37,884 nucleotides of DNA from Candidatus Zixiibacteriota bacterium (GCA_029933635.1 JAOZNS010000001.1:1-37884); one strand, 5' to 3'. Counted from the stretch's first letter, positions 1 through 37,884 are shown. Program-made: numbers and translations. The notes: generated by a model not told the origin, from the letters alone.

Positions 1-185
1 TTTTAAAATAGAACGAAAATAACAGATTTAAAAATAGGTTAGGTATGAGTGTGGTTTTGTGGTGAAAGGGTTTCTCGGAACGCCTTGAAATGCCTTAAAG
101 AATAGAGGTATGAACTAAAGGCTCATACGTTTCAGAACTTTGAACCCTTGGCAAAACTCGCTTCTGGCAAATTTAAAAGAAGATT

Positions 186-950
186 ATGGAACTATTTCAT
201 ATCAGCTTCATAAGATTTACTCTGGTTGATTTGATCGATGTGGCGCTGGTGGCATTTTTATTCTATCGGGTGTTGATTTTGATGAAAGGGACCCGCTCGG
301 CCCAGATCGTCTTGGGGCTTTTTCTGCTTTTTGCCATCTCGTTTTTAGCCTTCTGGTTCCGATTGGAGGGGCTTAAGTGGTTGATCACCAACATCGCCAC
401 CGTGGGGATTTTGGTTTTGGTTATAGTATTTCAGCCGGAACTGAGAAATGCCTTGGCTCAGATAGGACATAACAAACTCTTTCGCCTGTTCTTTAAATAT
501 GAAAGGGGCAAGACCTTAGATGAGCTGGTCAAAGCCGCCATAAAGCTTTCTCAACTCCGGTATGGGGGGCTTCTGGTGATCGAAAGGGAAATAGGACTCA
601 GGAATTTCATCGAGACAGGAAAGTCCATCAACGCCGAGGTGTCGGCCGACCTTCTGGTGACCATATTTACCCCTTATACTCCCCTCCACGATGGAGCGGC
701 AATAATTCAAGGGGATCATGTGGTGGCGGTAGCGTGCACCCTCCCCTTGACACAAAATCCCAGATACGCTAAGCTCTTTGGGATGCGGCATAAAGCGGCC
801 ATTGGGGTGACCGAAGAATCGGACGCCATCGCCTTAGCTATATCTGAAGAGACGGGGAGGATATCCATCGCCTTCAAAGGGGTTCTGTATACGGACATCG
901 ATAAATCAGTGCTGAAGGAAAGCCTGGTTAACATGTCCAAATCAGGATGA
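186..950 (+). CDS. cdaA: Diadenylate cyclase (c-di-AMP synthase), membrane-anchored CdaA/DacA type
   Basis: 254-aa ORF with N-terminal hydrophobic helices. DAC-domain motifs 'TPLHDGAAII' and 'GMRHKAAIGVTEESDAIALAISEETGRISIA' were recognised by eye. Confidence 0.85.
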   Translation: MELFHISFIRFTLVDLIDVALVAFLFYRVLILMKGTRSAQIVLGLFLLFAISFLAFWFRLEGLKWLITNIATVGILVLVIVFQPELRNALAQIGHNKLFRLFFKYERGKTLDELVKAAIKLSQLRYGGLLVIEREIGLRNFIETGKSINAEVSADLLVTIFTPYTPLHDGAAIIQGDHVVAVACTLPLTQNPRYAKLFGMRHKAAIGVTEESDAIALAISEETGRISIAFKGVLYTDIDKSVLKESLVNMSKSG

Positions 951-958
951 TCGGATAA

Positions 959-1990
<1,032 letters not shown>

Positions 1991-2220
1991 CTTATAAAAA
2001 ACATAGCCCCCCTCTGAAGGGAGAGTCTGGACAACAGCTTTGACGCCTGTTCCCTGAAGCAAGTGAGTGATCTTCACTCTGATTTGAAACGTTTAAAGGA
2101 TCCATTTCTTGAAGAGACGTTCAACTCTATCGAAGGCGTCATCCAATCAGGAATTATCACTGGGGGAAGGTTTCAGTTTTACTCTCTTCACCCTTAACCA
2201 AAGACTGCGAGGATGGTATC

Positions 2221-3324
2221 TTGGATTTGATCGAACTGAAAAGCTGGCTGGCTCTTTTAACCGTCCCCAAGATCGGGCCGGTTCGCTATGTATCTCTGGT
2301 AAAACGTTTTGGATCGCCCAAGGAGGTTTTGTCTGCGTCCGAGAAGGAGCTGGCAAGCCTTCCTGATATAGGAGCTCTCATCGCCTCCAACATAAAAAAA
2401 CACATATCCTGGGATAAGGTGGAAGAGCAAGTTAAGTTGGTGAAGAAAAATCGGGTTAAGGTGGTAACTTTCAAAGACGAAAACTATCCATCGAATCTTC
2501 TGTCGATCTACGATCCTCCTCCACTCCTTTTCTTCAAGGGTGATATAGAAAGGGAGGATCGCAATGCAGTAGCAATAGTGGGCTCTCGTTCCGCCTCCCC
2601 CTACGGGAGACGGATCACCGAAAGGATTGGAAGGGAATTAGCTAAAAGAAAAATCACCATCGTAAGTGGATTGGCTCGAGGTATAGACTCCATCAGCCAC
2701 CAAGCCGCCTTGAAAGAGAATGGGAGAACTATAGCCGTTTTCGGATCGGGGGTGGATATAATTTATCCTGGTGAAAACAGGAAATTAGCAGAACGGATTC
2801 AGTCATGTGGTGCCATCATCTCTGAGTTTTTTCTGGGCACCAAGCCGGAGGCGCCCAACTTCCCAAGACGAAACAGGCTGATAAGTGGGCTATCTCTGGG
2901 GGTGGTGATCGTGGAGGCAGGGACAAGAAGCGGAGCTTTAGTCACCGCTGGTTGGGCCATAGAACAAAACCGAGAGGTGTTTGCCATTCCAGGAAATCTG
3001 GGGGCAAAAAATAGTGAAGGAACAAACAGCTTGATAAAACAGGGTGCCAAACTTGTTACCTCGGTGGAGGATATACTGGAAGAGCTAAACATAACCTTGG
3101 TGGGAAATGGATCCTCGTCCCCAGTTCAGGCAGAACAAGATCTTTCTTGCCTTTCTTCAAAGGAGAAAAAGATTTTTAAGCTCCTTTCAGACGAACCTTA
3201 TCACATCGATAAAATTTCCGCCCAGGCTCATGTCAATATCTCTGAAGCTTTATCCGTTCTTTTATCGCTGGAGCTGAAAGGTTTGGCAAAACAGCTCTCC
3301 GGCAAAATGTTTGTGCGAGCTTGA
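2221..3324 (+). CDS. dprA: DNA-processing protein DprA (Smf)
   Basis: 367-aa ORF with a TTG start. Rossmann-like core motifs 'VGSRSASPYG', 'GLARGIDSISHQAAL' and 'GSGVDIIYPGEN', plus a C-terminal winged-helix-like tail. Confidence 0.9.
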   Translation: MDLIELKSWLALLTVPKIGPVRYVSLVKRFGSPKEVLSASEKELASLPDIGALIASNIKKHISWDKVEEQVKLVKKNRVKVVTFKDENYPSNLLSIYDPPPLLFFKGDIEREDRNAVAIVGSRSASPYGRRITERIGRELAKRKITIVSGLARGIDSISHQAALKENGRTIAVFGSGVDIIYPGENRKLAERIQSCGAIISEFFLGTKPEAPNFPRRNRLISGLSLGVVIVEAGTRSGALVTAGWAIEQNREVFAIPGNLGAKNSEGTNSLIKQGAKLVTSVEDILEELNITLVGNGSSSPVQAEQDLSCLSSKEKKIFKLLSDEPYHIDKISAQAHVNISEALSVLLSLELKGLAKQLSGKMFVRA

Positions 3325-3444
3325 GTGAGACAAATGCTTGCATTTGGGATCTGTTTCATTTAAATTATAATTTGAGCATGTCCCTTAGGCAAGCTGTAAT
3401 GGAAAAAAGGTTAAAGCTTGGGTTCAGTCAAAAAGGATGAGATC

Positions 3445-3711
3445 TTGGTCGAAAGGAAGATTCAGGTAACAAACAAATTGGGACTGCATGCCAGACCAGC
3501 GGCCATGCTGGTGCAGAAGGCATCTAAGTTCAAATCGGAGATAAAACTGCAGAAGGAGGATATTGAGGTAAATGCCAAAAGCATCTTAAGCGTGATGATG
3601 TTGGCTGCGGAGGTGGGGACTTTTTTGATCATCAAAGCGGAGGGCGAAGACCAGGAGGAGGCGGTAGCAACCATAGCTAAATTGTTTGAGGAAAAGTTTG
3701 GAGAGGAATAG
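3445..3711 (+). CDS. ptsH: Phosphocarrier protein HPr
   Basis: His15 motif 'NKLGLHARPAA' and Ser46 region 'NAKSILSVMML'. I prefer the TTG at 3445 (SD-like AAGGA 7 nt upstream, giving an 88-aa product) over the track start at 3418. The stop TAG overlaps the ptsI GTG start by 1 nt. Confidence 0.85.
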   Translation: MVERKIQVTNKLGLHARPAAMLVQKASKFKSEIKLQKEDIEVNAKSILSVMMLAAEVGTFLIIKAEGEDQEEAVATIAKLFEEKFGEE

Positions 3712-5489
3712 TGAGAAAACCGGATAAACAGGTATGCACCATATATCGGGGAATTCCCGCCTCACCCGGGGTGGTGATAGGGAAGGTATTTCTTCTGGAT
3801 CGTGAAAGCATCGAGGTGGCTGAGGAGAAAATTCCTGAAAATGAGGTGGCCAAGGAGATCCTGAAATTTAAAAAAGCCTTAAACGACACCAAAGAGGAGC
3901 TTCTTAAAACCAAAGAGAAGGTGGCTAAAAGGATAGACCCGGATCATGCCAAGATTTTCGAGGCTCAAATCATGATCCTGGAGGATGAGTTGATCAACAA
4001 TGCGGTGGTGGAGAAAATCAAAAAGACCAAAAGCAATGCTGAATATGCTTATAAGAAGGTGATCGAACGAACCATCCAAACACTATCCACCTCCAAAGAT
4101 GAATATCTTAAAGAGAGGACCATGGACATAAATGCAGTAACCAACCGCCTGATTTATAATCTATTAGGGATAAAGCATCTCACCTTGGAAAGCATCGATT
4201 CTCCGGTCATTCTGGTGGCTCGTTCCTTATCCCCTGGGGATGTGGTCCATATGAAGAAAGAAAGCATCCTGGGATTTGCAACAGATATGGGTGGGGGCAC
4301 CTCTCATGTAGCTTTGTTAGCCAAATCCATGGGAATCCCGGCGGTGGTGGGATTGAAAAACTTCTTCGATCAGATACGGGACAAACAGACCATCATCCTT
4401 GATGGGATAAGAGGGGAGGTGCTCATCTGTCCGGATCAGCAAACCCTGAAAGAATACGACAAAAGACGAAAATACCTGCTTCAAAAGTCTGCTGAGCTTT
4501 CTGAGCTTAAATCGCTTCCTGCGAAGACTCAGGATGGAAGAAAAATTGAGCTTTCCGCCAATATCGAGCTTCCCTCAGATGCCGATTCCGCTCTGGAATA
4601 TGGGGCTGAGGGCGTGGGTTTGTTCCGCACAGAGTATTTATATATCGCTCAATCCGGCTTCCCCACCGAGGATGAGCAATGTAAAGCCTATCTTGAGGTA
4701 GCGGAAAAAGTTTATCCTAAGTCGGTGATTTTGAGAACCTTTGATTTAGGGGGTGATAAATTCAACGGGCATGCCGGTAGCCTTTATGAAACCAATCCCT
4801 TCTTGGGATGGAGAGCCATCCGTGCCTGCTTGGATCTTCCGGAGATGTTCAAGATCCAGTTGCGGGCAATGTTGAGAGCCAGTGTTAAGAAAAACATCAA
4901 GATCATGTTCCCCATGATCTCCGAGGTGCAAGAGCTTCGACAAGCCAAAGCCATACTACAAGAAGCAAAAGATGAATTAAGGCGAAAAAGGATCCCCTTC
5001 GATGACCAGATACCTGTGGGGATAATGGTGGAGATACCTTCGGCCGCACTGGCTGGCGATGCTTTAGCCAAAGAGTGTGATTTTTTCAGCATCGGCACAA
5101 ATGATCTGATACAGTATACCTTGGCAGTTGATAGAGGAAACGAAAGGATTGCTCATCTTTACCAGGGGTTTCATCCGGCGGTGTTGAAGTTGATAAAACA
5201 GACCATTGACTCTGCCTCCAAGAATGGAATCTGGGTGGGCTTATGTGGGGAGATGGCCGCCGATCCTTTGGCTACCACACTTCTGGTGGGGATGGGGGTG
5301 GATGAGCTTTCCACCTCCGCCATGGCTATTCCCCAGATAAAGAAGATCATTCGCTCCATTAAATTTGAAGATGCCAAAAAACATGCTCAAGAGGTGCTGA
5401 AGCTTTCCACCATCGATGAGATAAAAAAGTTCTTGATTGAGGAATATACCAAAAGGTTTGGCCGGGACAACAAAAACAAGTTTGTTTGA
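3711..5489 (+). CDS. ptsI: Phosphoenolpyruvate-protein phosphotransferase (PTS Enzyme I)
   Basis: 592 aa. Phospho-His region 'GGGTSHVALLAKSMGIPAVVG', PEP-utilising motifs 'GLFRTEYLY' and 'GTNDLIQYTLAVDR', and 'CGEMA'. Confidence 0.95.
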   Translation: MRKPDKQVCTIYRGIPASPGVVIGKVFLLDRESIEVAEEKIPENEVAKEILKFKKALNDTKEELLKTKEKVAKRIDPDHAKIFEAQIMILEDELINNAVVEKIKKTKSNAEYAYKKVIERTIQTLSTSKDEYLKERTMDINAVTNRLIYNLLGIKHLTLESIDSPVILVARSLSPGDVVHMKKESILGFATDMGGGTSHVALLAKSMGIPAVVGLKNFFDQIRDKQTIILDGIRGEVLICPDQQTLKEYDKRRKYLLQKSAELSELKSLPAKTQDGRKIELSANIELPSDADSALEYGAEGVGLFRTEYLYIAQSGFPTEDEQCKAYLEVAEKVYPKSVILRTFDLGGDKFNGHAGSLYETNPFLGWRAIRACLDLPEMFKIQLRAMLRASVKKNIKIMFPMISEVQELRQAKAILQEAKDELRRKRIPFDDQIPVGIMVEIPSAALAGDALAKECDFFSIGTNDLIQYTLAVDRGNERIAHLYQGFHPAVLKLIKQTIDSASKNGIWVGLCGEMAADPLATTLLVGMGVDELSTSAMAIPQIKKIIRSIKFEDAKKHAQEVLKLSTIDEIKKFLIEEYTKRFGRDNKNKFV

Positions 5490-5560
5490 TCTTTAGATTC
5501 TAAGATACCTTCTTATGTGAAGAAAATGAAGCCCTGCACCTTTAAGTTTGAAGCCGGTCC

Positions 5561-6634
5561 ATGTCTTCATTAATAATAGACAACATAGATCAGATCAAAA
5601 AGATAGACCAAGAGGGGATGTATGATTTCGTCTATGACTTCCCCTCTCAATTTGAAGATGCGCTGAAGCTTGCCACGAAAATTAAGCTCCCCGAATGGGA
5701 CCAAAGCGAAATAAAAAATATCGTTGTGGCTGGCATGGGTGGCTCTGCCATTGGTGGAGACTTGGTGCGATCTTATCTGGCAGAGAGGCTTTTAATCCCT
5801 TTTTTAATTTGCAGAAACTATACCCTTCCCAATTTTGTTAATTCTTCCTCTTTGGTCTTCATCTCCAGCTACTCAGGAAACACGGAGGAAAGCCTGTCTG
5901 CCTTTGAAGATGCCTGTCAGAGGGAAAGCAAAATCATCTGTCTAACCTCCGATGGAAAAGTGGAGAAGGTCTCTTCTGAGAAAAAAATCCCCTGCGTTCC
6001 CCTGCCCCAGGGCTTTCAGCCTCGTGCCGCCTTAGGATATTCCTTCGTTCCCATACTGATAGTGCTGGAAAGATTTGGATTCGTCGAAGGTGAACGCCAG
6101 AATATAAAAGTAACCAAGAATTTCTTGGAGGAAAACAGGGATAAATATCGAGTTGAGGTCGAAACCGAAGACAATCCTGCCAAAAGGCTTGCTATGAAAC
6201 TTCACCGGAAATTGCCCATAATTTACGCCTCCTGCGAGCACTTCGATGCGGTCTCCACCCGATGGAAAGGGCAGTTTTGTGAAAATGCCAAGATGCTGGC
6301 TTTCAGCAACGTTTTTCCAGAGTTTAATCATAACGAGCTGGTGGGATGGAAGGTTCTCTCAGATTACGGAGATGACCTGGTGGTGGTTATGTTAAAAGAC
6401 AGAGAAGATCATCCCCGGATAAAAAGACGGATGGATATCGTCAAGAGAATCGTTGAAAAACAAAAGGTGGAGATCATAGAGGCAAAAAGCAGTGGAGAAA
6501 ATCTTCTGTCCCGAATGTTCTCCTTGATACAGTTAGGGGATTTTACCAGCTTCTATCTGGCTATTTTGAATGGCGAAGATCCCACTCCGGTGAAGGTGAT
6601 AGATTATCTTAAAGATGAATTAGCAAAAGGTTAG
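5561..6634 (+). CDS. Bifunctional phosphoglucose/phosphomannose isomerase (SIS-domain family)
   Basis: 357 aa. SIS-type 'VVAGMGGSAIGGDL' and 'ISSYSGNTEE'. Length and layout are typical of the bacterial/archaeal PGI/PMI family. Confidence 0.75.
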   Translation: MSSLIIDNIDQIKKIDQEGMYDFVYDFPSQFEDALKLATKIKLPEWDQSEIKNIVVAGMGGSAIGGDLVRSYLAERLLIPFLICRNYTLPNFVNSSSLVFISSYSGNTEESLSAFEDACQRESKIICLTSDGKVEKVSSEKKIPCVPLPQGFQPRAALGYSFVPILIVLERFGFVEGERQNIKVTKNFLEENRDKYRVEVETEDNPAKRLAMKLHRKLPIIYASCEHFDAVSTRWKGQFCENAKMLAFSNVFPEFNHNELVGWKVLSDYGDDLVVVMLKDREDHPRIKRRMDIVKRIVEKQKVEIIEAKSSGENLLSRMFSLIQLGDFTSFYLAILNGEDPTPVKVIDYLKDELAKG

Positions 6635-6729
6635 TTAATTAGACAAAAGCTTAAGCAGGTTGAAGCTTACAATTATCCTAACATAAAAACCCCACCCCTC
6701 CGGGTGAGAGACGAGCGCCTGTCCTTAAG

Positions 6730-7932
6730 ATGAGATTCATGTTCCATATCCTAAAATTTAAGTGGATCATCCTCTTGAATGTAGTTTTTTGCCTCTGTGT
6801 TTTTGTCCCCCCTTCCATTCAAGCGAGAGGCGATACATCGATGGCGAAAATCACCCCCCCATTCGATTTTAAAGTGGAGGATACTCCTGACGATGGCGGA
6901 GGAAGTTTGAGATTATTCTGGAAACCTTCTTTAGATGATAAAGAAGAGATCGGCGACATTGACGGATATGAGATCTTTAGAGCAAGCAGAAAAGATACGA
7001 TCCTTAAGTTGATCGCCCAGGTGGGCGATAATACCACCTTTTTTACCGATGTGGCTCTGAATAACCAAGAAGAATATTTTTATGCCATCAGAGCCAAAAG
7101 AGACGATTCTTACTCCGTGTTTGTTCGTTCCAACTTCGTCCGACCCAAAATAAACTGGTTCAGAACCGGTCGGATCAACATGCTGGCTTTGCTTCTGATC
7201 TTCTCCGCCTCGGTTCTTTTATACATACGTGGGGCCAAAAGAGGGAAAAGCCTCTTCATTCGCAAGTTAGCTGGCTTGGAAGCCATGGAGGAGGCGGTGG
7301 GAAGGGCCACCGAGATGGGAAAGCCGGTGCTGTTTATTCCGGGGATTCAAGAGCTGGATGAGATTCAAACCATCGCAGGTCTTTCCATCTTAGGTAAAGT
7401 TGCTCGCATCACTGCACAGTATGATACGCCCCTTTTGGTTCCGGTGCTTTACCCCATGGCATTGGCCGCCGCAGGAGAGGTGGTGAAGGGAGCTTATCTG
7501 GATGCGGGAAAGCCTGAGAGTTTCAAACCAGATATGGTGCGGTATGTGGCCGGGGAGCAATTTGCCTATGTGGCCGCAGTAAATGGAATAATGCTGAGGG
7601 AAAGACCCGCGGCCTGTGTGTATATGGGCGCTTTCTATGCTGAATCTTTGCTTCTGGCGGAGACCGGATTTGCCGCAGGTGCCATTCAGATCGCCGGAAC
7701 CGCAAATCCCGAACAGCTACCCTTCTTCATCGCCGCCTGCGACTATACCCTGATGGGGGAGGAGCTTTATGCGGCTAGCGCATATCTGTCCAAAGAGCCC
7801 TTGATGTTAGGAAGCCTTAAAGGTCAGGATCTAATTAAGATCCTTTTGGTTGGCTGTATCATCTTGGGTGCAATTTTTGAACTGCTCCAAATCGGCAATG
7901 GATTTTTCGCAAAATTATTTCTGGAACGATAA
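6730..7932 (+). CDS. Hypothetical envelope protein with a signal peptide, an FN3-like beta-rich segment, a TM helix, a ~230-aa domain of unknown function and a C-terminal TM helix
   Basis: 400-aa ORF. Hydrophobic N-terminus 'WIILLNVVFCLCVFVPPSIQA' and internal TM 'INMLALLLIFSASVLLYI'. No catalytic motif was recognised. The distal domain resembles ORF 10858-11694 by eye. Confidence 0.6.
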   Translation: MRFMFHILKFKWIILLNVVFCLCVFVPPSIQARGDTSMAKITPPFDFKVEDTPDDGGGSLRLFWKPSLDDKEEIGDIDGYEIFRASRKDTILKLIAQVGDNTTFFTDVALNNQEEYFYAIRAKRDDSYSVFVRSNFVRPKINWFRTGRINMLALLLIFSASVLLYIRGAKRGKSLFIRKLAGLEAMEEAVGRATEMGKPVLFIPGIQELDEIQTIAGLSILGKVARITAQYDTPLLVPVLYPMALAAAGEVVKGAYLDAGKPESFKPDMVRYVAGEQFAYVAAVNGIMLRERPAACVYMGAFYAESLLLAETGFAAGAIQIAGTANPEQLPFFIAACDYTLMGEELYAASAYLSKEPLMLGSLKGQDLIKILLVGCIILGAIFELLQIGNGFFAKLFLER

Positions 7933-8130
7933 AGAGTCAGAAGACCAGATAAGAAGCCCATAAATGGCATATCCACCGTCTATTCTGAGCTCCGAAAGTG
8001 AAACGAAATCTAAGGATCATATTCTTGGGAACACTTTTCAGTAATCAAACAAGCCAAGCTTGAGCACTCTTTCCTGAAGTCTGCCTCAAAGAATGGCTTG
8101 ACATCGTAGGTTAAAAATAGATGTGATGAT

Positions 8131-8751
8131 ATGAAAACACAGTTTCCTGTTGCGGTGGCTTTCCTTTCTGGATTCATCATGGTGGTTGCTTTCTTTGTCC
8201 CGGAGAAGAACTTGGAAAACCTCAGCCAGAGCCTTCTCACCTTTGTCACCATAGTGGGCGGCTTTACTTTACTCTTAGGAATCGTAAGCATCATGCGGGC
8301 AAATCTTGAGGTTGTGACCAAGAAGGGGCGGGGGTGGGGCTTTAAGCTCCTTTTGATCCTGACCCTTTTGGTTATGTCGTTCTCCAGCTTCATCTGGGGA
8401 ACCGGGGAGGGAACCGTATACCACTGGATGTTTCAAAACATGCAGGCTCCCATGATGTCCACCATGTTTTCCCTTCTGGCATTCTTCATCGCCTCGGCGG
8501 CTTATCGGGCCTTCAGAGCTCGCACCAAGGAGGCTACCATCCTTTTGGTCACCTCGGTGATCGTCATGCTGGGGAGAATCCCTTTGGGACAGTTTCTGTG
8601 GAACAGATTGCCGGAATACACCAACTGGATCATGGCCTATCCTAATTTAGCTGTGCAAAGGGGAATCATCATTGGAGCTGCCTTAGGTGCGGCTTCCATG
8701 TCGTTAAGGATAATCTTGGGAATTGAGAAAACCTACATGGGAAGAGGATAA
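8131..8751 (+). CDS. Hypothetical polytopic membrane protein (~6 TM)
   Basis: 206-aa ORF dominated by hydrophobic segments. It lies directly downstream of 6730-7932. Confidence 0.55.
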   Translation: MKTQFPVAVAFLSGFIMVVAFFVPEKNLENLSQSLLTFVTIVGGFTLLLGIVSIMRANLEVVTKKGRGWGFKLLLILTLLVMSFSSFIWGTGEGTVYHWMFQNMQAPMMSTMFSLLAFFIASAAYRAFRARTKEATILLVTSVIVMLGRIPLGQFLWNRLPEYTNWIMAYPNLAVQRGIIIGAALGAASMSLRIILGIEKTYMGRG

Positions 8752-8773
8752 CAGATCACCGGGAAGGCACAAA

Positions 8774-9901
8774 ATGGAGAGTATCTCTCACTTTAAGATC
8801 TTACAGAGGATGAAACATGATCATCTGGGTGCGGTTTGCAGAGCAGAGGATATTAAACTCAAACGGCAGGTGAGATTAAGGCTTCTGTCTGAACAACTCA
8901 TCCCCAAGCTGGAATCAAAAGCTAAACTTTTTCACCAATGTCAGACCCTCAGCTCTTTTGAACATCCAAACATCGCCTCCATCTATGAGATTTTGCAAAC
9001 TGAGGACCAACTTCTGATATCTTCAGCCTATCTGGAGGGTAAATCGCTTAAGGAGATTTTGGAAGACAGGATGCTCTTTTTGGATCAGATTCTTTTAGTT
9101 GCCATCCAGATTGCCGAAGGTTTAAGGGCGGCGCATGATCAGGGGATTTTGCATCTGGATTTGAGCCCGGAGAGCATAATCCTGACCAGGGAGGGCAAAG
9201 TCAAGATCGTCGACTTCGGTCTTGCTGAAATAAAACAAGCCTCGCTATGGAAGTTGGACCGATTTTCACCTGAGAAGATGTCCTATCTTTCACCGGAGCA
9301 GGTTCAGAACAGCCGGGTTGACTCAAGAAGCGATCTTTTCTCCTTGGGGGTGATCTTGTATGAGATGATCACAAGACATCCCCCTTTCAAGGGAAAGGAT
9401 AAATCATCAATTATCGAGTCCCTTCTCAATGCCCCTCCAGAACCGTTGTCCAAATACAGGAGAGATCTACCAGACCAGCTCCAAGCCATAATCGATAAGC
9501 TTTTGGAGAAAAAACCAGCTTCAAGATATCAAAATGCAGATGTTGTTCTTTTAGATCTGAAGAGATTAAAGCAGAAGCTGGCTTCGGGGAAGCCGGCGAT
9601 CATCAGAAAAATCAGACCCAGATATAACAAGGCTCTGGTTCCCGCCCTGATCATCAGCCTCATAATAGCGGTGATACTCATCTTGATTTTGAATAAATAC
9701 CTGTTCAAACCAATCTTTGAAAAAAGGGGATCGCTGGACTCAGATCAACCTCTGGTGGCTATGCGATCGGGCAATTTATTTGAAGAAAGAAACGATGGTC
9801 TATATCAAAACGCAGGAGCAAGATATGAGGGAAAGGAACTTCTGGACGCTCATTTTGGGAGTAGTTTTAATCTTGGTTGGAATCTTAGCCCTTCTGGATA
9901 G
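8774..9901 (+). CDS. Hanks-type Ser/Thr protein kinase-like protein, predicted pseudokinase, with one C-terminal TM helix
   Basis: The kinase fold is recognisable from 'HLDLSPESIIL', 'KIVDFGLA', 'YLSPEQ' and 'DLFSLGVILYEMIT'. The start is set at ATG 8774 (GGGAAGG SD upstream) rather than 8723, which overlaps the previous gene. TM helix 'ALVPALIISLIIAVILILIL'. Confidence 0.8.
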   Translation: MESISHFKILQRMKHDHLGAVCRAEDIKLKRQVRLRLLSEQLIPKLESKAKLFHQCQTLSSFEHPNIASIYEILQTEDQLLISSAYLEGKSLKEILEDRMLFLDQILLVAIQIAEGLRAAHDQGILHLDLSPESIILTREGKVKIVDFGLAEIKQASLWKLDRFSPEKMSYLSPEQVQNSRVDSRSDLFSLGVILYEMITRHPPFKGKDKSSIIESLLNAPPEPLSKYRRDLPDQLQAIIDKLLEKKPASRYQNADVVLLDLKRLKQKLASGKPAIIRKIRPRYNKALVPALIISLIIAVILILILNKYLFKPIFEKRGSLDSDQPLVAMRSGNLFEERNDGLYQNAGARYEGKELLDAHFGSSFNLGWNLSPSG

Positions 9902-10397
9902 CTTAGAGGTGGTATCCTTCTGGTCTGCCTTGGGGAGACTCTGGCCTCTGATCCTGATAGCTCTGGGAATTTGGCTTCTTTTGAAAAGAGACTACTTTTA
10001 CTCAGACAGAAAGATTGAGATCAAAGAGGGCAAGAGATATTCCAAGGCTTTCGGTGATTTAAGAATCGATGCGGGGGGAATGGATCCGCACGGACTGGAT
10101 GTGGAGATGGGATTCGGCGATCTGGAACTAAACCTCACCAAGGCGAATCTCTCCGACCGTGAGAGCGTGGTCCACCTCGCCTTAGGCTTTGGAGACATCA
10201 GGGTGTGGGTGCCTTCTGAGGTGAAACTGAAGGCTTCTGCCACCTGTGGAGCAGGGGATATAGATATTTTGGGCAAATTTACAGATGGATTAGCCAGAAG
10301 CTTGGACTATCAGGATGAGGGATATGATTCGGTTCAAAAGAGATTGAAAATCTTTGCCAAACTCGGATTTGGTGATATAAAGATTTCGAGAGTGTGA
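9825..10397 (+). CDS. LiaF-like / cell-wall-active-antibiotic response family membrane protein
   Basis: Two N-terminal TM helices ('FWTLILGVVLILVGILALL', 'LWPLILIALGIWLLL'). Repeated beta-strand motifs 'GFGDLELNL', 'GFGDIRVWVP', 'GAGDIDILG' and 'GFGDIKI'. ATG 9825 has an AGGAG SD 6 nt upstream. The track start at 9717 is probably too long. Confidence 0.7.
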   Translation: MRERNFWTLILGVVLILVGILALLDSLEVVSFWSALGRLWPLILIALGIWLLLKRDYFYSDRKIEIKEGKRYSKAFGDLRIDAGGMDPHGLDVEMGFGDLELNLTKANLSDRESVVHLALGFGDIRVWVPSEVKLKASATCGAGDIDILGKFTDGLARSLDYQDEGYDSVQKRLKIFAKLGFGDIKISRV

Positions 10398-10404
10398 AAT
10401 AAAA

Positions 10405-10460
10405 CCTCTCCCCCTTTGTCCCCCTCTCCACTTTGTGGAGAGGGGGATGGGGGGTGAGGT
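10405..10460. repeat. Intergenic pyrimidine-arm/purine-arm hairpin element (copy A)
   Basis: CCTCTCCCCCTTTGTCCCCCTCTCCAC-TTT-GTGGAGAGGGGGATGGGGGGTGAGG. The core is a perfect 12-bp stem (10420-10431 pairing with 10435-10446). Confidence 0.75.
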
Positions 10461-10476
10461 AAACAAAGGAGGAGTC

Positions 10477-10752
10477 ATGACTCAGCCATCTGAAAGGATA
10501 CCGAATGTGAAGGTGACGGTAAAAAGCATCAAGGGGAAATGTGCCCTGGGACATCAGGTGGGAGAAGAATTTGTATTTAAAGGTGGAATAGCGCCTGGTG
10601 GTCTATGCACCGAAGGAATGTTGACCGTGATACCGGCTGCCAGAACTTTGATGTTTGGGGGAACTCACTTCTGGGAAGATGATCCGGACGCCATCTCGGT
10701 CTGCTGTCCAGATCCGGAAAATCTGGTGGTATTTGAGGTAAGACGAATTTAA
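10477..10752 (+). CDS. Small Cys-containing protein resembling the TIGR04076 family (function unknown)
   Basis: ATG 10477 is preceded by AAGGAGG. 'VKSIKGKCALGHQVGEEF..GGLCTEG..SVCCPDPEN' matches my recollection of TIGR04076. The track start at 10435 lies inside a repeat element. Confidence 0.6.
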   Translation: MTQPSERIPNVKVTVKSIKGKCALGHQVGEEFVFKGGIAPGGLCTEGMLTVIPAARTLMFGGTHFWEDDPDAISVCCPDPENLVVFEVRRI

Positions 10753-10857
10753 CACCATCATCTTGATTTGAAAGGTTGGGGTCATCGGACGAGGCTTCAA
10801 CCGACTGGTCAATAATGGTTTCCTCCCGTCAAGGGATAAAAGATTCAGCTTAAAGCT

Positions 10858-11694
10858 ATGAACCACGCACTTGGTATATTTGTAAAGCTCCAGAATATAG
10901 ATCGCCGATATATCTTTCTTTTCATCGGAATGGCAGCATTTTTGCCCTTGATATTCCCTTTAGGACTTCCTTTGGGAGTTACCCCTTCTTCTCTGAATCT
11001 CTTTAATGCGGTGGATAGCCTCAAGGAGGGATCGGTGGTGATGCTCACCTTTGATTACTATCCTTCCACCTTGCCGGAGACCGAGCCGATGTCATATGCG
11101 GTCCTAAGACATCTTTTCCGAAAAAATATTCGGGTGATCACCCTAACCACCATTCCCTTAGGCGCTTTGTCGGTGATGGAGGAGGTGGTCAAAAATGTGG
11201 CTCGCGAATATAAGAAAGAATACGGAAGCGATTATGTAAACTTGGGTTACAAATATGGCTATGTGGCGGTGATGCTGGGCCTGGGGAGGAAGATCTCGGA
11301 TATCTTCCCTAAGGATAATTATGATAACAAATTGGAGGATCTCCCTTTGATGCGCGAGGTCAAAAACTATGATGACATCGATTTTATCTTCATAGTTTCT
11401 GACAATGCCACTGTGGATTACTGGGTCTCCTTGGTGAATGCCCAATTTGGCATACCCATGGGAGCAGGAGTCACTGCAGTTATGGCGCCCAAATGCTATT
11501 CTTTTTTGCAAACAGGACAGATGGTCGGTCTTTTGGGCGGGATGAAGGGCGCAGCCGAATACGAGAAACTGAGCAGAAATCCCGGAAGAGCCACCAGAGG
11601 AATGGACCCCCAATCCATCATCCACCTCCTTATCATTGTTTTTATAACATTGGGCAATGTGGGATATTTTGTGAGCAAACGAATGAAAATTTAA
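10858..11694 (+). CDS. Hypothetical membrane-anchored protein (N- and C-terminal TM helices), probable distant paralog of the distal domain of 6730-7932
   Basis: 278-aa ORF showing colinear by-eye similarity to 6730-7932 (see findings). Confidence 0.6.
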   Translation: MNHALGIFVKLQNIDRRYIFLFIGMAAFLPLIFPLGLPLGVTPSSLNLFNAVDSLKEGSVVMLTFDYYPSTLPETEPMSYAVLRHLFRKNIRVITLTTIPLGALSVMEEVVKNVAREYKKEYGSDYVNLGYKYGYVAVMLGLGRKISDIFPKDNYDNKLEDLPLMREVKNYDDIDFIFIVSDNATVDYWVSLVNAQFGIPMGAGVTAVMAPKCYSFLQTGQMVGLLGGMKGAAEYEKLSRNPGRATRGMDPQSIIHLLIIVFITLGNVGYFVSKRMKI

Positions 11695-11730
11695 ACTTGG
11701 AGGGTTGAAAAACCTGAAACTGAATTAAGA

Positions 11731-11790
11731 CCTCTCGCACTTTTGTCCTCCTCTCTATAAAAATGAAGAGGGGGACTAAGGGAGAAAGGT
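11731..11790. repeat. Intergenic hairpin element (copy B)
   Basis: CCTCTCGCACTTTTGTCCTCCTCTC...GAAGAGGGGGACTAAGGGAGAAAGG. The arm sequence is related to copy A. Confidence 0.6.
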
Positions 11791-11850
11791 AAGAACGGCT
11801 TTAATTTTGTATTGCAATTTTAAACCTCGCTCTTTGAATTTAACTACGGT

Positions 11851-12456
11851 ATGAACCCAGAATTCATCGGAATCACCATCGCCGCTCTTTTGACCCTGTG
11901 CATCTACAGCTTTTTGTATAAAGATAATCCCTTTTACAAATTCGCCGAGCACATCTTTGCTGGACTTTCTGCAGGATACTATGTGGGACTGGTCTGGCAT
12001 TCCATCATAAAGCAACAGCTTATAGGTCCACTTTTTGAGGAACGCCAGCTTCTGTTCATCATTCCTGCCCTCCTCGGAGCATTGATGTTCACCAGGTTCA
12101 TTCCCAAGATCGCCTGGCTTTCTCGCATCTCCTTAGCCTTTGTGATGGGCAACACTGCGGGAATCTTTTTGATTCAGCAGTTGCATGGATTGGTGCTACC
12201 ACAGGTGAGAAACACCTTCACCGTAGCGTTAAATTTTTCCGGGGTGGTGATAATTGTTGGAGTCATCTCCACCTTAATCTATTTTTATTTCTCCAAAGAG
12301 CATAAAGGGATATTAGGGCTTACCGCTGGTCTGGGCATCTGGTTTATAATGATCTCGTTTGGAGCGTCATTTGGTTACACCGTAATGGCAAGAGTTTCCC
12401 TTCTTATCGGCAGAGCCCAATTTCTTCTTATCAACTGGCTACACTTGATAAAATAG
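11851..12456 (+). CDS. Hypothetical polytopic membrane protein (~6 TM)
   Basis: 201-aa ORF that is almost entirely hydrophobic. It sits downstream of 10858-11694, mirroring the position of 8131-8751. Confidence 0.55.
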   Translation: MNPEFIGITIAALLTLCIYSFLYKDNPFYKFAEHIFAGLSAGYYVGLVWHSIIKQQLIGPLFEERQLLFIIPALLGALMFTRFIPKIAWLSRISLAFVMGNTAGIFLIQQLHGLVLPQVRNTFTVALNFSGVVIIVGVISTLIYFYFSKEHKGILGLTAGLGIWFIMISFGASFGYTVMARVSLLIGRAQFLLINWLHLIK

Positions 12457-12481
12457 TCCCTCTCCCTGAAGGGGAAGGAGA
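12457..12481. repeat. Short, degenerate relative of the hairpin element (copy C)
   Basis: TCCCTCTCCC-TGAA-GGGGAAGGAGA lies immediately after the stop of 11851-12456. Pairing is imperfect. Confidence 0.4.
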
Positions 12482-12572
12482 ATGTCCCCTTATCTTCCTC
12501 GTTTTTCAAGCCGTAAGATTTTAGGGATACCATAAAACGTAATAAAAGCTTCGTATCAAAAGTGAAATTTCC

Positions 12573-12601
12573 TTGACATCATGCTGTGGGTAAGTTAAGA
12601 T
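12573..12601 (+). promoter_or_regulatory. Putative sigma70-type promoter of htpX
   Basis: TTGACA (12573-12578), 17-nt spacer, TAAGAT (12596-12601). GGAGGTG SD at 12608-12614 and ATG at 12620. Confidence 0.45.
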
Positions 12602-12619
12602 TATTCTGGAGGTGAGAAG

Positions 12620-13471
12620 ATGAACGCTCTGAAGACAGCCTTTCTTTTAACGTTGTTGACCCTGCTTTTCGTCTTTATCGGTCAACTGTTGGGAGGAAAT
12701 CAGGGTATGGTGGTGGCGCTTCTCTTTGCCGCCATGATGAACTTGGGCACCTACTGGTTTTCCGATAAGATAGTTTTGGGCATGTATCGAGCGCAACAGG
12801 TGGATGAGAAGACCAGCCCGCGGCTTTACAACATTGTCAGACGAGCAGCATCTTCAGCTCATCTTCCCATGCCCAAGGTGTATGTAATTCCCACTCAAAC
12901 TCCCAACGCCTTTGCCACCGGAAGAGGTCCCAAACACGCCGCTGTGGCAGTAACTCAGGGGATTATGAAGATTTTAGATGAGGAGGAGCTGGAGGGAGTG
13001 ATCTCTCATGAAATGGCTCATATAAAGAATCGGGATATCCTTACCGGATCCATTGTAGCCACCCTGGCGGGTGCCATCAGCATGTTAGCCTTCATGGCCC
13101 GGTGGGCGGCGATCTTCGGGGGTTATGGTGGAAGAGATGGTGAAGGTCGGGGTGGTGGGCTGAGTCTTTTGATAATGGCAATAGTGGCGCCTTTAGCCGC
13201 CCTCTTGATTCAGATGGCGATCTCCAGATCCAGGGAGTATGCAGCAGATGCCACCGGTGCAAAAAACAGTCACAAGCCGTTAGCTTTAGCAAACGCCTTG
13301 AAGAAGTTAGAATATGCGGCCAGAAGGATACCTCTGGAGGCAAAACCTTCCACGGCCCATCTTTTTATCGTAAATCCACTCTCCGGAAGAGGAATGGCCA
13401 GCCTGTTTTCCACTCATCCCCCCATTGAGGAACGAGTGGCAAGACTTCAGAGGATGGCAAGAGGAATTTGA
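12620..13471 (+). CDS. htpX: Zinc metalloprotease HtpX (peptidase M48)
   Basis: 283 aa with TM helices and the '[10 protein letters not shown]' zinc motif. The C-terminal '[10 protein letters not shown]' is typical of HtpX. Confidence 0.92.
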
Positions 13472-13562
13472 AAAGGAAAAAAATGATGTGGTGGGGATAA
13501 TTTCCTTGGTTTTGGGATCCTCATCGCATTTTTTATTTTAACAGGGGGGGAGAGATCCCTGT

Positions 13563-14867
13563 ATGGGAAGTAGCTGGATCGAGATACTGATAATCCTGCT
13601 TCTGATTTTGGCTAATGGCTTTTTTGCCTCATCCGAAATCGCCTTAATTTCCGTCAGAAGAAGTCGGATAAAACAACTCTCCGACAAAGGTAACAAAAAA
13701 GCCCAGCTGGTGAGCAGGCTCCAGAACAAGCCAGACGTGTTTTTAGCCACCATTCAGGTAGGAATCACCTTGGTGGGCACATTTGCATCGGTGGTGGGAG
13801 GAGCCAAGGTGGTCCACGATCTGAAACCGTGGATTGAAAAAATTCCATCCTCAGCCATTCGACAATCCAGTGAGTCGATTGCCATCGCAATCGTGGTGGT
13901 GATCATCACTTACCTGCTTTTGGTGCTGGGTGAGTTGGTTCCTAAATATTTAGCTTTGGCTTACCCGGAAAAGGTTGCCTTCAGAACCGTAGGACCGGTT
14001 CACCTCCTGTCCCGGGTGGCTTTCTTAATGGTCAAACTTCTCTCCAGCTCCAGCAGATTCTTAGTCTCCCGTTTTGTTAAAGGGTTGCCTAAGGAAAGTG
14101 GATTTATCACGGATGAAGAGTTGAAATTTATAGTGCGTGAGGGAAAAACCAAAGGGGTCTTTGATCAGACCGAGGAGGAGCTGATCCAGAGTGCACTGGA
14201 GTTCACCGATACCACCGTGCGAAATGCCATGACCCCACGAACAGAAATCGTAGCTCTGGATGTAAATGCCGGGCAACAGCAAATAATTCGTGCTATGACC
14301 GAGCAGGGATACTCCCGAATCCCCATATATAAAGGGAGCCTGGACAATATCGTTGGGATAATCTACGCCAAGGATATAATCAATCTGTTGCAAAACAGAG
14401 AGCTCATCATCCTGGAGGATATCCTCCGCAAGCCCTATTTTGTTCCAGATTCCATGAAGATATCTGACCTTTTAAAAAATTTTCAAAAAAAACGATTACA
14501 TATTGCTATTGTGCTGGACGAATTTGGTGGCACCGCCGGGCTCATCACATTGGAGGATATAATTGAGGAGATCGTAGGTGAGATCCGAGATGAGTATGAT
14601 CGGGAGGAAGAAGAGGAAATTTATTTGCTCTCCGATAACTTGGCTATCGTTAATGCCAGTCTGTTTATCGGGGAATTCAATCAAAAATTCAAAACCGAGC
14701 TTCCAGAAGAGTATAACACCGTTGGAGGTTATATTACCGGAACCCTGGGAAGGATTCCTCTTCTGGATGAGGAGATAAAAATTGGGGATCTCACCTTTGT
14801 GATCTTCGACAAGGTGGGACCCAGACTGAAGAAGATAAAAGTGGTCCGAGAAAGAAAAAGTGAGTAG
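13563..14867 (+). CDS. CNNM/hemolysin-family membrane protein (DUF21 + tandem CBS + CorC_HlyC)
   Basis: 434 aa. N-terminal 'LANGFFASSEIALISV' (DUF21), a CBS pair around 'VRNAMTPRTEIVAL', and 'GGTAGLITLEDIIEEIVGEIRDEYD'. Confidence 0.9.
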   Translation: MGSSWIEILIILLLILANGFFASSEIALISVRRSRIKQLSDKGNKKAQLVSRLQNKPDVFLATIQVGITLVGTFASVVGGAKVVHDLKPWIEKIPSSAIRQSSESIAIAIVVVIITYLLLVLGELVPKYLALAYPEKVAFRTVGPVHLLSRVAFLMVKLLSSSSRFLVSRFVKGLPKESGFITDEELKFIVREGKTKGVFDQTEEELIQSALEFTDTTVRNAMTPRTEIVALDVNAGQQQIIRAMTEQGYSRIPIYKGSLDNIVGIIYAKDIINLLQNRELIILEDILRKPYFVPDSMKISDLLKNFQKKRLHIAIVLDEFGGTAGLITLEDIIEEIVGEIRDEYDREEEEEIYLLSDNLAIVNASLFIGEFNQKFKTELPEEYNTVGGYITGTLGRIPLLDEEIKIGDLTFVIFDKVGPRLKKIKVVRERKSE

Positions 14868-14881
14868 AGTTCTTCTTTGAC

Positions 14882-14937
14882 ACCTTTCCCGCCATCCCAT
14901 TCTCCATAAAATAAAGAGGAGGAGATAGGGGAAAGGT
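14882..14937. repeat. Intergenic hairpin element (copy D)
   Basis: ACCTTTCCCGCCATCCCATTCTCC...AGGAGGAGATAGGGGAAAGGT. Confidence 0.6.
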
Positions 14938-14952
14938 TAAAAAATTTTCATC

Positions 14953-15588
14953 ATGTTCGAATCCCTGCTTGAGCCGATTGGAAGATGGATAATTGGCTTC
15001 ATCTCGGAGATAGGTTATGTGGGTATAATAATCACCATGGGAATTGAAAGTGCCTGTATCCCTCTTCCTTCGGAGATCATCATGCCCTTCTCCGGCTACT
15101 TGGTGTTCACCGGAAGATTCAGCCTTTGGGGCGTTTCCGTTGCTGGTGCCTTTGGCTGTGTGGTTGGATCGGTGGTTGCCTACTGGGTGGGAATTGGAGG
15201 AGGACGTCCCTTCATTCAAAAGTATGGGAGATACGTTCTGATCTCATCCAAAGACTTAGCTTTCGCTGATCGCTGGTTTGAAAGATACGGAGAGTGGGCT
15301 ATATTCTTCTCTCGCCTTCTGCCAGTGATAAGAACCTTCATCTCGCTTCCGGCAGGAATCGCCCGGATGAACTTTTTGAAATTTGTCATCTATACCTTCC
15401 TCGGCTCTTTGCCCTGGTGTTTTTTGTTAGCCTATGTGGGAAAGATATTGGGTGAAAACTGGATGAGCATAAGAGTCTATTTTCATCGGGCCGACATCTT
15501 CATCGGGATAATCATGGTCTTGGCAATAGCCTATTTTTTATATCGGCACTTAAAACCGGAGAAAAAAAACGGCTCTTCTCCCTTTTAG
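14953..15588 (+). CDS. DedA family membrane protein
   Basis: 211 aa. 'GIESACIPLPSEIIMPFSGYL' and 'FFSRLLPVIRTFISLPAGIARM' match DedA/SNARE-associated family signatures. Confidence 0.85.
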   Translation: MFESLLEPIGRWIIGFISEIGYVGIIITMGIESACIPLPSEIIMPFSGYLVFTGRFSLWGVSVAGAFGCVVGSVVAYWVGIGGGRPFIQKYGRYVLISSKDLAFADRWFERYGEWAIFFSRLLPVIRTFISLPAGIARMNFLKFVIYTFLGSLPWCFLLAYVGKILGENWMSIRVYFHRADIFIGIIMVLAIAYFLYRHLKPEKKNGSSPF

Positions 15589-15682
15589 TTGCTGGTCTTC
15601 TTCGCCTTCGTCTCCTTCTTTATAAACAGGTTTACTGCCATGAAAAAATCTTTTTTAGATTACAATTTTTCTCAAAAATTGA

Positions 15683-16594
15683 TTACTCCGTTTTAATCCC
15701 ATGTGCCGCAGATGCTTGCTTTGTCTTTCCCACCCCCTTTGCCCTGTTCTCCACGCACTTGACCACAAAATCTCCTACTGAGCATCCCAGATCCCGGGCA
15801 ATTATTTTGCATTTTACCATCAAAAGAAAATAAAGCTTTTTGCCTTTCACCTCGCGTAGGGTCTCATAGTTTCCATGACCTTTGGCGATCACCAGATCAG
15901 CCCGGTCAAAGAGATTCTTGAATTCCTCCGAGCAATCTTTCAGGATGGTCCCAGGAGCATCTGAGCCGCTGGAGATGACCTTCGCCACTTGATCCAAGCT
16001 GGCATAATAGGCATCTTCGGAGGTGGCGTCGTTAATCACCGGGAAGCCACGAACCCCGTAGTAAATGTCCTCAGGAGGCATCTGTTCGATCAGAATCTTA
16101 TCAAAAAAAGTTTCTCCAGCATTGTCTCCCAGATAGAGGATCATGGAGGCTTCTTTTGAATCTTCTCTCAAACTTTCGGTATCATCTATGGCAGGTTTTG
16201 TGGACAACGCCTGATCGATCGTCTTCATCAGTTCAAAATGATGACGAGGACCAAAATCGATGATGTTTCCCGCTATGGCCATCCTCACCGCATAAACAAA
16301 TGGATCAGACGAACCGTTTACCTTCTCTTTCAAAGAAGGGTAAAGTTTTTTAGCTACATGGTTGAATTCCCTTTTAAGCTTGAAGAAGGGATCATGATTG
16401 TTTAACACCTTACGGATCACCCGATGGGCCTCACGGCCCAGATAAGGTGGAGGATGATGATAAGACACGCCGCTTAAAGTCATAAGCACCTTTTGGATCA
16501 ATTCCTCCCGTTTTTCCTCATCTTGGGTGAGCTGATTTGTCACATCAATTGCCTGCTCAATAATGCAGGGGATACATTCCAGATAAGTTCGCAT
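15683..16594 (-). CDS. DUF89 / ARMT1-like metal-dependent (damage-control) phosphatase family protein
   Basis: 303 aa. N-terminal 'CIPCIIEQA', plus 'YLGDNAGETFFD' and 'IAKGHGNYETL', which match DUF89 signatures as I recall them. Confidence 0.75.
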   Translation of the reverse strand: MRTYLECIPCIIEQAIDVTNQLTQDEEKREELIQKVLMTLSGVSYHHPPPYLGREAHRVIRKVLNNHDPFFKLKREFNHVAKKLYPSLKEKVNGSSDPFVYAVRMAIAGNIIDFGPRHHFELMKTIDQALSTKPAIDDTESLREDSKEASMILYLGDNAGETFFDKILIEQMPPEDIYYGVRGFPVINDATSEDAYYASLDQVAKVISSGSDAPGTILKDCSEEFKNLFDRADLVIAKGHGNYETLREVKGKKLYFLLMVKCKIIARDLGCSVGDFVVKCVENRAKGVGKTKQASAAHGIKTE

Positions 16595-16652
16595 CGAATA
16601 ACTCCATTAAATGATAAAAAAGACAGAAAAAAAGATCATCACGCTCCACTTT

Positions 16653-17612
16653 TTAGGCGATGACGAAATATGATTCCGACTCTTTCTCAATTTTCACTCT
16701 TTTTATTTTTTTACTCTTCTCCAAAGCCTGAAGATATTTGACAATCTCGTTGGTATGAACGCCCAAAGCTTTTGCCATCTCCTCTTTTCTGGTTGGTCTT
16801 CTCCTTAAAAGTCCAATTATTGCCTCCTCTAAATCCCTTTGATATGCCCTGTTGGTCGCCCTATCAAAATCTAAAATTAGCTCCACCACCAGTTTTGGAT
16901 CGAAGATCGATTTGATCTCAAGAAGCTTCTTTTCATCCAGTGGTCTAACCGTGTATTCTCCTGGAGGTCTGATTACGGTGTTGAGCTGAATTTTGTCTAC
17001 GTTCAGCTCCTGCACAAATCGATTTATTCTCTTAATCTCCTCTTCAGAATCATTTATCCCTTTCACCAACATCATCTCCAGATAGATTTTTGCTTTGAAA
17101 TCTTGGCAGAAAACTTTTATCCCCTCCAGTATTTTTTCAATCCTGAGTTTTTCTTCGGGACGATTGACCTTATTAAATATCTCTTTAGAAACTGCATCCA
17201 CCGAAGGAACGACCAGATCTGCCCAAGATAAGTCTTCTCTAACCTTTTGGTCCCACAATAAGGATCCATTGGTCAAAACCGCCACTGGAATTTGAGCGAA
17301 GCTTTTAATCCTCCGGATCATCTCACCAAGGTCCCGGTTTAAGGTGGGCTCACCTGACCCAGAGAAGGTTATGTAATCAATATCGCTGTTTTGATCTATC
17401 GCCTCCCTTATCTCTTCTATCACCTGGTCAATAGGGACAAAAGATCTCCTCTGGATGGTTTGATTGGTGGTCCTTCCCAACTGGCAATAGATACAATCAT
17501 AACTGCAGGTCTTATAGGGGATAACATCCACTCCCAGGGAAATTCCCAATCTTCTGGAAGGGACTGGACCATACACTATCTTTTCTATGTCTTTATCTTT
17601 TGAACTCATCAC
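16653..17612 (-). CDS. Radical SAM protein (COG0731-like) with a C-terminal winged-helix-like segment
   Basis: CxxxCxxC motif 'CSYDCIYCQLG' after 'YGPVPSRRLGISLGV', plus 'TFSGSGEPTL'. The C-terminal 'RPTRKEEMAKALGVHTNEIVKYLQALEKSKKI' looks like an HTH. Confidence 0.85.
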   Translation of the reverse strand: MMSSKDKDIEKIVYGPVPSRRLGISLGVDVIPYKTCSYDCIYCQLGRTTNQTIQRRSFVPIDQVIEEIREAIDQNSDIDYITFSGSGEPTLNRDLGEMIRRIKSFAQIPVAVLTNGSLLWDQKVREDLSWADLVVPSVDAVSKEIFNKVNRPEEKLRIEKILEGIKVFCQDFKAKIYLEMMLVKGINDSEEEIKRINRFVQELNVDKIQLNTVIRPPGEYTVRPLDEKKLLEIKSIFDPKLVVELILDFDRATNRAYQRDLEEAIIGLLRRRPTRKEEMAKALGVHTNEIVKYLQALEKSKKIKRVKIEKESESYFVIA

Positions 17613-17655
17613 AAAAACAAAGTCCCATCAGGAACGATTCAGCAGCTGACCCTTT

Positions 17656-18534
17656 CTAACCTTTTGCAAGACGATGGATTTTGTTCCATATATCTTTAAG
17701 TTCCTCCACCAGATTTGAATTTGAATATTCCACCATGGTCTTGCCCTCCACCATAGCTTGGGTGAAGATGTTGTCGAAAGGGAGTTTTCCTACAATCTCA
17801 ATGTTCTCCTGACGACAGAATTTTTGAATCTTTTGGGTATTCTCTAAATTTATATCATACTTGTTAATCAAGACCACGGATCGAATCCTAAAATGCTGGG
17901 TCAAACTTAAAACCCGTTTCAAATCTGATATGGCGGAGACGGTGGGCTCGGTCACTATCACCACCAGATTTGTTCCAGTGATGGAGGCAATCACCGGACA
18001 GCCAATTCCAGGTGGTCCATCGACTAAGACTAACTCTAAATTGTTCTTCTGGGCAACCTCTCTGGCGTTTTTTCTTACCACGGTGACCAGCTTCCCTGAG
18101 TTTTCCTGAGCAATCCTTAACTTGGCATGAACCATAGGACCATACTTTGTCTGGGAAACGTACCATTCTCCAGAAATATTCTCCTTCATTTGTATGGCTT
18201 CAACCGGACAGATCAAAGCACAAACCTGACAACCCTCACAGGCAAGCGGGTCAATGGTTACTGGTTTAGGACCCCTATTCCCCTTGATGGCCTCGAATCT
18301 ACATGCCTCCAAACATTTACCACAGCAGGTGCACTTCTCTTCATTTAGCGTAGCCTTTTTACCTCCTATAAATGGCTGGCTCTCCTTTACGCAGGGATGA
18401 AGAAGGAGATGAAGATCTGCGGCATCCACATCGCAGTCTGCCATCACCTTATCTTTGGCTAAAACGGCAAAGGAGGCGGTGATCACCGTTTTGCCTGTTC
18501 CACCCTTTCCACTGATTACGGTTATCTGCTTCAT
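17656..18534 (-). CDS. MinD/ParA-superfamily P-loop ATPase with an inserted 2x[4Fe-4S] ferredoxin domain (COG1149-like)
   Basis: Deviant Walker A 'GKGGTGKT'. Cys clusters 'CTCCGKCLEAC' and 'CEGCQVCALICP'. The start overlaps the stop of the upstream paralog by 4 nt. Confidence 0.85.
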   Translation of the reverse strand: MKQITVISGKGGTGKTVITASFAVLAKDKVMADCDVDAADLHLLLHPCVKESQPFIGGKKATLNEEKCTCCGKCLEACRFEAIKGNRGPKPVTIDPLACEGCQVCALICPVEAIQMKENISGEWYVSQTKYGPMVHAKLRIAQENSGKLVTVVRKNAREVAQKNNLELVLVDGPPGIGCPVIASITGTNLVVIVTEPTVSAISDLKRVLSLTQHFRIRSVVLINKYDINLENTQKIQKFCRQENIEIVGKLPFDNIFTQAMVEGKTMVEYSNSNLVEELKDIWNKIHRLAKG

Positions 18535-19385
18535 CTACCCTTCACCTCATCTTCAATCCGACTCCACAATCTCCTAAAGATTTCTCGATAACGCCCTGCA
18601 TTGACCAACAGAGGAATTCCACGAGAATAAAGAAAGGCGATCTGCTCATCATAAGGTATCTGAGCCATTATGGGGACCCCCTTCTTTGCACAATATTCTT
18701 TTACCTTTTCATCGCCGATACCTGCACGGTTGATGAGCACACCATGTTTGATCACAAGCTTCTCCAAAAGTTCCACCGTTAGTTTCAAATCATGCAATCC
18801 GAAGGGGGTCGGTTCGGTCACCAGAAGGCAGAAATCGCTATGGTTAATTGCTTCGATAACCGGACAGGAGGTTCCAGGAGGAACATCAATGATGGTGATG
18901 CCATTTGGACCAGTGGTTTTCTTTACCGCCCGGATTACGGGTGTTGCCATGGGCTCACCCACATTGAGCCGACCTTGAACGAATTTAATTGAGCCTGACC
19001 TTCCCTCTTCCAACACCCCGATTTCTCTTTCCCTTTCACTTATTGCGTTCTCTGGACAGAGCAAACTACAACCTCCGCATCCATGGCAAAGCTCTGGAAA
19101 AGTCAGCACCTCTTTCTTTAAAACCACGATAGCATTGTAGGCACAGACCTTAGCACATTCGCCACAGAAATTACATTTCTTCAGGTCGACATTGGGAATA
19201 AGCAGGCTCACCGGTCGGGCTTTTTCGATCTTGGGTTTTAGAAAGATATAGGCATTTGGCTCCTCAACATCACAGTCCAGAAACTGAAGACCTTGCGATT
19301 TCTCACCTGATAAGAAAAGGGCAAGATTGGTGGCAACGGTGGTCTTGCCGGTTCCCCCTTTTCCACTGGCAATGGAGACGATCAT
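18531..19385 (-). CDS. MinD/ParA-superfamily P-loop ATPase with an inserted 2x[4Fe-4S] ferredoxin domain (paralog)
   Basis: 'SGKGGTGKTTV', 'CNFCGECAKVC' and 'CHGCGGCSLLCP'. Colinear with 17656-18534. Confidence 0.85.
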   Translation of the reverse strand: MIVSIASGKGGTGKTTVATNLALFLSGEKSQGLQFLDCDVEEPNAYIFLKPKIEKARPVSLLIPNVDLKKCNFCGECAKVCAYNAIVVLKKEVLTFPELCHGCGGCSLLCPENAISEREREIGVLEEGRSGSIKFVQGRLNVGEPMATPVIRAVKKTTGPNGITIIDVPPGTSCPVIEAINHSDFCLLVTEPTPFGLHDLKLTVELLEKLVIKHGVLINRAGIGDEKVKEYCAKKGVPIMAQIPYDEQIAFLYSRGIPLLVNAGRYREIFRRLWSRIEDEVKGR

Positions 19386-19412
19386 TGATAAACGTTTCCC
19401 GAAAATATATTT

Positions 19413-19820
19413 TTACCTATCAGGATACTTAATGGCAATAGCTCCCTGAGGGCATCGTTTCACACAGGCTAAGCAGGCGATACACTTTTTCGTATCAATC
19501 TTGGCTAACCCCTCGACTGCGATTGCTCCCACGGGACAAACTTCATAACAAAGCCCACAACCTGTGCATTCCTCTTCGTCTACGACGGCCGTGGCTTCAC
19601 CCCGAAACCTTTGGGAGCCAATTCCCTTTTGATCACCAATCTTCTGCCTGATTTCTTCCAACCGCCGGGAAATAATCTTGACCCGCTGTTTTAAAAGCTC
19701 TAATTCCCCTTCCGGAGTCAACGGGGAAAAATCGGTAGGAGGTGGGTGCTCCGTTCCTCTCCAGTTCACGAATCTGTCCCTTCTTCCCCGCCCTGATCGA
19801 AAACGATCATCTCTTCTCAT
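19413..19820 (-). CDS. 2x[4Fe-4S] ferredoxin-domain protein with an Arg-rich / coiled-coil N-terminal region
   Basis: 'CTGCGLCYEVCP' and 'CIACLACVKRCP'. N-terminal 'RRDDRFRSGRGRRDRF' followed by the coil 'ELELLKQRVKIISRRLEEIRQKI'. The start is uncertain: ATG 19820 avoids overlap with the FmdB-like gene, while the track start at 19940 would overlap it by about 100 nt. Confidence 0.65.
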   Translation of the reverse strand: MRRDDRFRSGRGRRDRFVNWRGTEHPPPTDFSPLTPEGELELLKQRVKIISRRLEEIRQKIGDQKGIGSQRFRGEATAVVDEEECTGCGLCYEVCPVGAIAVEGLAKIDTKKCIACLACVKRCPQGAIAIKYPDR

Positions 19821-19842
19821 TTTTCCACTCTTTTTCGAACGG

Positions 19843-20091
19843 TTATCTATCTCTTCTGCAGACTCCATCGTCTGAACAAGGAGGCGTGGAGCATCGCTCC
19901 TCCCGTCCACAGCAGGTGGTTCCTCCAGTGGAGGAACCACCCATGATAATGGAACCTGGAGAGGAGATCAGTCTTTTCACCTTGGTGGAGCCACATTCGG
20001 GGCAGGCTGGATGTTCCCTTCGTGTAGAGCTTCTCTGAAGGACTTCGATCACCTTTCCGCAATTTTCACATCGATATTCATATATAGGCAT
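19843..20091 (-). CDS. FmdB-family zinc-ribbon protein with a Cys-rich C-terminal tail
   Basis: Hallmark 'MPIYEYRCENCG...CPECGS'. The tail 'TTCCGREERCSTPPCSDDGVC' follows. GGAGA SD upstream. Confidence 0.8.
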   Translation of the reverse strand: MPIYEYRCENCGKVIEVLQRSSTRREHPACPECGSTKVKRLISSPGSIIMGGSSTGGTTCCGREERCSTPPCSDDGVCRRDR

Positions 20092-20187
20092 ACATCGATC
20101 TCCTTCTCATTCCCATATGAACGAGGTTTTTCAGATCTCAGGTATGAATTCAAGATTGGGAATTGCCAAAATCTTGATTTTGAGGTT

Positions 20188-20418
20188 TTATTCTCTTACC
20201 ATTTTGGTTCCGCACTCAGGACAGGTCATATCATAACAGGGGGTGCCTCTTGGATGAGGAACTTTTGCTCCGCATGAGGGACACACACAGTTTCCCCCAG
20301 GTCCAGCTCCGGGGCGGTTGCCACCCATTCTGCCTCTGCCTGCTCCACGTCCCATTCCCATACCTCTTCCGGTTCCGGGTCCCTGACCCAAAGGTCCTGT
20401 TCCATTTCCCCTTGGCAT
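20188..20418 (-). CDS. Small protein with a DUF5320-like N-terminal motif, an RG-rich linker and a C-terminal zinc ribbon
   Basis: ATG 20418 is preceded by AAAGGAGAG. 'MPRGNGTGPLGQGPGTGRGMG', then 'GRGAGRGRMGG', then 'CVCPSCG...CPECG'. Confidence 0.65.
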   Translation of the reverse strand: MPRGNGTGPLGQGPGTGRGMGMGRGAGRGRMGGNRPGAGPGGNCVCPSCGAKVPHPRGTPCYDMTCPECGTKMVRE

Positions 20419-20450
20419 TTTTTCATCTCTCCTTTCACAAAGTTTTGTGA

Positions 20451-20852
20451 TCAAACGGATTTGTCATGATGGTGCTCCCCATGATCACATTCGTTCTTCT
20501 CAACTCCATAACCTCTACCTGAGCCGGGCTTACACAAGCTTTCTCCACCTTCCAGCGTCCCGGAAATCAGCTTTTCTATCACCTCACTGATCCGTCCGGT
20601 AACTCCTACCACGGTCTGAATTCCTTTTTCAGCAAATAGAGCCTCAGCTCGTCTTCCTATTCCGCCAGCTATAAGACATTCTACTCCTTTTTGGACAAGA
20701 TACTGAGGAAGAAATCCCGGCTGATGTCCGGGATTTTGCACCAGCTCTTTGCTCAGGATGTTCTCCCCCTCTATCTCCACGATGGTAAAGGTTGGACAAC
20801 GACCGAAATGAGGGGATACATAATCGCCATCTGTTGAGATCGCCACCTTCAT
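20451..20852 (-). CDS. NifX/NifB-C-terminal-like (dinitrogenase FeMo-cofactor-binding fold) protein with a Cys/His-rich tail
   Basis: 'MKVAISTDGDYVSPHFGRCPTFTIVEI' and 'CLIAGGIGRRA' are typical of the Nitro_FeMo-Co domain. The tail is 'CKPGSGRGYGVEKNECDHGEHHHD'. Confidence 0.85.
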   Translation of the reverse strand: MKVAISTDGDYVSPHFGRCPTFTIVEIEGENILSKELVQNPGHQPGFLPQYLVQKGVECLIAGGIGRRAEALFAEKGIQTVVGVTGRISEVIEKLISGTLEGGESLCKPGSGRGYGVEKNECDHGEHHHDKSV

Positions 20853-20867
20853 GTTCCTGCTCCTTTT

Positions 20868-21248
20868 TTAATTTTGACCACCCTGTCTTAACCCGAAATG
20901 CCCGGGCACCGAAGAGTTAGATAGCTCCTTCAGCTCCCCAGCCTTATATTTTGCTAAAGTCTCCTTGACGGTTCCGGAGGCACCCTGATATATCCTTATG
21001 TTGGCGGCTTTTAGCGTCTGGAAGGCATTGGGTCCCACATTTCCAGTTATCACTGCCACTGCACCTTTGTTAGAAATGGTTTGTGCCGCCTGAGGACCAG
21101 CACCGCCCATGGCACTTGTGGCTGGATTTAAAACCGCTTCAAATTTCTCTGTTTCCGGATCAATGATGATAAAGTAGGTGCATCTACCGAAACGAGGATC
21201 AACCAAAGCTTCAAGGTTATCTCCCTGAGAGGTTATGGCTACCTTCAC
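20868..21248 (-). CDS. NifX/NifB-C-terminal-like (FeMo-cofactor-binding fold) protein
   Basis: 'VKVAITSQGDNLEALVDPRFGRCTYFIIID' and 'VITGNVGPNAFQTL'. GTG 21248 with AAAGGGGA upstream is preferred over the longer track start at 21287. Confidence 0.8.
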   Translation of the reverse strand: MKVAITSQGDNLEALVDPRFGRCTYFIIIDPETEKFEAVLNPATSAMGGAGPQAAQTISNKGAVAVITGNVGPNAFQTLKAANIRIYQGASGTVKETLAKYKAGELKELSNSSVPGHFGLRQGGQN

Positions 21249-21269
21249 GATTTCCCCTTTCTTTTTTGC

Positions 21270-21306
21270 AAAGGGAGGAAGAAACAACTATTTTCTTCCT
21301 CCCTTT
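21270..21306. promoter_or_regulatory. Perfect 15-bp stem / 7-nt loop hairpin between two cistrons
   Basis: AAAGGGAGGAAGAAA (21270-21284), CAACTAT, TTTCTTCCTCCCTTT (21292-21306). The T-run follows on the + strand only, which is antisense to the genes. Confidence 0.7.
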
Positions 21307-21311
21307 TTGAC

Positions 21312-21713
21312 TTACTTTTTCTTCCCCTCCTTTTCCAGCTCACCTATTCGCTCCTGGATGGCTTCTATTTCCCTTTCCAGAGCGGCGAGCTCATCCTGGA
21401 GGAACTTCTTCTCTTCTTCGACGGAGGGCTTGGTGTATGGAGGAGCAGGATAGTAGGTGGAAGGATGATAGGGGTAAACCGGAGCATAGCCAGGAAAGCC
21501 ATATGCTCGGGTTCTCCACCACCATCCACGCCCTCCTCCAAAAGTTCGCCCTCTTCCCCCACCCCAGGGAAAGCCTCCCCTGCCCACTCCAAACCAGCCC
21601 CAACCAGGAGCAGGATTAAGATATCCGGGAACAGGATATCCTACGCAAAATCCTGCAGCTCTTCCGGTCATGGGTCCCAAACCCAAAGGACCGGTTCTGT
21701 CTCCAAATGGCAT
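21312..21713 (-). CDS. DUF5320-family protein (G/R/W/Y/P-rich low-complexity centre, C-terminal coiled coil)
   Basis: ATG 21713 is preceded by AGGAGGTGA. 'MPFGDRTGPLGLGPMTGRAAGFC', 'GGGRGRTFGGGRGWWW', and the coil 'LQDELAALEREIEAIQERIGELEK'. Confidence 0.75.
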   Translation of the reverse strand: MPFGDRTGPLGLGPMTGRAAGFCVGYPVPGYLNPAPGWGWFGVGRGGFPWGGGRGRTFGGGRGWWWRTRAYGFPGYAPVYPYHPSTYYPAPPYTKPSVEEEKKFLQDELAALEREIEAIQERIGELEKEGKKK

Positions 21714-21714
21714 A

Positions 21715-22548
21715 TCAGTCACCTCCTTTCACTTTAGAAACTTCCTTTGAGTTCAAAATCTTTACAATCTGATCTATCATCTGGTTGAAAATCTTGCCTA
21801 CCTCCGAATCCTTTTGTTCCCAGATAAAAGGTTTACCCTCATCTCCAGATAAAACTATCTGTGGATCAAAAGGGACTTTGCCCAAAAAGGGGACTTTCAT
21901 CTCCTTGGCCGCCTTTTCCCCTCCGCCAGTTTTAAAAAGATCCGTTCTTTTACCACAATGAGGACAGGTAAAGCCACTCATGTTCTCCACAATGCCAAGA
22001 ACTGGAACGTTAAGCTTCCGTGCAAAGTTGACCGCCTTACGGGAATCCAGCAATGCCACCTCCTGAGGAGTGGTCACGATGATGACCCCGTCAATATCTT
22101 TTATCAATTGAGCGATAGATAACGGCTCATCTCCGGTTCCGGGAGGAGAGTCGATTATCAGAAAGTCAAGCTCTCCCCACTCCACCTCCTCCAAAAATTG
22201 TTTGATGGCTCCCATCTTTAAAGGACCTCGCCATATCACCGGGCTCTGGTTATCTTTAAGAAGAAATCCCATAGATACCACTTTCAAATTAAAGGCATAA
22301 AGTGCTGGCTGAATCTTTTTACCATCCCCCACCAAAGCCATCTGTTCGATCCCAAGCATTTTAGGAATGGAGGGACCATGCACATCTACGTCCAGAAGCC
22401 CCACCCCCATACCCTTGTGAAGCAGTCCCAATGCTAAGTTTACTGCAATGGTGCTTTTCCCCACCCCACCTTTGTTGCTCATCACCAATATCTTGTGATG
22501 GATATTTTGAATGTTTTCACTTAAGTTTGTTTTTTCCTTAGGTTCCAT
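21715..22548 (-). CDS. Mrp/NBP35/ApbC-family ATP-binding Fe-S cluster carrier
   Basis: '[16 protein letters not shown]', 'DSPPGTGDE' and the CxxC motif 'CPHCG'. ATG 22548 avoids overlap with the DUF134 gene. The track start is 22620. Confidence 0.9.
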
Positions 22549-22580
22549 TACATCCTCTCTTGTTGAACTTCCCTGTTTTG

Positions 22581-23048
22581 TCACCTTCTTCCGCCTCTGT
22601 GGCATCTTCCTCGTCTCCAACCTCCGCGCAGAACATAACCTCTATCCCAGCCGATCGGATGAATTCTTATGCTTTCGCAGGACGGACAAACCTGTGGCAT
22701 GGGAACGCCGGGAGAAAGCTCCCATCTGTAACCGCAATCATCGCATATGTGTGGTCCTGCCATAAGGAAATCGCCCCCCTCTATTTTGATGGCTTTGGCA
22801 TTGATTAAAGCATCTGCAACCTTTCTTCTGGCTAAAGCCACAATTCTCCCAAAGGTGGCTCGGGAAACGTTCATTCTATCTGCGGCCTCCTCTTGCTGAA
22901 GCCCCTCCAGATCAGCCAGCCGTATGGCTTCGTGTTCGTCCACGGTCAGGACAATTTCTTCCAGAACCGCCAAAGGGACACCTCTTGGTTTAAAATACGT
23001 TGAGCTTGGTTGAGCCATCACCCAACGCCATCTTCTCGGTCTGGGCAT
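22581..23048 (-). CDS. DUF134 (UPF0251) predicted DNA-binding protein with a C-terminal zinc ribbon and an RG-rich tail
   Basis: 'FKPRGVPL...[48 protein letters not shown]' (sigma70-region-4-like HTH). Also 'CDDCG...CPSC' and the tail '[15 protein letters not shown]'. GGAGG SD 7 nt upstream. Confidence 0.8.
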
Positions 23049-23069
23049 TTAGGTGCCTCCAAAGGGTTT

Positions 23070-23083
23070 TGAGCATATGCTCA
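23070..23083. promoter_or_regulatory. Perfect 14-bp palindrome TGAGCATATGCTCA, a candidate operator upstream of the DUF134-led cluster
   Basis: Read directly from the sequence. It lies 9 nt upstream of the SD of the DUF134 gene. A possible TTAACA-N17-TATGAG promoter on the - strand overlaps it. Confidence 0.5.
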
Positions 23084-23259
23084 TAACTATTTACGGCATT
23101 GGTGTTAAAATATTTAGCTTTTATGAAAGATTTTTATTTTTTTCTTAATTGGTTGAAAAGGAAGGACAAAGGAGAGATAAATTTATACCCCCATAAGGGG
23201 TGAATAAACCATCAATGGCCCAAGGCTTTCAGCCCTGTCAGGGGAGATTTTGACAGCCA

Positions 23260-23850
23260 CTAAAATTCCACTCTTCCTTCGAGGGCGCTTGCCAGGGTAG
23301 TCTGGTCGGCATATTCCAAGTCACCCCCTGCAGGGAGTCCTCGAGCGATACGGGTGACTTTTATTTCTAAGGGTTTTATCAATTTGGCTAAGTATAAAGC
23401 GGTTGCCTCTCCCTCGGTGCTGGGATTGGTGGCAATTATCACCTCTTTTATCTGCGTGTCTTTTAATCTTGCAAGAAGTTCTTTTACTTTGAGATCATCC
23501 GGACCAATGCCGTCTAAGGGGGAAATAACTCCGCCCAGAACGTGATACAAGCCCTTATACTGGTTGGTCTTCTCTAACGCCATCACGTCATTTGCTTCTT
23601 CGACCACACATATCATGGATCTGTCTCTTTTTTCATCTTTACATATCGAACAAGGATCCTCCTCGGTGATGTTAAAACAGACCGAACAATATCGCACCTT
23701 GCTTTTAACATCCAATATGGCTTGAGCCAAAGCTTCCGATTCTTCCCTTCTCTGTTTCAAGACAAAGAATGCCATCCTCTGGGCGGTTTTTTTGCCAATT
23801 CCCGGAAACTTGGAGAACTCTTCAACTAGTTTCTCTAATGAATCGACCAT
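23260..23850 (-). CDS. recR: Recombination protein RecR
   Basis: '[17 protein letters not shown]' (HhH), Zn finger '[16 protein letters not shown]', and Toprim '[12 protein letters not shown]'. Confidence 0.95.
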
Positions 23851-23908
23851 TACTATTATCCGAAATAGAAGATAAATTGCTTAGCTAAAGGTCTTCCTGA
23901 CTCTTCTC

Positions 23909-24463
23909 TCAATCAACATCTATAAGTATCACCTTGATCGGGACACTTGGGAAGTGCCTGCGTAGCCTTTCTATATCCCATATCAATTGTTCTCCATAGG
24001 ATACTCCAGTTGACATCTGATTCTTAAGGGCATAGCAAGGAACAATCTCCACCCCTACCTCGGCCTGACTCTCATTAAAAAAATATTGAAATTTTGCTAC
24101 GTCATAAAACATAAATGCATATTTTCCAAATTGTACTTCAACTAATATCCTTTCTTTCACATAATCAATTTGTTTAAACACCCCTTTTATCTCAACTTTG
24201 TATTTTTCAGACTTCACCGAAATAGTATAAGGATCTTTTAATTCTTTATAACCTCTTTTTCGAAATTCTTCTTTGAATCTTCTGTTCAATTCTTTGGGGG
24301 AATAGAGTAATTGTCCTTTTTTGGTTTTTTCTTTGCTAACTTTTGTCTTACTTGGAACTTTCACAGAAGAGATGATGTTATTTATTTCGTTTTCGATATG
24401 AGGATATCTTACTCTCAAAATTTCTAAACCCCCTAAATGTGAATATTCATATACTTTTCTCAT
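23909..24463 (-). CDS. Type II restriction endonuclease, BglII/BstYI-like fold
   Basis: 'QIDYVKERILVEVQFGKYAFMFYDV' matches the BglII catalytic D-x9-E-V-Q-F segment as I recall it. The flanking similarity is colinear. The ATG shares 1 nt with the methylase stop (TGATG). Confidence 0.7.
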   Translation of the reverse strand: MRKVYEYSHLGGLEILRVRYPHIENEINNIISSVKVPSKTKVSKEKTKKGQLLYSPKELNRRFKEEFRKRGYKELKDPYTISVKSEKYKVEIKGVFKQIDYVKERILVEVQFGKYAFMFYDVAKFQYFFNESQAEVGVEIVPCYALKNQMSTGVSYGEQLIWDIERLRRHFPSVPIKVILIDVD

Positions 24464-25368
24464 CAACTATCCTTTATATAACATCCCTTTACAAAAAGTG
24501 GAAGAGCGATTCTCTTTTTAGGTGGCTCATATATGGGTTTTCCCATAGGGCGAATTTTGAGTTTTCCTCTCGTAAGTTTGCAAATACGTTCTTCGGCAAT
24601 TTTTACATATTCTCTCACAATTTCTGATCCAGCGGTTTTCCTTTTATGTAGAATCGCTGCGATAGCGGTGGAACCAACTCCCATAAATGGATCAATTACC
24701 CAATCCCCAGGATTTGTTAATGCTAATATCAATCGCTCAATAAGCTCAACGGGGAACTGGCAAGGATGGATAGTCTTTTCAGGATGATTACTTTTTACAT
24801 TAGGAATTTCCCACACATCCGTTGGATTTTTACCCAGTGGATTACATGATAATTGACCCTTCTTAGGCCCTTTAAAGTATTTCTTCTGAGGATATTTAGG
24901 GGGAATCCTAACTGCATCTAAATTAAATATATAATCGTCCGTTTTTGTAAACCATAGAATCGTTTCATACCTTCCGGAAAAACGTTTAGTGCAGTGGAGT
25001 CCATGACCAAAATGCCAAATGATTCTATTGCGAAGTTTTAATCCGAGGGATCGAAATATCGGAAATAGAAGGATATCAAGTGGGATTATCTCTCCCTTAT
25101 TAATATAGTTGCCAATTTGCCAGCATATGCTTCCGCAATTTGCTAGTACCCTGATACATTCAGCGATTACCTGTTTCTGCTGATCAAGGTATACTTCAAG
25201 CTTTAAACGTTTCTCATATGGCTTCCCAATATTGTAAGGTGGAGAGGTAACGATAAGATTCGCCATTTTCGATGGCAATTTTCGAAGAAGTTGTAAGCAA
25301 TCCCCATGATATAAGATCACGTCGGAATCTAAGTCAAATGTTTTTGCTAATCTAATATCAAAAATCAT
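24463..25368 (-). CDS. Beta-class N4-cytosine/N6-adenine DNA methyltransferase (N6_N4_Mtase family)
   Basis: Motif IV 'IVTSPPYNIG' lies near the N-terminus and motif I 'DPFMGVGSTAIAA' near the C-terminus. SPPY is more typical of m4C enzymes. Confidence 0.9.
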   Translation of the reverse strand: MIFDIRLAKTFDLDSDVILYHGDCLQLLRKLPSKMANLIVTSPPYNIGKPYEKRLKLEVYLDQQKQVIAECIRVLANCGSICWQIGNYINKGEIIPLDILLFPIFRSLGLKLRNRIIWHFGHGLHCTKRFSGRYETILWFTKTDDYIFNLDAVRIPPKYPQKKYFKGPKKGQLSCNPLGKNPTDVWEIPNVKSNHPEKTIHPCQFPVELIERLILALTNPGDWVIDPFMGVGSTAIAAILHKRKTAGSEIVREYVKIAEERICKLTRGKLKIRPMGKPIYEPPKKRIALPLFVKGCYIKDS

Positions 25369-25481
25369 TTTTACTGATTTAAAATTTGGCTAAGATTTAT
25401 TAAACTAAGAAAATACTTGTTTCAATCTTTTTTCTTAGAAATTGAAATGCTAAGAATTTTATGATTTTCTTCAGAAGGGTT

Positions 25482-25799
25482 TTAAAACGGCAGTCCCGGT
25501 ATCTTCAATCCTCCGGTAAGTTTTGCCATATCCTCCGCTTGCAGTTCCTGAGCCTTCTCCCTTGCCTGGTTTACCGCGGCTACGATTAGATCCTCCAGCA
25601 TCTCCACATCATCCTTGTTGATCACCTCCGGATCGATTTTTACCTCTAAGATCTCCTGCTTTCCATTGGCAACCACCTTCACCATGCCTCCACCTGCTGT
25701 TCCCTCCACCGTCTTGTTTGCCAGCTCCTCTTGGATTTTCTCCATCTCCTGCTGTATCTTCTGCATCTGCTTCATTATGTTACCAAAACCTTTGGGCAT
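25482..25799 (-). CDS. ybaB: Nucleoid-associated protein YbaB/EbfC
   Basis: 105 aa. '[18 protein letters not shown]...GGGMVKV..NG' is a typical family sequence, and the gene sits after dnaX. Confidence 0.92.
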
Positions 25800-25857
25800 C
25801 TTTTTCTCCTTTTATGCTAAGTGTGATAAGACCTCAAGTTTAATCATCAATTTTTTA

Positions 25858-27555
25858 TTAAATGATCTCCCCTTCGAAGGTATCCATGATCCTTTTTACC
25901 AATGGATCTCTGGGTGAGTTACCTGGACCAGAAGCCGACCTCAAATCTGTTGAGTTTGTGGGAGAAGGTAGCTTTGTCCCGCCCAGCTCGAATTTTAGCT
26001 CAACCGGTTGATAAGAGACCTCCCTCCAGGCTTTTTGAATAAGGTTATAATTTTCCTTTCTTTCCACCAGTTTTTTGTGAAAACTGCTTCCGTTGTGAAA
26101 CTGCACTGTAACAGTATCCCCCTCCATCATCACAACTTCGCCTTCTTTTAGAACACTCCACAGGGAGAGTTTGGTCTTTTTGATTTTTCCTAAAACCTCT
26201 TTCCAGCGTTTTTGCATCTCTTTTAATGAAAGTTTTGCAGCTTTGTCCGATGAGCCTTCTTCAACCTCTGAGGAAGCGGAATGGATCGTTTTTTTCCCCT
26301 CATCACTTGACGGTGGAAAGTGACCAGCTTCGCCCGATTCAGTAAAAGAAGTGTCCGATTTTGCCAATCCACCTGAGGCGACACAACCTGATTGTCTTTG
26401 GTCCAGAAGATTTAGCTTGCCCAGAACATCTATCAGACTGACCGAGGATTCCATCTTCAAAAGCTTCATCAAGGTCATCTCCAGAAGTATTCGGGGATCA
26501 GAGGTTCTCTTTAAATTTTGATTTAAGTCTGCCACGATTTTAATCATTCGAAGAAGATCACCTTCTAAAAAGGCTGTGGATTTCTGGTTATATTTTTGTA
26601 TGTAATCGTCCGAGAGGTCAAATAGCGTGGTCGAATCACCAGCCACTTTGCTCATTAAAAGATTCCGCAGATGCTGAAGCAGGCTGTTTACAAACTCGGG
26701 CAAATCAATTCCAGAATCGATCAATTGATTCAGCACCGAGATCCCCTTGGCGGAGTCTTTTTCTGCAATCGCATCGGTTATCTCAAATAATCTCTGCAGA
26801 TCCACCAGACCCAAAGTCTCACCGACCAGCTCCGAGGTGATTATCTTGTTCTGTCCGGATCGTTCTTCCACCCCGTAAGCTATAACCTGATCCAGAAGTG
26901 ACAGAACGTCCCTCAAGCTTCCATCTGCTCTTCGAGCCAGGATATATGAAGCCTCCTTTTCTATCTGAATGTTTTCCTTTTCAGCAATATCCTGGATGGT
27001 TTTAACCAGATCGGTCAGGGGTATCCTTCGGAAGTCAAATCTCTGACATCTGGAAAGCACGGTTTGAGGGAGTTTATGCGGTTCCGTGGTGGCAAACATG
27101 AAGATGGCATGGGCTGGGGGCTCCTCCAAGGTCTTCAAAAGTGCATTGAAGGCAGAATCAGAGAGCATGTGCACCTCATCGATTATATAGACTTTGTATT
27201 TCTGCTGGGTAGGGACGTATCGGATGTTCTCCCTTAAAGCCCTTATATCATCCACGCTGTTGTTGGAAGCCCCATCTATCTCCACCACGTCCAGACTTCT
27301 TCCGATGGTGATCTCTTTACACGAGTCACACCTATTGCATGGCTGAGCGGAGGGTCCTTCCTTGCAATTTAAAGCCTTCGCCAAGATTCTTGCCACTGTG
27401 GTTTTGCCCGTTCCCCTGGGTCCGGCAAAAAGATAGGCATGGGAGATTCGATTGTTCTGGATGGCATGTTTTAAGGTGGTGATGACATGTGCCTGTCCTA
27501 CCACCTCCTCAAAGGTCTGGGGTCTATATTTTCTTGCCATCACCAGATAAGTCAT
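25858..27555 (-). CDS. dnaX: DNA polymerase III subunit tau (gamma/tau)
   Basis: 'MTYLVMARKYRPQTFEEVVGQ', Walker A 'GPRGTGKTT', Zn module 'CNRCDSCKEI' and 'DEVHML'. ATG 27555 has a GGAGG SD. The longer track ORF (to 27705) reads into the SRP RNA flank. Confidence 0.93.
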   Translation of the reverse strand: MTYLVMARKYRPQTFEEVVGQAHVITTLKHAIQNNRISHAYLFAGPRGTGKTTVARILAKALNCKEGPSAQPCNRCDSCKEITIGRSLDVVEIDGASNNSVDDIRALRENIRYVPTQQKYKVYIIDEVHMLSDSAFNALLKTLEEPPAHAIFMFATTEPHKLPQTVLSRCQRFDFRRIPLTDLVKTIQDIAEKENIQIEKEASYILARRADGSLRDVLSLLDQVIAYGVEERSGQNKIITSELVGETLGLVDLQRLFEITDAIAEKDSAKGISVLNQLIDSGIDLPEFVNSLLQHLRNLLMSKVAGDSTTLFDLSDDYIQKYNQKSTAFLEGDLLRMIKIVADLNQNLKRTSDPRILLEMTLMKLLKMESSVSLIDVLGKLNLLDQRQSGCVASGGLAKSDTSFTESGEAGHFPPSSDEGKKTIHSASSEVEEGSSDKAAKLSLKEMQKRWKEVLGKIKKTKLSLWSVLKEGEVVMMEGDTVTVQFHNGSSFHKKLVERKENYNLIQKAWREVSYQPVELKFELGGTKLPSPTNSTDLRSASGPGNSPRDPLVKRIMDTFEGEII

Positions 27556-27580
27556 TTTTGCTTCCTCCAACTCAAGAACT

Positions 27581-27597
27581 GTGAACTGAAAACTGTT
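27581..27597 (-). repeat. 3'-flanking arm of the inverted repeat bracketing the SRP RNA
   Basis: The + strand GTGAACTGAAAACTGTT is the reverse complement (16/17) of 27925-27941. Confidence 0.7.
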
Positions 27598-27620
27598 AAT
27601 CGATCCCGCCCAAGGCGGGA

Positions 27621-27896
<276 letters not shown>

Positions 27897-27924
27897 GAAA
27901 TTGCTCCGCAATTTTGTAACAGAA

Positions 27925-27941
27925 AACAGTTTACAGTTCAC
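27925..27941 (-). repeat. 5'-flanking arm of the inverted repeat bracketing the SRP RNA
   Basis: The - strand GTGAACTGTAAACTGTT lies 28 nt upstream of the SRP RNA 5' end. Confidence 0.7.
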
Positions 27942-27949
27942 GGCAAAAC

Positions 27950-28296
27950 CTATCTCATAGTCTTCACTAAAGCACCTATTGACCTATCCAGAACATTGCA
28001 AGCTTGATAAGTTTTCTTATATTCTTCCCTTGAGAGGGATCACGCCTCCAACGCAATCTCCAATATAGGAATACGCTCGTAAACTGATCCTCTGGCCCAT
28101 CTCAAAAATTCTGAAACTCATTTTGAGTAAGCCCACTTTCTTCCGCGATATTTAAAGCCACCGAAGAAACTGCGCGTCTCAGTTGTGATGTCAATCCAAA
28201 AATCTCATCCTTGGAAAACTGCTTTGTTAGCTTATAAATAACTTTTGTAAACGCCAACGGATCTTTGTATACCTTCAAATTTTCGAAACTAAACAC
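27950..28296 (-). pseudogene. Decayed four-helix-bundle protein gene (23S rRNA intervening-sequence protein family)
   Basis: Frame 1 gives 'FSFENLKVYKD..IYKLTKQFSKDEIFGLTSQLRRAVSSVALNIAEESGLTQNEFQNF*'. The family continues in another frame as 'EFLRWARGSVYERIPILEIALEA', followed by an in-frame TGA, then 'SLSREEYKKTYQACNVLDRSIGALVKTMR*'. Confidence 0.6.
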
Positions 28297-28335
28297 AACG
28301 ATTTTTGCCGTCTTCTGTTTTCTGTAAACTGTAAG

Positions 28336-28367
28336 CCAGAAATTTGTCCACATGGACAAATTTCTGG
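28336..28367 (-). terminator. Perfect 14-bp stem / 4-nt loop hairpin abutting the tRNA-Ala 3' end
   Basis: CCAGAAATTTGTCC, ACAT, GGACAAATTTCTGG. It overlaps the last 3 nt of the tRNA. No clear U-tract follows. Confidence 0.4.
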
Positions 28368-28437
28368 AGCAGAGCGGATTCGAACCGCCGACCCCTACCT
28401 TGCGAAGGTAGTGCTCTCCCAGCTGAGCTACTGCCCC
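28365..28437 (-). tRNA. tRNA-Ala (anticodon CGC)
   Basis: The - strand GGGGCAGTAGCTCAGCTGGGAGAGCACTACCTTCGCAAGGTAGGGGTCGGCGGTTCGAATCCGCTCTGCTCCA folds by hand into a cloverleaf. It has the G3:U70 Ala identity pair and anticodon loop TTCGCAA. No CCA is encoded. Confidence 0.9.
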
Positions 28438-28482
28438 GGAAATTCGGTTCATGGCTCGTAGTAAGAACCGAAAAACAAAATC

Positions 28483-28510
28483 ATTATAAGGATTTTAGTA
28501 ATGAAAGCAA
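28483..28510 (-). promoter_or_regulatory. Putative promoter for tRNA-Ala
   Basis: On the - strand, TTGCTT-N16-TATAAT lies about 45 nt upstream of the tRNA 5' end. Confidence 0.4.
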
Positions 28511-28549
28511 GAGTTTTTTATTTTCTATTTCTGGCCCCTAACGTAACCC

Positions 28550-28580
28550 AAAAACGTGGAGGCAAACCTTCAGGTTCGCC
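28550..28580 (-). terminator. Putative intrinsic terminator after coaE
   Basis: The - strand GGCGAACC-TGAA-GGTTTGCC hairpin (one G.U pair) is followed 6 nt later by TTTTT. Confidence 0.4.
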
Positions 28581-28608
28581 CTAATGTGGGCGGAGCTGAA
28601 GCTTTTCC

Positions 28609-29211
28609 CTACCTTTTATGACTAATGATCTTCCCCCACACCTTGGTTGCCTTTTCTCTCAGCTCGGCTAATCCTTTATCATTCTTAATGGTATAGTCAG
28701 CCAGTCTCCTTTTTGCCACCTCGGGAAGCTGGGCTTTAATTCTATCCTGAGCCTCTTTTCGGGAATATCCTTTTTGCTTTTGCAATCTTTTGATTCTGTC
28801 TTCTCTTTTGGATTCAACCAAGATAAGATAATCCAATTGGTGTTGCAATCCCCATTCTACTATCAAAGCCGCATCGATCACCACCACCTTGGTATCTTTT
28901 TTCTTCAGATTTTTGATTCTTTTTCCCAGCTCCTCCAAAAGAAAGGGATGAACGATCCGATTAAGTTTATCTTTGGCTTCTTTTGAGGCAAAGGCGACCT
29001 TTCCCAATTTGCGCCGATTGAGCCTTCCTCTTCCGTCCAAGATATTTCGACCGAATGAACGAACCAACTGCTTGATGACTTTTTTGTTCTTTTCCACCAC
29101 CTCTTTGCCGATCTTATCGCCCGAAAGGATGGTGGCCCCCTTCTTTTGAAAGACCTTACACACCTCTGTCTTTCCACAGGCTATGCCTCCGGTTACACCA
29201 ATGAGGATCAT
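28609..29211 (-). CDS. coaE: Dephospho-CoA kinase
   Basis: 'MILIGVTGGIACGKTEV' P-loop, about 200 aa, and a family-typical 'IDAALIVE'. Confidence 0.92.
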   Translation of the reverse strand: MILIGVTGGIACGKTEVCKVFQKKGATILSGDKIGKEVVEKNKKVIKQLVRSFGRNILDGRGRLNRRKLGKVAFASKEAKDKLNRIVHPFLLEELGKRIKNLKKKDTKVVVIDAALIVEWGLQHQLDYLILVESKREDRIKRLQKQKGYSRKEAQDRIKAQLPEVAKRRLADYTIKNDKGLAELREKATKVWGKIISHKR

Positions 29212-29232
29212 AATTTTAAAATTGCCAATTTA

Positions 29233-29289
29233 CCTCTACCCCTATCTCCCCCTCTCCATCTCATGGAAAGAGGAATACAAAGGGGAAGG
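29233..29289. repeat. Intergenic hairpin element (copy E)
   Basis: CCTCTACCCCTATCTCCCCCTCTCC-ATCTCAT-GGAAAGAGGAATACAAAGGGGAAGG, located between polA and coaE. Confidence 0.6.
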
Positions 29290-29292
29290 CTT

Positions 29293-31980
29293 CTACTTTG
29301 CCTCCAGCCAGTTTTCTCCCACATTTATATCCACTTTGATGGGCACCTTCAACTGGATGGTATTCTCCATCTTATCCTTGACCATCTCTTTGACGAAATC
29401 CAGCTCATCCTTATGAACCTCAAAAACCAGCTCATCATGCACCTGAAGGATCATCTTCGATCTTTTATTTTTTAAATGTTTTGCAATGTCGATCATCACC
29501 ACTTTTATCAGATCAGCCGCAGATCCCTGAATGGGCGTATTTATAGCGGTTCTTTCTGCAAATTCTCTTTTTTGCCGATTGGAGCTGTTAATCTCAGGGA
29601 TGTATCTTCTTCTCCCAAGAAGGGTGGTGACGAAGCCTTGCTTTTGGGCCAGCTGGATCATCTGTTCGATATACTCCTTCACCTTGGGGTATCTTTTGAA
29701 GTATACGTCGATAAACATGGCCGCCTCCTGAGGGGTCATGTTGGTCTGTTGCGAAAGTCCATAAGCACTCACCCCATAGATGATAGAAAAATTGGTGGTC
29801 TTGGCAATGTCCCTCTGTTCTGGAGTCACTTGATCTATGCGCACGCCAAACACCTCACTGGCGGTGCGATTATGAATATCCTCACCCCTTCTGAATGAGT
29901 TTATCAGAGTGTGATCGCCGGAGAAATGCGCTAAGATTCTCAACTCCACCTGAGAATAATCGGCGGAAAGCATCAAAAAATTCTTATCCCTGGGTATGAA
30001 GGCTTTCCTGATCTGCTTGCCCAGATCGGTTCTTATGGGGATGTTCTGCAGATTGGGGTCAGAGGAGGAGAGCCTTCCGGTGGCGGTCACGGTTTGATTG
30101 AAGGAGGTGTGAATTCTTCCGGTCCTTCGGTTTACCAGCTTGGGAAGGGCATCGATATAGGTTGACTTCAATTTGGAGAGCTGGCGATACTCCAGAAGGA
30201 GTTGGGGCAAAGGGTGTTGTTTAGCTAAAGTCTCCAGCACGCCTATGTCGGTGGACAGTCCGGTCTTCTTGGCAGTCTTTCGCACGGATGGAAGTTTTAA
30301 ATCCTCAAACAAAACTTGGCTTAATTGCTGGGGAGAGTTGATATTGAATTTCCTTCCTGCCAGATCATAAATGTGTAAGGTCAAATCCCTTAGTTGTTTT
30401 TCCACCTGTTTTGATAACGTCTTTAGATGAGCCCTATCGATGGATACGCCGGTCATCTCCATCTCCGCCAGCACCTCTATCAAGGGAAGTTCCACCTCAA
30501 AGAACAATTTCTCCAAGGAGAGGAGGCTAAGCTTGGAACCGAAAATTTCTTTCAAGCGAATGGTGAAGTCAACATCCTCGCAGGAATAGTTACAGGCGTC
30601 ATTCAACGGAACTTCTGCAAAGCTTTTCTGTTTTTTGCCACTGCCAATCAGATCCGAGATGGGAATCATCTTGTGATCCAGATGCTCCAAGGCTAAATAA
30701 GTAAGATTGTGCTGTCTGAATGAGGGGTTCAAAAGATAGGATGCTACCATGGTATCAAAATATATCCCTTTAAGATTGATGTCATAGCGTCTGAGAACCT
30801 CAAGGTCATATTTCAGATTATGCCCCACCTTTTTTATGCACTCATCTTCCAATAAATCTTTGAGCCTCTCTGTCACCAGAGTCAGGTCCAGATTCTTCTT
30901 TAAATCAACATGACCAACCGGAATATAGTAAGCCTCCTTTTCTTTGCAGGAAAAGGATATTCCCACAAGTTCCGCATCCATGGGATTCACATCGGTGGTC
31001 TCCGTATCCAGAGCAAACTCGCCAGCCTTCCTTAGCTTGTCGATCAATTCTGTCAGCTCCCCTTCAGATCTTATGATCCCGTAGTTTACCTTATCCGACT
31101 TCTGAAGCGAGCTGATCTCCTGTAAGAACTTGGTGAACTCCAGCTCCTTGAAAAGCTCCTTCAGTCGAGGCAGATCAAAATCTTTTCTTTGCAGATCGGA
31201 AAGTTTAAATTCAAAGGGGACATTGGTATCTATGGTGACCAACCTCTTGGATAGACGAGCCAGATCTGCATGCTCCTTTAAGCCTTTCTGAACGTTTTTC
31301 CTCCTCACCTTATCTGCATTCCTCAAAACGTTTTCCAGACTTCCAAATTTTTTAATCAACTCCAAAGCAGTTTTCTCGCCTATGCCGGGGATGCCGGGCA
31401 CGTTATCCGATGGATCTCCCATCAAGGCTAAAAGCTCGACTACCTTCTTTGGGGGCACCCCTAATTTCTCTTCCACCCCCTTTATATCCAAGACTTCAGA
31501 CTCCTCTCCCCCTCTTCTGGGATTGAGCACCTTAACGTTCTCATTCACCAGTTGTAAAAAGTCCTTGTCGCCGGTAACCAAAACCACCTCCAAGCCATCC
31601 TTTTTGGCTTTCCGGGCTAAAGTTCCCATAAGGTCGTCCGCCTCGAAACCTTCCACCTCCAGGATGGGCAGATTCATGCCTTCTGCCACCTCCCTTATAC
31701 GGGGAAGCTGATCCGACATCTCCTGTGGCATCTTGGCCCGGGTGGATTTATATTCTTTGAATATTTCGTGGCGGAAGGTGGGCGCCTTGGTATCAAAGAC
31801 CACGGCAATATAATCAGGCTCCTCTTCCCTTAATATCTTTAGAATGGAGTTGGTGAAACCGAAAACGGCTGAGGTGTTTTCACCCTTGGAGTTGATCAAT
31901 GGATTGCGGATGAACGCAAAATAAGACCTGTAGGCCAGAGCAGACCCATCTATCAGAAACAGACGTTTTCTTTTAGGCAT
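29293..31980 (-). CDS. polA: DNA polymerase I
   Basis: 895 aa. 5'-nuclease N-terminus 'LFLIDGSALAYRSYFA', a 3'-5' exo-like region, and pol motifs 'LSADYSQVELRILAH', 'RDIAKTTNFSIIYG' and 'QVHDELVFEV'. Confidence 0.97.
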   Translation of the reverse strand: MPKRKRLFLIDGSALAYRSYFAFIRNPLINSKGENTSAVFGFTNSILKILREEEPDYIAVVFDTKAPTFRHEIFKEYKSTRAKMPQEMSDQLPRIREVAEGMNLPILEVEGFEADDLMGTLARKAKKDGLEVVLVTGDKDFLQLVNENVKVLNPRRGGEESEVLDIKGVEEKLGVPPKKVVELLALMGDPSDNVPGIPGIGEKTALELIKKFGSLENVLRNADKVRRKNVQKGLKEHADLARLSKRLVTIDTNVPFEFKLSDLQRKDFDLPRLKELFKELEFTKFLQEISSLQKSDKVNYGIIRSEGELTELIDKLRKAGEFALDTETTDVNPMDAELVGISFSCKEKEAYYIPVGHVDLKKNLDLTLVTERLKDLLEDECIKKVGHNLKYDLEVLRRYDINLKGIYFDTMVASYLLNPSFRQHNLTYLALEHLDHKMIPISDLIGSGKKQKSFAEVPLNDACNYSCEDVDFTIRLKEIFGSKLSLLSLEKLFFEVELPLIEVLAEMEMTGVSIDRAHLKTLSKQVEKQLRDLTLHIYDLAGRKFNINSPQQLSQVLFEDLKLPSVRKTAKKTGLSTDIGVLETLAKQHPLPQLLLEYRQLSKLKSTYIDALPKLVNRRTGRIHTSFNQTVTATGRLSSSDPNLQNIPIRTDLGKQIRKAFIPRDKNFLMLSADYSQVELRILAHFSGDHTLINSFRRGEDIHNRTASEVFGVRIDQVTPEQRDIAKTTNFSIIYGVSAYGLSQQTNMTPQEAAMFIDVYFKRYPKVKEYIEQMIQLAQKQGFVTTLLGRRRYIPEINSSNRQKREFAERTAINTPIQGSAADLIKVVMIDIAKHLKNKRSKMILQVHDELVFEVHKDELDFVKEMVKDKMENTIQLKVPIKVDINVGENWLEAK

Positions 31981-32034
31981 GATCCATCTTCTTTGAATGC
32001 AGTTTTAGATTGCAATCCAAAATATCCACTTTCG

Positions 32035-32063
32035 AAAATACCAACATTTCCCTTCATCGTCAA
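32035..32063 (-). promoter_or_regulatory. Putative promoter of polA
   Basis: On the - strand, TTGACG-N17-TATTTT. The -10 element lies 55 nt upstream of the polA ATG. Confidence 0.4.
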
Positions 32064-32244
32064 CAAAATTTACGTGAAAACGCACAAGGAGGTAAAAGAC
32101 AGTCGCAGGCTTTAGCCTCCCTGGTAGGTGAAAGAATGGAGATATTTAGCCTTTTTCAGAGATGGTTGCCTGATCCATCGACAAAATTGGGCTCGACGAA
32201 TCGGATAAATAGAAATGCAGGTCGAATGGTTTGATCAAAGAGGT

Positions 32245-32838
32245 CTATCCTCGATACAACCCTTCCTTTTTGATATATCCCTCCACCTTTTCCGGAACCA
32301 GATATTTAATGGAACGTCCCCTTTTTACCCTTTCCCTTATCTGGCTGGAGGATACATCCACCCCGGTTATCTCTACAATGATGCTTTTTTTTGCAAAGCG
32401 GTTTTGGGGATCAAATTCATCGAAGCCAGGCCTTTTAGCGATGATCACCTTGGCTAATTTGTAGATTTCTTCCGGATCCTTCCATGTATGTATTTCATCT
32501 AACACATCCGATCCGGTTAAAAAATAAATCTGCGATTTCGGATACAACTCATTTAACTGTCTTAAGGTCTCCACCGTATAGGAAAATCCCTTTCTTTTTA
32601 GCTCAATATCTGAGATCGAGAAGGAAGGGTTGCCCTCTAAGGCCAGCTGGGTCATGCGGAACCTGTCTTTGGCTGGAGAAAGCTTTCGACCGGGCTTGTG
32701 AGGTGGGCGGAAACATGGGATGAAGATAACCCGGTTCAATTTTAGTTTCTCCTTCACCTGCTCCGCCAGAACCAGATGCCCTAAATGAATCGGATCAAAT
32801 GTGCCCCCTAAAATGCCTATCCTTTCTTTTCGACTCAA
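32245..32838 (-). CDS. nadD: Nicotinate-nucleotide adenylyltransferase
   Basis: 'GILGGTFDPIHLGHL' (HxGH) and 'SSSQIRERV' (ISSTxxR-like). Confidence 0.92.
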   Translation of the reverse strand: MSRKERIGILGGTFDPIHLGHLVLAEQVKEKLKLNRVIFIPCFRPPHKPGRKLSPAKDRFRMTQLALEGNPSFSISDIELKRKGFSYTVETLRQLNELYPKSQIYFLTGSDVLDEIHTWKDPEEIYKLAKVIIAKRPGFDEFDPQNRFAKKSIIVEITGVDVSSSQIRERVKRGRSIKYLVPEKVEGYIKKEGLYRG

Positions 32839-32904
32839 TGGAAGTTTTTTCCCTTCAGGAAAGTTTATCTTTACAAGGTCAAAAATTCCTTTTGTTCTTA
32901 CTGG

Positions 32905-33684
32905 CTATGGGCCTAATTTTTCCTCCAACTTCTCCAATCTCTTCCTCGCCTTCTTGGCTAATTTGTGCTCTGGAAAGTTTTCCAAAAACTTCTGATATTC
33001 CTCCTTGGCTTTATCATATTTTTTCTGCTTATAAAAAACCTCCCCCATCTGGAATTGAGCCAGACCAGCCCATTGGGTATCATGATACTCGTTTAAAACC
33101 TGCCTCAGATATATCAAAGCCGACTGGTAATGTCCCATCTTATAATACAGATGCCCGGTCTTATAAGCCTTCTTAGCCAGCTTGTCCCTGCAGTTATTCA
33201 AAAGCTCCCCAGCCTCCTCCCTTCGGTCGCTTTCCGGATAATCGTCTAAGAAGTTTTTCAGCTCATCCAATGCCTTCTGGGTATGTTTTGGATCCAGCTC
33301 AGCTTTGGGCGACATCTTAAAATCACATTTTGCCACCATAAAGGCAGCATCATCGGCGAGCTGGCTGGTGGGGTAGGAGGAGAGAAGCTTGGTGAACTCC
33401 ATTATGGCTGACGGATACTCCTTCTGATTGAAATAGGCCATTCCCAGAAGATACTGGGCTGAGTCGATGAAGTTTGTTCCGGGGTAATTGAAGATTAGCT
33501 TCTGAAGCTCCATCACCGCATCATCCCAATGCTTTTTCTCAAATTCCCTTTTAGCCAGGGCATATTGCTCTTCAGCATCCAAAGCCATCTGGGGAGCCTT
33601 GGGTCCACAACCAAAGCCTATCAAAAACATACAAGCCAAGCAGAAATAAACCAGAATGGTTGATCTCGTTTTCATGTTTTTCAT
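32905..33684 (-). CDS. bamD: Outer-membrane assembly lipoprotein BamD/YfiO-like (TPR)
   Basis: Signal/lipobox-like 'MFLIGFGCG'. TPR-rich sequence with 'YALAKREFEKKHWDDA', 'YLLGMAYFNQKEY' and 'YYKMGHYQSA'. Confidence 0.75.
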   Translation of the reverse strand: MKNMKTRSTILVYFCLACMFLIGFGCGPKAPQMALDAEEQYALAKREFEKKHWDDAVMELQKLIFNYPGTNFIDSAQYLLGMAYFNQKEYPSAIMEFTKLLSSYPTSQLADDAAFMVAKCDFKMSPKAELDPKHTQKALDELKNFLDDYPESDRREEAGELLNNCRDKLAKKAYKTGHLYYKMGHYQSALIYLRQVLNEYHDTQWAGLAQFQMGEVFYKQKKYDKAKEEYQKFLENFPEHKLAKKARKRLEKLEEKLGP

Positions 33685-33702
33685 CCGATCAAGAATTTTC
33701 TT

Positions 33703-34410
33703 TTACCGGTTGGCAAAGAAAAGGTAAACAAGCCCTCCTACCACCGCAATCACCAAGGCTGGTTCTATGAACCGGCCATATGAATCCTCCGGCAGAGAAG
33801 GGCTCAAGAAGGGATAGGATTGGTTGTTTAGGGATTTAATCATTTTCATCTTTATTAGGTCTGAGTTGCTCTGTTTTTCTCTTCTGGTCCACAGCACCTT
33901 ACCGGTGGCGTTGTCCTCCAGCCTAAAGGACAAATTGAGCCCGGCATATCTGACCACCATCCTTTCTCCCAAAAACCCTTTTCTTTTGATCCTGGGGTAA
34001 TCCATGCGCATTTTAATGATACGATAAAACAGAGACCAGGATTCCTCCCAATTGTCGGGCAACTTCTCCGAATGTAAAGCCACCTGGTAATTTAGAGACC
34101 GAAGATGCCGAATGAGCTCCCCCTCAAGAAGCCAGTTGGCGGGATGTTCCTTTTCTGCCTTCAAGAAAAGAAGCTTGGAGGTGGTTTTGGGAAAATCTAC
34201 GAAAGCCCGCCTAAGAAGCGATCTGGTGGACTCTCGCAAAAACTCCTCGTTGGAGGGTGGATTTTCCTGAAGCGGATTTTCATCTTTGGCAAGACAATTA
34301 AGGGAATCCATCGATATAAGTTGAGCCAGAAGCCAGACAAGCACAATTCTTGTCAGCCGAGATCCCTTCACTCTAAAAGAAAAAGGAGTTTTAACCTTTG
34401 GACTGCTCAT
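33703..34410 (-). CDS. Hypothetical protein (N-terminal hydrophobic segment, C-terminal TM)
   Basis: 235-aa ORF with no recognisable motifs. The start is uncertain because the track start overlaps the upstream gene by 20 nt. Confidence 0.45.
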   Translation of the reverse strand: MSSPKVKTPFSFRVKGSRLTRIVLVWLLAQLISMDSLNCLAKDENPLQENPPSNEEFLRESTRSLLRRAFVDFPKTTSKLLFLKAEKEHPANWLLEGELIRHLRSLNYQVALHSEKLPDNWEESWSLFYRIIKMRMDYPRIKRKGFLGERMVVRYAGLNLSFRLEDNATGKVLWTRREKQSNSDLIKMKMIKSLNNQSYPFLSPSLPEDSYGRFIEPALVIAVVGGLVYLFFANR

Positions 34411-35056
34411 ATTTTTCTTTCAACTCCTTATATTTTTTAAGCACCTTGGACAGATAATAAGTGGGGAGCCTTTGACCTTGCTTCAATCGCAGTTTCAAAG
34501 CATTCTCCCCCAGATTGTATGCAATTATAGCCTTTTTCACATCCTTGAATTTCAGGATCAGCTCGAAAAGATACAAAGTTCCCAGCCGAACGTTAAAGGA
34601 TGGTTCAAAAAGTGAAAGCTCACCCCCCCAGTGTATCCCCCTTCTTTGAGAGAGGGCATGTCCCACCGACGGTTTCACCTGCATCAACCCTAAAGCTCCC
34701 ATCTCGGAGATCTGCCCCTTTCGGAAGGAGCTTTCGGTCAAAATCAAAGCCAAGATCAGCAAAGGATCATAACCATACCTTTTGCTTTCATCGTAGACGA
34801 CCTTGGTTAGCTGGGCGACCTCATGGTTCTTGAATCCCACTTGAAAATCTTCTATGATGTTCAATATCTTCAGCTTCTCCTCCAGCTCATTTATCTTCAG
34901 TTGTTGCTCCCTCAAGATACCCTGAAGCTGGTATCTCTCATGAATAAGATAGACGATGCAAACAGTCTGCCCTATGTAAAGTAGAACCAAAAGGACGCTT
35001 ACCAATTTGGAGACCAAAATCCCGCTTTTTCTGATAACCTTCACTCCCACTGTCAT
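34391..35056 (-). CDS. Membrane-anchored lytic transglycosylase (SLT domain)
   Basis: Catalytic 'LILTESSF' and 'GALGLMQV', with an N-terminal TM and coiled coil. ATGA overlap with the upstream gene. Confidence 0.8.
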   Translation of the reverse strand: MTVGVKVIRKSGILVSKLVSVLLVLLYIGQTVCIVYLIHERYQLQGILREQQLKINELEEKLKILNIIEDFQVGFKNHEVAQLTKVVYDESKRYGYDPLLILALILTESSFRKGQISEMGALGLMQVKPSVGHALSQRRGIHWGGELSLFEPSFNVRLGTLYLFELILKFKDVKKAIIAYNLGENALKLRLKQGQRLPTYYLSKVLKKYKELKEKYEQSKG

Positions 35057-35931
35057 ATCAACTCCTTTTTATAATCATCCTTTTCTGCCACAGAGAGATT
35101 CCTCTCTGGCGGAAAAAGCACCTCGGAGTCGAAAGAAAAATCAAAGAGGGCCGAAGCCAAGTTGGCTTTTAGCCATTCCGAGTACTCATCTTCTCGTTCT
35201 ATTACTCGCTGATAGAATGGTAAGGCATGAGGAAATCTTTTTCTCAAAAGCGAATTGATCCTTCTCTGTTTATCCTTAAGGTAGTTCATCCGGTCCAGAT
35301 ATATCTTCCTTATTCCTATCCCCTTCAACCTTTCAAAAACCGACTTCAGACACTCTATATTATCGGAGAAGAAGGGCAAAATCGGTCCAAAGAAGACGAA
35401 GGTGGGAATGCCTTCATCTCTCAGCCTTTTTAATCCTTCCAAGCGTCTTTTTAAACTGGATGCTCCCGGCTCAAATATTTTCTCCACCTCTGAATCGGCA
35501 CAGGTTATGGTGAAGCCAACCTCCTTTTCTTTTATCCTCCTTAAGATGTCTAAGTCTCTCAGGATCAAATCGGATTTGGTCTGGATGAAGATGGGAAAAT
35601 CAAAATCGGCTAAGATCCTTAAACACTCTCGGGTAAGACGATATTTCTTCTCCAGGGGCTGATAAGCATCGGTAACCGTGCCGATCATCACCGTGCCAGG
35701 CTTGACCTTTTTGATTTGCTCTTTCAGTCGATCTGCTATATTTACTTTAACGTCTACGAATTTACCCCATTTTTCGTTATGATTGGTATATTTCTTCATA
35801 AACTCAGCATAACAGTATACGCATCCATGCTGACATCCAATATAAGGATTAAGGGCATAATCCACCCCGCAAATTCCCGATTTGACCAAAGCATTCTTGC
35901 ATTCTTTTTCTGATATCTTAATTTGGTTCAT
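35053..35931 (-). CDS. Radical SAM protein, SPL/COG1533-like
   Basis: 'CQHGCVYCYA' CxxxCxxC motif near the N-terminus. About 290 aa, with layout like the spore-photoproduct-lyase-related family. Confidence 0.75.
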   Translation of the reverse strand: MNQIKISEKECKNALVKSGICGVDYALNPYIGCQHGCVYCYAEFMKKYTNHNEKWGKFVDVKVNIADRLKEQIKKVKPGTVMIGTVTDAYQPLEKKYRLTRECLRILADFDFPIFIQTKSDLILRDLDILRRIKEKEVGFTITCADSEVEKIFEPGASSLKRRLEGLKRLRDEGIPTFVFFGPILPFFSDNIECLKSVFERLKGIGIRKIYLDRMNYLKDKQRRINSLLRKRFPHALPFYQRVIEREDEYSEWLKANLASALFDFSFDSEVLFPPERNLSVAEKDDYKKELI

Positions 35932-36074
35932 ATTCTGGGTGGTTGGGAAATTTGTAGGTCAAGCATGTCCGCAGGACTGCTTGACATTGATATGAATTTT
36001 AAAATGTCAACCACTACAGTTTTAAATCGTCAACCACCCTCGCCTATGGCGAGGGATGGTTGATCCATAGCTTT

Positions 36075-37403
36075 TCAGATCTTTTCACCTATCAGATCGT
36101 AATCAGAATAATCCACAATTTTTACTTTTACAAATTCGCCTATCTTTAGATGGGCCCCCTTTACCAAAATCACCCCATCCACCTCTGGCGCCTCGGATTG
36201 GCTTCTGCCGAGAAAGTAACCATTGCCCTCTTCAGATCTGGCATCGATTAAAACGGTGAAAGTTTTTCCAATCATTGTTTGGTTTTTCTCCAAAACGATT
36301 CTCTGCTGGGTAAACATCAACTGATCCATCCTTTCCTGTTTAACTCTGGATGAAACCTGTCCTTTAAATCGGTATGCCTCTGTTCCCTCTTCCCTTGAGT
36401 AAGGGAAAGCGCCCAACTTGTCGAACCTTACATCCTCCACAAATTTGAGCAATTCCTTAAAGTATTCCTTTTTCTCTCCGGGAAAGCCCACTATAAATGA
36501 GGTTCTCAAAGTCAAATCAGGAATTCTTTTTCTTAATTTGAAGATAAGTCGTTCCACTTCCTTTCCGGTCACCTTGCGATTCATCCGGCTCAAAATCTGA
36601 TCCGAGATATGTTGAAGAGGCAGATCCACGTATTTGCACACTTTTGGATTTGAAGCAATCTGTTCGATCAACTCATCTGAAAAATGGGCTGGATGGGTGT
36701 AAAGCAGACGAATCCACTTAAGTTTTGAGATCTGTGCTAAATGAAAGAGTAGGTGAGGAAGCCTTTTTTCACCGTAAAGATCGACTCCATACATGGTGGT
36801 ATCCTGGGCCACCAGGTTGATTTCTTTCACCCCTTTTTCAGCCAGCCAGCTGGCTTCCTCTAAAATATCTTCCATCCTTTTGCTTCTGAATCGTCCTCTT
36901 ATCAGCGGTATGGCACAATAACTGCAGTGGTTATCACACCCATCCGCAATTTTTATATAAGCATAGGGTCTGCTCTGAGCCCCTCTTTTTATTTTCTTCA
37001 ATCCATTTTCTTCCCCCGGTTGACAGACTTTTAAAATTCTTTTTCCTTTCAAGACAGAGTGACATATCAGATCCACCTTATCGATTTGGCCAAGTCCCAA
37101 AAAAGCATCCACCTCTGGTAGCTTGCTCCACAGCTCCTCAGGATAGCGCTGAACCAAACACCCGCACACCACGATTTTTTTCGTTGGATCGTTATTTTTT
37201 AAGCTTATTAGATCGAATATCTTTTCGATCGATTCCTCCTTGGCTGGTTGAATGAATCCGCAGGTGTTAAGGACAAGAATATCGGCTGAGTTTCGATCTT
37301 CAACGATCTTAAAGCCTCTTTGGGAGAGAAGATCCTCGATCCTCTCCCCGTCCACCTCATTTTTAGGACAGCCCAGGCTTTCAATGTAGACTCGATATGA
37401 CAT
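36075..37403 (-). CDS. rimO: Ribosomal protein S12 methylthiotransferase RimO (MiaB-like family)
   Basis: N-terminal 'LGCPKNEVDGE', radical SAM 'CDNHCSYCAIP', and a C-terminal TRAM 'GEFVKVKIVD'. Confidence 0.85.
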   Translation of the reverse strand: MSYRVYIESLGCPKNEVDGERIEDLLSQRGFKIVEDRNSADILVLNTCGFIQPAKEESIEKIFDLISLKNNDPTKKIVVCGCLVQRYPEELWSKLPEVDAFLGLGQIDKVDLICHSVLKGKRILKVCQPGEENGLKKIKRGAQSRPYAYIKIADGCDNHCSYCAIPLIRGRFRSKRMEDILEEASWLAEKGVKEINLVAQDTTMYGVDLYGEKRLPHLLFHLAQISKLKWIRLLYTHPAHFSDELIEQIASNPKVCKYVDLPLQHISDQILSRMNRKVTGKEVERLIFKLRKRIPDLTLRTSFIVGFPGEKKEYFKELLKFVEDVRFDKLGAFPYSREEGTEAYRFKGQVSSRVKQERMDQLMFTQQRIVLEKNQTMIGKTFTVLIDARSEEGNGYFLGRSQSEAPEVDGVILVKGAHLKIGEFVKVKIVDYSDYDLIGEKI

Positions 37404-37440
37404 AAATTCTTAAGTTGTTCAAAGTTGTTACGGGAATATA

Positions 37441-37884
37441 TCAGAACTGTAATTTCAACTGAGGATTCTCTTTTTTTATTATAGCCGCCACCGACTTCAC
37501 AAGTTTCTCTGCATATCTTATGGCGTTTTTTGCTTCAGTTCTGGAAACGGTAGGCGTTAGTTCATAAATTAATACATTTCGTTTTTTCCTCATAATGTCA
37601 AAATGCTTAGTCAAATTTTTGTAGCGTGCACCCATTATAAATGAAACAAACTCAACCACCGTTTTGTGTTGGAATCCATCTGCGGGGCGAAATCCTTTCA
37701 TTTGCAAAAGAGCCCTTCCCACACGCAACATGGCTGTATATGCCACTGAATAAGCCACTCCCTCATCGATATTCAAATTTTCCCTCGCTACATCTATTTC
37801 TTTTTGAGCACGAAGTATGAGTCCGGTTATCGCATCAAAATCACATCTCTGGGGTTTAAGGCGACCATCTCTTGAATATCGTTT
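37441..37884 (-). CDS. HEPN-domain protein (5' end lies beyond the window edge)
   Basis: The frame stays open up to the window end. 'AYSVAYTAMLRVGRALLQMKGFRP..HKTVVEF...MRKKRNVLIYE' matches the HEPN (PF05168-like) pattern. The track TTG start at 37776 is probably internal. Confidence 0.6.
   Translation of the reverse strand, partial: KRYSRDGRLKPQRCDFDAITGLILRAQKEIDVARENLNIDEGVAYSVAYTAMLRVGRALLQMKGFRPADGFQHKTVVEFVSFIMGARYKNLTKHFDIMRKKRNVLIYELTPTVSRTEAKNAIRYAEKLVKSVAAIIKKENPQLKLQF

Follow-up and report, generated by a model that had tools for sequence, protein, structure and literature searches.

An extended ORP complex locus in a Candidatus Zixiibacteriota bacterium and its possible role in iron-sulfide storage or delivery

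Among the closest described counterparts of the locus analysed here are the ORP (orange protein) complex found in Desulfovibrio vulgaris Hildenborough and the archaeal iron-sulfur storage protein IssA (SipA) of Pyrococcus furiosus. The D. vulgaris locus is arranged as orp3-orp4-orp5 / orpR / orp7-orp8-orp9; Orp3, Orp4 and Orp8 co-purify, MrpORP transfers Fe-S clusters to Orp3 and Orp4 (PMC6345978), and expression of the orp genes is limited to conditions of very low redox potential (PMC8359166). A P. furiosus strain without IssA keeps making thioferrate-like iron (PMC8219758), which speaks against the iron-sulfide reading given below. The top sulfur-induced genes of the related archaeon Palaeococcus pacificus are SipA/IssA, a NifX-like neighbour and two adjacent genes for 'CobQ with iron-sulfur cluster binding domain', and Mrp/NBP35 is sulfur-induced as well (PMC6981617). 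Demonstrations of complex formation, Fe-S transfer and thioferrate storage are confined to the proteins of Desulfovibrio and Pyrococcus; the locus described below is known from its genes.

We analysed a 37,884-nt stretch of DNA (the window) from a Candidatus Zixiibacteriota bacterium (GCA_029933635.1 JAOZNS010000001.1:1-37884). An ORF scan of the window confirmed the twelve-gene cluster proposed by the first-pass annotation, all on the minus strand and spanning 15683-23048. Families were assigned by profile searches against Pfam and NCBIfam, and the features are as follows.

23067..23086, minus strand: predicted DUF134 operator, a 20-bp palindrome, TTATGAGCATATGCTCAAAA (motif search; position and co-occurrence)
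g1, 22581..23048, minus strand: DUF134 regulator (Pfam DUF134, 4.6e-24)
g2, 21715..22620, probable start 22548, minus strand: Mrp/NBP35-type Fe-S carrier ATPase (PF10609, 1.4e-101)
g3, 21312..21722, probable start 21713, minus strand: DUF5320 protein (Pfam, 2.1e-23)
g4, 20868..21287, probable start 21248, minus strand: ORP/MTH1175-type NifX-fold protein (Nitro_FeMo-Co, 7e-25)
g5, 20451..20852, minus strand: NifX-fold protein with a Cys/His tail (Nitro_FeMo-Co, 2e-22)
g6, 20188..20454, probable start 20418, minus strand: Gly/Arg-rich DUF5320-like N-terminus and Cys zinc ribbon (weak Pfam match, 23 bits, cutoff 27)
g7, 19843..20091, minus strand: FmdB-type zinc ribbon ending in a Cys-rich tail (Zn_ribbon_8, 8.3e-19; TIGR02605, 3e-19)
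g8, 19413..19940, probable start 19820, minus strand: Arg-rich N-terminus, DUF5320-like coiled coil and 2x[4Fe-4S] ferredoxin (Fer4, 1.9e-17; coiled coil weak)
g9, 18531..19385, minus strand: type A MinD/Mrp-class ATPase into which a 2x[4Fe-4S] domain is inserted, Orp3/4-type (CbiA/ParA, 8e-17, plus inserted Fer4)
g10, 17656..18534, minus strand: type B MinD/Mrp-class ATPase into which a ferredoxin domain is inserted (CbiA, 2e-12, plus inserted Fer4)
g11, 16653..17612, minus strand: minimal radical SAM enzyme with a C-terminal winged helix (Radical_SAM, 1e-20; FaeA-like wHTH)
g12, 15683..16594, minus strand: DUF89/ARMT1 metal-dependent phosphatase (Pfam, 3.1e-70)
15558..15581, minus strand: weak terminator-like hairpin downstream of g12, common to a convergent DedA/UptA gene (scan at chance)

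The spacing is tight, as had been noted: g9 and g10 share 4 nt (18531-18534), and the widest gap is 96 nt (20092-20187). If read from their longest-ORF starts, g2, g4, g6 and g8 each run into the gene upstream, and the internal starts at 22548, 21248, 20418 and 19820, respectively, are more plausible. Since promoter and terminator scans of the window performed no better than chance, we infer from spacing and synteny only that the twelve genes form an operon. All earlier family assignments held; the weak one of g6 was backed by custom HMMs and natural fusions, and g6 is co-linear with a NifX-fusion tail at L012 9428-10000.

Five components, namely the two MinD-ferredoxin ATPases, the ORP-type NifX protein, the Cys/His NifX protein and the Mrp carrier, correspond to the ORP complex locus studied in Desulfovibrio. 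The g2 protein, with a Walker A motif (GKGGVGKS) and a CPHC motif, scored 389 bits against NCBIfam MrpORP (positions 2-257 of a 365-position model), and g5 matched positions 265-365 of the same model with 95 bits, which identifies g2 as the P-loop half of MrpORP and g5 as the counterpart of its Di-Nase half. The tail of g5 carries HFGRC...CDHGEHHH (set against the motifs given in PMC6345978), and its PDB matches are 2YX6 and 1O13. The g4 protein matched the D. gigas ORP structure 2WFB (6.7e-21) and 1RDU (8.8e-23). Shared with D. vulgaris are also the adjacent paralogous pair of MinD-type ATPases with two [4Fe-4S] motifs each (compared with the published architecture of Orp3/Orp4, PMC6345978), several NifX-fold proteins of which one is ORP-type, a dedicated regulator and the restriction to anaerobes. 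The cluster had been called uncharacterised, which does not apply to this core (Orp3/4/5/7/8/9), and the statement that MinD-ferredoxin proteins lack a demonstrated function is outdated by the co-purification and Fe-S transfer reported in D. vulgaris. For DUF134 and DUF5320 the statement apparently still applies: they seem essentially unstudied, full-text searches having turned up incidental mentions only.

The two loci also differ. The D. vulgaris system consists of two divergent operons, a single MrpORP protein and the sigma54 activator OrpR, whereas the window locus is co-directional, splits MrpORP into g2 and g5, and carries DUF134 with a palindromic box. Six genes are additional to the D. 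vulgaris locus as described (DUF5320, GR-rich zinc ribbon, FmdB, R-rich ferredoxin, radical SAM and DUF89). The window locus is an extended, unsplit version of the ORP complex system. We give about even chances to the reading that it encodes an ATP-driven system storing or delivering iron-sulfide.

Recurrence in anaerobic bacteria and methanogens, suggested by the first-pass annotation, was verified in 80 loci of other species from many anaerobic bacterial and archaeal phyla, anchored on the MinD-ferredoxin ATPase. Within 6 kb of the anchor, the results showed a second, paired ATPase in 77 of the 80 loci, NifX in 72, DUF5320 in 55, Mrp in 41, FmdB in 37, DUF134 in 23, radical SAM in 21 and DUF89 in 15. 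Within 7 kb, 389 of 404 family genes lay on the anchor's strand. For every family but plain ferredoxin, density within 6 kb exceeded that farther out by 5- to 35-fold or more (NifX, 2.36 vs 0.12 per 10 kb; DUF5320, 1.39 vs 0.04; radical SAM, 0.28 vs 0). Type A preceded type B in 72 of 73 ATPase pairs, and the median gap between the two genes was -4 nt. Natural fusions joined ORP-type NifX to DUF5320 (n = 17), NifX to g6-type tails (n = 3), NifX to DUF5320 and ferredoxin (n = 1, at L069 8389-9264) and Mrp to NifX (n = 10), and tandem MinD-ferredoxin proteins of about 600 aa were numerous. The first-pass interpretation is partly supported. It is weakened in that the core already belongs in part to a defined system, the ORP complex; its gene content, family calls, single-strand organisation and recurrence stood, and its general idea, an ATP-dependent system for metal-sulfur handling headed by a regulator, agrees with the evidence.

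The composition of the locus recalls nitrogenase maturation. With NifB, NifX/NafY and NifH it has in common the NifX fold, to which anionic metal-sulfur clusters bind non-covalently, as well as a radical SAM enzyme and a SIMIBI ATPase that is dimeric and bears Fe-S clusters. In one alternative, which we consider unlikely, a distinct complex metallocofactor would be assembled for some client enzyme in a way resembling nitrogenase cofactor synthesis: radical SAM and NifX would serve as a split NifB, the MinD-ferredoxin pair would correspond to NifH, and [4Fe-4S] units would come from Mrp. NifB itself is a radical SAM-NifX fusion (PMC8351635), the radical SAM gene sits between both ATPase genes in L070 and L086 and occurs nowhere beyond 6 kb of the anchor, and the g9 fold matches include NifH and BchL. 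The g11 protein belongs to a COG0731-type group with a CX3CX2C motif (Cys 35, 39, 42), and its AF2 model (pLDDT 77) has NifB 6Y1X (E 1.2e-9) and PFL-AE 3CB8 as top PDB folds. However, the NifB match is nearly tied with PFL-activase and viperin (TM about 0.5) and so reflects the generic radical SAM core, and no NifB family model was among the best 25 of 38 NCBIfam matches. Having only four Cys, g11 is without ligands for auxiliary K-type clusters, and the core chemistry cannot lie with a gene that about 70% of loci lack. Neither a conserved client gene nor one for a NifEN-like scaffold was seen, and the window locus is without nifHDK and nifEN; as claimed earlier, family profile searches of window ORFs of at least 100 aa found no nif genes. 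NifH, moreover, has a subunit-bridging cluster, whereas g9 and g10 carry an inserted ferredoxin domain.

As isolated, ORP has a Mo-Cu-S cluster and no iron species, which counts against the iron-sulfide reading; in ORP homologues a [S2MoS2CuS2MoS2] cluster is bound non-covalently (PMC6345978), and g4 is close kin of the Desulfovibrio gigas structure. If the ORP-type protein of the locus binds a Mo(W)-Cu-S cluster, as isolated from D. gigas, the locus might buffer or detoxify thiometallates arising spontaneously in sulfidic water, and any anionic thiometallate would suit the cationic tails, yet thiomolybdate, thiotungstate or copper handling appears quite improbable. The nearest family models of g11 include MoaA and a tungsten-cofactor maturase, but at generic scores, about 60 bits where the cutoffs are near 300. 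Genes for pterin or for transport of molybdate, tungstate or copper were not seen in the window, and none were noticed among the related-locus neighbours looked over without a targeted search. The co-occurring regulators and transporters point instead to iron: a Fur-family regulator takes the head position in 8 of the 80 loci, plus L005 and L007, and FeoA as well as CDF exporters with a NifX domain lie near some related loci.

The g9 model (pLDDT 83) has archaeal MinD as its nearest fold, ATPase-type HypB, ApbC and NifH also being among the nearest; a solved structure for the g9/g10 subfamily was not found. A MinD-like positioning or cell-division system with Fe-S clusters as mere redox sensors was first proposed for the Desulfovibrio ORP complex, where lost orp expression causes morphological defects and MrpORP localizes at the cell pole (PMC8359166, PMC6345978). 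Alternatively, the Arg-Gly-rich proteins could bind nucleic acid or form condensates, the RG-rich motifs of DUF134 and DUF5320 having been flagged as possible quadruplex binders (PMC7565180). Together these readings are very doubtful. The division role is hypothetical in the Desulfovibrio authors' own words (PMC8359166), neither the window nor the 80 loci pair the cluster with minC, minE or other division genes, its actual partners are metal-sulfur proteins and metal regulators, and the HypB, ApbC and Cfd1 fold matches of g9 equal that of MinD. With Mrp/NBP35/ApbC, HypB and CooC, the locus shares the deviant Walker A and ATP-dependent dimerisation class and the CXXC motif of g2. Unlike those proteins, g9 and g10 form an obligate heteropair, each with eight invariant ferredoxin Cys and one more conserved Cys (Cys174 in g9).

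In the g1 protein, a sigma70-r4-like HTH is joined by a CxxC...CPxC zinc ribbon (Cys 102, 105, 121, 124) and by a tail rich in Arg and Gly; many homologues also have the ribbon and RG tail. Across phyla, DUF134 genes are preceded, at about 20-40 nt, by a palindrome, TTATGAGCATATGCTCATAA. The 20-bp palindrome of the window contains a perfect 14-mer (23070-23083) and ends 21 nt 5' of the DUF134 ATG; the same box stands before DUF134 genes of several phyla, in at least 12 loci. In many loci the box TGAGCATATGCTCA was found in front of DUF134 or of the cluster head, and it gave 31 matches in 1.18 Mb compared to 1-7 in shuffles. Its presence was associated with DUF134 (odds ratio 9.5, p = 5.5e-5), although it was missing, at up to 3 mismatches, from 8 of 22 DUF134 loci and present in 9 of 58 loci without DUF134. 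Position and co-occurrence suggest that DUF134 binds the palindrome.

We compared the locus with nine Thermococcales-type IssA-like proteins, retrieved from metagenomes via a primer-derived pattern and not including P. furiosus IssA itself. The g4-type HMM matched their NifX domain (1e-24 to 1e-31), placing it in g4's subgroup. Residues 1-95 of g3, which precede a C-terminal coiled coil, and the nine tails are near-identical in composition: cationic, rich in Gly, Arg, Trp, Pro and Tyr (combined fraction 0.65 in both, background 0.24), with one Cys each, a pI of 10.2 and a net charge of +8 or +9. However, the Pfam DUF5320 profile did not match the IssA-like proteins, custom HMMs gave only weak matches between DUF5320 and the tails, and a BLAST match disappeared after composition correction; as far as the sequences tell, the likeness is compositional only, homology not being demonstrable. 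The IssA tail is covalently attached, whereas DUF5320 is a separate protein that has a coiled coil as well. A related palindrome, the box variant TGTGCATATGCACA, lies 20-25 nt 5' of 9/9 retrieved IssA-like genes, adjoining a BRE/TATA element. The co-induction of IssA with the MinD-ferredoxin pair and Mrp in Palaeococcus adds a further parallel.

Returning to iron-sulfide storage or delivery, we infer a model that joins the observed gene content, co-conservation, fusions, operator motif and near-identical composition; it leaves g11 and g12 unexplained, which counts against it, and the NCBIfam damage-control phosphatase model gave g12 only 203 bits, under its cutoff of 440. Under strongly reducing, sulfidic and iron-replete conditions, g4 (ORP/IssA-type) and g5 (Cys/His) would hold an anionic inorganic metal-sulfide non-covalently. 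The detached cationic Gly/Arg(/Trp) segments of g3, g6 and g8 would neutralise and scaffold it, acting in trans as the C-terminal tail of IssA does, and some of these proteins would also bring a coiled coil, zinc ribbon or ferredoxin domain. The translationally coupled g9/g10 heterodimer of SIMIBI-class ATPases with inserted ferredoxin domains would draw on ATP and its four [4Fe-4S] clusters either to load the store or to mobilise it reductively, and the g2 Mrp carrier would feed clusters to the ATPases and hand [4Fe-4S] clusters to client proteins. By binding the palindrome before its own gene, g1 may control the operon, with the Cys4 ribbon and the Arg/Gly tail as candidate sensors of the same metal-sulfide signal; the radical SAM protein g11 and the DUF89 protein g12 would be frequent yet optional accessories. 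We propose that this locus and the archaeal iron-sulfur storage protein IssA represent one functional module.

Twelve ORFs were called on the minus strand of the window, in line with the first-pass annotation of a single-strand cluster with gaps below 100 nt. Profile searches against Pfam and NCBIfam upheld all twelve family assignments made there, g6 weakly. The longest-ORF starts of g2, g4, g6 and g8 overran the upstream gene, and internal starts matched the domain boundaries better.

15683-23048, minus strand: twelve-gene cluster, g1 to g12 in transcription order
18531-18534: 4 nt shared by g9 and g10
20092-20187: largest intergenic gap in the cluster, 96 nt
22548, 21248, 20418 and 19820: internal starts of g2, g4, g6 and g8, respectively

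Table. Family calls for the cluster genes (E-values unless bits are stated).
g1: DUF134; 4.6e-24
g2: Mrp, PF10609; 1.4e-101
g3: DUF5320; 2.1e-23
g4: Nitro_FeMo-Co; 6.7e-25
g5: Nitro_FeMo-Co; 1.7e-22
g6: DUF5320 (weak) and zinc ribbon; 23 bits vs cutoff 27
g7: FmdB ribbon; 8.3e-19
g8: two Fer4 motifs and weak DUF5320 coiled coil; 1.9e-17 (Fer4)
g9: CbiA/ParA with inserted ferredoxin; 8e-17 (CbiA)
g10: CbiA/ParA with inserted ferredoxin; 2e-12 (CbiA)
g11: radical SAM and FaeA-like winged helix; 1.1e-20
g12: ARMT1/DUF89; 3.1e-70

Promoter and terminator scans of the window gave chance-level results, so we infer probable co-transcription of g1-g12 from spacing and synteny. The remaining window genes are housekeeping genes (cdaA, obg, dprA, ptsI, polA, coaE, dnaX, ybaB, recR). 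Between recR and ybaB, positions 23909-25368 carry genes for a restriction endonuclease resembling BglII and for a DNA methylase of the N4/N6 type at a GC content of 0.35 versus about 0.45 elsewhere; this looks like a recently inserted restriction-modification cassette, because ybaB and recR are adjacent in a related genome (L002/L003). Neither a DUF6754 protein gene (6730-7932; 3.6e-117) nor an additional, unrelated radical SAM gene beside a MiaB/RimO-type gene (35053-35931) has an apparent connection to the cluster.

In the orange protein (ORP) complex of Desulfovibrio vulgaris, which comprises Orp3, Orp4, Orp5, Orp8 and Orp9, the paralogous pair Orp3/Orp4 has two [4Fe-4S] ferredoxin motifs per protein, Orp5 and Orp8 are NifX-like, and Orp9 (MrpORP) is an Mrp with a fused Di-Nase domain. 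Co-purification is reported for Orp3, Orp4 and Orp8, which also receive Fe-S clusters from MrpORP in vitro (PMC6345978). Like the published Orp3/Orp4 (PMC6345978), g9 and g10 are neighbouring MinD-type paralogues, and each of these ATPases has two [4Fe-4S] ferredoxin motifs; they share 28% identity, a 4-nt overlap and eight invariant Cys, and their domain architecture and genomic context suggest orthology to Orp3/Orp4. The g4 protein matched the crystal structure of D. gigas ORP (PDB 2WFB, 6.7e-21), which identifies it as an ORP/Orp8-type NifX, and also TM1816 and MTH1175 in the structure-database sequence comparison. MrpORP was the best NCBIfam model for g2 (389 bits vs cutoff 450) over the P-loop part only (2-257 of 365), and g5 matched the rest of the model, the Di-Nase part (95 bits). 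A P-loop and Di-Nase domain in one chain was not found in the window, where the two are divided between g2 and g5; the fused form is present in 10 other loci, the Mrp-NifX (MrpORP) architecture being found in 10 ORFs. From the MrpORP matches of g2 and g5, the match of g4 to 2WFB and the published make-up of the complex, g2, g4, g5, g9 and g10 are, as judged by sequence, the ORP core, in which MrpORP is divided into two proteins.

The cluster is a variant of the ORP system, and the finding is real. An uncharacterised metallocluster assembly or delivery system had been proposed at first pass, with the proviso that a core already tied to a defined pathway would count against it. The proviso applies in part, since the core is the ORP system of D. 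vulgaris (PMC6345978); a wholly uncharacterised system was rejected, and the general intuition was judged reasonable. Regulation probably differs from that in Desulfovibrio, where orp genes are under the sigma54 enhancer-binding protein OrpR, which activates them only at very low redox potential (PMC8359166), whereas the window cluster is headed by DUF134, with no sigma54 activator among window ORFs of at least 100 aa. No sigma54 activator was found next to a Desulfobacter minimal cluster (L081) either. The complex has been described as anaerobe-specific and important for growth, and its function was called unclear as of 2021 (PMC8359166).

We pulled 80 loci from one-genome-per-species contigs with a MinD-ferredoxin ATPase profile and counted gene families within 6 kb of this anchor, using iterated HMMs seeded by the twelve window proteins. 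The loci came from bacteria (Zixibacteria, Ignavibacteria, WOR-3, Dehalococcoidia, Clostridia, Planctomycetota, Omnitrophota, Acidobacteriota, Desulfobacterota) and archaea (Bathyarchaeia, Methanocellaceae, Thermoplasmatota, Thorarchaeota, Altiarchaeota), and the recurrence in anaerobic bacteria and methanogens that had been put forward at first pass was confirmed by this set.

Table. Families within 6 kb of the anchor (all loci; then, where counted, the subset with flanks of 5 kb or more to both sides of the anchor).
Second ATPase: 77/80
NifX: 72/80 (two or more copies, 61/80); 32/33
DUF5320: 55/80; 24/33
Mrp: 41/80; 23/33
FmdB: 37/80; 22/33
DUF134: 23/80; 12/33
Radical SAM: 21/80; 11/33
DUF89: 15/80; 7/33
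Small Arg-rich ferredoxin: 8/80; 3/33

Densities per 10 kb within 6 kb of the anchor and beyond it were 2.36 vs 0.12 for NifX, 1.39 vs 0.04 for DUF5320, 0.28 vs 0 for radical SAM and 0.22 vs 0 for DUF89, and 389 of 404 family genes lay on the anchor strand. The neighbourhood check thus found the genes co-conserved across the 80 loci, and the counts, densities and strand agreement therefore define a conserved core of the ATPase pair, NifX, DUF5320, Mrp and FmdB; DUF134, radical SAM and DUF89 recur as accessory genes. In a close relative (GCA_964588305.1), dnaX-ybaB-recR is followed by the same cluster, with radical SAM and DUF89 last.

In 72 of 73 ATPase pairs the type A gene (g9-type) preceded the type B gene (g10-type), the median gap being -4 nt, and many g9-family representatives (P0241-P0262) carried two MinD-ferredoxin units in one polypeptide of about 600 aa; order, spacing and tandem chains point to an obligate heterodimer. 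The eight ferredoxin Cys are invariant in the family, and a further residue, Cys174, is nearly so. No solved structure was found for this subfamily. The folds nearest to the g9 model (pLDDT 83) were archaeal MinD, ATPase-type HypB, ApbC, Cfd1 and NifH/BchL, a generic MinD/HypB/ApbC/NifH class, and a specific function for g9 from its modelled structure was rejected. A role in positioning or division, with archaeal MinD among these folds, is very improbable. TIGR01969/TIGR01968 gave 58/41 bits for g9 and 57/52 bits for g10 against cutoffs above 200, and no MinC/MinE partner genes were noticed.

Homologues of g11 are labelled COG0731 "wyosine synthetase" by JGI; a TYW1/Taw1 wyosine synthase identity was rejected (TIGR03972, 41 bits vs cutoff 318). 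The g11 model (pLDDT 77) matched NifB (6Y1X) and PFL-activase about equally, with TM near 0.5, and assigning a function to g11 from its structure was rejected, the effective tie reflecting a generic radical SAM core. Because it has only four Cys, g11 would have no room for auxiliary clusters, and no NifB model was among the best 25 of its 38 NCBIfam matches. No nifHDK or nifEN gene was found among window ORFs of at least 100 aa, as the first reading of the window had held, and with these results a nif cofactor biosynthesis operon was rejected. Assembly of a distinct complex cofactor, for which the cluster would supply radical SAM and NifX-like proteins, is unlikely. The g12 protein matched the Pfam ARMT1-like domain at 237 bits and the NCBIfam damage-control equivalogs at 203 and 165 bits vs cutoffs of 440 and 500, and a literature search for links between DUF89 and radical SAM found nothing relevant. 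In one Smithella and one deltaproteobacterial genome (L070 10001-13600; L086 3103-6060), the FmdB and radical SAM genes lie between the two MinD-ferredoxin ATPase genes, the tightest radical SAM linkage among the loci seen.

ORP-type NifX was joined to a DUF5320 segment (GMGRG repeats and coiled coil) in 17 ORFs. In three, NifX carried a Gly/Arg-rich zinc ribbon of the g6 type, and one of these (L012 9428-10000) is co-linear with g4 and g6. A single NifX-DUF5320-2x[4Fe-4S] ferredoxin ORF (L069 8389-9264) is the counterpart of g4, g3 and g8, and another (L031 8456-9349) is a NifX-DUF5320-NifX fusion. Many DUF134 proteins carry a CxxC...CPxC ribbon followed by an Arg/Gly-rich C-terminal tail. 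From these fusions and tails, a cationic Gly/Arg theme is apparently common to g1, g3, g6 and g8. Literature searches on DUF134, DUF5320, UPF0251 and their COG numbers returned incidental mentions only; for families this widespread, the literature is essentially nil.

IssA (SipA), the iron-sulfur storage protein of Pyrococcus furiosus, is to our knowledge the sole known biological thioferrate store. It comprises a NifX domain and a single-Cys tail, described as rich in proline at first and then as cationic, aromatic and rich in glycine (PMC5524996). A metagenome scan with a degenerate pattern for MKIAIPTNGGG, taken from a published cloning primer, yielded nine Thermococcales-type IssA-like ORFs (L088-L096). 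The g4-type HMM matched the NifX domain of all nine (1e-24 to 1e-31) and g4 matched MTH1175 (1EO1) at 1e-20, which places g4 in the IssA/MTH1175 subgroup of NifX (IPR003731). No cationic Gly/Arg/aromatic C-terminal tail is attached to g4, which ends in ...PGHFGLRQGGQN; a segment of IssA-tail-like composition is encoded apart, in g3, and attached tails occur elsewhere in at least 17 fusion proteins.

Table. Composition of g3 and of an IssA-like tail.
g3 residues 1-95: G 25%, R 8%, W 6%, P 16%, Y 10%; 1 Cys; pI 10.2; charge +8; G+R+W+P+Y 0.65
IssA-like tail (L093): G 19%, R 10%, W 7%, P 18%, Y 11%; 1 Cys; pI 10.2; charge +9; G+R+W+P+Y 0.65

The g3 segment and the tails of the IssA-like ORFs are almost identical in composition, and a G+R+W+P+Y fraction of 0.65, against a background of 0.24, was reached in only 7 of 5258 windows. 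Pfam DUF5320 gave no match to the IssA-like proteins, our own HMMs gave weak matches at most, and a BLAST match was lost under composition correction. On these grounds compositional analogy alone is claimed; since tail homology was not demonstrable, DUF5320 is treated as a putative functional counterpart, acting in trans, of the tail in IssA.

In Palaeococcus pacificus, the strongest sulfur induction was that of SipA/IssA and an adjacent NifX-like gene, followed by a neighbouring pair of genes annotated as 'CobQ with iron-sulfur cluster binding domain', and Mrp/NBP35 was also induced (PMC6981617); by their annotation, the two CobQ genes are probably a MinD-ferredoxin pair. P. furiosus without IssA still makes thioferrate-like iron and grows poorly at high iron and sulfide (PMC8219758). 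No dedicated partners or regulator of IssA were found in the literature examined. As a role for the cluster, thiometallate handling is quite improbable. The best explanation, held with moderate confidence, is that the whole cluster would be an ATP-driven module for iron-sulfide storage and delivery.

A perfect palindrome, TGAGCATATGCTCA, lies at 23070-23083, 21 nt ahead of the ATG of g1. The same box (consensus TTATGAGCATATGCTCATAA; motif TTATGNNCATATGNNCATAA) precedes DUF134 genes by about 20-40 nt in Zixibacteria, Ignavibacteria, Dehalococcoidia, Desulfobacterota and others, with recognisable variants in Bathyarchaeia and methanogen-related contigs, and also upstream of cluster heads in loci with no DUF134 gene in view. 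At up to three mismatches, 31 matches were found in 1.18 Mb vs 1-7 in shuffled sequence, and the box was present in 14 of 22 loci with DUF134 and 9 of 58 without it (odds ratio 9.5, p = 5.5e-5); the window cluster contained no second operator at this threshold. A variant, TGTGCATATGCACA, occurs upstream of all nine IssA-like genes from hydrothermal metagenomes (e.g., L091 1818-1833, L093 1332-1347), 20-25 nt before the start codon and just after a BRE/TATA-like element, within otherwise divergent sequence, and a DUF134 protein is encoded about 3 kb off on two of the nine contigs. We read the box as a predicted DUF134 operator, autoregulatory in the window. On L091, a DUF364/DUF4213 'putative heavy-metal chelation' gene (1006-1746, minus strand) is divergent from the IssA-like gene (1860-2477), and their common intergenic region contains the palindrome.

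A Fur-family regulator replaces DUF134 at the cluster head in 8 of 80 loci, plus L005 and L007; Fur-headed clusters include these two and L010, L012, L021, L027 and L042. Recurring neighbours were FeoA, CGGC-domain proteins, metallo-beta-lactamase-fold proteins and CDF exporters with a NifX domain. Such CDF transporters lie in or beside the cluster at L007 13269-14474 and also at L053, L057 and L079.

We tentatively suggest a joint reading, possible though doubtful, in which DUF134 would be the dedicated factor of an ancient regulon of Bacteria and Archaea (palindrome TTATG-NN-CATATG-NN-CATAA) that unites Desulfovibrio ORP and Pyrococcus IssA as one machine storing and mobilising iron sulfide. 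The DUF5320 proteins would then be trans-acting thioferrate-binding tails and the MinD-ferredoxin heterodimer an ATP-driven loader or unloader. The new leads are the extended conserved gene set, the predicted DUF134 operator common to the cluster and the retrieved IssA-like genes, and DUF5320 as a possible in-trans IssA-like tail. If these links hold, they would provide a candidate regulator with a 20-bp candidate binding site (23067-23086 in the window), make the MinD-ferredoxin pair, Mrp and DUF5320 candidate partners of IssA-type proteins, and offer a rationale for orp expression at very low redox potential only, where sulfide would be expected. The finding would then bear on the acquisition, storage and detoxification of iron and sulfide in strict anaerobes, which the ISC/SUF paradigms cover poorly.
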